Of a stretch of 64,000 nt of DNA, positions 1-64,000 are shown one piece after another. The stretch comes from an uncultured delta proteobacterium (GTDB lineage: Bacteria > Desulfobacterota > BSN033 > UBA1163): contig CAVPSJ010000004.1 of assembly GCA_963708295.1 (NCBI GenBank), forward strand, positions 256,001 to 320,000. The letters are read 5' to 3'. The number at the start of each line of letters is the position of its first letter. Position 1 is the stretch's first letter. The notes under the pieces are model-generated. The model saw only the letters and a program-made list of their open reading frames with translations, ran no database searches and was not told the DNA's origin. The position numbers were made by a program, and so were the translations under genes.

Positions 1-67
1 CAATCACAGCTATATCTTGCGCTTGATCAATGGCCTTATCGCATACTTGCATCGAGATAAAAAGTAG
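1..67 (+). pseudogene. 3' end of a four-helix-bundle (TIGR02436 / 23S rRNA IVP-like) gene, apparently internally deleted
   Basis: Frame 1 reads QSQLYLALDQ. A shifted frame from 26 reads INGLIAYLHRDKK*. Both resemble C-terminal motifs of this family, and the ~20 aa normally between them is absent. Truncated by the window edge. Confidence 0.55.
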
Positions 68-203
68 TCCAGTAGTCATATCGTCGCGTGGTCCTATAGC
101 TTTATAGTCCCGTATTGGTTAATTTTGTTTTTTGGGTCTTTGACTATGTGACTATCTGACCATGTGACCACAGGACGACAAGACTATTCGACGACAAGAC
201 CAC
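62..203. repeat. Two inverted arrays of degenerate 8-bp tandem repeats
   Basis: 62-109: aagtagtc cagtagtc atatcgtc gcgtggtc ctatagct ttatagtc. 142-203: gactatgt gactatct gaccatgt gaccacag gacgacaa gactattc gacgacaa gaccac. The arrays are reverse-complementary. Confidence 0.85.
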
Positions 204-209
204 TTTTTT

Positions 210-923
210 ATGTCACTTCTCGAAATCCAAAATGTGCATACCTACTACGGGCAGATCCATGCCCTCAAGGGCGTTTCCCTCACCGTTGATAGGGGAGAGA
301 TCGTTACTCTGATCGGAGCCAATGGGGCAGGCAAGAGCACCTTGCTCAAGACCACGAGTGGTTTGTTGCGGCCGCGCCAGGGCTTTATCCGCCTCGACGG
401 CGAAGAACTCACCCAATATCCTCCTCACGAGATTGTGACGAAAGGGGTGGTGCAGGTCCCGGAGGGGCGCCGGATCTTTGGTCGTCTTACGGTTACCGAA
501 AATCTGGAGATGGGTGCCTTCGCAGTTTTCGATCAAAAGCTCATCAAGAAAAATCTGGAAAGGGTTTTTAACCTCTTCCCCAGATTGAAGGAACGCTACA
601 GGCAAGTGGCGGGGACGCTCAGCGGTGGGGAGCAACAGATGCTTGCGACAGGTCGGGCCCTGATGGCGAATCCACGCGTTCTCCTCATGGATGAACCCTC
701 CATGGGTTTGGCACCGGTGCTGGTGGATAGTATTTTTGAAACCATTCGACATCTCCACGCCGAAGGGACCACGATCCTTTTGGTGGAACAGAACGCCCGC
801 ATGGCCCTCCAGATTGCCGGCCGAGGGTACGTGCTTCAATCGGGGACAGTGCTGTTCAGCGACACAGCTGAGAATTTGCGTCGGAACGAGATAGTGCGCG
901 AAGCCTACCTCGGCGAAACATGA
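210..923 (+). CDS. livF: Branched-chain amino acid ABC transporter ATP-binding protein
   Basis: Walker A GANGAGKS, VPEGRRIF, LSGGEQQM signature, LLMDEPSMGLAP, LLVEQN. Confidence 0.93.
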   Translation: MSLLEIQNVHTYYGQIHALKGVSLTVDRGEIVTLIGANGAGKSTLLKTTSGLLRPRQGFIRLDGEELTQYPPHEIVTKGVVQVPEGRRIFGRLTVTENLEMGAFAVFDQKLIKKNLERVFNLFPRLKERYRQVAGTLSGGEQQMLATGRALMANPRVLLMDEPSMGLAPVLVDSIFETIRHLHAEGTTILLVEQNARMALQIAGRGYVLQSGTVLFSDTAENLRRNEIVREAYLGET

Positions 924-1065
924 CAAAAAAACAAGTTCCAGACGCCAGCGGTAAATTCAATGCCAAAATCAGGAAGGTCATCTTTTTTAACTCAGGCAAT
1001 TGCCCCCCATCCATCGGGGGAAGGGACGAAGATGAAATGATCACCTGTCTTAGGAGGCATCCAGG

Positions 1066-3477
1066 ATGAAGGATGAGTATAAAACCAAAAAGCAACTCAT
1101 CCGTGAGTTGGTGAAGGTGCGCCAGAGAATGGCTGAAATTGAAAAAACAGAACTTGAGCGAAAGCCGTGGGAGGAAGAAATCAAGGGCGCCCTCTCCTTG
1201 TTAAACGCCACGCTGGAATCAACCGCTGACGGGATTCTTGTGGTTGACCGGGGGGGAAAGATCGTGAGCTTCAACCGAAAGTTTGCCCAGATGTGGCGCA
1301 TTCCCGAAGCCGTCACCACTTCTCGGGATGACAACCAAGCGCTGGCTTTTGTTTTAGGCCAGTTGAGAGACCCAGAAGGTTTCCTTGCCAGGGTACGAGA
1401 ATTATATAACCAGCCGGCGACTGAGAGCTTTGATATCCTTGAATTCAAAGACGGTAGGACCTTCGAGCGTTATTCCCAACCCCAGTCGATAGGCGAACAA
1501 GTGGTTGGAAGGGTGTGGAGCTTTCGCGATGTCACCGAGCACAAGCGGGCAGAGGAGGCTCTTCGGGAAAGCGAAAAACGCTATCGGACACTCGCCGAGG
1601 CTGCACCCGACATGATTTTTATCGTGGATGGTGACGGAGGTGTCAATTATGTAAATAGTTTTGCCGCAAAACAATTCAGAAATAGCCCTGAAGCGATCAT
1701 CGGAAAGCATACAAAAGACCTTTTCCCATCCGATATATCCGGTCGACAGAGTCAAAATCTGCAAAAGGTCTTTGAAACCGGGAAGCCTGTTTATGCTGAA
1801 AATAAGACAACCCTATTAGATCGTGACGTATGGCTGAGTACCTGGTTGGCCCCCCTCTTCAATGAGGCAGGTGACGTGTACTCTGTTCTTGGCATCTCAC
1901 GGGACATCACCGAGCGCAAGCAGGCCGAGGAGGCCCTCATAAAATCTCAAAAGAAATACATCGACCTCTATGAAAACGCGAATGATATGATTTTCACCTT
2001 GGACCTTCTGGGTAATTTTACATCGATTAATCGGGCCGCTTACGCTTCTTTTGGCTATCGTTTGGAAGAACTCTTGGGAAAGAACCTCCATGATGTGGTC
2101 GCCCCTGAGAGTTTCAATTATGCCATGGCAATACTCCAGCGGGCCGTGGCTGAGAAATCGGATCTCATGGAAATTCAGCCATGGGAGTTTGAAGGGTTTA
2201 AGAAGGATGGCACCAAAGTTCTGTTGGAGGTTCGAGCCCGGCTGATCTTGCAAGACGGAAACATCACGGGAATCCAGGCAATCGCCCGTGACATCACGGA
2301 GCGGAAGCAAGCCGAAGAGGAGAAAGCATTTCTCCAAGAGCAACTCCGCCAATCTCAGAAGATGGAAGCGATTGGTCGCCTGGCAGGCGGCATTGCTCAC
2401 GATTTCAATAACCTCCTCACGATTATCAAAGGCTATAGCACCCTCTCCATCTTGGAGCTCAAAGAGGGGGATCCGTTGAAGGGAAACATCCAAGAGATCC
2501 AGAAAGCAACGGATCGGGCAGCAAATTTGACGCGTCAACTTTTGGCCTTCAGCCGTCGCCAGGCGATGGAAATGAAGGTATTAGACCTGAACGCGATATT
2601 AAGAGATATGGACAAGATGCTTCGTCGGGTGATCGGTGAGGACATCGCACTGATCACCCATTTCGCAGAGGATCTGGGAAGGACGAAGACGGATCCGGGT
2701 CAGATGGAGCAGGTCATCATGAACCTAGTGGTCAATGCCAGAGATGCAATGCCCGATGGAGGAAAACTCACGATTGAGACCGCGAATGTTGAGCTGGATG
2801 AGACTTATGTTCGGGCGCACATCGCTGTCAAGCCCGGTCGCTATCTGATGTTTTCAGTCAGTGATACAGGAGTGGGGATAACTCGGGAGGTTCAGGAGCG
2901 TCTCTTTGAGCCCTTTTTTACAACCAAGGAAACCGGGAAAGGAACGGGTTTGGGTTTATCGACCGTCTATGGGATTGTAAAACAGAGTGGAGGGAATATA
3001 TGGGTTTATAGTGAGCCGGGGAGAGGAACGACCCTTAAGATTTATCTCCCTCGAGTCGATGAATCGATCGAGGTCTTCAAAGAGAAATTAGCAGAAGCTC
3101 TTCCTGCCAGGGGTGAGACCATTCTTGTTGTTGAGGATGAGGAAGAGGTTCGGAAATTAGCAGCGCGAATTTTACAGATCCACGGATATAAGGTTCTGGA
3201 GGCACCTCAAGGGGGGGATGCCTTACTCATCTGCGAGCGGCATAAGAACCCGATTCATCTGATGTTGACCGATGTCGTGATGCCCGGGATGAGCGGTCAT
3301 CAATTGGCCAAACGTTTGAAACCCCTCCAACCGGAAATGAAGGTCCTCTATATGTCAGGTTATACGGATAACGCGATTGTCCAGCATGGTGTTCTGGGGG
3401 AAGGAGTAAATTACATCCAGAAGCCTTTTACCGTGGATGCACTGGCAAGAAAAGTAAGGGAAGTGCTGGACCAATGA
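1066..3477 (+). CDS. Multi-PAS hybrid sensor histidine kinase with receiver domain (CckA-like)
   Basis: Three PAS/PAC units ending RDITERK; H-box [12 protein letters not shown]; G boxes KGTGLGLS; C-terminal receiver ILVVEDE...LTDVVMPGM. Confidence 0.93.
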
Positions 3478-3536
3478 ATGGTGACAAAAATCCGTATCTC
3501 CTTACCCCTATTTTTCTCTACCCTGGATTCCACTCG

Positions 3537-4850
3537 TTACAACTTGTAACCCGCAATCCGCTTTCTCAGAAGCCCGTAGATCAAACCCCCCAAGATCATG
3601 CTTGGCAAAGAGGAGCCCAGGGGCCATGGAAAGGCTGCTTTGGTTTGCAGCACCTTTTCCATTAACATCGGTGAAAAGCCCAAATAAACAGCAAATCCAA
3701 TCGCCCAGGCGATGATCGCCATAGGATTGATCCCTTTCGCAAACCAGTATTTCCCCTCCTTCTTATAAAGATCTTCCAAATCGATCTCTCCTCTCCTTAA
3801 GAGAAAGTAATCAACGAGAACGATCCCGAAGAGAGGACAGAACATGGCCCCAATAAAGAGAAGAAAATGCTCATAATCGAGTATGGCAGGGAAAATAATT
3901 GCAACAATGATCCCCAGGATTCCGCCGATCCAGATTCCTGCTCGTTCTCCCAGTTTAGGGAAAATATTCAGTCCCGAGATTGCTGTGGAATAAATATCCA
4001 AGAAGGTGGTGGTGAAGGTAGAGAAGAGAACGATGATCAGAGCAGGAATGGCCCATCCAAATTTCAGCATGAGATTCATCACCACTCCTGAAGGGTCAGG
4101 AGACTGGGTGGCAAGGGCGGCCGTCAGTCCGATGAGGTACATCCACGAAGAGACAACAAAATAACCGACCCAGGTTCCCCAAAAACTTCTTTTCGAATCC
4201 GTGGCAAAGCGCGAATAATCCGAGACCAGAGGAAGCCAGGAGATGGGCATGGCGATCACAAGATCCATTCCTACCATGAAAGGGAAATCTCCCTTTCTCG
4301 GAATTTGAGAGAGCGTCCCCCATCCGTACTCTTGAAAGACGATGTAGGTCATGACCACACACAATATCATCAGGACGAAAACAGAGACTCGTTGGAGCCA
4401 CTTCCAGAACCGGTGACCCACTACCGCCCACAACGTCGTGATCACCCCTGCAAGGATGATCCAAAGGTTGAGGTTCGAAAACCCGTAGAACTTGGAGATG
4501 GCATCGGCTGCCTGGCCACAAACGATCAGCATGACCGCGGTCCAGCCGATGAGCTGGATCACATTGAGGGCAGCGGCAAAGTAAGAGCCTCTGATCCCGA
4601 AAGAAGGCCGGACGCTCACCATTGTCGGAATGCCCCATCGGCTCCCCATCAAGCCGCCCAAAGCAAAGGGGGTGTTCCCAATCAGGTGGCCGAGAAGAAT
4701 AGCCCAAAGGCCCAGCCCTAAGCCCAGAGGGACCACCAAACTCCCCGCCCAAATCTCTGCTAAAGAGATCGCTGCTCCTGCCCACAGTAGAAAGAAATCC
4801 CAACCGCCTAAATTCCTCTCTTCTTTTGGAATCGGTTCAATTCCAGGCAT
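3537..4850 (-). CDS. cytX: NCS1-family putative hydroxymethylpyrimidine transporter
   Basis: Multi-TM protein; WAGAAISLAEIWAG and MPISWLPLVSDYSRF motifs; downstream of thiD in a TPP-riboswitch operon. Confidence 0.85.
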   Translation of the reverse strand: MPGIEPIPKEERNLGGWDFFLLWAGAAISLAEIWAGSLVVPLGLGLGLWAILLGHLIGNTPFALGGLMGSRWGIPTMVSVRPSFGIRGSYFAAALNVIQLIGWTAVMLIVCGQAADAISKFYGFSNLNLWIILAGVITTLWAVVGHRFWKWLQRVSVFVLMILCVVMTYIVFQEYGWGTLSQIPRKGDFPFMVGMDLVIAMPISWLPLVSDYSRFATDSKRSFWGTWVGYFVVSSWMYLIGLTAALATQSPDPSGVVMNLMLKFGWAIPALIIVLFSTFTTTFLDIYSTAISGLNIFPKLGERAGIWIGGILGIIVAIIFPAILDYEHFLLFIGAMFCPLFGIVLVDYFLLRRGEIDLEDLYKKEGKYWFAKGINPMAIIAWAIGFAVYLGFSPMLMEKVLQTKAAFPWPLGSSLPSMILGGLIYGLLRKRIAGYKL

Positions 4851-4880
4851 CGGTCGCCCCCTTTGTAACAGTAAGCAAAA

Positions 4881-4915
4881 AGGTAATGAGTGATCGGTAA
4901 TCAGTCATCAGTTGT
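4881..4915. repeat. Degenerate 7-bp tandem array at the 3' side of the four-helix-bundle gene
   Basis: aggtaat gagtgat cggtaat cagtcat cagttgt; reverse-complementary to the array at 5331-5379. Confidence 0.8.
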
Positions 4916-5308
4916 TGAAAAACGCTTATCACAAAAAATGTCCGCTTTATTGATCATCGAATTGATCATCCTACCGATTTCGGAAAGGGAACTGTTTAGT
5001 TTTTGGGTTTGTTCTAGGCTCAAATATCTACAATCTTCTGCCGTTTCGATCCAATGTTGTGTTTCTTGCTGCTCACCATCAGCATCAGTAAGTTTGCTTA
5101 CAAAATGTTTCTTATACCGTCTCTTAGCCCATGCCTCGGCAATCTGTGCTCCAACAGAACGCGATGATCGTCTCACCTGGTCAGTCAAGGAATACATTTC
5201 TTCCTTAGGAAAAGACTTTGTCAGTTCAAAAATTGACTTTGCTAACTTTCGAGCGTTCTTATAAACAACCAGGTCCCTGAAGCTCTCAGCATGTCCCAAT
5301 TTACTCAT
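4901..5308 (-). CDS. Four-helix-bundle protein (TIGR02436 / 23S rRNA intervening-sequence protein family)
   Basis: FRDLVVY...FPKEEMYSLTDQVRRSSRSVGAQIAEAW...F...L..A.GE..ET..W motif. Confidence 0.9.
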   Translation of the reverse strand: MSKLGHAESFRDLVVYKNARKLAKSIFELTKSFPKEEMYSLTDQVRRSSRSVGAQIAEAWAKRRYKKHFVSKLTDADGEQQETQHWIETAEDCRYLSLEQTQKLNSSLSEIGRMINSMINKADIFCDKRFSTTDD

Positions 5309-5330
5309 CGATCTCCCCTTTTCTTAATAT

Positions 5331-5379
5331 CTCTGATCACTGGCTACTGATCACTGATTACTGATCTCTGCCTACTGCC
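5331..5379. repeat. Degenerate 7-bp tandem array at the 5' side of the four-helix-bundle gene, overlapping the thiD stop
   Basis: ctctgat cactggc tactgat cactgat tactgat ctctgcc tactgcc (7 units). Confidence 0.85.
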
Positions 5380-6695
5380 TTCAATATTTTCTGAACGACT
5401 TCCGTGGGATTCCTCCCCAACACTCGGATCATCGGTTCTTTACCCACATCCCCTTGATCGTAGATAAAATCAGGAACGCGCCTCATCTTTCTCAAGACGT
5501 CTCCCACCCCCCACGCTAGGGAGGAGCCTTCCTGCTTTTTCAACTTTTTTGGTTCGAGCCTCCGGTCAAAATGGCCAACCAGAAAACCTTTTCTCCCCAA
5601 CTGCTCAACCGTTTCTCTTGAATATCGGATATTCATTGCCGAACAATATTCGGGATCAAATTTCATGACGGTCAGAATGAGGTTGGCCACATGCCGGGAC
5701 GCCCCAAATTCAGGATCGCTATAAGTGGTGACCGAATCCTTGAATCGGACAATTCTTCCAGGAAAAGCCGCCACGTCTTCCAGTCCTTCTGCAAAAGGAA
5801 GAGCATACCCTAAGTTTGAAGAAACCTCCGGAATGAGACGCCCGATCTCCTCCCCCTTCAATACTTCCACTGCTCTCCTTATCTCCTGGATCACTTGATA
5901 CCGCTCCATCTCCCTCAGGACATAAGCAGAGGGATTGGTCGGTCCATGCCCTTTCCCGAGGTTGAGACCGGACCGAATCGCCATGGTGATAAAGTTCTTT
6001 GCCTTTCTCACCGCTTCATCGACAGGTTCCCCTCTTGCCAGGAGCGTTGCGATCGCAGACGCAAAGGTGCACCCCGTTCCGTGGGTATTTTTTGATTCAA
6101 TCCTCGGTCCCTCTATCTCGCTAAAACGTTCCCCGTCGTAAAGGAGGTCAACCGCCATCCCCTTCAGATGGCCTCCTTTGATGACCACATATTTCGTTCC
6201 CATTCTGTAGATTTGCTGAGCGGCTTTCTTCATTCCCTTCAAGGAGTTTACCTTGAACCCTGCCAGGGCCGAGGCCTCCATCAGATTCGGCGTCACCACC
6301 CATGCCATGGGAATCAATTTCTTAATGAGTATCTCTTGGGCATCCTTGTGAAGAAGCGAAGCCCCGCTCTTTGAGATCATGACCGGGTCTACGACCACCT
6401 TCTTGACCTTATACTGCTTGATCTTTCGGGATACGACCTCAATAATCTCTCGATTTGCCAGCATGCCTGTCTTGACGGCATCGACGCCGATGTCCGAGAG
6501 GACCGCATCAATCTGCTCCTCAACAAACCGCGGAGGAACTTCGTGAATGCCTTGAACCCCTACCGTATTTTGTGCCGTAAGGGCCGTAATAGCGCTCATT
6601 CCGAAACCACCCAGCAAGGTGATTACTTTTAGATCCGCCTGAATTCCTGCCCCCCCGCCCGAATCCGACCCGGCGATCGTCAATACTCGCTTCAT
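5358..6695 (-). CDS. thiD: Bifunctional HMP/HMP-P kinase with C-terminal ThiN-type thiamine-phosphate synthase domain (ThiDN)
   Basis: LTIAGSDSGGGAGIQADLK and THGTGCT motifs. C-terminal LIPEVSSNLGYA, PEFGASRHVA, GDVGKEPMIRVLG (ThiN). ATG at 6695 follows GAGGA. Confidence 0.92.
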   Translation of the reverse strand: MKRVLTIAGSDSGGGAGIQADLKVITLLGGFGMSAITALTAQNTVGVQGIHEVPPRFVEEQIDAVLSDIGVDAVKTGMLANREIIEVVSRKIKQYKVKKVVVDPVMISKSGASLLHKDAQEILIKKLIPMAWVVTPNLMEASALAGFKVNSLKGMKKAAQQIYRMGTKYVVIKGGHLKGMAVDLLYDGERFSEIEGPRIESKNTHGTGCTFASAIATLLARGEPVDEAVRKAKNFITMAIRSGLNLGKGHGPTNPSAYVLREMERYQVIQEIRRAVEVLKGEEIGRLIPEVSSNLGYALPFAEGLEDVAAFPGRIVRFKDSVTTYSDPEFGASRHVANLILTVMKFDPEYCSAMNIRYSRETVEQLGRKGFLVGHFDRRLEPKKLKKQEGSSLAWGVGDVLRKMRRVPDFIYDQGDVGKEPMIRVLGRNPTEVVQKILKAVGRDQ

Positions 6696-6720
6696 CTCTC
6701 TTTCCTCCCGATGAAAAAGC

Positions 6721-6762
6721 AAAATAAAAAAGCCGTAATTCCCATGGAGGTATTACGGCTTC
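6721..6762 (-). terminator. Intrinsic terminator, expression platform of the TPP riboswitch
   Basis: Minus strand AAGCCGTAAT-loop-ATTACGGCTT followed by TTTTATTTT, between the aptamer and thiD. Confidence 0.85.
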
Positions 6763-6774
6763 GTTTCCATTTTC

Positions 6775-6872
6775 CGCTTCCCTTCGCTGGAATTACCCTG
6801 ACAGGTTCGGAGGGTCTCCCTATCCCGCCAGAGCGGGACAAGGACTCTCAGCCCAATGAGCTCCCCTAGCTA
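6775..6872 (-). promoter_or_regulatory. TPP riboswitch (THI element)
   Basis: Minus strand AGGGGAGC...GGGCTGAGAG...GACCCTCCGAACCTG...GGTAATTCCAGCGAAGGGAAGC, upstream of thiD. Confidence 0.95.
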
Positions 6873-7290
6873 TATTCTAAAACAATTTTACTCGACAGCG
6901 GGGAGTATGTCAATCGGGAAAATTCAGAAAAATTCAGCTTCAAAGTTGAAGCATCGCCGTTCATTGGTTTTGGGTCGCCTGCCTGCGCCATGCCGAGAGA
7001 TCTCCCAATGATAGAGGATAACCAGAACCCATTGAATCATCCTACGTCATGGTCTACGCCGCCCCTAGAATATTCCAATGATTTTAGTTAATTATCTATA
7101 TAGCACTTGGCCACGCGTAAGTTTGTGAAAAATTGCATAAAATTCTTGACTTCTTTAGACGTTTGCTTTATGTTTTACGATGATTTTCCAGACCCTCCAA
7201 AGAAGCGGGGGACTTTGTTGGCGGAAAGTTTGAATTATTCGATTACAGGACGCGGCTTAACCAAATACAAACTTTATAGGAGAGGGCACT

Positions 7291-9807
7291 ATGAGACTGA
7301 AGAATGTTGGGTCGAAGTTGATGTTGTTGCTGGTGGTTGCATACCTGTTCATCCCGCTGGCAGCACTCGCAAGTGAGGCGGATCTTGCGATCCCTGATTT
7401 GCACAAGGGTGCTCCATATACTTTACTGGGTGGGATAAAACCGTGGAATCTGCTCTTTTATGGCGCGTGCATCATCGCCGGCACGTTAGGGATTAGCTTG
7501 TTTCTGCGTCACCAAGTCAAGAAGCTGAGAGCCCATGAATCGATGCTCAAGGTGGCTGAAACCATCTTTCAGACCTGTCGTACCTATCTGATTCAGCAGG
7601 GGAAATTTCTTGCTATGCTGTTTATTTTCATTGCAATTTGTATGGCCTTCTACTTCCTCGCCTTGAAGGGTGAAGGGGTCCCTACGCTGCTCCTGGTCCT
7701 GCTCTTTTCAGTGGTGGGCATGGGCGGCTCTTACGCTGTGGCCTGGTACGGCATTCGGATCAACACCTATGCCAACGCCCGGACCGCTTTTGCCTCGCTC
7801 GCCGGGAAGCCATGGGACGTGGTGAATATTCCCTTACGCTCCGGTATGAGCGTAGGGCTCTTCCTCATCTCTCTTGAATTGGTCATGATGGTCATCATTC
7901 TGCTCTTCGTCCCCCGCAATATTGTCGGATACTGCTTCCTGGGGTTCGCCATTGGTGAGTCCCTGGGCGCATCGGCACTCCGGATCGCCGGCGGCATCTT
8001 TACCAAGATCGCCGACATCGGCTCCGACCTCATGAAGATCGTTTTCAAGGTGAAGGAGGACGATCCCCGTAACCCGGGCGTGATTGCCGACTGTACCGGT
8101 GACAACGCGGGCGACAGCGTGGGTCCGACGGCAGATGGTTTCGAAACATACGGCGTGACCGGCGTTGCGCTAATCGCTTTTATCACGCTTGCCGTTGTGA
8201 GTCCCAACATGGAGGTCAAAGAAGCCATCCAGGGCAAACTGATCGTCTGGATTTTCGCCATGCGCTTCCTCATGGACTTCTTCTCAGGTGTTTCGTACTT
8301 CGTGAACCAGGCCATTTCCTCGGCCAAATACAGGGACAAGAAGGAGTTCGATTTCGAAGAGCCTCTGATGAGACTGATCTGGATCGCGGCCGCCCTCTGC
8401 ATCAGCACCTCGTTTGTGGGGAGCTACTTGCTCATCAGTGACCTGCAGGTGATCAAAAACGGCATGCTCACCCCGATGCCCCATGTCTGGTGGCAGCTTG
8501 CGATGATCATTAGCTGCGGTACGCTGGCGGCAGTTCTGATCCCCGAGTTCACGAAGATATTTACCAGCTCCAAATCGAAACACGTGCAAGAGATTGTAAC
8601 TGCGTCGCGCGAGGGGGGGGCATCCTTGACCATACTCTCCGGTATCGTTGCCGGCAACTTCAGCGCCTACTACATGGGCATACTGATTGCCTTCCTCCTG
8701 GGGATCGCGTACTTCGTCAGCCTTTTCATACCGCCTGAAGTCATCAACTATCCATCGATTTTTGCCTTTGGTCTGGTTGCCTACGGATTCCTCTGCATGG
8801 GCCCGGTCAACATCGCGGTGGACAGCTACGGTCCTGTAACGGACAACGCCCAGTCCATCTTCGAGCTTGCGCAGACCGAAAACATCCCGGGCATCAAGCA
8901 GGAGATCAAGAGGGATTTCGGATTCGATCCCGACTTCGAAATGGGTAAATTTTACCTCGAGTCGAACGATGGGGCCGGAAACACCTTCAAGGCGACCGCG
9001 AAACCCGTGCTCATCGGCACCGCGGTGTGCGGTGCCACGACGATGATCTTCTCGATCATCCTGCTGCTCCAGAGCAAGAACATGCTCCATGTGCAGCTGA
9101 CCGACGCGCCGATCATTCTCGGCCTCATCTGCGGCGGCGCGGTGATCTTCTGGTTTGCCGGGGCCTCCATGCAGGCAGTGACCACCGGTGCATACCGGGC
9201 GGTCGAATTCATCAAAAAGAACATGAACCTGGACAAGACGGAAGCCGATATTGAGGATTCCAAGACCGTGGTCAAAATCTGCACCCAGTACGCGCAGAAG
9301 GGTATGTGGAACATCTTTATCGCGATCCTGCTCATGACGCTCGCTTTCGCGTTGCTCAACCCCAACTTCTTTGTCGCCTATCTGATTTCCATCGCCTGCT
9401 TCGGCCTCTTCGAGGCCATCTACATGGCAAACGCCGGCGGCGCCTGGGACAACGCGAAGAAGATCGTCGAAGTCGACCTGAAGGAGAAGGGCTCGGCGCT
9501 TCATGCCGCAACGGTCATCGGCGATACGGTGGGCGATCCCTTCAAGGATACCTCCTCCGTGTCTATGAACCCCATCATTAAGTTTTCGACTCTCTTCGGC
9601 CTGCTTGCGACCGAAATCGCAATCGAGATGACCGTACACGCAAAGGAAACCGGTTCCACCAACTGGGCTCCCTATATCGCTCTTCCGGTGTTCATTGTCG
9701 GACTCATCTTCGTATGGCGTTCATTCTACACGATGCGAATACCTTTGGAGGAAGCCGCCGAGAAACTCCCAAACAGGGAGACAAAGATCGCGCACGTCCA
9801 CAAGTAG
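7291..9807 (+). CDS. hppA: Membrane-integral ion-translocating pyrophosphatase, K+-independent type
   Basis: GGIFTKIADIGSDL, EDDPRNPGVIADCTGDNAGD, GGAWDNAKK, GDTVGDPFKDTS; GNTFKA has Lys at the K+ site. Confidence 0.95.
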   Translation: MRLKNVGSKLMLLLVVAYLFIPLAALASEADLAIPDLHKGAPYTLLGGIKPWNLLFYGACIIAGTLGISLFLRHQVKKLRAHESMLKVAETIFQTCRTYLIQQGKFLAMLFIFIAICMAFYFLALKGEGVPTLLLVLLFSVVGMGGSYAVAWYGIRINTYANARTAFASLAGKPWDVVNIPLRSGMSVGLFLISLELVMMVIILLFVPRNIVGYCFLGFAIGESLGASALRIAGGIFTKIADIGSDLMKIVFKVKEDDPRNPGVIADCTGDNAGDSVGPTADGFETYGVTGVALIAFITLAVVSPNMEVKEAIQGKLIVWIFAMRFLMDFFSGVSYFVNQAISSAKYRDKKEFDFEEPLMRLIWIAAALCISTSFVGSYLLISDLQVIKNGMLTPMPHVWWQLAMIISCGTLAAVLIPEFTKIFTSSKSKHVQEIVTASREGGASLTILSGIVAGNFSAYYMGILIAFLLGIAYFVSLFIPPEVINYPSIFAFGLVAYGFLCMGPVNIAVDSYGPVTDNAQSIFELAQTENIPGIKQEIKRDFGFDPDFEMGKFYLESNDGAGNTFKATAKPVLIGTAVCGATTMIFSIILLLQSKNMLHVQLTDAPIILGLICGGAVIFWFAGASMQAVTTGAYRAVEFIKKNMNLDKTEADIEDSKTVVKICTQYAQKGMWNIFIAILLMTLAFALLNPNFFVAYLISIACFGLFEAIYMANAGGAWDNAKKIVEVDLKEKGSALHAATVIGDTVGDPFKDTSSVSMNPIIKFSTLFGLLATEIAIEMTVHAKETGSTNWAPYIALPVFIVGLIFVWRSFYTMRIPLEEAAEKLPNRETKIAHVHK

Positions 9808-9848
9808 AAAAGCGGAGCCGCCTGCTCCTGCGGGTATAGAGAATAACC

Positions 9849-9888
9849 AAGTGCCCTCCCCTCATGAGAGGGGAGGGCACTTTTTATT
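9849..9888 (+). terminator. Intrinsic terminator after hppA
   Basis: AAGTGCCCTCCCCTC-ATGA-GAGGGAGGGCACTT followed by a T-run. Confidence 0.85.
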
Positions 9889-9986
9889 TGATGCGGGACG
9901 TTCGGCTTGAGTTTGCCGTTGGGGCGGGTAAAAGAGGGTTCGTTACGGTAGAAAATCAAAGAATCCGGCGGACCGAAGAGAAAGGT

Positions 9987-10700
9987 CTACTCTTTAGGAT
10001 GCTTGGTTTCATAGATGCGTCGCTTGATCTGACCAATCTCCTTGGTGACAGGAATCTCTTTTGGACAGACCTCCGTACACTTCCACAGGGTTTGACACCC
10101 CCACGCCCCGTCCTTGTGATCTAAGTGAGCCATCCTGTCCTCCGAACCCTCATCCCTTGAATCGAAGAGGTACCGAAAAGATCGAACGAGAGCAGCAGGG
10201 CCCGCGTAGCTTGCAGTCTCCGGATTCTGATTGACAGGACAGGCTGCCGTACAGCAGGCGCAGAGAATGCAGCGGATGGCCTTCTCAAGAAGCTGTTGCT
10301 GTTCCGGTGACTGTCTTTTTTCCTGATCAGGAGGGGGTGTCTTTACGATCAGATAAGGCTTGATTGAATTGTACTTTTCAAAAAAAGGATCGAGGTCCAC
10401 AATCAAATCTTTGATCACCTTAAACACCGGAAGAGGCTCAATCAGAACTTCCTCCTTAAAGTCTCTGGCCAACTTTTGGCAGGGCAAGGAGCAGATGCCA
10501 TTGATCCTCATCCCATCTGATCCGCAGATGCCGTGACCACAGGACCATCGGTACGAGAGGGTTGGATCCTGTTCCCATCGGATCCGGTTGAGGCAATCGA
10601 GAAGCCGATCCATGGGATCCGCCTCAACTTCGTAGGTTCTATAGTAAGGCTTCTCATCCTTGCTCGGATCAAAACGGAATATTTTCAGTTTAACCAGCAC
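9987..10700 (-). CDS. sdhB: Succinate dehydrogenase / fumarate reductase iron-sulfur subunit
   Basis: SCGHGICGSDG, CILCACCTAACP, CQTLWKCTEVCP; likely GTG start at 10700. Confidence 0.93.
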   Translation of the reverse strand: MLVKLKIFRFDPSKDEKPYYRTYEVEADPMDRLLDCLNRIRWEQDPTLSYRWSCGHGICGSDGMRINGICSLPCQKLARDFKEEVLIEPLPVFKVIKDLIVDLDPFFEKYNSIKPYLIVKTPPPDQEKRQSPEQQQLLEKAIRCILCACCTAACPVNQNPETASYAGPAALVRSFRYLFDSRDEGSEDRMAHLDHKDGAWGCQTLWKCTEVCPKEIPVTKEIGQIKRRIYETKHPKE

Positions 10701-10788
10701 AATCAACCTTTCGTCCTGCCGTGCTGCGGTGCTGCAGTGAAACAATGACTTGCAGGAGCACGGCAACACTGCTCTAACGGCAGCACTC

Positions 10789-12515
10789 TCAATAAACCCT
10801 CGCTTCGGGTTGGAATCGGGTGATCTTCACGGGTTTATACCTCACTTCCGGCTCCTTCGGGGCCTGGAAGACAAGGGTGTGCTTTAAGAAATATCGATCC
10901 GCCCGCGAAGGAAAATCTTCCCGGTAATGAGCCCCCCGGCTCTCCCGACGATGGAGAGCGCTCATAAGAATCACCTCCGAGAGATCAAGCTGATGCCCGA
11001 GCTCGATCGCTTCCATCAGTTCATAATTGAAGGCCTTTCCTTTGTTCACGACCCCAATTTCTTTGTAGCGCTCTTTCAGGTTTCGAATCTCTTCAATCCC
11101 TTTGCCTAGACCCTCCTCATGACGAAAGACCGATCCATAATCCATCATCAATGACTGCATTTTCTTTCTGAGCGGGTCGACTTTCTCTCGCATCGGATGG
11201 GTTAACAATCGGGTGATCCTTTCTTCTGACAATCTCACGGCCTCCGCCGAGGCGGATGCATAGCCCGAGTCCCTTGATTTTCTCTTTCATGGTTAACCCG
11301 CTTCTCCGGCCGAAGACGAGTAGATCGAGGAGTGAATTGCAGCCGAGTCGGGTCGCTCCGTGGACCGATACGCATGCACATTCTCCTGCTGCGTATAATC
11401 CGGGCACTACGGAACCTTTCTCATTCGCCAGGACCCTTCCATCGACGTCCGTAGGAATGCCTCCCATCATATAATGACAGGTGGGTGCCACCGGAACGGG
11501 ATCGTAGACCGGATCGATTCCCGTGTAGATTCTGACAAACGAGGCAATCTCCCAGAGTTTCTCCTGGATCTTCTCCTCTCCCAGATGAGTGAGGTCGAGA
11601 TGGACATAATCTTTTCCGCCGATCCCTCTCCCGTCTCGAATCTCCGTGAGAATGGCTCTGGAGACGACATCTCTCGCCGCCAGGTCCTTTACGGTAGGGG
11701 CATATCGCTCCATGAAACGCTCGCCCAATCGGTTGCGCAAAACCCCGCCTTCGCCTCTGGCTGCTTCGCTCACCAAAATCCCCATCGGGTAAAGCCCTGT
11801 GGGATGGAACTGGACGAATTCCATGTCTTCGAGAGGAAGTCCCAGGTTGGTAGACTAGAGTGAAGGCCTCTCCGGTGGTCGCATTGCCGTTGGAGGTGGT
11901 CTTGTAGACTTTTCCGCAGCCCCCGGTGGCCAAAAGAACGGCTTTGGCCTGGAGAAGATGGAGTTCTCCCGTGGCAAGGTCATAGATCACAACACCGACA
12001 CATCTTTTTCGATCCATCACCAGCGAGAGGAGGTAGTGTTCAGAATAAAATCTTGTCTGGTGCCGAAGGCATTGGTCGAAGAGGGTATCGAGGACAACCC
12101 TTCCGGTATGGTCCGCAGCATAGCAGGCCCTCTTCACAGGCTTCTTTCCGTAATCCCGGGTATGGCCACCGAAGTTTCGCTGGGCGATCTTTCCCTCGGC
12201 TGTGCGACTGAAAGGAACTCCCATGTGCTCCAGCTCATAGATGACCCGCGGCGAATCCTTGACCAGGATCTCGACGGCATCCTGATCCCCCAAATAGTCG
12301 CCTCCTTTGATCGTATCGTAGAAATGCCATTCCCAATGATCCTCCTCCTCATTGCCCAGTGGAGCAGTAATTCCGCCCTGGGCTGCTCCGGAATGAGATC
12401 GCGTGGGGAAAACTTTGCTGACGATCGCCACATTGGCCTGGCCGACGCACTCGACCGCTGCCCGAAGTCCTGCCAAACCGGCTCCCACAATGACGATATC
12501 GTGTTGGAAGATCAT
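10789..12515 (-). CDS. sdhA: Succinate dehydrogenase / fumarate reductase flavoprotein subunit, split by two frameshifts (~11850 and ~11250)
   Basis: [16 protein letters not shown] (covalent-FAD His), QFHPTG, HYMMGG and RESRGAH motifs spread over three overlapping ORFs. Confidence 0.92.
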
Positions 12516-13696
12516 TTCGATCGCTCTTCAACGGGGATGTAGGGGCACGCCGCCGGACCGCAATAAGTCCCCACATAGTCTGCATCCGGCCGATAGAGTT
12601 CCGGTTTGGGTTGGGCCTCAGCAAACTTCTCTTCGATGACATGGGCTGCCCAGCCGGAGATCCGGGATACGGCAAAAACAGGAGTGAAGAGGTCCGTCGG
12701 AATCCCCATCAGATGATAGACCGAAGCGCTGTAGAAATCGACATTGGGATAAATCTCCTTCCCTTTTAACTTCCTGAACTCTTCCTGGGTGGATGTCTCA
12801 ATCGCCTTCGTCAACTCAAACCACTTCCGATCTCCCGTACGGTCCGCCAGCCTGCTGCAAATTCCCCTCAAAATCGAAGCCCTTGGGTCTTCGGTGTGGT
12901 AAACCGCATGCCCCATCCCCATGATCTTTCCTCCTTTTTGGAGCTTTTCAGAAACCCAGGACTTCACACGATTGACCTCTCCAATCTCCACGAGCATTCT
13001 CATCACCTCACTATTCGCTCCGCCATGAATTTCTCCGGAAAGGGCTCCGAGGGCGGCCACGATCGAAGCATACAGGTGGGCATGCGTCGAGGCTACCTCC
13101 CTCCCGGCGAACGTGGAGGCGTTGAAGGAATGTTCGGCGTGGAGGATCAAACAGATATCAAAATCCCGCGCCGTCTCTCGATCGGGAGGAGATCCAGATA
13201 GCATGTATAAGAAGCTCCCTGCATGGGTGAGTTCACGATGGGGGCGAACCGGTTCCTTCCCCTTTCGAATACGATCCCATGCGGCCACGATGTTAGGCAG
13301 TTTGGCAATGAGGCGCGTTGCCTTCTTTAAATTGGCTTTCCTCGATTCGTCATGCAATTCGGGGTCGTGAGCCGCCAGGATGGGAACAGAGGCTTCCAGG
13401 ATATCCATGGGATGCGCAGACTTTGGCATCATTTTCATAAACCCATAAACCGCATCGGGCACCCCTCTCTCTGAAATGAGCTCTGACTGAAAACTCTTCA
13501 ACTCCTCTGCTTTAGGCAGGGAGTCATACAGCAAGAGAAAAGAAACTTCTTCAAAGGTGGAATGGACGGCGAGGTCACAGATATTGAGACCCCGATAAAT
13601 CAGATTCCCTTTCTCCCCATCGACATCCGAGATCCGGGTATCTGCCACCTTCACTCCCCGAAGTCCGATATTTTTAGTTTCCACTGCCTCCTTCAT
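12512..13696 (-). CDS. gltA: Citrate synthase (or 2-methylcitrate synthase)
   Basis: [35 protein letters not shown]. Confidence 0.88.
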
Positions 13697-13722
13697 CCTT
13701 TGATTCCTCCTTCATCACCCCT

Positions 13723-13907
13723 CTAACAGTTGTTGAAAAAGTGATTATTTCTCAGGCTGCTCAAAAATGCCCAAATGCAAGGCCCCCGAGATCCTGAGAG
13801 TGGCGTCGCGACGAATAAGGAGAGCGACTTATTGCCGGATAATTTCGCGAAGCGCGAGACAGATGCCTGCCTGCCGGTAGGCAGGGACATTTTTCAGGAG
13901 CCTGCTA
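13723..13907. mobile_element. MITE-like non-autonomous element with terminal inverted repeats and a nested palindrome
   Basis: CTAACAGTTGTTGAAAAA and CAGGCTGCTCAAAAATGCCC at the left pair with GGGACATTTTTCAGGAGCCTGCTA at the right; internal palindrome CCTGCCTGCCGGTAGGCAGG at 13866-13885. Confidence 0.65.
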
Positions 13908-14243
13908 ATGAATCTACACCTCCTGTATAAAAACATCAATGGTACAAATCTATTATAAAATGCCAGAGGAGGGAATGAGAAATGAATAAGGTTGATTCCT
14001 TATTTTCATATGAAAAAAACCGTATTTTGGATGAAATCGGGTAATTTTACCCAAGAACATTTCAAATTTCCTCCTTACGTTTCCTCCTTTCCCCTTGGAA
14101 AGCTCCTGAAGCTGGCTCGCGATTCTCTCCCCTACTGAGGAGTTTTCCCGGATAGGGCCACCGGCCCATTTTTCAACCACTGGATTTCTTGATAATTCAC
14201 CCTTTTTTCCATACAATGTTTTTAAGGAGAGGGAGGGGAAAAG

Positions 14244-15662
14244 ATGGCTGCTTCAAATACGAAGTACCGAATAGAAAAAGATTCGATGGGCCCGGTCAAT
14301 GTTCCCAAAGACGCCTATTATGGTGCGCAGACGCAGAGGGCGGTTGAAAATTTCGCCATCAGCGGTTGGCGGTTTCAGAGGGAAATGATCTATGCCCTAG
14401 GTCTTATCAAATACGGGGCGGCAAAGGTGAATTCGGAATTGGGCTTTTTAAAAGAACGGATGGCCAGGGCAATCCAGAAGGCGTCGGATGAGGTGATGGG
14501 AGGAAAATGGGATGCTGATTTTGTTGTGGATATTTTTCAGACCGGTTCCGGCACATCGACCAACATGAATGCCAATGAGTTGATCGCCAATCGAGCGAAT
14601 GAGATCCTGGGAGGCCGGAAAGGAATCTACCAACCGATTCATCCTAATGACCACGTCAATCTCGGGCAATCCAGTAACGACGTTTTTCCTTCCTCCATCC
14701 ATATTGCCGCGGTGATCCTCTTAAGGGAGAGACTACTGCCAGCCTTGGAAGGGCTTCGAAAGGCCCTTAAGAAAAAGGAAAAGCAGTTCTATCCTATCCT
14801 TAAGATTGGGAGAACCCATCTCCAAGATGCAACCCCCATCCGGCTGGGACAAGAATTTGGGGGATACGCGCAGCAGGTCGCATCGGGCGTCCGTCGAATT
14901 CGAAACACGTTTGAATCTCTTTCCCAACTTCCTCTCGGAGGGACGGCTGTAGGCACGGGAATAAACACCCACCCTCTTTTTGCCAAGAAGGTGATCTCCA
15001 TCATCAGAAGGAAGACGGGTCATCCCTTTCGGGAGGCGGTTGACCATTTTGAGGCTCAGAGTGCCAAAGACGCCTTGATCGAAATGGGGGGGGCGTTGAA
15101 AACCCTCTCTGTCTGTCTGACTAAAATCGCCAACGACATTCGATGGCTGGGCTCGGGTCCCCGTTGCGGAATTGGTGAAATTCATCTCCCCGACACTCAA
15201 CCCGGTTCATCGATCATGCCTGGAAAAGTCAACCCAGTGATTCCCGAATCCCTTATTCAGGTATGCGCTCAAGTGATTGGAAACGACGCAGCGATCACCA
15301 TAGGGGGGTTGAGCGGCAACTTTGAGCTCAATGTCATGATGCCTCTGATCGCCCACAATTCACTCCAGTCCATTCGCCTCCTCGCCAGTGCAATCGAGAA
15401 TTTCTCGAAACGATGCATCGGGGGGATCGAGGCTGACCGTGAACGGTGCGAAGAGATGATCGAAAGAAGCCTTTCCCTTGCCACCGCCCTCACACCGAAA
15501 ATCGGTTACGATGAAGCAGCCCGAATTGCCAAGAAGGCATATGCCCAGAGGAAGACGATCCGCCAGGTCGTTGAGGAGGAAGGAATCCTTTCAAAGGATG
15601 AATTGGACCGCTGGCTCGACCCTCGATCGATGATCGCCCCGGCGAGATTAAAGAGAAAATAG
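14244..15662 (+). CDS. fumC: Class II fumarate hydratase
   Basis: QTGSGTSTNMN, GQSSND, GRTHLQDA, GSSIMPGKVNP. Confidence 0.95.
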   Translation: MAASNTKYRIEKDSMGPVNVPKDAYYGAQTQRAVENFAISGWRFQREMIYALGLIKYGAAKVNSELGFLKERMARAIQKASDEVMGGKWDADFVVDIFQTGSGTSTNMNANELIANRANEILGGRKGIYQPIHPNDHVNLGQSSNDVFPSSIHIAAVILLRERLLPALEGLRKALKKKEKQFYPILKIGRTHLQDATPIRLGQEFGGYAQQVASGVRRIRNTFESLSQLPLGGTAVGTGINTHPLFAKKVISIIRRKTGHPFREAVDHFEAQSAKDALIEMGGALKTLSVCLTKIANDIRWLGSGPRCGIGEIHLPDTQPGSSIMPGKVNPVIPESLIQVCAQVIGNDAAITIGGLSGNFELNVMMPLIAHNSLQSIRLLASAIENFSKRCIGGIEADRERCEEMIERSLSLATALTPKIGYDEAARIAKKAYAQRKTIRQVVEEEGILSKDELDRWLDPRSMIAPARLKRK

Positions 15663-15752
15663 TCCTATCCCCTTTGTGGACACGACCTTGACACTCTTTG
15701 CCTCAGTGCTTATTTTTGCATAGGGGAAGCAAAAGAAAGGAGGGCGATATAG

Positions 15753-16574
15753 ATGTATTTCATTACAGTCTCCGAAATGCTCGGAACAAAAGGGGTTCAG
15801 GTTGCCCAAGGGGTGGCCAAGGGTTTAAATTATGCTTATTTCGGCGAAGCGGAGCTCCTCCATTTTGCGGAAGAGATGGGATTTCTAAAGGATGTCAGCA
15901 AATTAGACGAAAAGGGACCACCTCTTCTTGAAAAGTTCTTCAGCGAAAAACCAAAAATCTATCTCGACCGGCTGCAATCCGTTATCTTTGAAGTCGCAAA
16001 GAAAGGGAATGCACTTTTCTTCGGGAGGGGAAGTCAACTTCTTCTCAACTCCTTCGATTGTGCTTTTCATGTGCTGGTCACAGGATCTGTGGAAAAAAGA
16101 ATTCAACGAATCTTAGAAGAAAAGAAGGTGGACAGAGAAATCGCCGAAAAAATGATTCGTCGGTCAGACCAGGACAAGCGGGGGTTTCTTAGATTTGCAT
16201 TTGAAGAAGACTGGCTCAATCCCAATCTCTACGATCTGGTTCTGAATACGGATAAATTGACCATCGATTCGGCGGTCAAAATGGTCATAGACGCGGCTAA
16301 ATCAGATGCTATCAAAGCCTGTGGGATTGATTCGATGAAATTGCTTGAAAGACTTTCCCTTCAACGTAAAGTGGAAGCCACTGCACTCGAAGCAGGCATG
16401 GAGAGTCAACATACTTTCTATGAAGTAGAAGACGGTGAGACGGTGCGAATCTATGGGATTGTTTATTCCCTCCAGGAAAAAGAGGCTTTGGAGAAGATGA
16501 TGAAGGGAATAAAAGGGGTAAAGAAAGTGATCAATAATTTGACCCTTTTTTCGGGGGCGATGGGGGCGGCCTAG
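15753..16574 (+). CDS. Cytidylate kinase-like family protein with C-terminal BON domain
   Basis: N-terminal ITVSEMLGTKG; FFGRGSQ, YDLVLNT; C-terminal G.V.IYG...KGVKKVINNL. Confidence 0.75.
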   Translation: MYFITVSEMLGTKGVQVAQGVAKGLNYAYFGEAELLHFAEEMGFLKDVSKLDEKGPPLLEKFFSEKPKIYLDRLQSVIFEVAKKGNALFFGRGSQLLLNSFDCAFHVLVTGSVEKRIQRILEEKKVDREIAEKMIRRSDQDKRGFLRFAFEEDWLNPNLYDLVLNTDKLTIDSAVKMVIDAAKSDAIKACGIDSMKLLERLSLQRKVEATALEAGMESQHTFYEVEDGETVRIYGIVYSLQEKEALEKMMKGIKGVKKVINNLTLFSGAMGAA

Positions 16575-16590
16575 GTTGGGCCCTGATGCG

Positions 16591-17358
16591 TTATTTTCTT
16601 TTTAGATAAACCAAAAGAAGGATTCCTCCGATGATCATAAAGGCCGAGAGGGTTTGTCCCATGGTGAAGGGGCCGAGGATGAACCCGAGCTGAGGGTCCG
16701 GTTCCCTGAATAATTCTACGAAGAAACGGAAGAGACCATAAAGCGAAAGAAACAGCGCTAAGAGCCCGCCGTCGGGAAGTTTTTTGTCTTTGAGAAACCA
16801 GAGGATCAAAAAGAGAACTCCTCCTTCCAGACCACTTTCATAAAGCTGAGAGGGGTGCCGCGGAAGAGGGCCTCCCTTTGGGAAAACCATCCCCCAGGGA
16901 ATCTGGGTCACTCGGCCATAGAGCTCCCCATTGATGAAATTACCAATTCTCCCTAAACCCAGTCCGATAGGGGCAGTGACAATGAAGAGGTCGGCGATCT
17001 TCCAGAAAGACTTTCTGTTCCTCAAGGAAAAAAGAATCCCGACAATGAGGACGCCGATCAACCCGCCATGGAACGACATGCCGCCGTGCCAGATGGCAAA
17101 GATCTCAAGGGGATCCCTGAGATACATTTTAAGATCGTAGAAAAGGACATATCCCAAACGGGCCCCGATGATTAATCCGACAATGAGGTAGAAATAGAGG
17201 TTCTCGACGTCCAGCTTGGAGACGCCAAAATCTTTTCTCTTCATCTGATACCGGACGAGGAGATAGGAGGCAAAGAACCCAAAGACATACATCAGCCCGT
17301 ACCAGCTAACTCGAACGGGACCGAGTTCAACTAAGATCGGATCAATATTGACGGTCAT
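16591..17358 (-). CDS. lgt: Prolipoprotein diacylglyceryl transferase
   Basis: WYGLMY, GGMSFHGG, GRIGNFINGELYGR, RHPSQLYE. Confidence 0.96.
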   Translation of the reverse strand: MTVNIDPILVELGPVRVSWYGLMYVFGFFASYLLVRYQMKRKDFGVSKLDVENLYFYLIVGLIIGARLGYVLFYDLKMYLRDPLEIFAIWHGGMSFHGGLIGVLIVGILFSLRNRKSFWKIADLFIVTAPIGLGLGRIGNFINGELYGRVTQIPWGMVFPKGGPLPRHPSQLYESGLEGGVLFLILWFLKDKKLPDGGLLALFLSLYGLFRFFVELFREPDPQLGFILGPFTMGQTLSAFMIIGGILLLVYLKRK

Positions 17359-17489
17359 GTTTTTCTCCTGATATTTCAATTTTATTGGAGAACGGGCAAA
17401 TATTCAAGCACTTTCCGGGTCACTCATCATGTGACTTGACATAAGATTGGCGTTCAGTTATTAATTTTTGTAGAATTCAAGCAATTCTT

Positions 17490-18995
17490 ATGGAAGAACC
17501 CTCCAAAAAACAACAGATTCTGCTGGATCTGAAGAAATTCATTCTGGCGAAGACCTCCATCGTCTATATCCAATCCGACGAAGAAGACCGGGTAGAGGGC
17601 CTGCTCAAAGAGCTGAGCGCAACCTTTCAGCCTAAGCCCAAACTTTTCATCTGGAATCCTTTCCATGGACTGACCGGAGAGAACGAAAAGATCGAGAATT
17701 CAAAGAACGTTCTTGAGGCCTTGGATAAAGTGATCCAGAGTCCGGAGCAAGCGTTTTATCTTTTTGAGGGACTTCACCCCTTTTTAAATACAGACCTTTC
17801 CCTTCCGAGGAAGTTAAAAGATCTCCACCGCTCCCTCCGAAATCGATATACGACGCTTTTTATCCTGGCTCCTGTTCTGGTCGTCCCCGAAGAGCTTAAG
17901 CGAGACATGGTGGTCTATGAACTTCCAATGCCGGATGCCGTTGAGGTGGAACGAACCCTGATGGGCACCATCTCTGCGGGCCCCCAGGCTGCCAAGTTAA
18001 CGGAATCCCTGACCCCGGAGCTGAAGGATCGGATGGTGAAGGCCGCTCTCGGCCTTTCTCTCGACCAAGTGGCCCGGGCTTTTCGGAGCGCCCTGATTGG
18101 AAGGACGTCCGTTGATGCCTCTTTGATCGACGCAGTAATCGAAGAAAAAGCCCAGCTCATTAAGAAATCGGGGATTCTCAATCTCGTGACCCATCGGCCC
18201 GCTCTGGAGGACATTGGCGGGCTGGAGAACCTCAAGGATTGGCTGAAGAAAAGATCCAAAGTCTTGAGTAGTGACGGAAAGTCCTTCGGTCTCCAACTCC
18301 CCAAGGGGGTGCTGATCACGGGCCTTTCAGGATGCGGAAAAAGCCTTTGCGCCAAGGCATTCGCCTCTTTCTGGCAAGTGCCTCTGCTCCACCTGGACAT
18401 GGGCAGGCTCTATGACGGAACGATCGGAGTGCCGGAAAAGGCCCTGCAGGTTTCTCTTCAAACGGCGGAATCCGTAGCTCCCTGTGTTCTCTGGATCGAT
18501 GAGATCGAGGCAGGGATCAGCATCCAAAGTCAAAAAGCCGGAGGGGGATCTCAATCCCGGGTCTTCGCTTCGTTTCTCACCTGGATGCAGGAGAAGAGCG
18601 TTTTCGTCTTTATCGCTGCCACCGCCAATGTGATTGAGCTCCTTCCACCGGAGGTGTTGAGAAAAGGTCGTTTTGATCAAATCTTTTTCGTCACGCTGCC
18701 AAACGCTCAAGAAAGAAAATCCATACTGACCATCCATCTGAAAAAAAACAGCACAGATTCATCCCAAATCAATCTAGAGATGTTAGTCAAGGTGACCGAG
18801 GGGTTCAACGGTGCAGAGATTGAGCAGGCGGTCAACGGAGCGATGATCGAAGCCTTTAACTCAGGCCGATCCATGAATGAGCATGATCTGGTGATCTCGG
18901 CGGGAAATATCGTACCTCTGTCCACAACCATGAGGGAAGAGATGGGGCGAATGGAGCGTTGGGCCTATAATCGGGCTATTCCAGCCTCTAAATAG
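17490..18995 (+). CDS. AAA+ ATPase, Ycf46-like
   Basis: IGGLENLKDW, GLSGCGKS, PCVLWIDEIE, LPPEVLRKGRFD; N-terminal EEDRV degenerate AAA module. Confidence 0.85.
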   Translation: MEEPSKKQQILLDLKKFILAKTSIVYIQSDEEDRVEGLLKELSATFQPKPKLFIWNPFHGLTGENEKIENSKNVLEALDKVIQSPEQAFYLFEGLHPFLNTDLSLPRKLKDLHRSLRNRYTTLFILAPVLVVPEELKRDMVVYELPMPDAVEVERTLMGTISAGPQAAKLTESLTPELKDRMVKAALGLSLDQVARAFRSALIGRTSVDASLIDAVIEEKAQLIKKSGILNLVTHRPALEDIGGLENLKDWLKKRSKVLSSDGKSFGLQLPKGVLITGLSGCGKSLCAKAFASFWQVPLLHLDMGRLYDGTIGVPEKALQVSLQTAESVAPCVLWIDEIEAGISIQSQKAGGGSQSRVFASFLTWMQEKSVFVFIAATANVIELLPPEVLRKGRFDQIFFVTLPNAQERKSILTIHLKKNSTDSSQINLEMLVKVTEGFNGAEIEQAVNGAMIEAFNSGRSMNEHDLVISAGNIVPLSTTMREEMGRMERWAYNRAIPASK

Positions 18996-18996
18996 A

Positions 18997-19160
18997 AAAT
19001 TCCAAGTTCCAAGCACCAAAACTTAAATAATCATCAAATCCCAATGACCGAAATTCTAATCTTCCCGGCTTTAACCCCTTCCTTCTGATATCGCAACATG
19101 ACTGACCGAATAGGCACACACAATAGGTGGGTGGAGCTCAATTTGGAAATTGGGATTTGG
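18997..19160. repeat. Degenerate 7-mer arrays in inverted orientation between convergent genes
   Basis: aattcca agttcca agcacca ... aatccca atgaccg aaattct versus atttggaaattgggatttgg. Confidence 0.55.
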
Positions 19161-19170
19161 CCTCTTAACG

Positions 19171-19482
19171 TCAGTAATCCTCCTTATCCTCGTCGTCGTA
19201 ATCCTCTTCTTCAAAATCGTCTTCGTCCGAATCCTCTTCCTCCTCCCCTTCCTCTTCCTCTTTCTTCTTTCGCTTTATCTTGAAGCTGATCTTCTCTAAG
19301 CTCTCATCTCCGAGATCGTCGATCACTTCGTTAAAAAACATGGCCAAGGAAATGATATACTCCTCGGGTAAATCCCGGAACCATTCGATGACCCTCTCCG
19401 CTAATTCCATCTTCTCGCTACTCGGAGAATTCTCTATAAGATCGATCGCCTTTCGATAATGTTTATTGAACGCCTTGATCAT
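19171..19482 (-). CDS. Small hypothetical protein with a highly acidic C-terminal tail
   Basis: Helical N-terminus followed by a long E/D-rich tail; GAGG upstream. Confidence 0.7.
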   Translation of the reverse strand: MIKAFNKHYRKAIDLIENSPSSEKMELAERVIEWFRDLPEEYIISLAMFFNEVIDDLGDESLEKISFKIKRKKKEEEEGEEEEDSDEDDFEEEDYDDEDKEDY

Positions 19483-19619
19483 GGAACGATCCTCGCCTCC
19501 TGTTCAATTTTGGTCCTCTCTTCGGTATTCTACCTCATTATACTTTTCTTCCCTCTCGGGGACAATAAAAAAATTTGGGGGCGGATGATAGACGGTGACA
19601 AAAAGCTGGCGAGTATTTC

Positions 19620-19684
19620 ACCCCGTTAGAAATCATGCCCGATCAGTTTCGAATCTCAACGAAGACCGAAATTTCTAACGGGGT
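19620..19684. repeat. Short element with 14-bp terminal inverted repeats
   Basis: ACCCCGTTAGAAAT...ATTTCTAACGGGGT directly after the stop of the DUF1460-like gene. Confidence 0.75.
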
Positions 19685-20521
19685 TCACTGGAATCTTGTG
19701 ATCTTTACTCCGATGAAAGGCATTTTGGAAAGATATTCCCTTAGCCTCACTTTCTTCACCACTCCTCCTTTCCCCTTCGTACCGCTCGCATGAATGAGAA
19801 AGATATCGCGGTTCCTCTCATTTCTCCCGGCTTCTACGACCCTGACGATCCCTATATGCCCGATGATCTCACCCACTTCCCTCTTCCTGGGTTCTTTCGC
19901 AAAAAAAATGAGGTCTCCGCTTTCTAAGCCTCTCATCCCTTTCGTCAGTGCGTCCGCTGAGAGAACCTCCACGGACGCCTTCCCTCTGGCCCCCTCTATT
20001 TTCATCGTTTTCCCCACTTCAGAGGTTATTTCTCGACCCCACTTTCCGCTCTCGATCATGTCTTCCCCGTATTCAAAACGGTCATCATAGTTGATGACAC
20101 GACCCTCCTTAAGAATCCCTTTTGAATGGAAGCGTCTTTCCAGGGCGACTTGAATGGCCTCTTCAGGGGTGCCGCTCAGGGCAAGCTCCACGGCCCTGAA
20201 GGTCAAATACATGCAATCCACCCTCTCATCTGACACAATGGCCGCCCGGGAGACATATTCTCCCAGCGGGTCCCTATCATAAGGAACTCCTATGAATTGC
20301 TCCGCCCAGAAGGCAATTTTTTCGCCCATGGGTTTACCCCTTAAAAGATTCTGAAATTTTTGAATTTCCTCAGCAGTAAGGCCAAAACAAGGCTGAAGCG
20401 ACAGATGGAGTATCAACAGGACTAAGAAGGTGGTTTGCAGGATCACGTGCAGAGGATGAGGGCAAGGGTCCGGGTTCCCCCGGAATTCAATTGCGTTTCT
20501 TATGCGAAGCGAAGTCTTCAA
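19685..20521 (-). CDS. DUF1460 / NlpC-P60-like peptidoglycan amidase
   Basis: Signal-like segment; GVPY, VDCMY (catalytic Cys), GDLIFF, GHIGIV, IHAS; start uncertain. Confidence 0.75.
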   Translation of the reverse strand: MKTSLRIRNAIEFRGNPDPCPHPLHVILQTTFLVLLILHLSLQPCFGLTAEEIQKFQNLLRGKPMGEKIAFWAEQFIGVPYDRDPLGEYVSRAAIVSDERVDCMYLTFRAVELALSGTPEEAIQVALERRFHSKGILKEGRVINYDDRFEYGEDMIESGKWGREITSEVGKTMKIEGARGKASVEVLSADALTKGMRGLESGDLIFFAKEPRKREVGEIIGHIGIVRVVEAGRNERNRDIFLIHASGTKGKGGVVKKVRLREYLSKMPFIGVKITRFQ

Positions 20522-20611
20522 TGCCTTCTACAATAAGGAGCAGACCCGTCGTGGTTCCCTAAAGCATAGAACAAATTTATCAGACTTCTTTGGATTCTGC
20601 AATCATCCATC

Positions 20612-20782
20612 TCACTTTCTTCTTCTCTCTCTGCTCTCCCCACCCGACTCTGCATCCCGATTCTTCAGGATCACCTGATCGATAATCTCTCCGCAAATGA
20701 TACATCTCCAGCCCACAAAGTACTCATGAGGCCCGTAGAATCTCTCGCAGACCATCATACTCCCGCAGCGGTGACATTTCAT
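20612..20782 (-). CDS. 56-aa zinc-ribbon microprotein (absent from the ORF track)
   Basis: MKCHRCGSMMVCERFYGPHEYFVGWRCIICGEIIDQVILKNR...; two CxxC motifs; AGGAG RBS. Confidence 0.8.
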   Translation of the reverse strand: MKCHRCGSMMVCERFYGPHEYFVGWRCIICGEIIDQVILKNRDAESGGESRERRRK

Positions 20783-21056
20783 AAGAGACTCCTAGAAATT
20801 GATTTTCCCTCTTACCAAAATCTGCAATTTGTAATATCTCATGACCTTTTTGTCAACCCTTCAAAGGGATCAAATTTTTTTGAGCTTTTTTTCTTCGACG
20901 ATCTTTCCAACCCTCGCCGGCGGCCTTTCCGGGTAACAGGGAATGTTCGGCCGAATTCAAGCCTCGAAGGGAATACCGTGAAGCCAGACCTGAGCATTAG
21001 AATTTTTTAATCCAATTTTAATCCTTTTTTAATTTTTTTATCCTATACTGATTCTA

Positions 21057-21137
21057 ACCAGTACATCTTTCGCCCCCCGTTTGATGTACTGGAAGGGATC
21101 AGTTTACGGCCCTCCTCTAACTGATCCCTTTTTTTTT
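21057..21137 (+). ncRNA. Candidate small RNA: two hairpins with C-rich loops ending in a terminator
   Basis: TATACT at 21044; CCAGTACATC-loop-GATGTACTGG; AAGGGATCAGTT-loop-AACTGATCCCTT plus a T-run; no ORF. Confidence 0.45.
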
Positions 21138-21195
21138 CTGCCGACGAGGGAGATGACGCCTGCGGGTCCATTTGAGCCAATCGCGGAGCCAGCCA

Positions 21196-21711
21196 ATGAA
21201 CAGAAAAAGATGGGTCGCCTCGATCGTGGCGTTAAGCCTTTTGGTATCCACCTCGGCCGCGTCGGCGATGGGTGACGACAAGTATAGTCGCCCATCCCTT
21301 AAGGGATTAAGCAAACTCGTCGTCGTGGTGCAAATTGAAAACCCGGTTTCGGACGATTTTAAGCGGGCGGGCCTTACGGAAGAGCGAATTCGAACAGGGA
21401 TTGAGCTTAGGCTTCGGGAAGCAAAAATAGATGTCGTATACAGAGAAGACTTGCCCTCGGATACTCCCATTCTCCATGTGGAGGTGAACGGTTCAAAAAG
21501 AGACGGCAAGACGTTTTCATTTCTCATTGAAGTTGAATTGTGGCAGAAGAGCATTTTGAAACGAGACCCCAAGATCGAAGTGATGGCGGCAACGTGGTCT
21601 ACGGGAGTTTTCGGTTTAGGGTCGGCCTCAAGTATTGCAGACGATATTATGGGATGGATCAACGGAACGATGGACACCTTTGTTAAGGCGTTCTTATCGG
21701 TGAACTCTTAA
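21196..21711 (+). CDS. Secreted hypothetical protein
   Basis: Sec-type signal peptide MNRKRWVASIVALSLLVSTSAASA; GGAG RBS; globular alpha/beta body. Confidence 0.7.
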   Translation: MNRKRWVASIVALSLLVSTSAASAMGDDKYSRPSLKGLSKLVVVVQIENPVSDDFKRAGLTEERIRTGIELRLREAKIDVVYREDLPSDTPILHVEVNGSKRDGKTFSFLIEVELWQKSILKRDPKIEVMAATWSTGVFGLGSASSIADDIMGWINGTMDTFVKAFLSVNS

Positions 21712-21898
21712 GCAAAATTTCTTTGAAAACAATCATCCTTTCATTCTCTCCCCTCGAGGGGTGTTTCATCTTTGCGCGAAGCAGGGCGATTGATGCAGGG
21801 GCAGTGACCGACGCAAATGAATCGAAAATCCTTAAGGAATACATCAATCCCAGGGCAATTACCGATCAAAGACTTGGCAGATGACCGCCTTCTCAGAT

Positions 21899-21985
21899 AA
21901 AAAAGGCCCTGTATATCTTCTCTTGGGGTGGGGTTTTGTTGGTGGGATATAAAAGATATACAGGGCCACAAATAGGTTTAACGTT
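21899..21985 (-). ncRNA. Candidate small RNA: long hairpin with C-rich loop and U-tail, downstream of a TTGACA box
   Basis: Minus strand TTGACA (22014-22019); GGCCCTGTATATCTT...CCCACCAACAAAACCCCACCCC...AAGATATACAGGGCC-TTTTTT. Confidence 0.45.
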
Positions 21986-22199
21986 AACGCAATAAAACAT
22001 AATCCGAAGAATTTGTCAAGAATTTTCTTTTTGTGAAAATCGGAACTCTCCAAACACGAGATATTTCCATTTTATATTCAGCGAGTTATCGTAAGATCCA
22101 AGGTCCACTCATCCGCAGATAACAAGGTGGGTGTATGGAAAAAATATATAGGCGGCTTCCCCAAAGGGTTTTGTTGGGAGAAATGGATCGCCTCACCGA

Positions 22200-22332
22200 A
22201 GAAATCTCTTTCAGCCATTCGTCGATCTTCACTTCCTCCATTTTCATCCCCCTCGGCCAGAGCCGGTCGATATAAATCCTCTTGCCGTCATCGGATGAGG
22301 CTCGATCATATATTCTCTTGATTTTGATCGTC
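22200..22332 (-). pseudogene. Truncated DUF488 (YeaO-like) remnant
   Basis: IKIKRIYD...[14 protein letters not shown]...IDEWLKEIS, after which similarity ends abruptly. Confidence 0.7.
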
Positions 22333-22407
22333 GCGCATTCCTTTCGCGGTTGCGAGAAGTATTTCAACCCCGAAAGAGTGATCCCACCCCAATGCAAAAT
22401 GCTGCTC

Positions 22408-22932
22408 TCAACTTTGCAGCAATAACTTTTTCAGTTCGGCCAACACGGCTCCATAATCCGGCTCGTTCGTTACCTCCTTGACCAGTTCCTTATATTGAAG
22501 GACTCCTTTCCGATCCACCAGGAAGATTGCTCTGGCGAGCAAACGTAACTCTTTGATCAGAACTCCATAGGAGGTTCCAAAGGAGGCATCACGATGGTCT
22601 GACCATGTCTGAAGTCTATCCACGCCGGCGGCCCCGCACCAGCGTTTCTGTGCAAATGGCAAATCCATGCTCAGGGTTAAAATCACCACATTCGGACCCA
22701 AACGGCTGGCCTCTTCATTGAACTTTCTTGTCTGGGTATCGCAGACGGGTGTATCAAGAGATACCACGGAGGAAATAACGCACGCTTTACCGAGATGGGA
22801 TGAGAATTTGACCGGCGAGAGATTATTGTCGATAGCAACAAAATCCGGCGCCGCTCGGCCGACCTTGACCTCGTTGCCAACCAAAGTCAGCGGATTTCCT
22901 TTAAAGGTGATAAGTCCTTTCTGTTCAGCCAT
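22408..22932 (-). CDS. tpx: Thiol peroxidase (atypical 2-Cys peroxiredoxin)
   Basis: [30 protein letters not shown]. Confidence 0.93.
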
Positions 22933-23460
22933 GGAAGTCTCCTTTCTTGATTAAACTCTGCGCTCGATGGGATATCCGGCATCGTGGATCTTATCTTCCA
23001 GTAAACACAGCCGGCATCTTTCACTTCCTGATTCCGATGATGATACTTCAAGAATACCGCATTGGAGGGCGACGTGAATGGGGTGGTTTACGTATTTTGG
23101 TGAGAGAAAGACTGTATTTCCCCGAAAGGGCGCTCATCCGGTCAATCTTTCTGATAGAATAAAAGAGAACCGCCTTTCACCTCAAATCAAGCTTATCAAG
23201 CAAAACCTTCTTGGAGGCGATAAGGAAAGAATATTAGGTTGATGATGCTGGAAAAGATTTGGGTCGGTCTTTCTGTGCAGGGGAATAATTCCCTTTCCGT
23301 TGAATCGAATATGTGATAGATAAAGGAGTACGTCAAACACCAACAGATCAACGACCCAATGATTCACCGTGCTTTGATATAAACAGGCAAGCTTAACATC
23401 GCATCGGAAAGGAGAAAACCTGCAATCCCCACCCAGGAGATAGCCGGAGGCGGAGCAAGG

Positions 23461-24437
23461 ATGAAAAAGATTTGTATTGAGGAACATTGGCATAACCCCG
23501 AGATAGAGGAGATGCGCAATCAATGGAGGGAAAGGACAAAAGTTCCCCTGTCGAACGACCCCAAGGCGACTCCCCAGGTGCTCCCCCGCATAGGAGATTT
23601 TGAAAAATTTCGTCTCCCTCTGATGGATGAGTACGGCATCACCCTGCAAGTGCTTGCAAGCAATTCTCCGGGGATCCAGGCAGCCGAGGATGCGGCGACC
23701 GCGGTGGGCGCGGCAAAAAGGTTCAATGATGCTCAGGCGGAAATCATTCGCAGGTATGCCGGTCGCTTTGCGGGGTGGGCCTCGCTGCCGACGCAAGACC
23801 CCAAGGCTGCGGCCGATGAACTCGAAAGGACGGTCACCCAACTGGGATTCAAAGGAGCCATGATCCATGGGCACACTCATTGGGAGTATCTCGATGAGAA
23901 GAAGTTCTGGGTGATTTGGGAGCGCGCTGAAGCCCTTGCGGTCCCAATCTACCTCCACGTCGCCGAGCCCGCTCTCGAGGGAAGAAAAATCTATGAAGGG
24001 CATTCTGAGCTGATGGGACCTGCCTGGAGCTGGGTCGTCGAGACTGCCACTCACGCCTTGCGAATCGTCGGAGGAGGAGTCTTCGACGCTTTCCCCAAGG
24101 CCAGCCTCGTTCTTGGGCATCTGGGAGAAACACTTCCTTTCCTCCTTGGCCGTTTGGACGAAGGGTATGCGATGTCCTTTAAGCCAAGAAAGCTGAACAA
24201 GAAAGCTTTCTGAATATGTTAAAGAAAATATTTATGTCACGACCAGCGGCCGATATGAGCCGGAAGCTTTGATCTGTACTGTTAACGCGATCGGGATCGA
24301 TCGTGTTCTCTTTGCAGCCGATTACCCCTATGCTGGGATGAAGGGAGGCAGTGGAAGATGTTGAAAGGACACCTATCAGCGACTCGGACAAGGAAAAAAT
24401 CTATCACCTCAACGTGGAGCGCTTGTTGCGATTATGA
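23461..24437 (+). CDS. Amidohydrolase_2 family metal-dependent decarboxylase (dihydroxybenzoate/gamma-resorcylate decarboxylase-like), frameshifted near 24205 and 24340
   Basis: IEEHW, LPTQDP, PIYLH, GGVFDAFP...LGHLGE; continuation YVTTSG...DRVLFAADYPY...KEKIYHLN in another frame. Confidence 0.82.
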
Positions 24438-24786
24438 GTCACCGGTGACTCCATTCACCTTCCCGTCGGAATGGCGGTATCGTGTAGGATGACGAGTTTG
24501 AATACGAGAATTGTTATTATTGGCTTGCTAACGAGGCCCGAGGCCCTGTCCGGGCTTCCCTCCATCCCAAGAGTAAAGCTTCTTCCTAAGCTCACCGACG
24601 CATGGTTTGACAGAGTACCCCTATCTTTTTTCTTCTTGACATGCAATTCTCTTTCCGTTAGGTTCAACTCGTCCCAAAGCGAATTCTTAGTGCGCCACGC
24701 GAAGCTGGAACGGGTACGGAGAAGCGACCGGATACAAACAGATGATGATGAGAGTATGAACAGAATCACGTAAACGGAGGAAAGAG

Positions 24787-25840
24787 ATGAAGCGTACGAA
24801 GAGTAAAAGGTTATCGGCAAAGGTAGGATGGATCCTGATTGTTTTGATCGCACTTGCCCTGACAACATCCTGGGTGTGGGCTCAACCTTCAACAAAAGGT
24901 GAACCGGTCAAATCTTACAAGCTTACGTGGATTTCAGCTTTTCCCAAGACGCATTCGGTCACCGTAGGTTTTCAGAAGGGGTTCGTCGAAAAGGTGACTG
25001 AACTCTCCCAAGGCAGGTTGGTTTTCGACCATAAGGGGGGTCCCGAAACCATTCCTTTTCCCGATACGGGCAAGGCGATACAGAACAAAGTAGTCGATAT
25101 GGGTTTCAGCGCGGTCGGTAATTATGAACAAATGGCGCCCGGAGTTGGAGGGGCAATTCTAAGAGAGATCTCCTTTGAAGAAGAACGCAAACCCGGCGGG
25201 GCGTATGACTATCTGGTTGAGTCTCTGCATTCCGGGCGGCCTCCGTTATCTCGGAAGGGGCCTTCCCTGTAACGATCTATCCTTCTTTTCAATCTTCTCG
25301 AACAAGAAGATTGAAAAGATCGAAGATTTCAAAGGGTATCGAATGGGAACCACAACTTCGACGAGCCTGGCCGTCACCGCATGGGGGGCGACAGCCATTA
25401 ACCTGAGCGGACCATCGGATTACTATACGTCTATGGAACGCGGCACGACGGATGGTGTCTGCAGCACAACCGCAGAGCAGATTGTCGCATCAGGAACCTA
25501 CCAGGTCATCAAATTCGCGCCCCAGCCAGGGTTCTTTGATGGTTCTCTATCGGTCTTAATGAATTTGAAAGTTTGGAACAGCCTTCCCTCGGACCTGCAG
25601 CAGATCATCATTCAGGCCATGGCCCGATATGAAAAGTACAGTGCGGATCTTCACCAAAGCGTGATCGAAAAAGCCTACAAGAAAATGAGCGATAGCGGAG
25701 TGCAGGTCTACACGTTCTCGCCTGAGATGGGAAAGTGGCTCCGGGACAAGGCCTATGACGCCACCTGGGCGGATCAACTCAAGAGATTTCCCAATCAGGC
25801 CCCGAGATTGAGGGCCTTGCTGTCACCCGCTCGAAAATAG
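24787..25840 (+). CDS. dctP: TRAP transporter substrate-binding protein, frameshifted near 25230
   Basis: Signal peptide; GGPETIP, EDFKGYRM, WGAT, Y..MERGTTDG, MNLKVWNSLP. Confidence 0.85.
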
Positions 25841-25893
25841 GCATTTCCACGGACTCTCAGCTTTAATCGTTGGGAGGGCGGAAGAGGAAAGTT

Positions 25894-26430
25894 GTGAAAC
25901 TCATTGTAGGGTTTGACCGCGTATTTCATCGGCTCAATATGGTCCTGTTCTATTCTGCCGCGGTGCTTCTCGGGGCACTGGTTTTTATGGTGGGAGCCGA
26001 CATCGTTCTCCGTGGCCTGTTCAACAGCCCTCTCGGATGGGTAAAAGAAATCAGCGAGTATATCATTCTTTCTTTGCCCTTCCTGCTTGCTTCATGGATC
26101 CTGGAAACGGAAGGCCATATCAAGATGGACCTCCTGATCGATCAGCTCAGCCCGAGGGCACAAAGCGGGGTCAATGCGATCACCTATACGATCGGCGCCA
26201 TCGTCGTCTTGGTTCTCTGTTCATTCAGTCTGAGGGTCACTCTGGAGTTCTATCGGACCCAATACTTCACGGCAACCTTATTGAGACTCCCAAAATTCAT
26301 ATTCACGGCTATCATTTTCCTGGGCTTCTCGATGCTTTTCATTCAACTGATAAGAAAGATTATCGGTTTTGTCGACCGCTGGAAAAAGCTTGGGAAACAG
26401 AAAACGAATACGCGAAGCGCGGGAGATTAG
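25894..26430 (+). CDS. dctQ: TRAP transporter small permease
   Basis: Four TM segments; DIVLR..FNSP..W..EISEY and GHIKMDLL. Confidence 0.88.
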   Translation: MKLIVGFDRVFHRLNMVLFYSAAVLLGALVFMVGADIVLRGLFNSPLGWVKEISEYIILSLPFLLASWILETEGHIKMDLLIDQLSPRAQSGVNAITYTIGAIVVLVLCSFSLRVTLEFYRTQYFTATLLRLPKFIFTAIIFLGFSMLFIQLIRKIIGFVDRWKKLGKQKTNTRSAGD

Positions 26431-26444
26431 AGGAAAAAAGAAGC

Positions 26445-27752
26445 ATGGATTGGCAAATCGCACTCGCATTCATCATCGGCAGTTTGGTTGTGCTCATGCT
26501 GACAGGCATGCCGATTGCCCTCTGCTTCCTTTTCATCAATGTCGCCGGAGCCATTGTCCTTTTCGGGTGGCCCGGCGGCCTTGACCAGACGATCGTGAGC
26601 ATCTATAGCTCTCTCGCGACTTTTACGATCGCGCCGATTCCATTGTTTATCGTCATGGGTGAGCTGATGTTTCATTCCGGTCTCGGGGGAAACGTCGTCG
26701 CCACCGTGGATCAATGGCTTGGCCGCCTACCGGGCAGGCAGAGCTTGCTGGCCGTCGGAGCAGGCGTGCTCCTGGCAACCCTGACGGGCGCCAGTGTTGC
26801 CAGCGTCTCAATCCTTTCCTCCACACTTTTGCCGGAAATGGAGAAACAGGGCTACCATAAATCGATGATCTTCGGCCCGATTCTGAGTGCCGGCAGTCTG
26901 GCTGTCCTCATTCCCCCCAGTATCACGGCTGTCCTCCTGGCTTCCATCAGTGAGTTGTCCGTGGGCAGGATTTTGCTGGCCATCATCGGCCCCGGGTTGT
27001 TGCTGGCTTTGCTTTATGCCGTTTACATCGTGACCCGGTGTGCCATTAATCCTTCTCTTGCCCCGGCTCAGGCGCCACCCCAAATCCCTCTGGGACAGAA
27101 GCTTTCAAATTTGGCAAGTAATGTTTTTCCCGTCGCCATCATTATCTTCTCCGTCATCGGATTGATGCTGCTGGGCATTGCCACACCGGAGGAATCAGCC
27201 GCCTGCGGCGCGATTGCGACCCTCGCTGTGGCTGCCGCCAAGAGACGCCTGAACTTACTCGTGATCCGAAAAACCATCTTCGGCACGCTCAGAATCACGG
27301 GCATCATCTTTCTGATTATGGCGGGAGCAAAGGGGTTCAGCCAGGTGCTCGCCTTCACCGGCGCCACAGAAGCCATGGCCGAGGGGGTTTTGAAGCTACC
27401 GGTGCATCCCCTGGTCATCATGGCCATCATGCAGGCGGTCATGATCTTTCTGGGCTGTTTCATGGATACGATGGCAATTATTCTCATCACCATGCCTACG
27501 TTCATTCCTGCGATCGTGGCGTTGGGATTCGACCCCATCTGGTTTGGAGCCATTGCCGTGGTCAATTTGGAGTTAGGAATGATCACGCCGCCTTTCGGGA
27601 TCGTCTTGTACGCGATGAAGGCAGTCGCCCCGGATCATTACACGATGAGCGACATTATCAAATCTGTTCTGCCTTTCATGGTCCTGCAATTCGTGGCCAT
27701 AGGATTGTGCATTCTCTTCCCGCCTATTGTCCTATGGATACCGGGGAAATAA
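26445..27752 (+). CDS. dctM: TRAP transporter large permease
   Basis: APIPLFIVMGE, LIPPS, GIATPEESAA, GMITPPFG; real start MDWQ at 26445. Confidence 0.92.
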   Translation: MDWQIALAFIIGSLVVLMLTGMPIALCFLFINVAGAIVLFGWPGGLDQTIVSIYSSLATFTIAPIPLFIVMGELMFHSGLGGNVVATVDQWLGRLPGRQSLLAVGAGVLLATLTGASVASVSILSSTLLPEMEKQGYHKSMIFGPILSAGSLAVLIPPSITAVLLASISELSVGRILLAIIGPGLLLALLYAVYIVTRCAINPSLAPAQAPPQIPLGQKLSNLASNVFPVAIIIFSVIGLMLLGIATPEESAACGAIATLAVAAAKRRLNLLVIRKTIFGTLRITGIIFLIMAGAKGFSQVLAFTGATEAMAEGVLKLPVHPLVIMAIMQAVMIFLGCFMDTMAIILITMPTFIPAIVALGFDPIWFGAIAVVNLELGMITPPFGIVLYAMKAVAPDHYTMSDIIKSVLPFMVLQFVAIGLCILFPPIVLWIPGK

Positions 27753-27798
27753 CGTCGGACCAGAAAAACACGGTCTGGAAGCGTTGCGACCCGTTGTG

Positions 27799-27868
27799 GT
27801 CATCCTAGACCCGGGTCAGCATCTCGTTTTATCCTCGGGTTAAGCCGTTCAAGCGGGTTCAGGATGAA
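27799..27868. repeat. REP-like palindrome between convergent genes
   Basis: GTCATCCTAGACCCG...CGGGTTCAGGATGA. Confidence 0.5.
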
Positions 27869-27896
27869 ACGTCGGAGGATTTCGAAAGACTTCTGG

Positions 27897-29596
27897 TTAA
27901 GGTTTGATTCTATATTTCTCTATAGGGACGGGTTCGGTGGAAAGCACCATCTTTCCTTCCTTCCGTTTAATGATGATCCATTTAAGCCAACTTGCGGTCG
28001 TCACGATCTGGATAATCCTCTCGGAAGTGTGATCCTCTGCTTTCTGTTCTCATCAAAGCCGCCCGGAAGCGTCATCTCGGCACACAATGCCATGCTCTTT
28101 GCCTCATGGCACTTCCCCAAACCGTGGCCGTCTTTTGCATGCAGTTCAGACAACCGCTGTTGTACCTCTTCAATCTTGGATATGGCTTCCTCCAGCCGGT
28201 CTTTGCTCCTCCGGAGATTATATTTCACCTTGCATACAACGTCTTGAATTAAGTAGATGGCATCGTCAGGAGAAAGTCCTTTGTCGCGCTCCATAGGCGC
28301 GAATATTCCCTCCTTAAATCGTTGTATTTCTTCATAATCGATTTTGGGCGAAGCTGCCTCCGCCGCAAAACGCGCTGCGGGTGGTCCTCCTCTGAGGGAG
28401 GTGAATAAAGTATTCATCACTCCCGAGCCTCTCAATCTCCCGGGAGGCGCGGGGACTGCCCCTGCCCAGGCTGAGCCTTGGTAGCAGATATCCCCGATGG
28501 CCCACAAGCCGCCAAGGCTGGTTTTCATCTCATGGTCTACTTTTACAGGCGAGAGTTCAGCATTGAGAGCCGCTGTCACCTCCACTCTTGGAGAAGGAGA
28601 CGGCCCGTACTTAAGTTGTTTAGACGCCTGGAGTTGCCAAAAATCAAGGACTTTCGGCATCCCCCACCGACCGGCGAAGAAGGGTGGCGGCTTTGTAGGA
28701 TCCCACTGGGTCTTTGACGGGTCCAGATAGATTGGCCCCCTGCCTTCCTTCACTTCTTTTTCCATACCTAAAATGACAGAGATCGGAGTGTCAGGTTCTT
28801 GTCTGGTCACATATCGCTCGGATAGATTCTCACCCAATGCATTGAACAGAAAAGAGTAGGCTCCACTCGGCGTTGGAAAGTCAATATCCTTTCTATCCAC
28901 GTCGAAAAAATTGCCAAACTCTGCATTCCTCATCTCGGCCCCTGCTCGATAGGCCGCTGCAATGCCGTCTCCGCAGCCGGAAGCCCACAACCTCTTCACA
29001 CGGTAATTGCATCCCCCGTTCGCCAAGATCGTTGCTTTGGCCTTGAAGATGTAGAACCGACCATCGATCACATTAAACCCAACTGCCCCCACGACCCGAT
29101 CGCCTTGTTTCAGGAGTTCGACCACCTGCACTTTATTCAGTATCCTTGCTCCCAGTTCTCGCGCCCTGGTTCGCAATGGAAACAGCATGTCTCGGTCAAC
29201 CCCGGTCCCAGACCATAAGCCGGCCGGATGTCTAACGGTTTGGAGCTTTCCCTCTGCATCCTGAGGAAGCTTGACTCCCCACTCCATCAGCTGCTTAATT
29301 GCCCCGAACGATTCGCGGGCATAGGAATATAACAGTTCCTGGTCGTTGAGATAACACCCTATATTTCTTACGTGATATTCGGCAAACCGATCTACATCGT
29401 CATCCGGCAGCATGACCCAAAGTCCTCCTCCTACTTTTGGCGCTTTTCCTGACCACCCGATGGTCTGCTTGTCCACCAAAAGAACATCTACCGAATACTC
29501 TTTCGCCTTGATGGCTGCCACAAGGCCAGCCAAACCACCTCCGATGATAAGCAGGTCTGTCGAGACAACCTCCCCTAAATTCTCGATATTAGCCAT
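27897..29596 (-). CDS. FAD-dependent oxidoreductase of the SdhA/FrdA/AprA superfamily, C-terminal frameshifts
   Basis: IIGGGLAG, KAKATILANGG, GDGIAAAYRAGAEM, GLWAIGD; RTESRGSHFREDYP and WLKWII in shifted frames. Confidence 0.85.
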
Positions 29597-29632
29597 TTGA
29601 TGATCCCCTCTTCTGAAGAATCCTTGAGCACA

Positions 29633-29858
29633 TTAGTAAGGGGCGGGGATGCGCCTGGGCCCGGTAGGGTTTCACTTCGATACACTGAACGGGACAGGCC
29701 ATTTCACACGCATAGCACCAAACACAATCTTCCGGATAGGCAGGGATGGGCTTTTCTTCTCGGGGATCCCAGCGAAACACGTCAACAAAACAAGCGTCCA
29801 CACATCTCTGACAGCTTGTACACACGTCATGATCAATTTCGATCTTCACACTGTTCAT
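29633..29858 (-). CDS. 2x[4Fe-4S] ferredoxin (AprB-like partner), probable frameshift near the 3' end
   Basis: CTSCQRCVDAC and CVWCYACEMACP; GGAGGA RBS. Confidence 0.88.
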
Positions 29859-30034
29859 CCGCACTCCTCCTCTCTCCATACCGTTACTCTCGGACGAAGT
29901 CCTGGCGCTCATTCATTGCACTTAACCCAGAATGGGAAGAAGTTTCAAGCGTTTTTGAGCTCCATAACGAAGTGCTGGATGAATCATCGGATCGAGTCCG
30001 TCTTGTTAAGGTTTTACAAGGCGCACATTTTTTA

Positions 30035-30098
30035 TTGACAAGAGATTCCTGTTTCTGATATTCTTGCATTACGATACTTATTCTCATAATATGATAAT
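30035..30098 (+). promoter_or_regulatory. Divergent promoter region with an imperfect palindrome, candidate IclR operator
   Basis: TTGACA at 30035; ATTCTCAT-AAT-ATGATAAT just before the iclR ATG. Confidence 0.4.
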
Positions 30099-30101
30099 TG
30101 A

Positions 30102-30905
30102 ATGGAAAAGCAAAAGCTGAATTCAAATGCGGTGGAAAAGGCGCTTCGCATCCTGATGGCCTTCTGTCCGCGAAATTCAGAAATGGGAACGGTTGATCTC
30201 AGCCGAAAAACAGGTTTTCATATCGCCACGGTCAACCGAATCCTCCAGATCCTCGCCCGGAACCGGTTTCTTTCTCAAAATCCTTTAACAAGAAAGTTCA
30301 ACCTGGGGCCATCGGTGTTTGACCTTGGAGAAGCGGCGATTGAATCTCTCAGCGACAACCTTCTGCATAAGGTCCTGCCTTACCTTAACGAGCTTTGTGA
30401 AAGAGTGAGAGAAACCGTTGTATTAGAATTGATTTCAGGCCCGAGCAGTATCGTCGCCTACGTCGCCCAGGGAAAGCAGACCCTGGGGATCCGGGCCAAT
30501 ATCGGCGGTCGATTGCCAACGCATGCCGCCGCAGGCGCGAAGGCGATCATCGCTTTCTCCTCACAAGAGATGAGAGAGGGCTTCCTGAGTAAAAGCCTGC
30601 GTCGCTTCACGGACAACACGATTACCGATCCCGCGGAACTGAGACGGCACCTCGAAAAGATAAGAAAGCAGGGAATCTCGTTCTGTGAGGAAGAGATTGA
30701 TATTGGAGTGAATGCCATTGGTGTGCCTATATTCAACCACAAGAACAAGCCTGAGGCAGCCATTGTTGTGGTAGGCCCTTCCACGAGGGTCAAATGCAAT
30801 GTCAAATCACCGATGGTGGCTGAATTACGAAAGACGGCGTCCATGATTGCTGGACAACTGTTTCACCAACAATCCACGGACAAAAAAGCAATCCTGGACC
30901 TGTAA
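30102..30905 (+). CDS. IclR-family transcriptional regulator
   Basis: AVEKALRIL HTH; G.RLP.HAAAGAKA; GVNAIGVPIF. Confidence 0.92.
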   Translation: MEKQKLNSNAVEKALRILMAFCPRNSEMGTVDLSRKTGFHIATVNRILQILARNRFLSQNPLTRKFNLGPSVFDLGEAAIESLSDNLLHKVLPYLNELCERVRETVVLELISGPSSIVAYVAQGKQTLGIRANIGGRLPTHAAAGAKAIIAFSSQEMREGFLSKSLRRFTDNTITDPAELRRHLEKIRKQGISFCEEEIDIGVNAIGVPIFNHKNKPEAAIVVVGPSTRVKCNVKSPMVAELRKTASMIAGQLFHQQSTDKKAILDL

Positions 30906-30948
30906 ACTCCTGAGGAAGGTTTCTTTTCGAAAAAGGAGATGCCCTGGA

Positions 30949-32493
30949 ATGACGACCAGCCAATGTATGACCACAAAGGATCTGCTTCTACGATCCGTCA
31001 GAAGATATCCTCAGAAAACCGCGGTGATCGACGGAACCTACAAGTATTCCTATTCTGAACTCAATCATGAATGTAACAGGCTTGCAAACAGTTTGTCAGA
31101 ACGGAATATCAAGAAAGGCGATCGAGTCGCCCTGTTGACAAAAAACCGTAAAGAATTCGTTATTTCTTATTTCGCTTTGTCTAAAATCGGGGCAGTCTTG
31201 GTTCCTCTCAATCATCGATGCGTGGCAAGAGAATTGGAGTACATGCTTTCTGATTGTGATGCGAAGGCCCTGATTTTCGAAGCGGAGTTCAGAGAGACCG
31301 TTGCACGACTCAAGAATCCTTTACCCGGACTCCAGACATACATTTCCGTGGGGAAACACGGGTTACCCTTTGGAGAAGAATTCGATGAGGTCCTATCGTC
31401 GGCAATGCCGGCAGAACCCGACGTTGAATGTCTTGAAGACGAAGAATGCACGATCCTTTACACCAGCGGGACAACGGGAAAGCCCAAGGGTGCAGTCATC
31501 ACGCATCGCGCCCGGGTGTGGGCCACTGTGAACGTGATGTCTGACGGATCCGTCGAGACAGAGGGCATCGCTCTGGAGGGAGGCCCTCTCTTCCACACGG
31601 GGACGACGAATATTTCCCTTCTGCCCCATCTCGCAGCGGGAGCAACCATCGTTGTTATTCCCCAGCTCGATCCGATCAGTATCGCAGAGGCGATCCAGAA
31701 AGAAAAAGTGACTCATCTCTGCACCGTTCCAACCATTCTTCATACGATGCTGGAAAAGGGAATTTTCGATCGATACGATCTTTCTTCACTGCGAAACGTC
31801 TATTACGGGGCATCTACCATTCCCCTGAAGGACTTGGAGAAAATCCTGTCGAAATTGCCGACGGTGAAATTTTTCCAGGGCTACGGCCAAACAGAGTCAA
31901 CCCAACTGACCGTACTGAGGCCTGAATATACTCGGAGCAAATTCGGGTGTACCGGAAGAGCTCATATGCTGGTCGATTTGAGGGTGGTCGATGAAAAAGA
32001 CGAGGATGTTCAGCCGGGAGAAACAGGTGAAGTGATCACCCGGGGGCCTCATGTGATGAAGGGGTATCTGAACCTTCCCGAAGCCAATGAGGAGTCCTTC
32101 AGGAACGGGTGGTTTCATACGACAGATGTCGCGAGAATCGATGAAGAGGGGTTTATTACCATTGTCGGTCGAAAGAAAGATATGATCATCAGCGGCGGCG
32201 AAAACATTTATCCCCGGGAGATCGAATTGGTCCTCAATAGCCACCCCAAGATACTGGAGGCCGCCGTCTTCGGAATTCCCCACCCCAAATGGGTCGAATC
32301 GGTCAGCGCCGCCGTTATTCTGAAAAAGGGTGAGACGCTCACCGAAGAGGAAGTGATCGACTACTGCAAGGAAAATCTCGCCAGTTACAAAAAGCCGACA
32401 AAAGTTATCTTCTGTGAATCCTTCCCAAGAAACGATACAGGTAAAATTGTAAAGGAGAAGTTGAAAGAGATGGCTCTTTCAAGGAATGGTTGA
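30949..32493 (+). CDS. Acyl-CoA synthetase / AMP-dependent CoA ligase
   Basis: YTSGTTGKPKG, GYGQTE, GRKKDMIISGGENIYP, PRNDTGKI. Confidence 0.93.
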   Translation: MTTSQCMTTKDLLLRSVRRYPQKTAVIDGTYKYSYSELNHECNRLANSLSERNIKKGDRVALLTKNRKEFVISYFALSKIGAVLVPLNHRCVARELEYMLSDCDAKALIFEAEFRETVARLKNPLPGLQTYISVGKHGLPFGEEFDEVLSSAMPAEPDVECLEDEECTILYTSGTTGKPKGAVITHRARVWATVNVMSDGSVETEGIALEGGPLFHTGTTNISLLPHLAAGATIVVIPQLDPISIAEAIQKEKVTHLCTVPTILHTMLEKGIFDRYDLSSLRNVYYGASTIPLKDLEKILSKLPTVKFFQGYGQTESTQLTVLRPEYTRSKFGCTGRAHMLVDLRVVDEKDEDVQPGETGEVITRGPHVMKGYLNLPEANEESFRNGWFHTTDVARIDEEGFITIVGRKKDMIISGGENIYPREIELVLNSHPKILEAAVFGIPHPKWVESVSAAVILKKGETLTEEEVIDYCKENLASYKKPTKVIFCESFPRNDTGKIVKEKLKEMALSRNG

Positions 32494-32556
32494 AAATTAG
32501 CCAGAACACCAGGTTACTCGTACCGTATATCGTGTCGAAATAAAGGAGAGTCTGAT

Positions 32557-33468
32557 ATGGATTATGAAAATGTTCTTTACGAGGTAAATGATCGAATCGC
32601 AGTGATTACTCTAAACCGTCCAGAGAAGCGGAATGCGTTAAATTGGCCTTTATTGGCGGACCTCAGCGCAGCGTTGAAGCAGGCAGAGAGAGATAAGAAT
32701 GTGCGGGTCATCATCCTCAAAGGAGCGGGGCCCTGCTTTTCGGCCGGCCATGATCTGAGTGAGACCATGGGGGATGCGCCGCTCCATTATGGGTCCAAGA
32801 CGTGGGATGAAACGCTCAAGAGCGAAGGAGGTGTCGGTGTGGGGGTCAGTGTCTGGGACAGCAGGGCCCATGTCCAGGGACACATCGACTATCTGCTTGA
32901 GATATGGAATAACTGGAAGCCGATCATTGCCCAGGTACACAGCTTCTGCCTCGGCGGCGCCTCAGGAATCGCCCTGGCGTGTGACATGCTGATCGCTTCG
33001 GAAGATGCCAGGCTGGGATATCCGCCGGCGAGAGGCATGGCGCCCGGCGATGAAATCGTGATCTACTCATGGCACATGGGATTGAAGAAAGCCAAGGAAC
33101 TCTCCCTTACCGGCGACAGCCTGACCGCGAAGGAGATGCTTCGGTACGGGGTGGCAAACTACGTATTTCCAAAGAAGAAGCTGGAGGAGGAGACCTGGAA
33201 AATTGCCAGAAGAATCGCCAACGTCGATCTTGAGCTGCTCTCTCTTTCCAAGAGGGTGGTGAACAGGACCTTTGATCAAATGGGTTTTACGGTATCCATG
33301 CAATATGGGGCCGAGTTTGACAGTTTCGGTCATTTTCTGCAAAACGCAGTCGGTACATTTAAGAAGATCCGCCGGGAGAAAGGGATAAAGGCTGCCTGCG
33401 AATGGAGGGATCGGCCGTTCGGAGGGATCGTCGGCAGGTACCCTCCGGTCGAAGGGACCGAGGAGTGA
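32557..33468 (+). CDS. Enoyl-CoA hydratase / crotonase-family protein
   Basis: LNRPEKRNAL, FSAGHDL, KPIIAQVHSFCLGG, LACD. Confidence 0.92.
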   Translation: MDYENVLYEVNDRIAVITLNRPEKRNALNWPLLADLSAALKQAERDKNVRVIILKGAGPCFSAGHDLSETMGDAPLHYGSKTWDETLKSEGGVGVGVSVWDSRAHVQGHIDYLLEIWNNWKPIIAQVHSFCLGGASGIALACDMLIASEDARLGYPPARGMAPGDEIVIYSWHMGLKKAKELSLTGDSLTAKEMLRYGVANYVFPKKKLEEETWKIARRIANVDLELLSLSKRVVNRTFDQMGFTVSMQYGAEFDSFGHFLQNAVGTFKKIRREKGIKAACEWRDRPFGGIVGRYPPVEGTEE

Positions 33469-35574
33469 AAGCCATTGAACCCCTGACAAACGCATCATCG
33501 AACCATCCGAATAGAGGAATGGGTATGACGCAAAAGCAAACAGAGACCGAGACCGCAACGGAGAATGATCGGGTATCCGGGGATCTGCTTTCATGGGTTG
33601 AAGCCAAAACCCTCGCGCTGACCCAGCGTATCGCATTTGTTGGCGTCATCGGCATGGTGATCATCGGCATTCTCACCGTCATCGATGTCGTTGTGCTGAG
33701 ATCCATGTTCAAAGCGCCCATCCCCGGCTCCAATGAGTTCCTCGTGACGATATTCGCAGTTGCGATTGCCGCGGTTCTTCCCAGCGGGTTTGCACAGCGT
33801 GCCGTCCTGGATATCGACATCCTGGCGAAACGGTTCGGAAAGCGCACGACGGCGTGGCTGCGGGCGGTCGGCAGCGCGATTTTCACCGCGACACTTGTCC
33901 TGATCGCCTGGCGTACCGGTGTGCGTACCTATGAGGCGCATCTTCGGGGCATGGAGACTGTGATCCTTCAGTGGCCGATGTGGCCTTTCCTGTGGTCAAT
34001 TACGGTCTTTTTCGTGTTGTGCGTGCCCGTTCAATTTGTCTCCTTCCTTCGATCGGTGACATCCGCCGTCGCCGTCAGCCGGCAGAAATCCCAGCAAGGA
34101 TGGGGGGCGAAGGCCTTGCTTCCAGACCAAGGGCAAGTGGTGTGCAGCAGAAGCTCAGTCGCTGGTCCGGCCCAACATCACACCGCCGGCCGCTGACGAT
34201 TTAATCGGAGTTCTGGTTGTAGCGGCGATCCTTTACTTCGGAGTCGACTCGCTGAACCCACTTTTGAAATCCCACGGAACGAGCTTGGCGATTTTCATGT
34301 TCCTTTTCCTGTGGGCGGTCATTCTGTTCCTGGTGCCACTGGCTGCGGCCCTGGTGATCTGTGCCCTCCTGGGAGCCGCGGCGTTGGCCGGTTTCTCACC
34401 GGCCCTCAGCGTCTTGGGCTCGGAAACGGTGGGATTGATCACGAATGCTGATCTCGCCGTGATCCCTCTCTTTCTAATGATGAGCGGCTTCGCCACTGCC
34501 GGAGGTATGTCCGCCGATATCTTTCGTCTGGCGCACGCCTTGTTCGGTTTCCTGCGGGGCGGATTGGCGATTGCAACCATCGGGGGGTGCGCCGGTTTCG
34601 GCGCCCTCACCGGCTCTTCGGTTGCAACCGTTGCGACGATCGGTTCCGTCGCTTTGCCCGAGATGAAGCGGCGGGGTTATTCGATGGAGTTGTCTACGGG
34701 AACGATTGCCGCGGGCGGAACGCTCGGACAGTTGGTGCCGCCCTCGACCGCCATTGTTATCTACGCGCTGCTCCTCGAGCAATCGATCGGCCGGTTATAT
34801 ATTGCGGTGCTCATCCCTGCGATGATCACCGCACTATTCTATATGATGACGGTGTCCGTCACGATCCGGCTCAATCCTCTGTCCGCTCCCGTTCGGGATA
34901 AGTTCAGCGGCCGGGAATTGGTGCTTGCCCTCAAGAGCTCCGTATGGGTCTTTCTGATGTTCGGCTCGGTGATCGGAGGCATCTATACCGGTGTTTTTAC
35001 CGCCACGGAAGCGGCTTCGGTCGGGGCGGTCATCGCCTTCCTGGTTGCTCTGTTTAGGGGCAAACTCAAAAAGGGAGCGTTGTGGCAGGTGGTGGGAGAG
35101 ACAACCCGTTCCACCTCGATGCTTTATTTCCTGATTATCGGCGGGATGGTGATTTCTTTCTTTATGGGCACCTCGGGGCTTCCGGAGACGGTGACAAAAA
35201 CGTTAACCGGCTCCGGCCTTTCGGGCCTGGCGATTATCTGCATCCTGGTCGGAATCTATATTCTGCTCGGCATGGTCATGGATTCGTTCGCGGTGATGAT
35301 CGCGACCGCATGCCTGGTCGCGCCGATCGTCATCAGCTTTGGTTATGACCCGATCTGGTGGGGAATCATCATGGTGGTGCTAATTGAGATGGGCGTGGTG
35401 ACGCCGCCGTTCGGCCTCAATCTCTTTGCGATCAAGAGCATTGCACCGGACGTATCGCTGACTACGGTGTATCGCGGGGTCATCCCGTTCCTCTTCGCGG
35501 ACATGGTAAAATTGGCTCTATTAATTGCTTTTCCGTACCTGATCCTGTGCCTTGTGAACGTGGGCGTGAAATGA
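33465..35574 (+). CDS. TRAP transporter fused small+large permease (DctQM), frameshifted at ~34120-34200
   Basis: DctQ-like DVVVLRSMFKAPIPGSNE region, then DctM motifs VIPLFLMM, GGTLGQLVPPS, GVFTATEAAS, VVTPPFGLNLF. Confidence 0.82.
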
Positions 35575-35744
35575 TATAGAAGGAAACCTCGGACCGCGAA
35601 GGCGTTTGGTTCGTTCGGCTGTAAGCGCGGGATGCTGCTGGAGCGACGGGGCCAAAGCCCTGAAGTTACCCGACCCGCGCGAAATGAAAGGATGTTGTCT
35701 TGAAGAGGTCAATGTTTTTCAACTCAACGAAGGGAGGACTGTTT

Positions 35745-36812
35745 ATGCTTAAGAAGAAAGGAAAAGCAATGAAACCTTGTTTCAATGGGAGGACTTTGGG
35801 TTTTGTCCTGCTCTGGATGGTTACACTCATCCTGGTCGGGTCCCTGCTGTTGGAGTCCAGTGCGGTTCGGGCCGAGCCAGCGACGCTGAAGTTTGCCACA
35901 ACCATTCCACCGTCAAACCCGATTGTCACAGAAGTCTTTGAGCCGTGGGCAAAGAAGGTTAACGAGGCCTCAAATGGAGAACTGAATATTCAGGTCATTT
36001 CCGGCCCTACCCTGGCCAACCCGGCAAACGTGTGGGAGCGGACTGTCAGCGGAGTGACGGAAATTGGGTTCGGCATCCATGGCGCGGTCGGCCTGCCGTT
36101 TCCGAAAACCACGGTAACCAGCGTGCCTTTTGTGGTGGACGACCTGACTGCCGGATCGGTTGGCTTGTGGCGTCTTTATGAGAAGGGTCTAATCGCCGAC
36201 GAGTACAAGGATGTCAAGGTCCTGGCGTTGGTGGTCACTCCCGGTTCACTCATTGCCTCCAAGAAACAGGTCACTTCGCTCGAAGACATGAAGGGGCTGA
36301 AGGTGCGAGCCGCGAACAAAATCGTCGCCAATATCATTTCCGCCCTGGGCGGCGCCCCGATCTCCGTTCCGGCGCCGGAAACCTATCAGGCCCTTCAACG
36401 GGGTGTCGTGACCGCGAGTGTTGCGGGCTGGGTGCTCGTTAACAATTTCAAGTTCTACGAGGTGGTAAACTATTACCTGGAGGGTGTGCCTCTCGGCGAG
36501 CCTTCCGGATTCGTCATCATGAACCGTCAGTCCTACGATAAGCTTTCGCCCAAGGCAAAGGAGGTCCTCGACCGGTTCTCGGGCGAGCCTTTTTCGCGCG
36601 ATTACGGCGCCTGGTTCAAGATGGATGCGGGGAGGGGTCGGCAGCGTATTGCATCCCTGCCCAACCAGCATATCATGACGCTTACCCCCCAGGAGAAGGA
36701 GCGCTGGAAGAAAGCACTGGAACCGGTGGTCAAGGATTGGGTTACTAAGACGCCCGACGGCGCGAGGATCCTTGAGACGTATCGCGCCGAGTTGAAGAAG
36801 CTCGGTCAATAA
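35745..36812 (+). CDS. dctP: TRAP transporter substrate-binding protein
   Basis: Signal peptide; EDMKGLKVR, LGGAPISVP..ETYQALQRG, MNRQSYDKL. Confidence 0.9.
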   Translation: MLKKKGKAMKPCFNGRTLGFVLLWMVTLILVGSLLLESSAVRAEPATLKFATTIPPSNPIVTEVFEPWAKKVNEASNGELNIQVISGPTLANPANVWERTVSGVTEIGFGIHGAVGLPFPKTTVTSVPFVVDDLTAGSVGLWRLYEKGLIADEYKDVKVLALVVTPGSLIASKKQVTSLEDMKGLKVRAANKIVANIISALGGAPISVPAPETYQALQRGVVTASVAGWVLVNNFKFYEVVNYYLEGVPLGEPSGFVIMNRQSYDKLSPKAKEVLDRFSGEPFSRDYGAWFKMDAGRGRQRIASLPNQHIMTLTPQEKERWKKALEPVVKDWVTKTPDGARILETYRAELKKLGQ

Positions 36813-37030
36813 GATGGTTCCTGGTATGCAATGAGCCGGAGCCGTGCCACCGATCTAATGAATGGGCGATAGCAAGAAGATTTGCCGAAGAAGCCGGAGC
36901 CCCCGGGGCTCCGATTCGGTATTATTTTCGATTCGAAGGATCGCCCTCTAAGGGTTATTCCCAGAGAAAAGGCCTTGGTTGTGACAGTGCAGATCCGAAT
37001 CATATCGGGCGATACGAGGAGATACTGATA

Positions 37031-37924
37031 ATGAGCATTCTGGGATTACACTGCGGCAGACGGATGGGCAATTCGGAAATCTTGCTGAAAGAGGCCCTGA
37101 TGGGGGCTGAAGAGAGAAGCGGCGTCGGGGTCGAAATCATTCGTCTGATGGATCTGACGATCAAGCCCTGTACCGGGTGTGAATCTTGTGCGAGAAAACG
37201 CTCACGGGGAGAAGAGATGGAGTGCGTCCAGAAAGACGACCACATGTCCTTTCTTCTGGAGAAGACTCCTGCAATGTGACGCGTTGATTCTGAGCACGCC
37301 AGTCTATGTCCTGACGCCTCCGGGATTTTTGAAGATGATCGCCGACCGGGTATTTCGCCATGCATGGGCCCCGATCAAGCCCAAAGTCGGCGCGGTGATC
37401 TGCGTCGGAGGGACCGACTGGGTCAATCTGGCGCTTCCCCTTGCAAATCTCTGCCTTCCGCGGAAGATCAAGATTGTCGACCAGCAACTGGTGACCTATT
37501 CGGCCGGGGCCGGGCAAGTCTTGATGAATGACAGAGCCATGGCCGATGCAAGAAGAGCTGGGCCGAAGAGTGGGCGAAGCCATGGGCATCCCCATTGATG
37601 AAGTGAAGTATCTGGGCGAAGAGGAAGAGACTTGCCCTCTGTGCCATTCGAATCTGCTCAGGCTGCGAGGGAAATTTGTGGAATGTCCCCTTTGCGACAT
37701 CAAGGGAAGGATTGAAATAAAAGGGGAGCAAATATCGGTTGTGTATGACTGATGAGGAACTGGAAAGGTGGCGCTGGGGAGGATCGGGGACCTAGAAGCA
37801 CCACCAGGAGATTCGGGAGACGCATCAAGCATACGATGAAAATCTGCCTGAAATAAAAGAGAGAATTAAGAAATACAGGGCCTACAAATCCTGTCTGGTT
37901 CCCCCACCCCTCAAAGCAAAGTAG
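37031..37924 (+). CDS. Flavodoxin-like iron-sulfur flavoprotein with C-terminal Zn-ribbon, several frameshifts
   Basis: GRRMGNSEILLKEAL, IKPCTGCESC...C, DALILSTPVY, CVGGTDW, CPLCHSN...CPLC over 3-4 frames. Confidence 0.8.
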
Positions 37925-37971
37925 CGGTTCCAACGAGTGGGTGAACGGGAGGCAAATGAGGAGACCCGATC

Positions 37972-39145
37972 ATGAAAATCGTGGACCTGAAAACATATGT
38001 CGTTGGAACGCCCCCTCCTCACCGTGGAGGTCGCAACTGGGTATTCCTCAAATTGACAACGGATCATGGCATCAGCGGTTTTGGCGAAGCCTATGGAATC
38101 CCTTTCCATCCTAAGAAGGCCGCAGGCCTGATTGAAGACATCGGCGAAAGGTTTGTTATCGGAGCCAATCCGTTTGATGTCGAGAAGCTGTGGCGAAGCA
38201 TCTATGGAAGCATGTTCGGCCAGCATCCGGACATGGTCAAGGTGGCTGTGATCAGCGCCGTCGAAATGGCATGCTGGGATATCATCGGAAAGGAATTGAA
38301 TCAACCCCTTTACAACCTGCTGGGGGGTCGGTACAGGGAAAAGCTTTGGTCGTATACGTATTTATATGCCGAGCCGGGGACGGGTGTATCCACTTCCCAA
38401 TTGCAGTGCGATCCGGAAATGGCTGCCAGGCGGGCGCTCGATTACGTGAAACAGGGCTTCACTGCCGTTAAGTTCGACCCGATTCACGACCTGATGCTGC
38501 CCTTCAGTCCCTATGAACTTACCCTGGAAGTACTCGACCGGGCGGAAGATGTGGTCAGAATCTGTTCGGGAGGCGGTCGGAAACAAAGTTGAATTGCTCA
38601 TCGGAACTCACGGGCAGACGAACACTTCCAGCGCCATTCGATTGGCGAAGAGACTGGAGAAGTATGACCCTCTCTGGTTTGAGGAGCCGGTGCCTCCGGA
38701 AAATGTGGACGAAATGGCCAGGGTCGCCCGTTCGACCAGCGTCCCCATTGCCACAGGCGAACGATTGTCTACGATGTATGAGTTTGCGGCCTTAGTCGAA
38801 AAACAGGCGGCCTCCATCTTACAGATGTCCATCGGACGCTCCGGCGGTATTCTGATGGCCAAAAAGATCGCGGCCATGGCTGAGGTCCACTATGCGCAGA
38901 TTGCGCCGCACCTCTACTGCGGCCCCATCGAGCAGGCCGCCAATATCCATATCGGCATCTCCACTCCCAATTTCCTCATCCAGGAGACGATCGAGAGAAT
39001 GGATGGATTCCACGCTGAAATCGTGACTGACCCGATTCAATGGGAAGACGGATATATTTTCCCTTCCGACAAACCCGGTTTGGGTGTCGAACTGAATGAA
39101 GAGGTGGCTGAAAAGCATCCCTGCAATGACCAATTGTGGGATTGA
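37972..39145 (+). CDS. Mandelate racemase / galactonate dehydratase-like enolase-superfamily enzyme, frameshifted near 38560
   Basis: WVFLKLTTDHGISGFGE, SAVEMACWDI.GK, KFDP, WFEEP, PIATGER, APHLYCGP, PGLGVE. Confidence 0.88.
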
Positions 39146-39186
39146 AGCGCCAGAACCCGGCTCTAGGTTTAAGATGGAGGTAGTCC

Positions 39187-39717
39187 ATGATGCCCCGCGA
39201 CTTTTTTCTCAATAAAGAGTTTATGGAGAATGCGGTCATCGAAGATCATGAACTGAAGGGCATCACTCCGGAAATGGTGGATTGGTGGTGGGGCCATATC
39301 GATAATTCCGAACGCTATAAGTTGTGGCATCCCAAGGACCATATCTCTTTCAGGTGGCTTGTCCCTCCGACGCGGGAAAGTTATATCGGGGCGGTCCAGC
39401 TGGTCGAGGAGTACATCGGTGGGCAACTTGTCACCGTCCGAATCCGTTGGGAAGACCCGAGGGACGTTCCCGCCGAATACGGTCACGTGCTGGTGGCCAG
39501 CATCCTGGACGACAAGGGAGAGATTATCAGGTCCTTCAAACACGAGTACGAGGAGACGCTCTATGGTGTCCGGATGCGCTCGACCTTTCCTCTTACGCCC
39601 GACACCCCAAAATGGCGTGCACAGGGACTTCCCACTCACAACCGTGAGGAGATGCAACGGCTTCCGGAATTCCTGCCCAGGCTCTATCGGGAAGAAGTCT
39701 TGAGTCAAAGAGAATAG
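39187..39717 (+). CDS. DAPG hydrolase (PhlG)-like protein
   Basis: GITPEMVDWWW, YKLWHPKDH, VEEYIG, H..EEM..L..FLP.LY. Confidence 0.72.
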   Translation: MMPRDFFLNKEFMENAVIEDHELKGITPEMVDWWWGHIDNSERYKLWHPKDHISFRWLVPPTRESYIGAVQLVEEYIGGQLVTVRIRWEDPRDVPAEYGHVLVASILDDKGEIIRSFKHEYEETLYGVRMRSTFPLTPDTPKWRAQGLPTHNREEMQRLPEFLPRLYREEVLSQRE

Positions 39718-39736
39718 CGAATTACCGAGAAAAGGT

Positions 39737-40162
39737 TCATTTTCGTGAGGCACGAAGAGGAAACCTCTCTCCATCTATTTCAACCGTCGTTTTTGAATAC
39801 GTCAACTTCCTCATGATCTTTCCATCCTGGAAATGAAGGACATCGACCCCCCTTCGTTTTTCAGGCTTTCCCTCATAACCTCTTTCGAGCGAAGGCCACA
39901 CGAGCTGCCATCGGAAAAGAACTTTTTGTTCTTTCTCATCGATAAACGTCTCTTCTTCTATGAACCGAAATCCTCCGTGGTTTGTGAACCAGGATGCCCA
40001 TGCTTTCTTGAGCGCCTCCTTCCCGCTGACTTTTCCACCCGTCCAGTTTTCAAATAGAACCTCATCATGCATCAGTTTCAAAACCCCTTCAAGATCATGA
40101 TGATCCCAGGAAAGATTCCATTCGTTTAACGCATTCCTGATCTCTTCTCTTGTAAGTAACAT
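39737..40162 (-). CDS. SnoaL / NTF2-like protein
   Basis: W..HDLEGV..LMHDEV.F, RGVDVLHFQDGKI. Confidence 0.85.
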   Translation of the reverse strand: MLLTREEIRNALNEWNLSWDHHDLEGVLKLMHDEVLFENWTGGKVSGKEALKKAWASWFTNHGGFRFIEEETFIDEKEQKVLFRWQLVWPSLERGYEGKPEKRRGVDVLHFQDGKIMRKLTYSKTTVEIDGERFPLRASRK

Positions 40163-40428
40163 GGAATAGCTTGGGTTATCTTGGATTATTTTTGGTTAAG
40201 ACGGTTACACTTTGGTTACACTCTCTTACCACGGAAATTTCGTAGGGCCCCCTGTTATTCACTCCATGGTCCTGCAATATTTAAGTCTTCAATATTGTGA
40301 CCCCGTGGCTCCTCGAAATGCTCCCTTACGTTCACCTGATAACAGATGGGCTGGCCCCGTATGGGCCGGGTAGAACATCAGGGTGCAGACATGCTTCAGT
40401 CAAGTGAGCCATCAGTCTGCGAGCCTTC

Positions 40429-41028
40429 TCAATGCATGTTCCGCTCCATTGCCGCCACCAGCTCTTTTGATCCCTGGCCCCAGCGCGAGATGACCTTGAT
40501 CGCCTGGGTGAAGGGGACGTCAATTGGGTGGACGCGCCCCCGCTCAAGGATGTAGACCGCCCCTGCAAGAGGGGTGGGCACCGAAGGGACAAAGACCGTG
40601 TAGCGCCCGTCATCGAACTCTTCGATAATGAACGCCGGCACCAGTGCTTCCTCGATCTCGGCCAGGGCAGGTTTCCAGACGTTTTCGCGGTCTTCTCCCA
40701 CAAGCCGCTGCGTAAGGCTGCGCAGCAGGGCATATCCGGGAATCCGCTCGAACAGCGAACGTTCGATCCTTTCTCTGACGGCCCTTCCTGCTTTTGTCCG
40801 TACGATCATGCCCACCATGAGGCACAGGATCAACAGCAACAGAAATGCAATCAAATCTTCACCCGGCAGCCAGTCCGGGACCAAGAGGGCTACGGGCTTC
40901 ACCAGCCCCCTGACCGAACTCATCGCCTTGAGGAGCAGCAGAATGGACAGATACACCGGCACAATGACGATAAATCCGGTGACCAGCCCGCCCAGCAGGT
41001 ATCTACGGATACTTTTCATCGCGCTCAC
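40429..41028 (-). CDS. DUF502 membrane protein
   Basis: Two N-terminal TMs; LFERIPGY; TVFVPSVPTPLAG. Confidence 0.8.
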   Translation of the reverse strand: MSAMKSIRRYLLGGLVTGFIVIVPVYLSILLLLKAMSSVRGLVKPVALLVPDWLPGEDLIAFLLLLILCLMVGMIVRTKAGRAVRERIERSLFERIPGYALLRSLTQRLVGEDRENVWKPALAEIEEALVPAFIIEEFDDGRYTVFVPSVPTPLAGAVYILERGRVHPIDVPFTQAIKVISRWGQGSKELVAAMERNMH

Positions 41029-41192
41029 CCTTTCAACAGAATGGTTTGATCACTGAAATTCCTGTTGAGGACTCGCCCCGCTTAGCACCATCGAGGCCTT
41101 TATCCAGTTCGGTGTGGGGGACGTTTTTTACTATATCACAGTTTTTTCCAATCGGCGAACCTTTGTCTGGAGGCAGGCTAAAGTAGATGAAT

Positions 41193-41261
41193 TGGTGCCG
41201 GAGGTCGGAATCCCTTCGATTGACTCAGGGCAGGCTCCCCGACATGGGGTGGAAGCCCCGC
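41193..41261 (-). repeat. Duplicated 3' half of tRNA-Leu (att-like site) with a 26-nt palindromic insert in the T-loop
   Basis: TGGTGCCGGAGGTCGGAATC [CCTTCGATTGACTCAGGGCAGGCTCC] CCGACATGGGGTGGAAGCCCCGC, compared with the tRNA at 43337. Confidence 0.88.
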
Positions 41262-41264
41262 CGC

Positions 41265-41428
41265 GTTCATTTTTTGTGAACATACAAAAATATTGAACAA
41301 AATCCAACCCTTTTACGATTAGCGACAGGCGGAGTAAAAGGTTACCGTCCGATAGTCTCAAAAATACCTTGACATTTGTTCATTATTATGATATGTTCAT
41401 AATCAGTGAACACTAATATATATTGAAC
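41265..41428 (+). promoter_or_regulatory. Promoter with two 34-bp GTTCA-N7-TGAAC-N12-TGAAC boxes, candidate AbiEi operators
   Basis: 41265-41298 and 41395-41428 share the pattern; TTGACA at 41369. Confidence 0.6.
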
Positions 41429-41444
41429 CATACGGGTCATCTCC

Positions 41445-42480
41445 ATGGAAAAAACGAAAGAAAATGAGCTCTTGCAACTTGCCTTGGAGGCACTTAAGAA
41501 TAACCTTCCCGAACAGGCAGAAATTAAGACTATAAAACCAGTTCGCGATCCGAGGGTTCCTGCAGATTACCTATTGCAGATAGCAATGCAAGGTAAAGAA
41601 ACCAGGTATTATGTTGAGGTCAAGACCAATGTGACGAAGGCGGACAAGCTGTTGGCGGTGATGCGCAAAGCTGACCTGCACCATCCGCTCTTGCTGGTCA
41701 CCAAATACATAAACCCACAACTGGCCGACGAACTGAAACAGAACGGCACCGAATTCGTCGACGCTGCTGGAAACACATTTATCAATCAGCCGCCTCTATA
41801 CGTTTTCATCAAAGGAAACAAGCCTGGTATTGTCATCAAAGCCCCTCCTCCCAAACGAACCTTCAAGCCCGCAGGGCTTAAAGTAATTTACGGCTTTCTT
41901 TGCAATCCTGGCCTGGAGAACAAGACATATCGAGAGATTGCTGCCGAAACGGACGTAGCCCTCGGGACCGTTGACTGGATCATGAAAGAACTAAAAGAGT
42001 TAGGATTTTTATTGGACATGGGGAAACGAGGTCTCAGGCTACTCCAGAAGGAAAAGCTGTTGCAGCGGTGGGTTACCGCGTATCCGGAGCAATTAAGGCC
42101 AAAACTCACATTAGGACACTTCAGGGGCGAACCCGGAATGGTGGCGACAAAAGAAGCTCGATCCGCTAAAAGCGCAGTGGGGAGGAGAGGTCGCTGCTGA
42201 AAGGCTTACCCAATATCTTCAACCTCAAATCATAACCATCTATACAACACCCCAGCAGCTCAATCAATTGTTAGCCGAAAACAGACTCAGGAAAGACGAA
42301 ACCGGGGATGTTGAAATCCTGAAGAGATTTTGGAAGCCACCTGAAATGTGGCAATATGAAGATCTCGTCCATCCGATTCTTATTTATGCGGATCTCTTAG
42401 CAACAGGCAATGAGAGAAATATCGAAACCGCCAAGATGATTTATGACAAACATATTCTTGAACTTATCAGGGAAGATTGA
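41445..42480 (+). CDS. Type IV toxin-antitoxin AbiEi-family antitoxin, frameshifted near 42137
   Basis: FVDAAGN.FI; HTH YREIAAETDVALGTV; LLQRW...Y...LRPKL; then WGGEVAA and VHPILIYADLL. Confidence 0.82.
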
Positions 42481-43312
42481 AAACCCAGTCGTTGACGCTC
42501 TTCAAATCTTGAAGAAGGTGGCAGACTCCTTAGGCGTCAACTTTTTCGTGGTTGGTGCCTCCGCCAGGGATTTCATCCTCAGACACCAGTACGGTATCGA
42601 GCCTCGAAGAAAGACCGGGGACATCGATTTAGGAGTGGAGGTTGCAAGCTGGGAACAATTCAAGACGTTGTTCGAGTCACTGATTTCAACAGGCCAGTTT
42701 TCTCCTGCTTCCGAAAGGCATAGGTTACGCTGTGGAACCGTTCTCATAGATATTCTCCCCTTTGGTCCTATCACCGACGAGGACAAGAAAATCAGTTGGC
42801 CTCCAGAACACGAGATCATTATGAGTATGGTAGGTTTCGAAGAGGCTTATGAACATTCGATAACCGTCAGAGTAAGCTCTGATCCCGATCTCGATATCAA
42901 ATTGGCCACCTTGCCTGGCTTGGCAATCATGAAGCTTGTTTCCTGGAAAGAAAAATATCCGGACCGAAAAAGGGATGCCGAAGATTTACTGCTCATTATG
43001 AATAAGTACGAGGAAGCTGGAAATTCCGAGCGATTGTATGAGGAGGACTTGCCATTGCTCCAAGAAGAGGGGTTTGATACAACATTAGCCGGTGCTCGGT
43101 TGTTAGGCCGCGACATGGCCAAAATATCCGACTCAAAAACATTCCTGATTGTCAAAGAAATCTTGGATGACGAAACCAAGGAGACGAGTCAATACAAATT
43201 GATTTCGGATATGATGAGGGAGGCTGGTATGTCCGATACGAGGTTTGACGGAATACTGGCCCAGCTAACGAAGCTTAGAGAAGGGTTCGTCGAGGTCGGA
43301 GAAAAACCCTAA
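42443..43312 (+). CDS. Nucleotidyltransferase, AbiEii/AbiGii-type toxin
   Basis: FFVVGASARD, RKTGDIDLGV, IDILPFG, MKLVSW, KRDAEDL; overlaps the antitoxin 3' end. Confidence 0.82.
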   Translation: MTNIFLNLSGKIENPVVDALQILKKVADSLGVNFFVVGASARDFILRHQYGIEPRRKTGDIDLGVEVASWEQFKTLFESLISTGQFSPASERHRLRCGTVLIDILPFGPITDEDKKISWPPEHEIIMSMVGFEEAYEHSITVRVSSDPDLDIKLATLPGLAIMKLVSWKEKYPDRKRDAEDLLLIMNKYEEAGNSERLYEEDLPLLQEEGFDTTLAGARLLGRDMAKISDSKTFLIVKEILDDETKETSQYKLISDMMREAGMSDTRFDGILAQLTKLREGFVEVGEKP

Positions 43313-43336
43313 ATAAGTAATCAGGGGTGAAAAAAT

Positions 43337-43425
43337 TGGTGCCGGAGGTCGGAATCGAACCGACATGGGGTTGAAGCCCCGCGGGATTTTGAGTCCCGTG
43401 CGTCTACCAGTTTCACCACTCCGGC
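43337..43425 (-). tRNA. tRNA-Leu(CAA)
   Basis: GCCGGAGTGGTGAAACTGGTAGACGCACGGGACTCAAAATCCCG...GGTTCGATTCCGACCTCCGGCACCA; long variable arm. Confidence 0.96.
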
Positions 43426-43561
43426 ACAGAAATTCAATATAAGAAAAACTGCTCATATGTCAAATCTAAAATGTCAATTCATCCCCTAGACATTGGCCAT
43501 TTAGGACGAATTGACAATTTTTCCGACTTGATGTTATTTTGCACTGTGTTAATAAATTCGT

Positions 43562-43637
43562 GGGGCTGTAGCTCAGCTGGGAGAGCGCTTGAATGGCATT
43601 CAAGAGGCCGACGGTTCGATCCCGTTCAGCTCCACCA
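43562..43637 (+). tRNA. tRNA-Ala(GGC)
   Basis: GGGGCTGTAGCTCAGCTGGGAGAGCGCTTGAATGGCATTCAAG...GGTTCGATCCCGTTCAGCTCCACCA; G3:U70 pair. Confidence 0.96.
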
Positions 43638-43660
43638 TTTCAACTCACTTAATTGATAGA

Positions 43661-43713
43661 GGGAGAGCGGTCGAATCGACAGGCCGACGGTTCGATCCCG
43701 TTCAGCTCCACCA
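43661..43713 (+). repeat. tRNA-Ala-derived direct repeat 1 (anticodon arm replaced by GTCGAATCGAC)
   Basis: GGGAGAGCG-GTCGAATCGAC-AGGCCGACGGTTCGATCCCGTTCAGCTCCACCA. Confidence 0.9.
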
Positions 43714-43732
43714 TTTAACCTCTTTCATTCCC

Positions 43733-43978
43733 ATGCCCTACTTTGTTTATGTCCTCAGGAGCGAATCAGCTGATTCTTCTTACGTAGGTCACACTGCCAA
43801 TCTTGAGAAAAGACTTGTTGAACATAACAATGGTAAAAGCTTATCAACGCGAGGGAAAAGACCATGGCGGCTCGTTTACAAGGAAGAATATCATACACGG
43901 TCTAACGCTGCTTCAAGGGAAAGGTATTTCAAATCCGTTGAAGGTAGATTAGAACTGAGAGCAAAAGGGATATTGTAG
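43733..43978 (+). CDS. Small GIY-YIG nuclease
   Basis: MPYFVYVLRS...YVGHT.NLEKRL.EHN.G...T...RPW.LVY.E...A..RE...K. Confidence 0.9.
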   Translation: MPYFVYVLRSESADSSYVGHTANLEKRLVEHNNGKSLSTRGKRPWRLVYKEEYHTRSNAASRERYFKSVEGRLELRAKGIL

Positions 43979-44001
43979 CTTTTCCAGTCTTAAACTCAAA
44001 A

Positions 44002-44073
44002 GGGAGAGCGGTCGGATCGACAGGCCGAGGTCGGTTTCGACTCGTACCGAGTCGATCCCGTTCAGCTCCACCA
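44002..44073 (+). repeat. tRNA-Ala-derived direct repeat 2 (extra palindrome in the T-loop)
   Basis: GGGAGAGCG-GTCGGATCGAC-AGGCCGA..TTTCGACTCGTACCGAGTCGATCCCGTTCAGCTCCACCA. Confidence 0.88.
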
Positions 44074-44260
44074 TTTAATCTTTCTTGCCTGTCATTCCCT
44101 GCTTTACAGACTTCCTCAAGAGTCGTCGAGAATACCTTCCTGATTGTGTTCTTATTGGATTTCATCCCCCCATGCGCCAGTTTACAGGAATGGCTCGTCA
44201 CGGACTGTCAACCTCTTCGAATTGAGGCAAAGACTTAAAGATCATTGACTGGAAAGGAAC

Positions 44261-44296
44261 GCTGAGAACCCGCCTTACTCAAGGCGGATTCTCAGC
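44261..44296. terminator. Strong hairpin downstream of the sigma54 small-ORF transcript
   Basis: GCTGAGAACCCGCCTT-ACTC-AAGGCGGATTCTCAGC. Confidence 0.6.
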
Positions 44297-44368
44297 GGCT
44301 AGGGGTTGAAATGAGGAGGAAGAGAGATGGATGGTTCTTCACTGCCAAAATAACGCTAAGAACTGCAT

Positions 44369-44488
44369 TCAATCCGACTCAATGTTGCCTGATTTTGCGG
44401 ATCCGATTTTAATAATCCCCTCTAGAACGATCAAAACAATTATGAAAACGTTAATGAGGGCAAGTTCAGTTGCTGTTGGACTGACCAT
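44369..44488 (-). CDS. 39-aa single-TM microprotein (absent from the ORF track)
   Basis: MVSPTATELALINVFIIVLIVLEGIIKIGSAKSGNIESD; AAAGGGGGA RBS; sigma54 box just upstream. Confidence 0.55.
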   Translation of the reverse strand: MVSPTATELALINVFIIVLIVLEGIIKIGSAKSGNIESD

Positions 44489-44526
44489 ATATATCCCCCT
44501 TTCACTGCATTTGACAGTTTAAAAAA

Positions 44527-44541
44527 GCACATTCCATGCCA
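44527..44541 (-). promoter_or_regulatory. Sigma54 -24/-12 promoter
   Basis: Minus strand TGGCATGGAATGTGC (GG-N10-GC). Confidence 0.65.
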
Positions 44542-44775
44542 AAATGCTGGATTTCTCAACACTTCGGAATCAATAAGAATTTTAGGATTCGGGGGATGTG
44601 AATTTGGTCGCTAAATAAGAAAAAATTTCACATTTTTTTGGGGAATACCGGGAAATCGCATTAACGGATAGAAAAGTAAGAAGAAATTCAATTGACACAA
44701 TAAGTCACTCATCGTTCATGAGTGTGCATATCATGACGGACGGTTCTCGAAAGAGAAGGACGGAATAAGTCGAGT

Positions 44776-45285
44776 TTATTTGGTGAGATTTCTTTTCTCT
44801 TCCATCTGGCGGTCGAGGTTCGTCAGTCTTTCGATTCTCTCTCTCATTTTATTATTCAACTCTTTCAGCCCGGCCACCTCATCCTGCAGGCTTTTGTTCG
44901 TCTTCTGCACCTTTTCCAGAGTGGTCTGCAACTTCCCGACTTCTCTTAGAACGGTAAGCCAGTTCTGAATGTCGTCTGTTTTCTCCTCCGTCGGTGCAAG
45001 AGAGACATAGCTTTCCATTTCCTGGAGGGCTCGATTGTAGTTTAATTGGGGGTTTTTATGATTCACATAGAGAAAAGCGAGGCGCAGGTGAGATCGTGCC
45101 CGAACGGAGGCATCGGGATCCTCGCGAGCGAGCTTCCCTAAGCGGGTACTCTCCTGGGAGAATTCCTTTCCTCCTTCCGGTTTCTTTAGTCCCTCCCGGC
45201 CGCAACTTGCCACGAAAAAAAACAGGAGAAAAATGCAACTCCACCGAATGCGATGAAATCCTGAATCCATGTCTCCCCCTCTCAT
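44776..45285 (-). CDS. Lipoprotein with TPR-like helices and C-terminal coiled coil (QseG-like architecture)
   Basis: Lipobox VASC; C-terminal IERLTNLDRQMEEKR coiled coil. Confidence 0.7.
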   Translation of the reverse strand: MRGGDMDSGFHRIRWSCIFLLFFFVASCGREGLKKPEGGKEFSQESTRLGKLAREDPDASVRARSHLRLAFLYVNHKNPQLNYNRALQEMESYVSLAPTEEKTDDIQNWLTVLREVGKLQTTLEKVQKTNKSLQDEVAGLKELNNKMRERIERLTNLDRQMEEKRNLTK

Positions 45286-45311
45286 TTTCTCCAGGAAAGC
45301 GGCAGCCTGTT

Positions 45312-46679
45312 TCAGTCTGCCCCCCCCGAGGTGCTGTCCTTGCGCCGATTCACCACCAGCATGCTATGGGAAAAAGACTTGGCATAATTTTTTAGTTCCG
45401 CCGCGATCTCTCCGATTTGGATATGGCTCTTCAGATTGTAGTATCGGTTGGTGACCACGGCGATGGCCAGGGTCATGATGGGAAAGGAGACTTTCTGCCC
45501 TTGTCGTGTCTCCCCTTGGATATAACCCTTCTCCCGGTCCTCCAAGTCGTAAAAATCCAGGACCATCCTATCAAAGGCATCAATGGTGGCAAGACAAATT
45601 TTCTCATACTTTTCAGCTGAGGTGATCAGGACGAAATCATCTCCTCCGATATGCCCGACGAAGGATTCTTCGTCTCCCTGGCCCTTGACGACTTCAGTCA
45701 TGATTTTAGCCGTCGCCTGGATCACCTCATTGCCCCTGGCATATCCGTACCGATCGTTAAACGCCTTGAAGTGGCTCAAATCGAGCTGGCAAAAAGCCAG
45801 TGAACTTTCTTCCTTCAATCGCTTATTCAGGACATTTTCGATGGCATTGCTGCCAGGAAGGTGAGTGAGGGGGTTGGCGTCAAGAGACATCTCCTCCAGG
45901 CGCTTCAACCGCTGGGCCATCAGTTGAACAGCCTGGGATAAATCTCCCAGTTCATCCTGGTTGTGAACTTCGGGAAGATGGTCGAACTTCCCTCCCGATA
46001 TTTCCCAGGTGGAAAGTTTCAACTGATTGATCGAGCGGGAGATGTTGCGGGTAAGAATCAGGGCAATGAGGACTCCAAGAACGAGGCCCCCCAGACTCAA
46101 TCCCGCGGTTAGCCAAAACGCGGAATGACCAATGCTGAGAGTCTCCAGACTTTTCTCGTTCTGGTCCGCCCTGGCATCACGAGCGATCTCTTTCACCAGT
46201 TGAATTTGTTCTTCCAGCTTTCTTCTGACTTGCCGATCATGGTGCTCGATCGCCTGGGAAGAAACATTTTCCCCCTGGTCCAATCCTGATGCGAAAAGAT
46301 CATTATACTCTTTGTGGAGGGCGGTCAGTCGATCGAGCGGAAGACCGGAGGTTTCTGGAAGGCGGGCGATCTCCCGAAGGAAGTTTTCGAATTCCTCACT
46401 TCTTTTCCAGAAGAGCGCCTCCATCTCTGAACTCTTAAGGATGGCGGAGCGACGCCCGTAAAGTTCCTGGGCCAGCAAGGCCTCGATCATTTTATCGCCG
46501 ATTTCTACCAGGGGAATATCGCGATTGATAATCCGATTGTTGATTTCATTCAACTGTTGGAGGCTGGAGAGGGCGATCAGGGCGATGAGGATGGTCAAGA
46601 TCCCGTAGGATACAAACCCAAGGAGCAATTTCCTGGCGATCGTCAGACGGAAAAACCGATGCATGACCTTTTTCATCAA
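45312..46679 (-). CDS. Membrane diguanylate cyclase (TM-sensor-TM-HAMP-GGDEF)
   Basis: Two TMs; HAMP DELGDL; DANPLTHLPG, FKAFNDRYGYARG, GHIGGDDF. Confidence 0.9.
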   Translation of the reverse strand: MMKKVMHRFFRLTIARKLLLGFVSYGILTILIALIALSSLQQLNEINNRIINRDIPLVEIGDKMIEALLAQELYGRRSAILKSSEMEALFWKRSEEFENFLREIARLPETSGLPLDRLTALHKEYNDLFASGLDQGENVSSQAIEHHDRQVRRKLEEQIQLVKEIARDARADQNEKSLETLSIGHSAFWLTAGLSLGGLVLGVLIALILTRNISRSINQLKLSTWEISGGKFDHLPEVHNQDELGDLSQAVQLMAQRLKRLEEMSLDANPLTHLPGSNAIENVLNKRLKEESSLAFCQLDLSHFKAFNDRYGYARGNEVIQATAKIMTEVVKGQGDEESFVGHIGGDDFVLITSAEKYEKICLATIDAFDRMVLDFYDLEDREKGYIQGETRQGQKVSFPIMTLAIAVVTNRYYNLKSHIQIGEIAAELKNYAKSFSHSMLVVNRRKDSTSGGAD

Positions 46680-46877
46680 TCGTCCATCTTGTTCTTGCTT
46701 GTTTTATGTTAGCACAAACATAAATTCGAAAACAGTGTTGAATCGCCTCCTATGAAAGCTAACGCAGTCCGGGACCGGCGTCGGTATCTAGATTTCTGAT
46801 GAAGGTCGAGGAGGATGGACGACACACCGGGTTGGTTTCCGGATCATCTTGCTGTCTCGGTTCGGCTAACCCAGTCG

Positions 46878-47264
46878 TCAGGAAGCGTAGGATGTTGTTT
46901 GATCGAAGTTTGTTAAGAAATTTTTCAAAACAGTTATATTCGGCTGAGAGATGTCTTCAAATCTCACCCCCATTCGATAATCCCACGTCCAATCCTTCTT
47001 CAGATGAATATCCATCCAAACGACCCGGACGACCGCCTCAATCATATTTAATCCAGATTGAAGAGGAAAAAATAATTTCAACACCAGGTGGTGACCAATG
47101 TCCATTTTTTCAGGAAGGCAGATCATCAATCCTCCTTCACTGGCATTGGCGACCCGACCGTGTTTGAAGAAGAGGTTGGTTCTGCTATATTTCACCGGCA
47201 AATCGATATCGGATCTTGGAAACTTTCTTTTCTCTGGGACGAGAGCATTTTCCATGAACGCCAT
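46878..47264 (-). CDS. PilZ domain protein
   Basis: RKFPR (RxxxR) and NASEGG ([DN]xSxxG); AAGGAG RBS before the ATG at 47264. Confidence 0.88.
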   Translation of the reverse strand: MAFMENALVPEKRKFPRSDIDLPVKYSRTNLFFKHGRVANASEGGLMICLPEKMDIGHHLVLKLFFPLQSGLNMIEAVVRVVWMDIHLKKDWTWDYRMGVRFEDISQPNITVLKNFLTNFDQTTSYAS

Positions 47265-47305
47265 TCTCCTTACTCCGATTTGATTTGATTTTGCATTACT
47301 TAATA

Positions 47306-47320
47306 GCAAGAATTATGCCA
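47306..47320 (-). promoter_or_regulatory. Sigma54 -24/-12 promoter for the PilZ gene
   Basis: Minus strand TGGCATAATTCTTGC. Confidence 0.75.
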
Positions 47321-47577
47321 GAGATAGTTTGTCCGCCTAAGACTGATAACTATTTAAAATCTAAAGCTTAATTTTAGATGCAGTTGCCCGCAAGGGTTGA
47401 AATGGGCCTTCGCCGAACGTGACATATTGTCGAAGATAAAACGATTTTTGGCCGCGTGGAGAGCCACCCTGGAGCCCCTGAGACAGGGGATAAGTATGAT
47501 CTGTCTCCTATTTTATTGCCTTCTCGTTGAAAATGAGTCCTTATTCAATTATGATTGTCCAAAGAAACGAGGAACGG

Positions 47578-48213
47578 ATGCAAGAGAAGGCAAACCCAAA
47601 GATCTCAGCCGATTCTTTCTATTGGGATAAACTCTCTCAATTTCATCCAACCGATGTGTGTCACCGCACAGAGGCCATCTATCATCCTGGCCGAGAAGGT
47701 TTTCTTTTGCCCGTTTATAACTTGCGTTACCTCATCCTCCCGAAAGAAAGAGAAATTCTGAGGATGGAGTGGAATGATAAACCTGTTCGGGAGACACTTC
47801 GTCCCTATTTCTCCCTGATGGTCCTCGTGTATCTGACGGAGGCCAAAGACCTCAAACCCACCCACACCTGGATCAGCGAGAAAGACCTGAAGGGAGGACC
47901 CACCTTTTTTCGGGGTCCTCATCGCCTTGAAGTTGAAGAGCTGATCCACCTTTTTGGAGACAATCCGGAGGCCTTTCTTAAGGCAGGCGAGAAGATCGGA
48001 GGAAGCGAGATCCTTTTCGGAGACAAGGGATTTGCCCTACACGTATTTCCAAAAGTTTTTCTTGCTTATATTCTATGGAAAGGGGACGAAGAATTTCCTC
48101 CCAAGATCAGTGTGCTATTTGATTCTACCATCGAGTCCCACTTCCCTTTGGATGTCCTATGGTGCATGGTGGCTGAAACGAGCCGTCGCCTCACCGGACG
48201 CGCCTCTGTATAA
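47578..48213 (+). CDS. DUF3786 domain protein
   Basis: LKGGPTFFRG; FPKV...ILWKGDEEFPP...VLFD. Confidence 0.8.
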   Translation: MQEKANPKISADSFYWDKLSQFHPTDVCHRTEAIYHPGREGFLLPVYNLRYLILPKEREILRMEWNDKPVRETLRPYFSLMVLVYLTEAKDLKPTHTWISEKDLKGGPTFFRGPHRLEVEELIHLFGDNPEAFLKAGEKIGGSEILFGDKGFALHVFPKVFLAYILWKGDEEFPPKISVLFDSTIESHFPLDVLWCMVAETSRRLTGRASV

Positions 48214-48321
48214 TCAGCTCTGATGTCGCAAAAAAAGCGAGGCCTGTGGACACCGGCAAATTCCGCCGCGGCAGGATTTGTCCAGTTTCGTTTCTGCAAG
48301 GGCTGGTTAAGAAAGCATCGA

Positions 48322-48498
48322 GTGAAGCTCCCTGCCCACCGGGCGGGGCCGTTCGACAGAGTTCACGGCCCTGAGCATGTCGAATGGACTTCCCGGGCAC
48401 GCAGTGGAGAGCAGAATGCGAGTAAAGGAAGTTTCGTCCATAGGGTGCCCCTTCATCCCGCCTATCCCGCTACGGCGGGAGGGGGAACGTTCCGGCCA
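48322..48498. repeat. Dispersed hairpin-ended element, copy A, with a nested palindromic insert
   Basis: GTGAAGCTCCC..GGGCGGGGC[insert ~48350-48389]TTCCCGG...GTGCCCCTT...ACGTTCCGGCCA; homologous to 59847-59955. Confidence 0.75.
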
Positions 48499-48592
48499 AG
48501 GGACGCTGGCGGACACCTGCAAAGAATGGGGAGGAACGAGCCACGCCGGTAATGAATTCCCTTGAATCCATTTAAAGTATTTGTTAGTATGA

Positions 48593-49660
<1,068 letters not shown>

Positions 49661-49665
49661 GATTG

Positions 49666-50553
49666 ATGAGGATACGTGATTTTTTCCTCTCCCGCAGGTA
49701 CAGCCTTTTTATTATCGTCACCCTCCTTTTGCTGTTTGCCCTCGTCCTGATGTCATTGAGGGCGAAACAGCGAAGGGGCGTGGAGTTTTTCGACGCCCTC
49801 TCGATGGAAATTTGTTCTCCGTTGCAAAAAGCCTCCACGGTCATCATTAAGACGGTCCAAGAACCCTTCCGAAAATATGTTTTTTTGGTTGGCCTCGAAA
49901 GAGAAAACAGGATGCTCAAGCAGAAAATCGCCGAACTTCAGGAAGAGAACAACCGGGCAAAGGAAATGCGGTTGGCCGTGGACCGGTTGAAGCAACTTCT
50001 CCAGTTTCGGCGGGAAAACTCCCTTGCCATGATCGGGGCTGAAGTCATCGGCCAAGACCCTTCTTCTTGGTTTAAGAGTGTGACCATTGACAAGGGGGAA
50101 CGGGACGGAGTGAAAAAGGGAATGGCGGTGATCTCGTCGGCGGGGGTCATTGGCCAGATCCTAAAAACCGCTCCCCGTTATGCGACGGTTCTTCTCATCA
50201 CTGATTACAACAGCGCGATTGATTCCATTGTCCAGAGAACTCGCGCAAAGGCCATTGTTGAAGGGAAGGGAGAAAACCGTTGCCAGCTCAAGTACCTTCT
50301 TCGAACCGAAGAGGTCGCTGTCGGGGATTCCGTCGTCACCTCGGGGCTGGCCGGGAATTTTCCAAAAGGGTTCATGGTGGGTGAGGTCAGGAAAGTGGAC
50401 AAGAAGGGGCACGGCGTTTTCCAATACGCTGAATTGGTACCCAGTGTGGATTTCACAAAGCTGGAAGAAGTCTTCGTCGTCATGGAGCCCATCCTGCCGC
50501 CGCCGCCTCCCAAAGAAGAAAAAGCAAAGAAGGGGAAGAAAATCAAGAAATGA
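49666..50553 (+). CDS. mreC: Rod shape-determining protein MreC
   Basis: TM plus coiled coil; IDKG..DGV, GD.VVTSGL.G.FPKG; position in operon. Confidence 0.94.
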   Translation: MRIRDFFLSRRYSLFIIVTLLLLFALVLMSLRAKQRRGVEFFDALSMEICSPLQKASTVIIKTVQEPFRKYVFLVGLERENRMLKQKIAELQEENNRAKEMRLAVDRLKQLLQFRRENSLAMIGAEVIGQDPSSWFKSVTIDKGERDGVKKGMAVISSAGVIGQILKTAPRYATVLLITDYNSAIDSIVQRTRAKAIVEGKGENRCQLKYLLRTEEVAVGDSVVTSGLAGNFPKGFMVGEVRKVDKKGHGVFQYAELVPSVDFTKLEEVFVVMEPILPPPPPKEEKAKKGKKIKK

Positions 50554-51074
50554 GACGGTTTCTTTTGCTTCTTCTCGCAGGAATTCTTCTTCTGATCGTT
50601 CAAACGACCTGGCTGTCCCTCTTTCCGATTCAAAGGATGCGGCCGGACTTCCTCCTCATCTTCACCCTCTACCTGGCCTTTTTATTTCCGCCGTTTCTCG
50701 GCGGAATCCTGGCATTTTTCATGGGATATCTTATGGATCTGTTTTCCGGGAACACCCTGGGCCTTTACGCCTTCTCCCGAACGCTTGTTTTTTTTGCGAC
50801 TCAATTTCTTAAAGAACGATTTTATCTCGAAGGATTCTCCTTCCAGTTTCTTTTCGCCTTCGCCTTCAGTTTCGTGGAAGGGGGTCTTCTCCTCGTCTTG
50901 ATCAATGGCCCTGAACCCGCCTCCTTCGAAAACCTTTTAATCTCATTGCTCACGTTCCTCCTCCCCCGATCACTGGGTACCGCTCTGGCCGCTCCCTTCT
51001 TCTTTTCCCTTTTCCAAAAGGGGATGTCGTACTTCATTTCTCAGCCGGAGCAGGGAATAAAGGCAAGGGGATAG
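50550..51074 (+). CDS. mreD: Rod shape-determining protein MreD
   Basis: Hydrophobic; PDFLLI, GYLMDLFSG; position in operon. Confidence 0.9.
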   Translation: MRRFLLLLLAGILLLIVQTTWLSLFPIQRMRPDFLLIFTLYLAFLFPPFLGGILAFFMGYLMDLFSGNTLGLYAFSRTLVFFATQFLKERFYLEGFSFQFLFAFAFSFVEGGLLLVLINGPEPASFENLLISLLTFLLPRSLGTALAAPFFFSLFQKGMSYFISQPEQGIKARG

Positions 51075-51077
51075 GCG

Positions 51078-52952
51078 ATGATGGAATTAAATACCCAGAA
51101 GATGGAGGATTTCAAGGGACGATATAGATACCTCGTCATTTTTGTCGGTCTCGCCTTTCTGGTGATCTTCATCCGCCTGTGGTCTCTTCAGGTGATGAAG
51201 GGAACCGACCTCCGGCATCTGTCCGATAACAATTGCATCCGACTCCGCGAGAATCCCGCCGATCGAGGAATGTTACTGGATCGTAACGGGAATATTCTGG
51301 CTCATAACCGCCCCTCCTTCGAGGTCTCTCTCGTCCCGGAAGACTTAAGAGCAAATCCAGAGGTTCTGGTCAAAACAGGAGAGATGTTGAATATAACCCG
51401 GGACGAGATCGAGGAAAAGATTAGGGCTCAAAAACGACGGACTCCCTTTAATCCGGTGAAGATCAAATCGGATATCGATTGGGATAAGCTGGCTGTCCTC
51501 GAAACCAATCGGGTTCATCTCCCGGGTATGATCGTGAATGTCAGACCCAGGAGAGCCTATGACTACGGGGACCTCGCCTCCCATCTGATCGGTTATCTCG
51601 GAGAGGTGGATGAGAATGACTTGAGGCAGGCCAAGGGGTCTCCCTACCGAATGGGTTCCCAGATTGGAAAATACGGAGTGGAATACCGGTGGGAGAATGA
51701 TCTCAGAGGAAGCGATGGGGGCCAGCAGATTGAAGTCGATGCCCTGGGGAGGGAGATCAGGCCTCTGGGGGTCGTTGAGCCCTTTCCGGGTAACAACCTC
51801 TTCCTGACCATCGATCTGGAACTCCAGAAGGTTGCTGAGGAAGCCTATCAGGATAAGACCGGGGCGCTCATTGCGATGGACCCGAAAACCGGGGAAATCT
51901 TGGCCATGGTGAGCAAGCCTTCTTTCAAGCCGGATATTTTTGCAAGAAATATTTTACCCGAGGAATGGAAGTCTCTTGTGGAAAACCCTCATCACCCTCT
52001 TCAAAACAAAGGGATCCAGGGACAATACCCTGCGGGATCGGTCTTCAAGATCATCACGGCGATTGCAGGCCTCGAATCGAAAACGATTACTCCGGCCACC
52101 CCCTTCACTTGCACGGGAGCCTTCTCGTACGGAAATCGGGACTTTCGGTGCTGGAAAGCAGGCGGCCATGGAAGCCTTAGCCTCCATCGGGCGATCGTCG
52201 AGTCTTGTGATATCTACTTCTATCAACTGGGATTAAAAGTGGGCCCTGATCTCATCGCGCGCTATGCCAGCGAGTTTGGTTTGGGGAGGATAACGGGTAT
52301 TTCACTTCCTCATGAGAGGCCGGGGATCGTCCCTTCCAGTTCCTGGAAAAAGAAACGTTATGGAGTTCCATGGTACAGCGGCGAGACCCTATCCTTCTCC
52401 GTCGGTCAAGGCTATCTGAATGCAACCCCCCTTCAGCTGCTGGTGCTCATTTCTGCCGTTGCCAACGGAGGGAGGATCTTTTTGCCTCAGGTGGCTGAAC
52501 GGGTAGAGGATATCTATAAAAACAGACTGAAAGAGTATCCGCCCGTGGAAATGGAACAAGTGAACGTTTCAGAGAAGACCCTCCAGTTTATCCAGGAAGC
52601 TCTGACGGGAGCAGTCAACGAACCTCACGGGACCGGTTCGGCGTGCGCGTTGAAGGAGGTCAAGGTTGCGGGGAAAACGGGCACGGCCCAAGTCATCGCG
52701 ATGCCGGAGGATTTTAAAAGAGGGCAGGTAAACCGGATCCCTCTCAAATTTCGGGATCATGCCTGGTTTGTGGCTTACGCCCCTGTGGAAGACCCCAAGA
52801 TCTCCGTGGTTGTCCTCGTTGAGCACGGAGGATTCGGGGCTTCGGCAGCCGCCCCGATCGCAAAGAAGGTGATCGCAAAATATCTCAACATCAACCCTTC
52901 GCCTCCCCTAAAGATAGAGGAGAAACAGAGCGACACAGATGATGCAGATTGA
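51078..52952 (+). CDS. mrdA: Penicillin-binding protein 2
   Basis: SVFK (SxxK), SCD, KTGTAQ. Confidence 0.95.
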   Translation: MMELNTQKMEDFKGRYRYLVIFVGLAFLVIFIRLWSLQVMKGTDLRHLSDNNCIRLRENPADRGMLLDRNGNILAHNRPSFEVSLVPEDLRANPEVLVKTGEMLNITRDEIEEKIRAQKRRTPFNPVKIKSDIDWDKLAVLETNRVHLPGMIVNVRPRRAYDYGDLASHLIGYLGEVDENDLRQAKGSPYRMGSQIGKYGVEYRWENDLRGSDGGQQIEVDALGREIRPLGVVEPFPGNNLFLTIDLELQKVAEEAYQDKTGALIAMDPKTGEILAMVSKPSFKPDIFARNILPEEWKSLVENPHHPLQNKGIQGQYPAGSVFKIITAIAGLESKTITPATPFTCTGAFSYGNRDFRCWKAGGHGSLSLHRAIVESCDIYFYQLGLKVGPDLIARYASEFGLGRITGISLPHERPGIVPSSSWKKKRYGVPWYSGETLSFSVGQGYLNATPLQLLVLISAVANGGRIFLPQVAERVEDIYKNRLKEYPPVEMEQVNVSEKTLQFIQEALTGAVNEPHGTGSACALKEVKVAGKTGTAQVIAMPEDFKRGQVNRIPLKFRDHAWFVAYAPVEDPKISVVVLVEHGGFGASAAAPIAKKVIAKYLNINPSPPLKIEEKQSDTDDAD

Positions 52953-54042
52953 CCGACGTCTCTTCTTCCATTTCGATTGGACCTTATTGGGAATCATCCT
53001 GGCCATCGCGTCAATCGGGATTCTCAATCTGTATAGCGCCACGGCTAAGATCGAGATGGCCGGTACCCCCTTTTATATCAAACAAATCCTGTGGGTGCTG
53101 ATCGGATTGGCGGCGATGGTGACGCTCGCTTTCGTCGAATACCGTTTCTACTCCGATTTCGCCTATCTCGTTTACACGATCGCCTTGGTCCTTTTACTGC
53201 TGGTCTTGGCTTATGGGATCATCACCTCCGGGGCCCAGCGGTGGGTCAAAATTGGATCCCTTTCTTTTCAACCTTCGGAATTCGTCAAAATCTCATTCAT
53301 CCTGGCCCTGGCAAAGTTTTTTCATCGACCTCCGGATCGAGAAGGTTATTCGCTGAAACAACTTCCCTTCCCGTTTCTCCTTCTCCTGTTGCCGATGGTT
53401 CTGATCCTCAAACAACCCGACCTGGGAACCGCGATCATCCTTCTTTTAGTTTTCTTCTCGGTCCTGATCTTCGTTAAGATTCGATGGTCCTCCCTGCTCA
53501 TCATCGGACTGACCGGAGGAGCGGCCGTGCCACTCCTCTGGAAATTCCTTAAGGAATACCAGAAGAAGCGAATCATGACCTTTTTCAATCCGGAATTGGA
53601 CCCACTGGGTGCGGGATATCATCTCATTCAATCGAAGATCGCTGTGGGATCGGGGGGGATCCTCGGGAAAGGTTTTATGAAGGGAACTCAATCCAGGTTG
53701 GGCTTTCTCCCGGAGCAACAGACGGACTTCATCTTCTCAGCTTTGGGAGAGGAGTGGGGCTTGATCGGATCTGTCTTTGTCATCGGGCTTTATCTGGGAC
53801 TGATTCTCTGGGGACTTCGCATCGCCGTCCAGGCGAAAGATCGTTTTAGTGCCATCCTTGCTTTCGGGGTGGTGGCGATGCTCTTCTGGCATGTCTTCAT
53901 TAATATCGGAATGGTGCTGGGAATAATGCCGGTGGTAGGAATTCCCCTTCCCCTGCTCAGTTATGGGGGGTCTTTCATCATCTCCACGCTCATCGGAGTG
54001 GGGCTTCTCTTGAATGTCAGCATGAGGCGGTATCTCTTCTAA
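52939..54042 (+). CDS. rodA: SEDS peptidoglycan glycosyltransferase RodA
   Basis: FQPSEFVK, QPDLGT, FLPEQQTDFIF, LPLLSYGGS. Confidence 0.96.
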   Translation: MMQIDRRLFFHFDWTLLGIILAIASIGILNLYSATAKIEMAGTPFYIKQILWVLIGLAAMVTLAFVEYRFYSDFAYLVYTIALVLLLLVLAYGIITSGAQRWVKIGSLSFQPSEFVKISFILALAKFFHRPPDREGYSLKQLPFPFLLLLLPMVLILKQPDLGTAIILLLVFFSVLIFVKIRWSSLLIIGLTGGAAVPLLWKFLKEYQKKRIMTFFNPELDPLGAGYHLIQSKIAVGSGGILGKGFMKGTQSRLGFLPEQQTDFIFSALGEEWGLIGSVFVIGLYLGLILWGLRIAVQAKDRFSAILAFGVVAMLFWHVFINIGMVLGIMPVVGIPLPLLSYGGSFIISTLIGVGLLLNVSMRRYLF

Positions 54043-54114
54043 TTTCAAATTGCAGATCGCAAATCGCAAATTGTATTTTTTTCAATTTGAAATTTGAAAT
54101 CCAAAATCTGCAAT
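54042..54114. repeat. Inverted pair of 7-bp tandem arrays with no gene inside
   Basis: atttcaa attgcag atcgcaa atcgcaa attgtat / ttgaaat ttgaaat ccaaaat ctgcaat. Confidence 0.8.
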
Positions 54115-54536
54115 TAAAACGGTACGTCATCACTCGACCCGGGAGGGACTTCCTGGTCGATATCAAAATCTTTTCCCGTATCCGGAACCTCAGTGGGTGC
54201 TCCAGCTGCGCCTAACATCTGCATTTGGTTTGCCACGATTTCAGTCGTCGACCTTTTGTTTCCATCCTTGTCTTCCCATGTTCGGGTGCGAAGCCGGCCT
54301 TCAATGTAGACCTGTTTTCCCTTATTCAGATATTCTCCACATATCTCAGCCAATCGGCCGAAAGCCACGATCCGATGCCATTCCGTCATCGTCGTTTTTT
54401 CCCCGGAAGATCGATTTACCCGATTTTCACTTGTCGCCATCCGAAAATTTGCGACCGTGGTACCATTGCTTAAATACTTGACCTCAGGGTTTGCACCCAG
54501 GTTCCCGATAAGGATAACCTTGTTCACTCCCGCCAT
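54114..54536 (-). CDS. ssb: Single-stranded DNA-binding protein
   Basis: [22 protein letters not shown]-terminal DDVPF. Confidence 0.97.
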
Positions 54537-54731
54537 AAAACCCTCCTCGCTGCTCCGAACCGGAAAGGGTTCGTCCCATGACTCACGCCGCACAGGCGCG
54601 AAAGCAAAAAAGAATCTTTCACGTCACCTTACCATTTCTAAGATCTCTTTTCAAGAAGATATTAACGGAATATTGACGGGGTTAAGAATATATTTTAGGC
54701 TTTGGGGTGGTTGTTCCATTCGGAGGTCGAG

Positions 54732-55304
54732 ATGGGGAAAAAGATCGGTTTTTCGCTTTCAATCTTGATAGGAATCGCAACGGTGCTCCTCCCCTGTCTC
54801 CAGGCAGGAAGGGCCGCTTCCCCATCTCAACCGGAATGCCCGTCCTGTAGTTCCTTTGGTGTTCAGAGGCCTCAGGAAAGAAAGCAAGCCCCGTCTTTTT
54901 CACTCAAGGGGTTGGATGGGAAGCAAGTTTCCCTCAGCGATTTCAGAGGGAAACCCGTCCTCATCACTTTTTGGGCCACCTGGTGTGAATCCTGCAAGGA
55001 AGAAATGCCTGTATTAGAAAAATTCTCCCAAGGGAAGAGAGATCAGCTGGCCATCCTGTTCATTACCATTGACGGAGAAAGAAAGAAAGCCGCTCAAACG
55101 ATCATCGACAAGAATAAAGTCACCCTTCCTGTTCTCTTGCTCTTGAAGGAAAAGGTGATGGACCAATACGGAGTAAGGGGCTGGGTTCCACAAACCTATC
55201 TGGTCGATCAAGAGGGGATGCTGGTGGGAAAGATTATAGGGCAAAGGGATTGGTCTTCAGCAGAAGCTTGGTCCTGCATAAAAGAACTATTCAGTCTTCG
55301 TTGA
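54732..55304 (+). CDS. TlpA-family thiol-disulfide oxidoreductase
   Basis: Signal anchor; FWATWCESCKEEMP; cis-Pro VPQTY. Confidence 0.9.
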   Translation: MGKKIGFSLSILIGIATVLLPCLQAGRAASPSQPECPSCSSFGVQRPQERKQAPSFSLKGLDGKQVSLSDFRGKPVLITFWATWCESCKEEMPVLEKFSQGKRDQLAILFITIDGERKKAAQTIIDKNKVTLPVLLLLKEKVMDQYGVRGWVPQTYLVDQEGMLVGKIIGQRDWSSAEAWSCIKELFSLR

Positions 55305-55362
55305 CAAATACCGTAATTTTCGTATAATAATTCCTGTTTTCATTCCGGAGCCGGGGTTTTCT

Positions 55363-57747
55363 GTGAGATATCTGTATAAATCGGAGAGCATTTCCATTCC
55401 GCAAAGACTTCTCTTCATCCCCCTGAAAGAGACGATCATTTTCCCTTATGTTGTCGCCCCTCTTTTTTTCCAATCGGATGAAGCTTTAGCGGCAATCAAT
55501 AAGGTATTGCTGGAGAATAGTCTGATCGGGTGTGTCGGTCTTCGTGATCCTTATCTCAAAGATCCCCAGACCAAGGATCTCCTCTCTATTGGAACCGTCT
55601 GTAAGATTCTCCAGTTGGTCAAGTTGCCAAATAAAGGGGTGAAGATTCTTGTGGAAGGGCTTTCGAGAGTGTTTCTGCAGAACATCACCCGGGAAGCCCC
55701 TTATTTCAAGGCAGATGTCAATGAGATTAACGAGCTTCAAGAACGGACCGTCCTTTCTGAAACGCTTATCCAGAGCATCGGAACTCTTTTTAAAATTTCA
55801 CTCTCCATGGGAAAGCCCCTCCCCGAGGAGTTATTGAAGACCCTCGACAAGATAGACCATCCGGGCAGGCTTGCTGACCTGATCGCGATCACCCTCCACT
55901 TGCCATTGAAGGAGCAGCAAGACATTTTTGAGACCGTCGACCCTCTGGAGCGATTGAAGAAGGTCTTTCAATCCTTCAGCCGAGAGATTCAATCCTCCCC
56001 GACCCGCCCACACCCTCTTCTCAATTCCGGAAAGGAAGCCGGGAAATTTCAAAAGGACCATTCCCTTCGCCCTCCCGTAAGAGGACAGAGGGAGGTGTCG
56101 GATGAGGACCCCTATCAGGCTGAAATTCATGAACTCAGGGAAAAGGTCCAAAATGCAGGGATGCCCCAAAAAGTTGAAGAGATCGCCCATAAGGAGATCA
56201 ATCGACTGGAACGGATGAACCCCATCTCCGCAGAATATACCGTTTCCAGAACGTATCTCGATTACCTCATCACGATGCCGTGGAATAAAAAAACGGTGGA
56301 CAACCTTGACCTCAGCCGGGCTCAGGCCATCCTCAACGAGGACCATTATGACCTCGAAAAAGTGAAGGAACGAATTCTAGAGTTCCTGGCCGTTAAGAAA
56401 CTAAAGGACCCCATGAAGGGCCCGATCCTCTGTTTTGTCGGGCCCCCGGGTGTTGGAAAGACTTCCCTCGGACGCTCCATCGCCCGCGCCTTGGAAAGGA
56501 AATTTATCCGTATCTCTTTAGGAGGGGTCCGGGATGAAGCAGAGATCCGGGGGCACCGTCGAACGTACGTGGGAGCTCTTCCGGGCCGTATTATTCAAGA
56601 GATCCGGCGGGCGGAAACGTTCAACCCTGTTTTTATGCTCGATGAGGTGGATAAGATCGGTCAGGACGTCCGCGGAGATCCCGCGGCAGCCCTTCTTGAA
56701 ACACTCGACCCGGAACAGAATTTCTCCTTCACCGATCATTACTTAGATGTCCCCTTCGATCTTTCCCATGTCTTGTTCATCACAACGGCAAATACCCTCT
56801 CTCCTATTCCTGCCGCTTTATTAGATCGTATGGAAGTGATTCCTCTGGCAGGGTATACCGAAGAGGAAAAGGAGAAAATCGCCTTCCAATTCTTGATCCC
56901 CCACCAAAAAGAAGAAAATGGGCTGAAAAACCATCCTCTCTCTTTCACTTCTGAAGCCCTTGACCGGATCATTCGAGAGTATACCCGGGAGGCAGGGGTA
57001 CGAAACCTAGAGAGGGAGATTGCCACCCTCTGTCGAAAAATTGCCAAGGAAGTGGCCATGGGAAGGTCCTCGAAAGAGAGAATTGATCGGGAGACTGTCG
57101 AGGAACTCCTGGGGCCACGAAAATTCTTTCGCGAGGTTGCTCAGGAAAAAGATCGCATCGGCATGGCCACAGGACTGGCCTGGACAGAAAATGGAGGAGA
57201 TATCCTTTTTATCGAAACGTCTAAAATGAAAGGCGATAAGGGACTTATTTTGACGGGATCTCTTGGGGAGGTCATGAAGGAATCTGCTCACGCGGCCCTC
57301 TCTTATATTCGGACCAACGCCTCCTCGCTTCATATCCCTGAGAATTTTTATCAAGAGTGCGACATCCATGTCCACATCCCGTCTGGGGGGACTCCTAAAG
57401 ATGGACCTTCTGCAGGAATTACCATTGCCACCGCCGTTCTCTCTCTTCTCAGGGACAAACCCGTTCCTCACGAGATTGCGATGACCGGCGAATTGACCCT
57501 GACCGGAAGGGTGCTTCCGGTCGGGGGGATTAAAGAAAAGATCCTCGCTGCTCGCAGGGCAGGAGTGAAGACCGTGATCCTGCCTAAGAAAAATGAGAAG
57601 AACCTCGACGATATTCCGGACTATATAAAGAATGAGATGAATTTCATCTTAGTCGAACATATCCAGGAGGTGCTCGATCTCACCCTCCCCTCGGTAAGTC
57701 AGATGAAAAGAGGGGAGGACTCCTGCCGGGAAAGGGCGAGTTCATAA
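55363..57747 (+). CDS. lon: Lon protease
   Basis: [35 protein letters not shown]. Confidence 0.96.
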
Positions 57748-57761
57748 ATTCAAATCTCAGT

Positions 57762-58676
57762 ATGGCAGCTCCCTTCAAATCTGGTTTTATCTCTATTTTG
57801 GGAAGGCCGAACGTAGGGAAATCGACCCTTTTTAACCGCCTCCTCGGCGACAAGATCGCCATCGTCGCTGAAAAACCTCAGACGACACGAAACCGAATCC
57901 TCGGCATCAAAAACACCGGAGGAGCTCAACTCATTTTTCTCGATACCCCGGGAATTCACCAGGGACGCTCTGAATTGAACAATCGGATGGTCCGAACGGC
58001 CATTGCTTCGGGTCGGGATGCGGATATTCTTCTCTTTCTCATCGAGGCCACCTCCCCGGCCATAGAAAAAGACCGGAAGGTGATAGAATCTCTCCGGGGA
58101 AGCAACGGCGTTCCCATCCTCGTCATCAACAAGATTGATTCGGTGAAAAAAAGGAACCTTCTTCCCATCATGGATCAGTATCAGAAACTCCATCCCTTCA
58201 AAGAGATCATTCCCGTCTCCGCCCTCACCGGAGAGGGGATCGACATCCTCTTAGATGAAATGATCAAGGTCCTCCCCGAATCCCATCCTTATTATTCAGA
58301 AGACATGATCACGGATCAGACAGAACGCTTTTGGATCTCTGAAATCATTCGAGAGAAGGTTATCCATCGATCCTATCAAGAGGTTCCGTATTCGACCGCT
58401 GTGACGATTGATGAATTTAAAGAGCACCCGGAGAGAAATCTGGTGGTCATTAAGGCGACGATCCATGTTGAAAGAGATTCTCAAAAAAGGATTCTCATCG
58501 GAAAAGGTGGGCAAAAATTGAAAAAGATTGGAGAGGAGGCGAGAAAGGAAGCCGAGGCTTTCTGGGGAACAAGGGTCTTTCTGGAATTGTGGGTGCATGT
58601 GGAGGAAGGTTGGACCCGGGATCCCCGTGCCTTGAATCGGTTAGGCTATCCATCGACTTTAAACCAATCCGCTTGA
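57762..58676 (+). CDS. era: GTPase Era
   Basis: GRPNVGKS, QTTR, DTPG, NKID, KH domain IGKGG. Confidence 0.96.
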   Translation: MAAPFKSGFISILGRPNVGKSTLFNRLLGDKIAIVAEKPQTTRNRILGIKNTGGAQLIFLDTPGIHQGRSELNNRMVRTAIASGRDADILLFLIEATSPAIEKDRKVIESLRGSNGVPILVINKIDSVKKRNLLPIMDQYQKLHPFKEIIPVSALTGEGIDILLDEMIKVLPESHPYYSEDMITDQTERFWISEIIREKVIHRSYQEVPYSTAVTIDEFKEHPERNLVVIKATIHVERDSQKRILIGKGGQKLKKIGEEARKEAEAFWGTRVFLELWVHVEEGWTRDPRALNRLGYPSTLNQSA

Positions 58677-58688
58677 GGGAATTGACCC

Positions 58689-59597
58689 GTGGATGAAAGG
58701 GAAACCTTAGGAAAATATCTGAAGAGCCAGAGGGAGTCCAAGAAGATTTCCTTGAGAGAGGTGGCAAAAAACACGAGGGTGAGGGAACACATTCTCAGGG
58801 CCATCGAGGAGGACCAGCATACCCTTCTCCCTCCCGCGACCTACGTGAAAGGGTTTCTCCTGGCCTATGCCAAATATCTCGGCCTCGATCCCAACGATAT
58901 CCTTCTCCGTTACGAAAGAGTCTTGAAGGGAGAACCCATCGCCCCTCCATCCGTTCCATCCCCGGGGCCCAAACAGGAGAGTCCTGCCCCTCAACCGTCA
59001 AAACCCAGACAGAAGAGGCCATGGAAGACGAGACAAACCTGGGTGGTCATGGGAGTCATCGTGGCAAGCTTCTTTGTCTTTTATTTCTTCTCCCCTTACT
59101 CCTACAAACCTCCGGCGGAACCCGGCTCCGATAAACGTGTCGAGGAGAAACCTTCGGTCGCTCCTTCACCTCCTGTGACGGCAACCCCTCGACCCTCGGA
59201 GCGAAAACCCTCCGACCAGGAGAAAAAACCTCCCACGCCATCTGCTCCCGTTGCGGCAACCACCTCCGTTCAACAAATAAAGGCAATCTCTCTCCAGCTC
59301 AAAGCCGTTGAACAAACATGGTTGAGTCTCCAAGCGGACAATCAGTCCGGACAGGAGATGATCCTGAAGCCAGGGGAAGAGGTGGCCTTTCAAGCATCGG
59401 CTCGGATTCTCATGAAACTTGGAAACGCAGGAGGACTCGATCTGGCCTTAAACGGAAAGTCTCTGGGAAAGCTTGGGAAGTCAGGGGAGGTCCTGAATCT
59501 CATCCTCACGCCCCAGGGGGTGGAAGTAAAACGCTCGGAGAAGCCGAAACCGCCCGATGAAGGAATTCCAAATTCCGAACCTCAACGTTCCAATTAA
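58689..59597 (+). CDS. rodZ: RodZ-like protein (HTH, TM, DUF4115)
   Basis: LGKYLK..RE, YVKGFL.AYAKYLGLD, TM, GNAGGL. Confidence 0.85.
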   Translation: MDERETLGKYLKSQRESKKISLREVAKNTRVREHILRAIEEDQHTLLPPATYVKGFLLAYAKYLGLDPNDILLRYERVLKGEPIAPPSVPSPGPKQESPAPQPSKPRQKRPWKTRQTWVVMGVIVASFFVFYFFSPYSYKPPAEPGSDKRVEEKPSVAPSPPVTATPRPSERKPSDQEKKPPTPSAPVAATTSVQQIKAISLQLKAVEQTWLSLQADNQSGQEMILKPGEEVAFQASARILMKLGNAGGLDLALNGKSLGKLGKSGEVLNLILTPQGVEVKRSEKPKPPDEGIPNSEPQRSN

Positions 59598-59666
59598 GCC
59601 TTTATCCCGTCGCCCGGGAGCTCAAGGAATCTTCATCGCTGGAGGACTCTCTCCGAAGAGCTGACC

Positions 59667-59788
59667 CGTTCGGCGGCGCCCCTCGGCCCTGAGTTCAATC
59701 GAGGGTTTCGGATCGAAGGCAAGTCCGTGGCCTTTGGCTCGGCAAGCTCACCCTCCTGAGCAAAGCCGGGGGGGCCGAAAGTCGAAGA
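59667..59788. repeat. Cluster of REP-like palindromes
   Basis: GCCCTGAGTTCAATCGAGGG (same family as the 41213 insert) and CTCGGCAAGCTCA..TGAGCAAAGCCG. Confidence 0.55.
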
Positions 59789-59846
59789 GTTGACTTTTCT
59801 TGTACGGGTGATATAAAAAGGTGAGATATAAAGAGATGAAAGGATT

Positions 59847-59955
59847 GTGAAGCTCTCCGCCCTAACGGGCGGGGCTTCCCGGCAAGGTGGTTTTATCATA
59901 GTGTGCCCCTTGGCCCCGCTCTGAAGGGTGGGGCTTGCGGAGCACGTTCCGGCCA
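59847..59955. repeat. Dispersed hairpin-ended element, copy B
   Basis: GTGAAGCTCTCCGCCCTAACGGGCGGGGCTTCCCGG...GTGCCCCTTGGCCCCG...GGGGCTTGCGGAGCACGTTCCGGCCA. Confidence 0.75.
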
Positions 59956-59969
59956 GGGCAGACGAGAAC

Positions 59970-60461
59970 ATGATTCGGCATCACGACGAAGACGAAAGGG
60001 AACGGATTTCCTGGAGAGAAATTGATCGGAGGAAAGATCGAAGCCGCTACGCTCCCAAAGACCCCCCCCAGGATCAGCCAAGATCCCGTCGTTCCGAATG
60101 GGTGATGAAAAAGTATCGAAAGGAGGCCGATAAACTCTTCATGGGAAAGAAAGGAACAAAAAAACATCAGAAGGCCCATAATGACATCGATCGTTATCAT
60201 GGGTCCGATCAGTTTGAGACAGTAGCGAAAGCGTACTTGGATCAATACGGCCTACCGGAGGACTGGAGCACGCTGTTGCTTCTGTTGGATTACTCGGATT
60301 CGAAAATGGTCTTGCAGGCCCTTACCGCGATGAAGGATCTCTATGAGGCCAGGAGCCCCATTGAGAAACAAGGCTTCAAAGCCAAGGTGGATATTTTAGC
60401 CATGACGGCCAGTGACAGCGACCTGAGAGATTTTGCGGAAGAGATGCTTAAGTCCCTATAG
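59970..60461 (+). CDS. Hypothetical protein
   Basis: SWREIDRRKD N-terminus; helical C-terminus with GLPEDW..L..LLDY. Confidence 0.7.
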   Translation: MIRHHDEDERERISWREIDRRKDRSRYAPKDPPQDQPRSRRSEWVMKKYRKEADKLFMGKKGTKKHQKAHNDIDRYHGSDQFETVAKAYLDQYGLPEDWSTLLLLLDYSDSKMVLQALTAMKDLYEARSPIEKQGFKAKVDILAMTASDSDLRDFAEEMLKSL

Positions 60462-60603
60462 CCTCAAACCCAATGGATGAAGAACCCGCCCCACGCGTCC
60501 GCGGATCGGCCAAACAGCACTGAACCGAAATAACTGTGGACCCTGGACCGTTTCTTTGCGGGAGTTTTCCGGCAATCGCACGCTTCGTCACGAGCCTTCC
60601 GAT

Positions 60604-61014
60604 TTAAGAAAGGGAAGGCTGGAGATTTCGACGTTTTGATGGAAGAGCGTCCTGGATATACTTATCCAGAAGACTCTCAAGCTGGCTTTTATCCCATCCC
60701 GTATAGGTCTCTTTCCCTTCCACAATAAAAGTGGGATAGGTGCGGATCCGATGGCGCAAGGATTTGTAGACCCCGACAAACGATGGGGCATCAATCAGCC
60801 TAATCGAGATACGGTGTTTGTAGAGCCGATTTAACTCTCGCATCCAGTCCGAAAGCTTCCTGTTCTCCTCTCTCAAATCCGGAGGATACTCGTCTACCTC
60901 TTTCTGCTGGAGTTTCTGGTTCAACCCTGTTTGATCGAAGAAGATCTTGCAGCGGCGGCACTGATCAAAAGCGGTCATCATTCTTGCAACAACTTCCAGG
61001 ACAATGGGCTTCAT
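60604..61014 (-). CDS. Thioredoxin-like hypothetical protein
   Basis: CRRC near the N-terminus; RTYPTFIVEG (cis-Pro-like); AGGAG RBS. Confidence 0.65.
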   Translation of the reverse strand: MKPIVLEVVARMMTAFDQCRRCKIFFDQTGLNQKLQQKEVDEYPPDLREENRKLSDWMRELNRLYKHRISIRLIDAPSFVGVYKSLRHRIRTYPTFIVEGKETYTGWDKSQLESLLDKYIQDALPSKRRNLQPSLS

Positions 61015-61314
61015 GATCTCTCTCCTTAGGCTATCTATCCTATAACCCAAAGACCTGTGAAATTTCAAATGGGAGATGTGAACATCTCTCTTTTCCGCAT
61101 TCGCAAGTAGCTCGATGACCCATCACGCTAAAAGACCGCATGACCAAAGCTGAGGAGCAGTGCCTATCCCGACCGTATCTCCCGTTCATGATGATTGCGC
61201 AAGGAAGAGGGGAAAGGAAAAAGCGTTTGCCGGTTGCGGGCAAAGAAGAAGCTGGATAGGTCCGGCCAGAACTCGGCGTTGACCCCTCCCCATGGAATGG
61301 GTTAAGGTGTTGCG

Positions 61315-62661
61315 ATGAAGATTCTTTTGGTCTCACCCGAGAGAAAGCGAAGAAGGGAAGAGGCCTTCCTCTTCCGGCTGAGCTTCTTAAACCTCCCTTA
61401 TATCGCAGCGGTCACACCTCCCGATGTGGAGGTGAAGATTGTGGATGAAGCTTTTGACAGAATTAATTTCGAAGAAAAGGTGGATCTGGTGGGGATTACG
61501 GCTCAGACGCCTGTTGCCCCAAGGGCCTACCAGATCGCGAGGGAATTTAGGAGGAGAGGGATCCCCGTGGTCATGGGAGGTGTCCACGCCAGTATGCTCC
61601 CTCAGGAAGCGCTTCAACAGGTCGATGCCGTGGTGGTAGGAGAGGCAGAAGGGGTCTGGCCGCATCTGATCGAGGATCTGAAAAAGGGCCAAATGAAGCG
61701 AATGTACGCAGGGAGTGACTTTTTCAACCCCTCCCATCTTCCCCTTCCGAGGAGAGAACTTCTCAACCAGAAATTCTACTTTCCGTTGAAGTTACTCGAA
61801 ACCACGCGGGGGTGCCCGCATCATTGCGACTTCTGCGGTGTCTCAAAATTCTTCGGATTCCGATACCGTAATCGGCCGGTCAGCGAAATCGAGCGAGAGC
61901 TCAAAACCCTTTTTCAAGAGGGACCGGTCATGAATCCGATCTTAAAAAATATTCTCTCCTTATTGAGCAAAGACCTTCCCTACTTCCTCAAGAGAAGACT
62001 CCTTTACATCATCGATTCCAACGTCGCAGGAGATAGGCGATTTTGCCTTGAACTTCTCTCCGTTCTTAAACGATTCGACCTCCTCTGGTACGGCCATGCC
62101 CCGGTTTCCGTCGCCTTCGATCAGGAACTCCTGGAAGGATTCGCGCAAAGCGGCTGCATCGCTGTCAATATCGGTTTCGAGTCCTTTTCCACAAAAAACC
62201 TGAAAGCGATGGGGAAGGGATTCAACCAGCCCATCCGATATGCGGAAGCCGTCCGTCGGATTCACGATCAGGGAGTTGGCATCATGGGAACCTTCATCGT
62301 AGGGTTGGATGACGATGACCCCGGTGTCTTCCGACGGATTATTGATTTCTCCATTGATTCAAAGCTTGACTGGGCCCTCACCTTTATCATGGCGCCTTAT
62401 CCCGGAACGGATTCGTTTCTTCGACTGGAAAAAGAAGGAAGGATCCTATCCAGGGATTGGGAGAAATACGATTCTCTCCATGTCGTCTATCAGCCTCTCG
62501 GGATGTCCGTGGAAGAGTTGGAGAAAGGGATGAGGAGCGCCTGGAAAGACGTCTTTTCAACTTCTTCCATCTGTAAGAGGGTTCTCAAGAGACCCTGGAT
62601 TCATCCCCTCTTTTATTTAGGGATGAATTGGGGATTTCACCGATTGACAAAAACATGGTAG
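61315..62661 (+). CDS. B12-binding radical SAM protein
   Basis: DLVGIT, VVMGGVHAS, VVVGEAE; TRGCPHHCDFC. Confidence 0.92.
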   Translation: MKILLVSPERKRRREEAFLFRLSFLNLPYIAAVTPPDVEVKIVDEAFDRINFEEKVDLVGITAQTPVAPRAYQIAREFRRRGIPVVMGGVHASMLPQEALQQVDAVVVGEAEGVWPHLIEDLKKGQMKRMYAGSDFFNPSHLPLPRRELLNQKFYFPLKLLETTRGCPHHCDFCGVSKFFGFRYRNRPVSEIERELKTLFQEGPVMNPILKNILSLLSKDLPYFLKRRLLYIIDSNVAGDRRFCLELLSVLKRFDLLWYGHAPVSVAFDQELLEGFAQSGCIAVNIGFESFSTKNLKAMGKGFNQPIRYAEAVRRIHDQGVGIMGTFIVGLDDDDPGVFRRIIDFSIDSKLDWALTFIMAPYPGTDSFLRLEKEGRILSRDWEKYDSLHVVYQPLGMSVEELEKGMRSAWKDVFSTSSICKRVLKRPWIHPLFYLGMNWGFHRLTKTW

Positions 62662-62961
62662 CTCCCTCATCCCCCTCCACGGCGGAAACTGTGTCGCAAC
62701 AGGGAGAAGGCAGAGGCGGTCGGGGATGTCGGGCGGCCTGCCGGGAAGCGGCCTGTCAAGGGATAAACGGGACGCTTCCCAAAGATTTAGAGCGGTAACC
62801 TTTAACGTTTGGATTCAGGATCGCCAACCATAGGAAAACATTCGATTTTGAGCCAACGACGGTTTCCCATACCTAAAAGACCCGCATTCTTCTATGTTGA
62901 AAGTCAAGCCTCATTCACAATAACAGAGCCACGCCGGTATGTTTGTTGAGACAGCACCTCC

Positions 62962-63106
62962 CTTTAAAATCAACCTTCTATTAGCAGACATAGCTTGGGG
63001 TAGCTGCAGTATCTTCTCATATTTTAAAGATGTGGGCTCGGAGTCTAAAGGATACAGACATCATCCTTGTGATGAGCTGTAAGAATGCGGCATCCGATGC
63101 CCACAT
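62962..63106 (-). ncRNA. Predicted IS110 bridge RNA (target-binding loop 63030-63106, donor-binding loop 62962-63029)
   Basis: Two stem/internal-loop/stem units; loop strands match the flank CCGCATTCT and the junction CTTCTAT. Confidence 0.8.
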
Positions 63107-63142
63107 GAGCGATTTATCGGGTCGGTTCTTGTCCCCCCATCG

Positions 63143-64000
63143 TCATTCAATAACACTCGTCACGTATTCCGCCTCATTCTTCAGGACATAACGGATCCGG
63201 TTCAGCAGCTTCCTGGCGATCTTAATGATGGCCTTGGTCTTGCGCATCCTTTTACAATATTCGTTAAATGCCTCCATCATCGCCGGGTCCTTACGGACAG
63301 CAATCCAGGAGGCTTCGATCAACAACCATCTCAGGGACGAATGTTGTCGCCGGGTCATGCCTCCTACGTGTTCTTTCTCGCCACTGCTCCGAGTATCTGG
63401 AATCAATCCCACGTAACTACACAATTGATCAATCGAACGAAAACGGGTGACCTCATACAACTCCGTCAGCACGATCATGGCCGTCAGGGTGCTAATCCCC
63501 GGGATGGTCTTCAGCAACGAAATCCACGAACGGTACTCTTCCGTCCGGGCCAACGCCACCACCGAGCGATTCAGCTTGGCCAGGATCTGGCGCAGGTGGC
63601 CAAGTTCTTCCAAGTGAAGCTTAAGCGCCACGTCCCCGCTGGTTCGCTCCATCCGAACCTTCTCAATCCACTGGATGAATCGTCGCGACCAATGGCCCAT
63701 CTCCCTTTGCTCTGGAATGGCCACCCCATAGAAAAGAAGCATCGATTTAATCTGGTTTTTGCACCGCGCCTGTTTCCGCCCCATGCTCAGCCGAGTCCGG
63801 ATCAGGCTGCGGTCCTCCAATTTCCACCTCGGAGGGGTATAGATCCCTTCGATCTCACCCCCTCGAAGTCCCCTGGCCAATTTGCGACAATCGATCCGAT
63901 CCCGTTTGCTCCTTCGCTCCTTATCTCGGGTCGGTATGTCAGCCGGGTTCGCAACGATATTGTCAATCCCCTTCTCTCTCAGTTGGTCATGGATCCAGAA
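63143..64000 (-). CDS. IS110-family transposase/recombinase, 5' part outside the window
   Basis: KRDRIDCRKLA (last two Asp of DEDD), LLKTIPGI, SYVGLIP..RSSGE (catalytic Ser), ARKLL; frame stays open to 64000. Confidence 0.93.
   Translation of the reverse strand, partial: FWIHDQLREKGIDNIVANPADIPTRDKERRSKRDRIDCRKLARGLRGGEIEGIYTPPRWKLEDRSLIRTRLSMGRKQARCKNQIKSMLLFYGVAIPEQREMGHWSRRFIQWIEKVRMERTSGDVALKLHLEELGHLRQILAKLNRSVVALARTEEYRSWISLLKTIPGISTLTAMIVLTELYEVTRFRSIDQLCSYVGLIPDTRSSGEKEHVGGMTRRQHSSLRWLLIEASWIAVRKDPAMMEAFNEYCKRMRKTKAIIKIARKLLNRIRYVLKNEAEYVTSVIE

Follow-up and report, generated by a model that had tools for sequence, protein, structure and literature searches.

The closest described systems to the locus examined here are IS621 (Durrant et al. 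2024, Hiraizumi et al. 2024), the elements ISEc11, ISPa11 and ISKpn4 (Siddiquee et al. 2024), and ISPpu9 of Pseudomonas putida with its small RNA Ssr9. The bridge RNA of IS621 is laid out as LTG, RTG plus HSG, LDG and RDG (PMC11208158). Elements of the IS1111 type are defined by sub-terminal inverted repeats, 7-17 bp long and in most cases 11-13 bp, and by asymmetric terminal extensions, 7 (or 6) bp at one end and 3 bp at the other; their guide RNAs, termed seekRNAs, are encoded downstream of tnp, with the match to the top strand lying 5' of the match to the bottom strand (bioRxiv 10.1101/2024.04.26.591405). Durrant et al. predicted a right-end bridge RNA in 93.0% of IS1111 elements and found that the donor-binding letters of many IS1111 orthologues sit in a multi-loop (PMC11208160).

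The locus lies at the end of the window, by which we mean the whole 64,000-nt stretch of DNA that was analyzed (contig C4 positions 256001-320000), and the contig was also read past the window end. An intact IS110-family insertion sequence of 1.58 kb on the minus strand begins at window position 62891 and ends at contig position 64473, 473 nt beyond the window. After the stop codon of its transposase gene comes a 3' non-coding RNA of ~145 nt (62962-63107, minus), made up of two stem/internal-loop/stem units. We consider it very likely that this is an intact, recently active element of the IS110 family with IS1111-type architecture, carrying a bridge RNA (seekRNA) after the transposase stop codon. 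The coordinates of its features are collected in Table 1.

Table 1. Features of the insertion sequence, its RNA and its target site. Positions above 64000 continue the window numbering into the contig.
Feature	Position	Strand	Basis or remark
Left target half (LT), CCGCATT	62882..62888	+ (CT-core strand)	Common to both copies and the empty sites; same letters as the 5' strand of the unit 1 loop
Core dinucleotide CT, near copy	62889..62890	+ (AG on the transposase strand)	TCT at both junctions, once in empty sites
Insertion sequence body	62891..64000 in the window, to 64473 in the contig	minus	1583 nt; 1585 nt with one core
RE sub-terminal inverted repeat CTTTCAACAT (transposase strand), then 3-nt extension AGA	62894..62903	minus	Kept in relatives
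TTGACT hexamer	62902..62907	minus	Sequence reading; candidate -35 box in the abutted circle junction
Donor-binding unit (unit 2): outer stem, internal loop, inner hairpin	62962..63029	minus	Covariance-model match; 68 nt
Unit 2 outer stem	62962-62970 / 63021-63029		
Unit 2 inner stem			GCAG/CUGC
Right-donor guide AUAGAAG, 3' loop strand of unit 2	62975..62981	minus	Equals the last 5 nt of RE plus core (transposase strand)
5' loop strand of unit 2, AUGAGAAGAUACU (contains GAAGAUACU)	63008..63020	minus	Putative weak left-donor guide
Target-binding unit (unit 1)	63030..63106	minus	77 nt; fold plus comparative pairing
Unit 1 outer stem	63030-63042 / 63093-63106		13 bp, one bulged A
3' loop strand of unit 1, CCUUU-AG-AC	63043..63051	minus	Complementary to CT+AAAGG, then 2-nt handshake guide AC
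Unit 1 inner stem TACAG/CTGTA	63053-63057 / 63077-63081		
5' loop strand of unit 1, CCGCAUU-CU (CCGCAUUCU)	63082..63090	minus	9/9 identical to the + flank 62882-62890
Transposase gene, 356 aa	63143-64213 (63143..64000 in the window)	minus	ORF; PF02371 and NF033542 matches
Left end (LE)	64214-64473		Beyond the window
173-nt hairpin module within LE	~64286-64458		Beyond the window
LE sub-terminal repeat	64458-64468		Beyond the window
TATGAT hexamer	64464-64469		Beyond the window, in LE
Far core CT	64474-64475		Beyond the window
Right target half AAAGC (copy 1)	64476-64480		Beyond the window
Target sequence of the element			CCGCATTCTAAAGG

Like ISEc11, ISPa11 and ISKpn4 (Siddiquee et al. [quoted passage not shown] It also shares with them sub-terminal inverted repeats with 7/3-nt extensions, the lack of target duplication beyond the common core, natural targets that are genomic repeats, and a promoter that would form at the circle junction, which here is predicted. 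It differs from these three elements in the size of the transposase (356 aa versus 330-350 aa), in the extra 173-nt hairpin module carried by the LE of copy 1, and in the setting of its site, which lies inside a MITE-like repeat of ~250 nt rather than a REP or attC site. Both of its units are simple internal loops, in contrast to the multi-loop of many IS1111 orthologues (PMC11208160).

With IS621 (Durrant et al. 2024, Hiraizumi et al. 2024), the element shares the order of the units, target first and donor second; a simple internal loop in each unit, with its two sides directed at opposite DNA strands around a CT core; a handshake guide of 2 nt that comes after the right target guide, in the same position and with the same behavior (PMC11208158); and a DEDD RuvC-like domain together with a Tnp domain containing a conserved Ser. 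The layout becomes that of IS621 when it is read on the CT-core strand, i.e., the strand opposite the transposase gene. Unlike in IS621, the RNA lies in the right end (RE) after the gene (62962-63107, minus) instead of in the left end upstream of the gene, the gene runs antisense to the CT-core strand, long sub-terminal repeats are present, and the left-donor guide is weak; the protein match to 8wt6_A is limited to residues 227-346 (E = 1.7e-6). ISPpu9, likewise of the IS110 family, is found in genomic repeats and has a gene for a small RNA downstream of its transposase gene. The P. putida genome also has solo copies of ssr9, whereas a search of the present genome with the covariance model described below found no solo RNA genes, the RNA occurring inside the two copies of the insertion sequence only.

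The part of the transposase that falls within the window matches PF02371 (E = 3.3e-22; 79.1 bits against a cut-off of 21.3), and its score with PF01548 is just below the cut-off (27.1 against 29 bits) because the protein fragment ends at the window edge. Close relatives have both domains, and the full-length protein matches NF033542, "IS110 family RNA-guided transposase," at 195.8 bits (cut-off, 140). D19, E66, D105 and S277 do not vary in an alignment of 20 relatives, and conservation of D108 there is at least 90%; by analogy, these residues would correspond to D11, E60, D102, D105 and S241 of IS621. The C-terminal motif reads GLIPDTRSSG and is of the GL-P----SG type. The transposase is only distantly related to the two recombinases of solved structure: comparison with ISCro4 gave E = 1.7e-8 and with the IS621 chain 8wt6_A E = 1.7e-6, with the best stretch in both at the C-terminal query residues 227-346. 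A total of 2033 records in a plasmid collection matched the transposase, all at less than 60% identity and the best at 30-35%. Named insertion sequences in that collection are all less than 36% identical, the best being ISEc45, ISSso6 and ISHvo9 (29-33%); the sections of the seekRNA preprint drawn on here contain one remark on "Hvo9" and do not give the subgroup of these three (bioRxiv 10.1101/2024.04.26.591405). A protein search returned 4392 relatives at E <= 0.001 among 6313 candidates, and the best 120 of the 4392 are 72-92% identical. The genome bins of relatives are labeled Nitrospirota, Thermodesulfobacteriota, Syntrophaceae, Ignavibacteriota and Chloroflexi, among others.

The boundaries of the element could be read from a second copy and from unoccupied sites in the same genome. 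A BLAST search of 62500-64900 against the genome identified copy 2 at C4:169661-171265, with 99.751% identity over 1605 nt, as well as many loci in which the two flanks of copy 1 adjoin each other. At least nine empty sites join 62890 directly to 64476, with the sequence CCGCRTTCTAAAR across the join, and the plus strand of copy 1 reads CCGCATT-CT / TCTATGTTGAAAG ... CAATCATAAGGT / CT-AAAGC. Copy 2 and the empty sites thus place the body at 62891-64473, with a CT core on both sides and a 14-mer as the target. The two copies occupy unrelated loci but are inserted in the same orientation at the site CCGCATT-CT-AAAGS, with no duplication beyond the common core; on the transposase strand, LT is the flank adjoining RE. 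Inside the element, the two copies differ only at 62993 and 63138, both non-coding, and their ORFs are identical, which indicates that transposition was recent and that the gene is intact in both. The element is probably active.

Contigs of four public DNA runs were also consulted. [quoted passage not shown] These element-skipping joints have short sides (32 and 25 letters) and 90% likeness, and they probably come from unoccupied copies of the target repeat; we therefore treat them as a consistency check on the ends only. The abutted circle was not seen at any joint in the contigs of these four runs. The evidence from a separate joint that leaves out the 173-nt module is weak, one side being 20 letters long.

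Copy 1 sits in a MITE-like repeat of ~250 nt with terminal inverted repeats. An nhmmer search with this repeat gave 70 matches at E <= 1e-3 across both strands, with some copies counted on both. Copy 2 does not lie in the MITE-like repeat of copy 1: only a 25-nt stretch around the site is alike, and the context of copy 2 is common to a second group of short repeats. Unoccupied 14-mers in the genome comprise 2 perfect matches to the target, 13 with one mismatch and 56 with two mismatches, where ~32 with up to two mismatches are expected by chance. The genome has only two copies of the element despite the 2 perfect and 13 one-mismatch 14-mers that are free.

The RNA features described in the original prediction are present in the sequence, with positions that agree exactly or to within 1 nt. 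Unit 1 folds with a minimum free energy of -30.9 kcal/mol (z = -4.67), and none of 200 shuffles was as stable. The fold described for unit 2 is its minimum-energy structure, but its z is +0.27, and 120 of 200 shuffles did as well. Together the two units give z = -2.48, and the whole 261 nt give z = -0.35. The shuffle tests thus favor unit 1 alone, and so the decisive support for the RNA is comparative. The inner hairpin of unit 2 has a C.C mismatch in copy 1 that is absent from copy 2.

For the comparative analysis, one genome per species was scanned, yielding 113 confirmed stretches, and 80 loci were kept. One genome holds 15 copies (L043-L057). All loci with enough sequence have the two-unit pattern directly after the stop codon. 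When 53 distinct RNA segments were aligned with MAFFT, RNAalifold on this plain alignment returned 22 pairs, 14 of them with compensatory change. A covariance model built on a hand-written structure then gave 60 matches in the 61 sources searched, every one 3' of a transposase gene. In the model-fitted alignment of 58 distinct rows, 91.1% of cells are paired, compared with 34.3-45.5% in slid controls, in which the 3' partners were moved by 1-3 columns. Changes on both sides occur in 26 of the 34 pairs, and none of 500 shuffles reached any of five measures. The model alignment was fitted to the structure and is hence biased in its favor; that the covariation signal is real is argued by the slid controls and by RNAalifold, whose result is independent of the model. 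Helices 1-4 (unit 1) are 86-95% paired, with compensatory changes present, and helices 5-7 (unit 2) are 75-97% paired, with compensatory change in 14 of 17 pairs; the weakest part is the A/U-rich outer stem of unit 2 (75-84% paired). Rfam scans of the RNA, the LE and three empty target repeats gave best matches of 14-21 bits against cut-offs of 38-230. No sigma-70-like promoter placed to drive the RNA was found in the element, which has three promoter-like sites where 1.3 are expected, and a scan for terminator-like sites in the element returned none.

The two strands of the unit 1 loop spell out the target CCGCATT-CT-AAAGG. This sequence agrees with the site of copy 2 at 14/14 positions and with that of copy 1, which ends in AAAGC, at 13/14. 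If the DNA is read on the transposase strand, the RNA's 5' loop strand complements AGAATGCGG and its 3' loop strand has the letters of CCTTTAG. The original prediction had described an IS110-family element with a 3' bridge RNA whose target loop precedes its donor loop, had derived this same target from the loops, and had proposed that loops and flanks should covary among homologs. The element, the order of its loops and the site itself were borne out, and the comparison among homologs was positive as well. For that comparison, loop strands were taken from the model alignment, and the element ends were located by conserved sub-terminal motifs, independently of the guides. At 33 of 52 loci, the reverse complement of the unit 1 5' strand and the RE junction of the same locus have a run of 8 or more letters in common; among cross pairs, the figure is 126 of 2624. 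On the other side, 7 or more letters are common to the 3' strand and the LE junction of the same locus at 23 of 49 loci, compared with 26 of 2322 cross pairs. Matches among the cross pairs arise because the loci have a common target family (GGAATGAC...).

The remaining pairs, 19 of 52 on the RE side and 26 of 49 on the LE side, fall below these thresholds. Among the misses, L040, L078, L081 and L007 probably reflect ends mislocated by the heuristic. At L020, L021, L024, L031 and L061, the flank truly disagrees with the guide on one side, as if rearranged later. The handshake dinucleotide that follows the right target guide equals the first two letters of LE in 42 of 45 distinct combinations by script count, and the three misses (L005, L006 and L009) read CAGACUC and reflect a one-letter parsing offset. 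Across the set, the dinucleotide tracks the start of LE through AC, AT (L026/L028), GT (L063, L071 and L082) and GC (L072).

In the donor unit, the 3' loop strand follows the near end of the element. As originally noted, AUAGAAG is the reverse complement of CTTCTAT at 62889-62895. Each of five variants of the RE tail (ATAGA, ATAAA, ATAGG, ATAAG and ATGAC) is found together with a loop that carries that 5-mer. The 13 distinct loop/end pairs comprise 5 that are identical, 5 that differ at one core letter only and 3 with mislocated ends. A handshake guide in the donor loop was also considered; judged by eye, the letters that follow AUAGAAG do not match the left half of the target consistently.

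In the same loop, the 5' strand behaves differently. Its letters AGAAGAU agree with the far end, ATAAGGT, at 5/7 positions; the next two, AC, lie opposite CT. In the family as a whole, the consensus AAGGU is opposed to AAGGT, there is little variation in the LE, and the loop follows the few variants of the LE only in part. The core-facing letters of this strand vary among AA, AC, CU, UU, UC, GC and CA. Because the strand drifts while the start of LE, ACCTTATG, is almost constant, pairing with the left donor half must be regarded as putative. We rejected a register with a 1-nt bulge, in which the far end would be read by GAAGAUA-CU, in favor of the family register; the U of GAAGAUA-CU belongs to a conserved linker before the inner stem. 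Two parts of the original prediction did not hold in full. A CT core had been assigned to all four loop segments and is present in three, the one in GAAGAUA-CU being an artefact of register, since the letters facing the core there are AC. The distal junction, expected to read GAAGATA-CT/AAAGG, has the expected core and flank (AAAGC in copy 1 and AAAGG in copy 2), whereas the predicted donor half is wrong, the end reading ATAAGGT-CT.

It is possible, though we think it the less probable account, that the guides of the same element and RNA consist of the target unit and the right-donor strand only, that the protein recognizes the left donor end via the sub-terminal inverted repeat, and that the 5' strand of the second loop is structural. 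The variable core-facing letters opposite a nearly invariant LE start would be explained in this way, as would the 5/7 agreement of the element's own strand with its far end and the LE variants in L043, L017, L024 and L079, which have no matching change in the loop; moreover, IS1111-type elements have long sub-terminal repeats and IS621 is without them (PMC11208160). Yet the AAGGU block facing AAGGT is kept in most members, some loops do follow the LE (GAU with GAT in L026/L028 and a terminal C with C in L072), and the LDG of IS621 also has one unpaired core position (PMC11208158).

The assignment to IS1111 is an architectural one, which the ends, the position of the RNA and the strand order fit. 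The RE repeat agrees with the reverse complement of the LE repeat at 10/11 positions with one indel (ATGATTGAAAG versus ATGTTGAAAG), and the terminal extensions are AGACCTT on the left (7 nt, with the core counted in) and AGA on the right (3 nt). We regard it as unlikely that the element is instead a branch of the IS110 group proper, outside the IS1111 family, with its RNA encoded after the transposase gene. A 3' non-coding region has been noted in IS110-type members, and the length of 356 aa is outside the 330-350 aa of IS1111 transposases (both bioRxiv 10.1101/2024.04.26.591405); the best named plasmid relatives, ISEc45, ISSso6 and ISHvo9, are just 29-33% identical; and the LE of copy 1 (260 nt) is not shorter than its RE (252 nt). 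However, the sub-terminal repeat and the 7- and 3-nt extensions are as in the IS1111 definition, the GL-P----SG motif is present, and in the RNA the top-strand match precedes the bottom-strand match. The similar lengths of the two ends in copy 1 are due to the 173-nt module in LE, and relatives without this module have an LE of 81-100 nt compared with an RE non-coding region of ~215-250 nt.

An ordinary 3' UTR or terminator structure whose loops match the flanks by chance is an extremely improbable explanation of the stem-loops: the whole 261 nt are no stabler than their shuffles and match no Rfam family, but the loop letters change with the flanks over dozens of independent insertion sites and also with the element ends, and the element has no terminator-like site.

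If the element is a bridge-RNA element of IS1111-type architecture, its mechanism can be sketched by analogy with IS621, ISEc11 and ISPa11, from which we infer that the RNA is produced and bound by the protein, that it directs recombination, and that a circle forms with a promoter at its junction. In an abutted circle, TTGACT would be a -35 box 17 nt from the TATGAT of LE, a spacing deduced from the letters of the two ends. In the target unit, the 5' loop strand has the letters of the left target half plus the core, so that it would pair with the bottom strand, and the 3' loop strand is complementary to the core and the right target half and ends in the 2-nt handshake guide, whose letters match the last two of the donor's left half. 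The 3' loop strand of the donor unit is complementary to the core and the right donor half, at the near end of the element, and pairing of its 5' loop strand with the left donor half would be weak. The role of the RNA would be to unite the excised circle with the 14-nt site CCGCATT-CT-AAAGG inside a tetramer of the transposase, and this tetramer would carry out strand exchange at the core. The pair of RNA and transposase would be programmable.

The original description of this locus as a candidate new programmable recombinase/RNA pair overstated its novelty, as right-end bridge RNAs, or seekRNAs, have already been published. This type of RNA-guided element is well described, and the locus does not open a new class of system; the lists of bridge RNAs and targets per ISfinder element in two 2024 papers may include close relatives. 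We suggest only tentatively that the clade is an undescribed IS1111-like subfamily. Such a subfamily would have an IS621-like twin-internal-loop RNA in the right end with a covarying handshake guide, would read the left donor half mostly without the RNA, would tolerate a target core that differs from the donor core, and would have ends able to accommodate a portable hairpin module of ~120-170 nt with inverted DnaA-box-like 9-mers on either side.

Here, a bridge RNA and its 14-nt target were readable from raw sequence, and the prediction was checked against a second copy and empty sites. The locus adds one more natural pair of recombinase and RNA, distant from IS621 and ISCro4. The comparative set of 58 distinct RNAs with their ends and flanks could inform rules for guide design in right-end-encoded bridge RNAs, in particular those that concern handshake guides, weak left-donor guides and non-identical cores.

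If the two ends of the element were joined in a circle, the TTGACT at the right end and the TATGAT at the left end would be brought to a spacing of 17 nt, forming a near-consensus junction promoter that points at the transposase gene. A junction promoter of this type has been described for IS1111/IS110 elements; the counterpart here is predicted from sequence. No circle was observed among the joints in contigs of four DNA runs. The 5' leader of the gene is enclosed by a conserved inverted repeat, GGCAAGTCTC and GAGACTTGCC, whose end lies at the ATG and which was found in nearly all relatives. This repeat could occlude the ribosome-binding site.

The left end also contains a hairpin-forming module of ~120 to 170 nt. 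The hairpin is long (the version in the relative L005 reaches -55.5 kcal/mol), and the module is bracketed by inverted TTATCCACA and TGTGGATAA, which are similar to the DnaA-box consensus. The module lies at the left end in the window's element (L001), L003 to L006, and L010, and at the right end in L026 and L028, where its orientation is unchanged relative to the left-end cases. Elsewhere in the genome it is absent, being confined to the two IS copies.

Table. Coordinates of features in and around the element and in its relatives (G000, this genome; C4, the contig of the window)
Feature	Location	Strand	Remark
TTGACT	window 62902-62907	minus	
TATGAT	contig position 64464-64469	minus	
Leader inverted repeat	contig C4 64214-64280	minus	immediately upstream of start codon
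Hairpin module, window's element	contig C4 ~64286-64458 (L001 2786-2958)		just past window end
Hairpin module, relatives	L005:109-229; L026:3780-3891		
Target repeat around copy 1	window 62781-62890 and contig C4 64476-64560		second part beyond window
Target repeat, further example	G000:C5:121640-121921		
B12-binding radical SAM protein gene	window 61315-62661	plus	PF04055, PF02310

Copy 1, the window's copy, is inserted in a MITE-like repeat that spans ~250 nt and is bounded by terminal inverted repeats (GAGRCTGTGTCGCAAT...). This target repeat gave 70 nhmmer hits in the genome, both strands counted, and no family match in Rfam. The B12-binding radical SAM gene next to the element is intact and bears no relation to it. 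Window position 62993 is G in copy 1 and C in copy 2. In copy 1, the inner hairpin of the RNA donor unit consequently contains a C.C mismatch, which is absent from copy 2 and from the family.

Extra fragments accompany two relatives: a second, partial RNA copy downstream of the first (L007:4029-4136) and, in L012, an isolated piece of a left end, located ~200 nt upstream of the left end of the complete element. We regard these as signs of tandem or aborted insertions.

Relatives also vary in their junction cores. The right-end junction core is GG in L019, L025 to L028, L042, L043, L063, L066, L067, L069, and L082, and in these the 5' strand of the target loop terminates in CC; the same relatives keep AG in the left-end core and in the other guides. 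Read from these letters, it looks as if their target core differs from their donor core, with each junction retaining the top-strand version.
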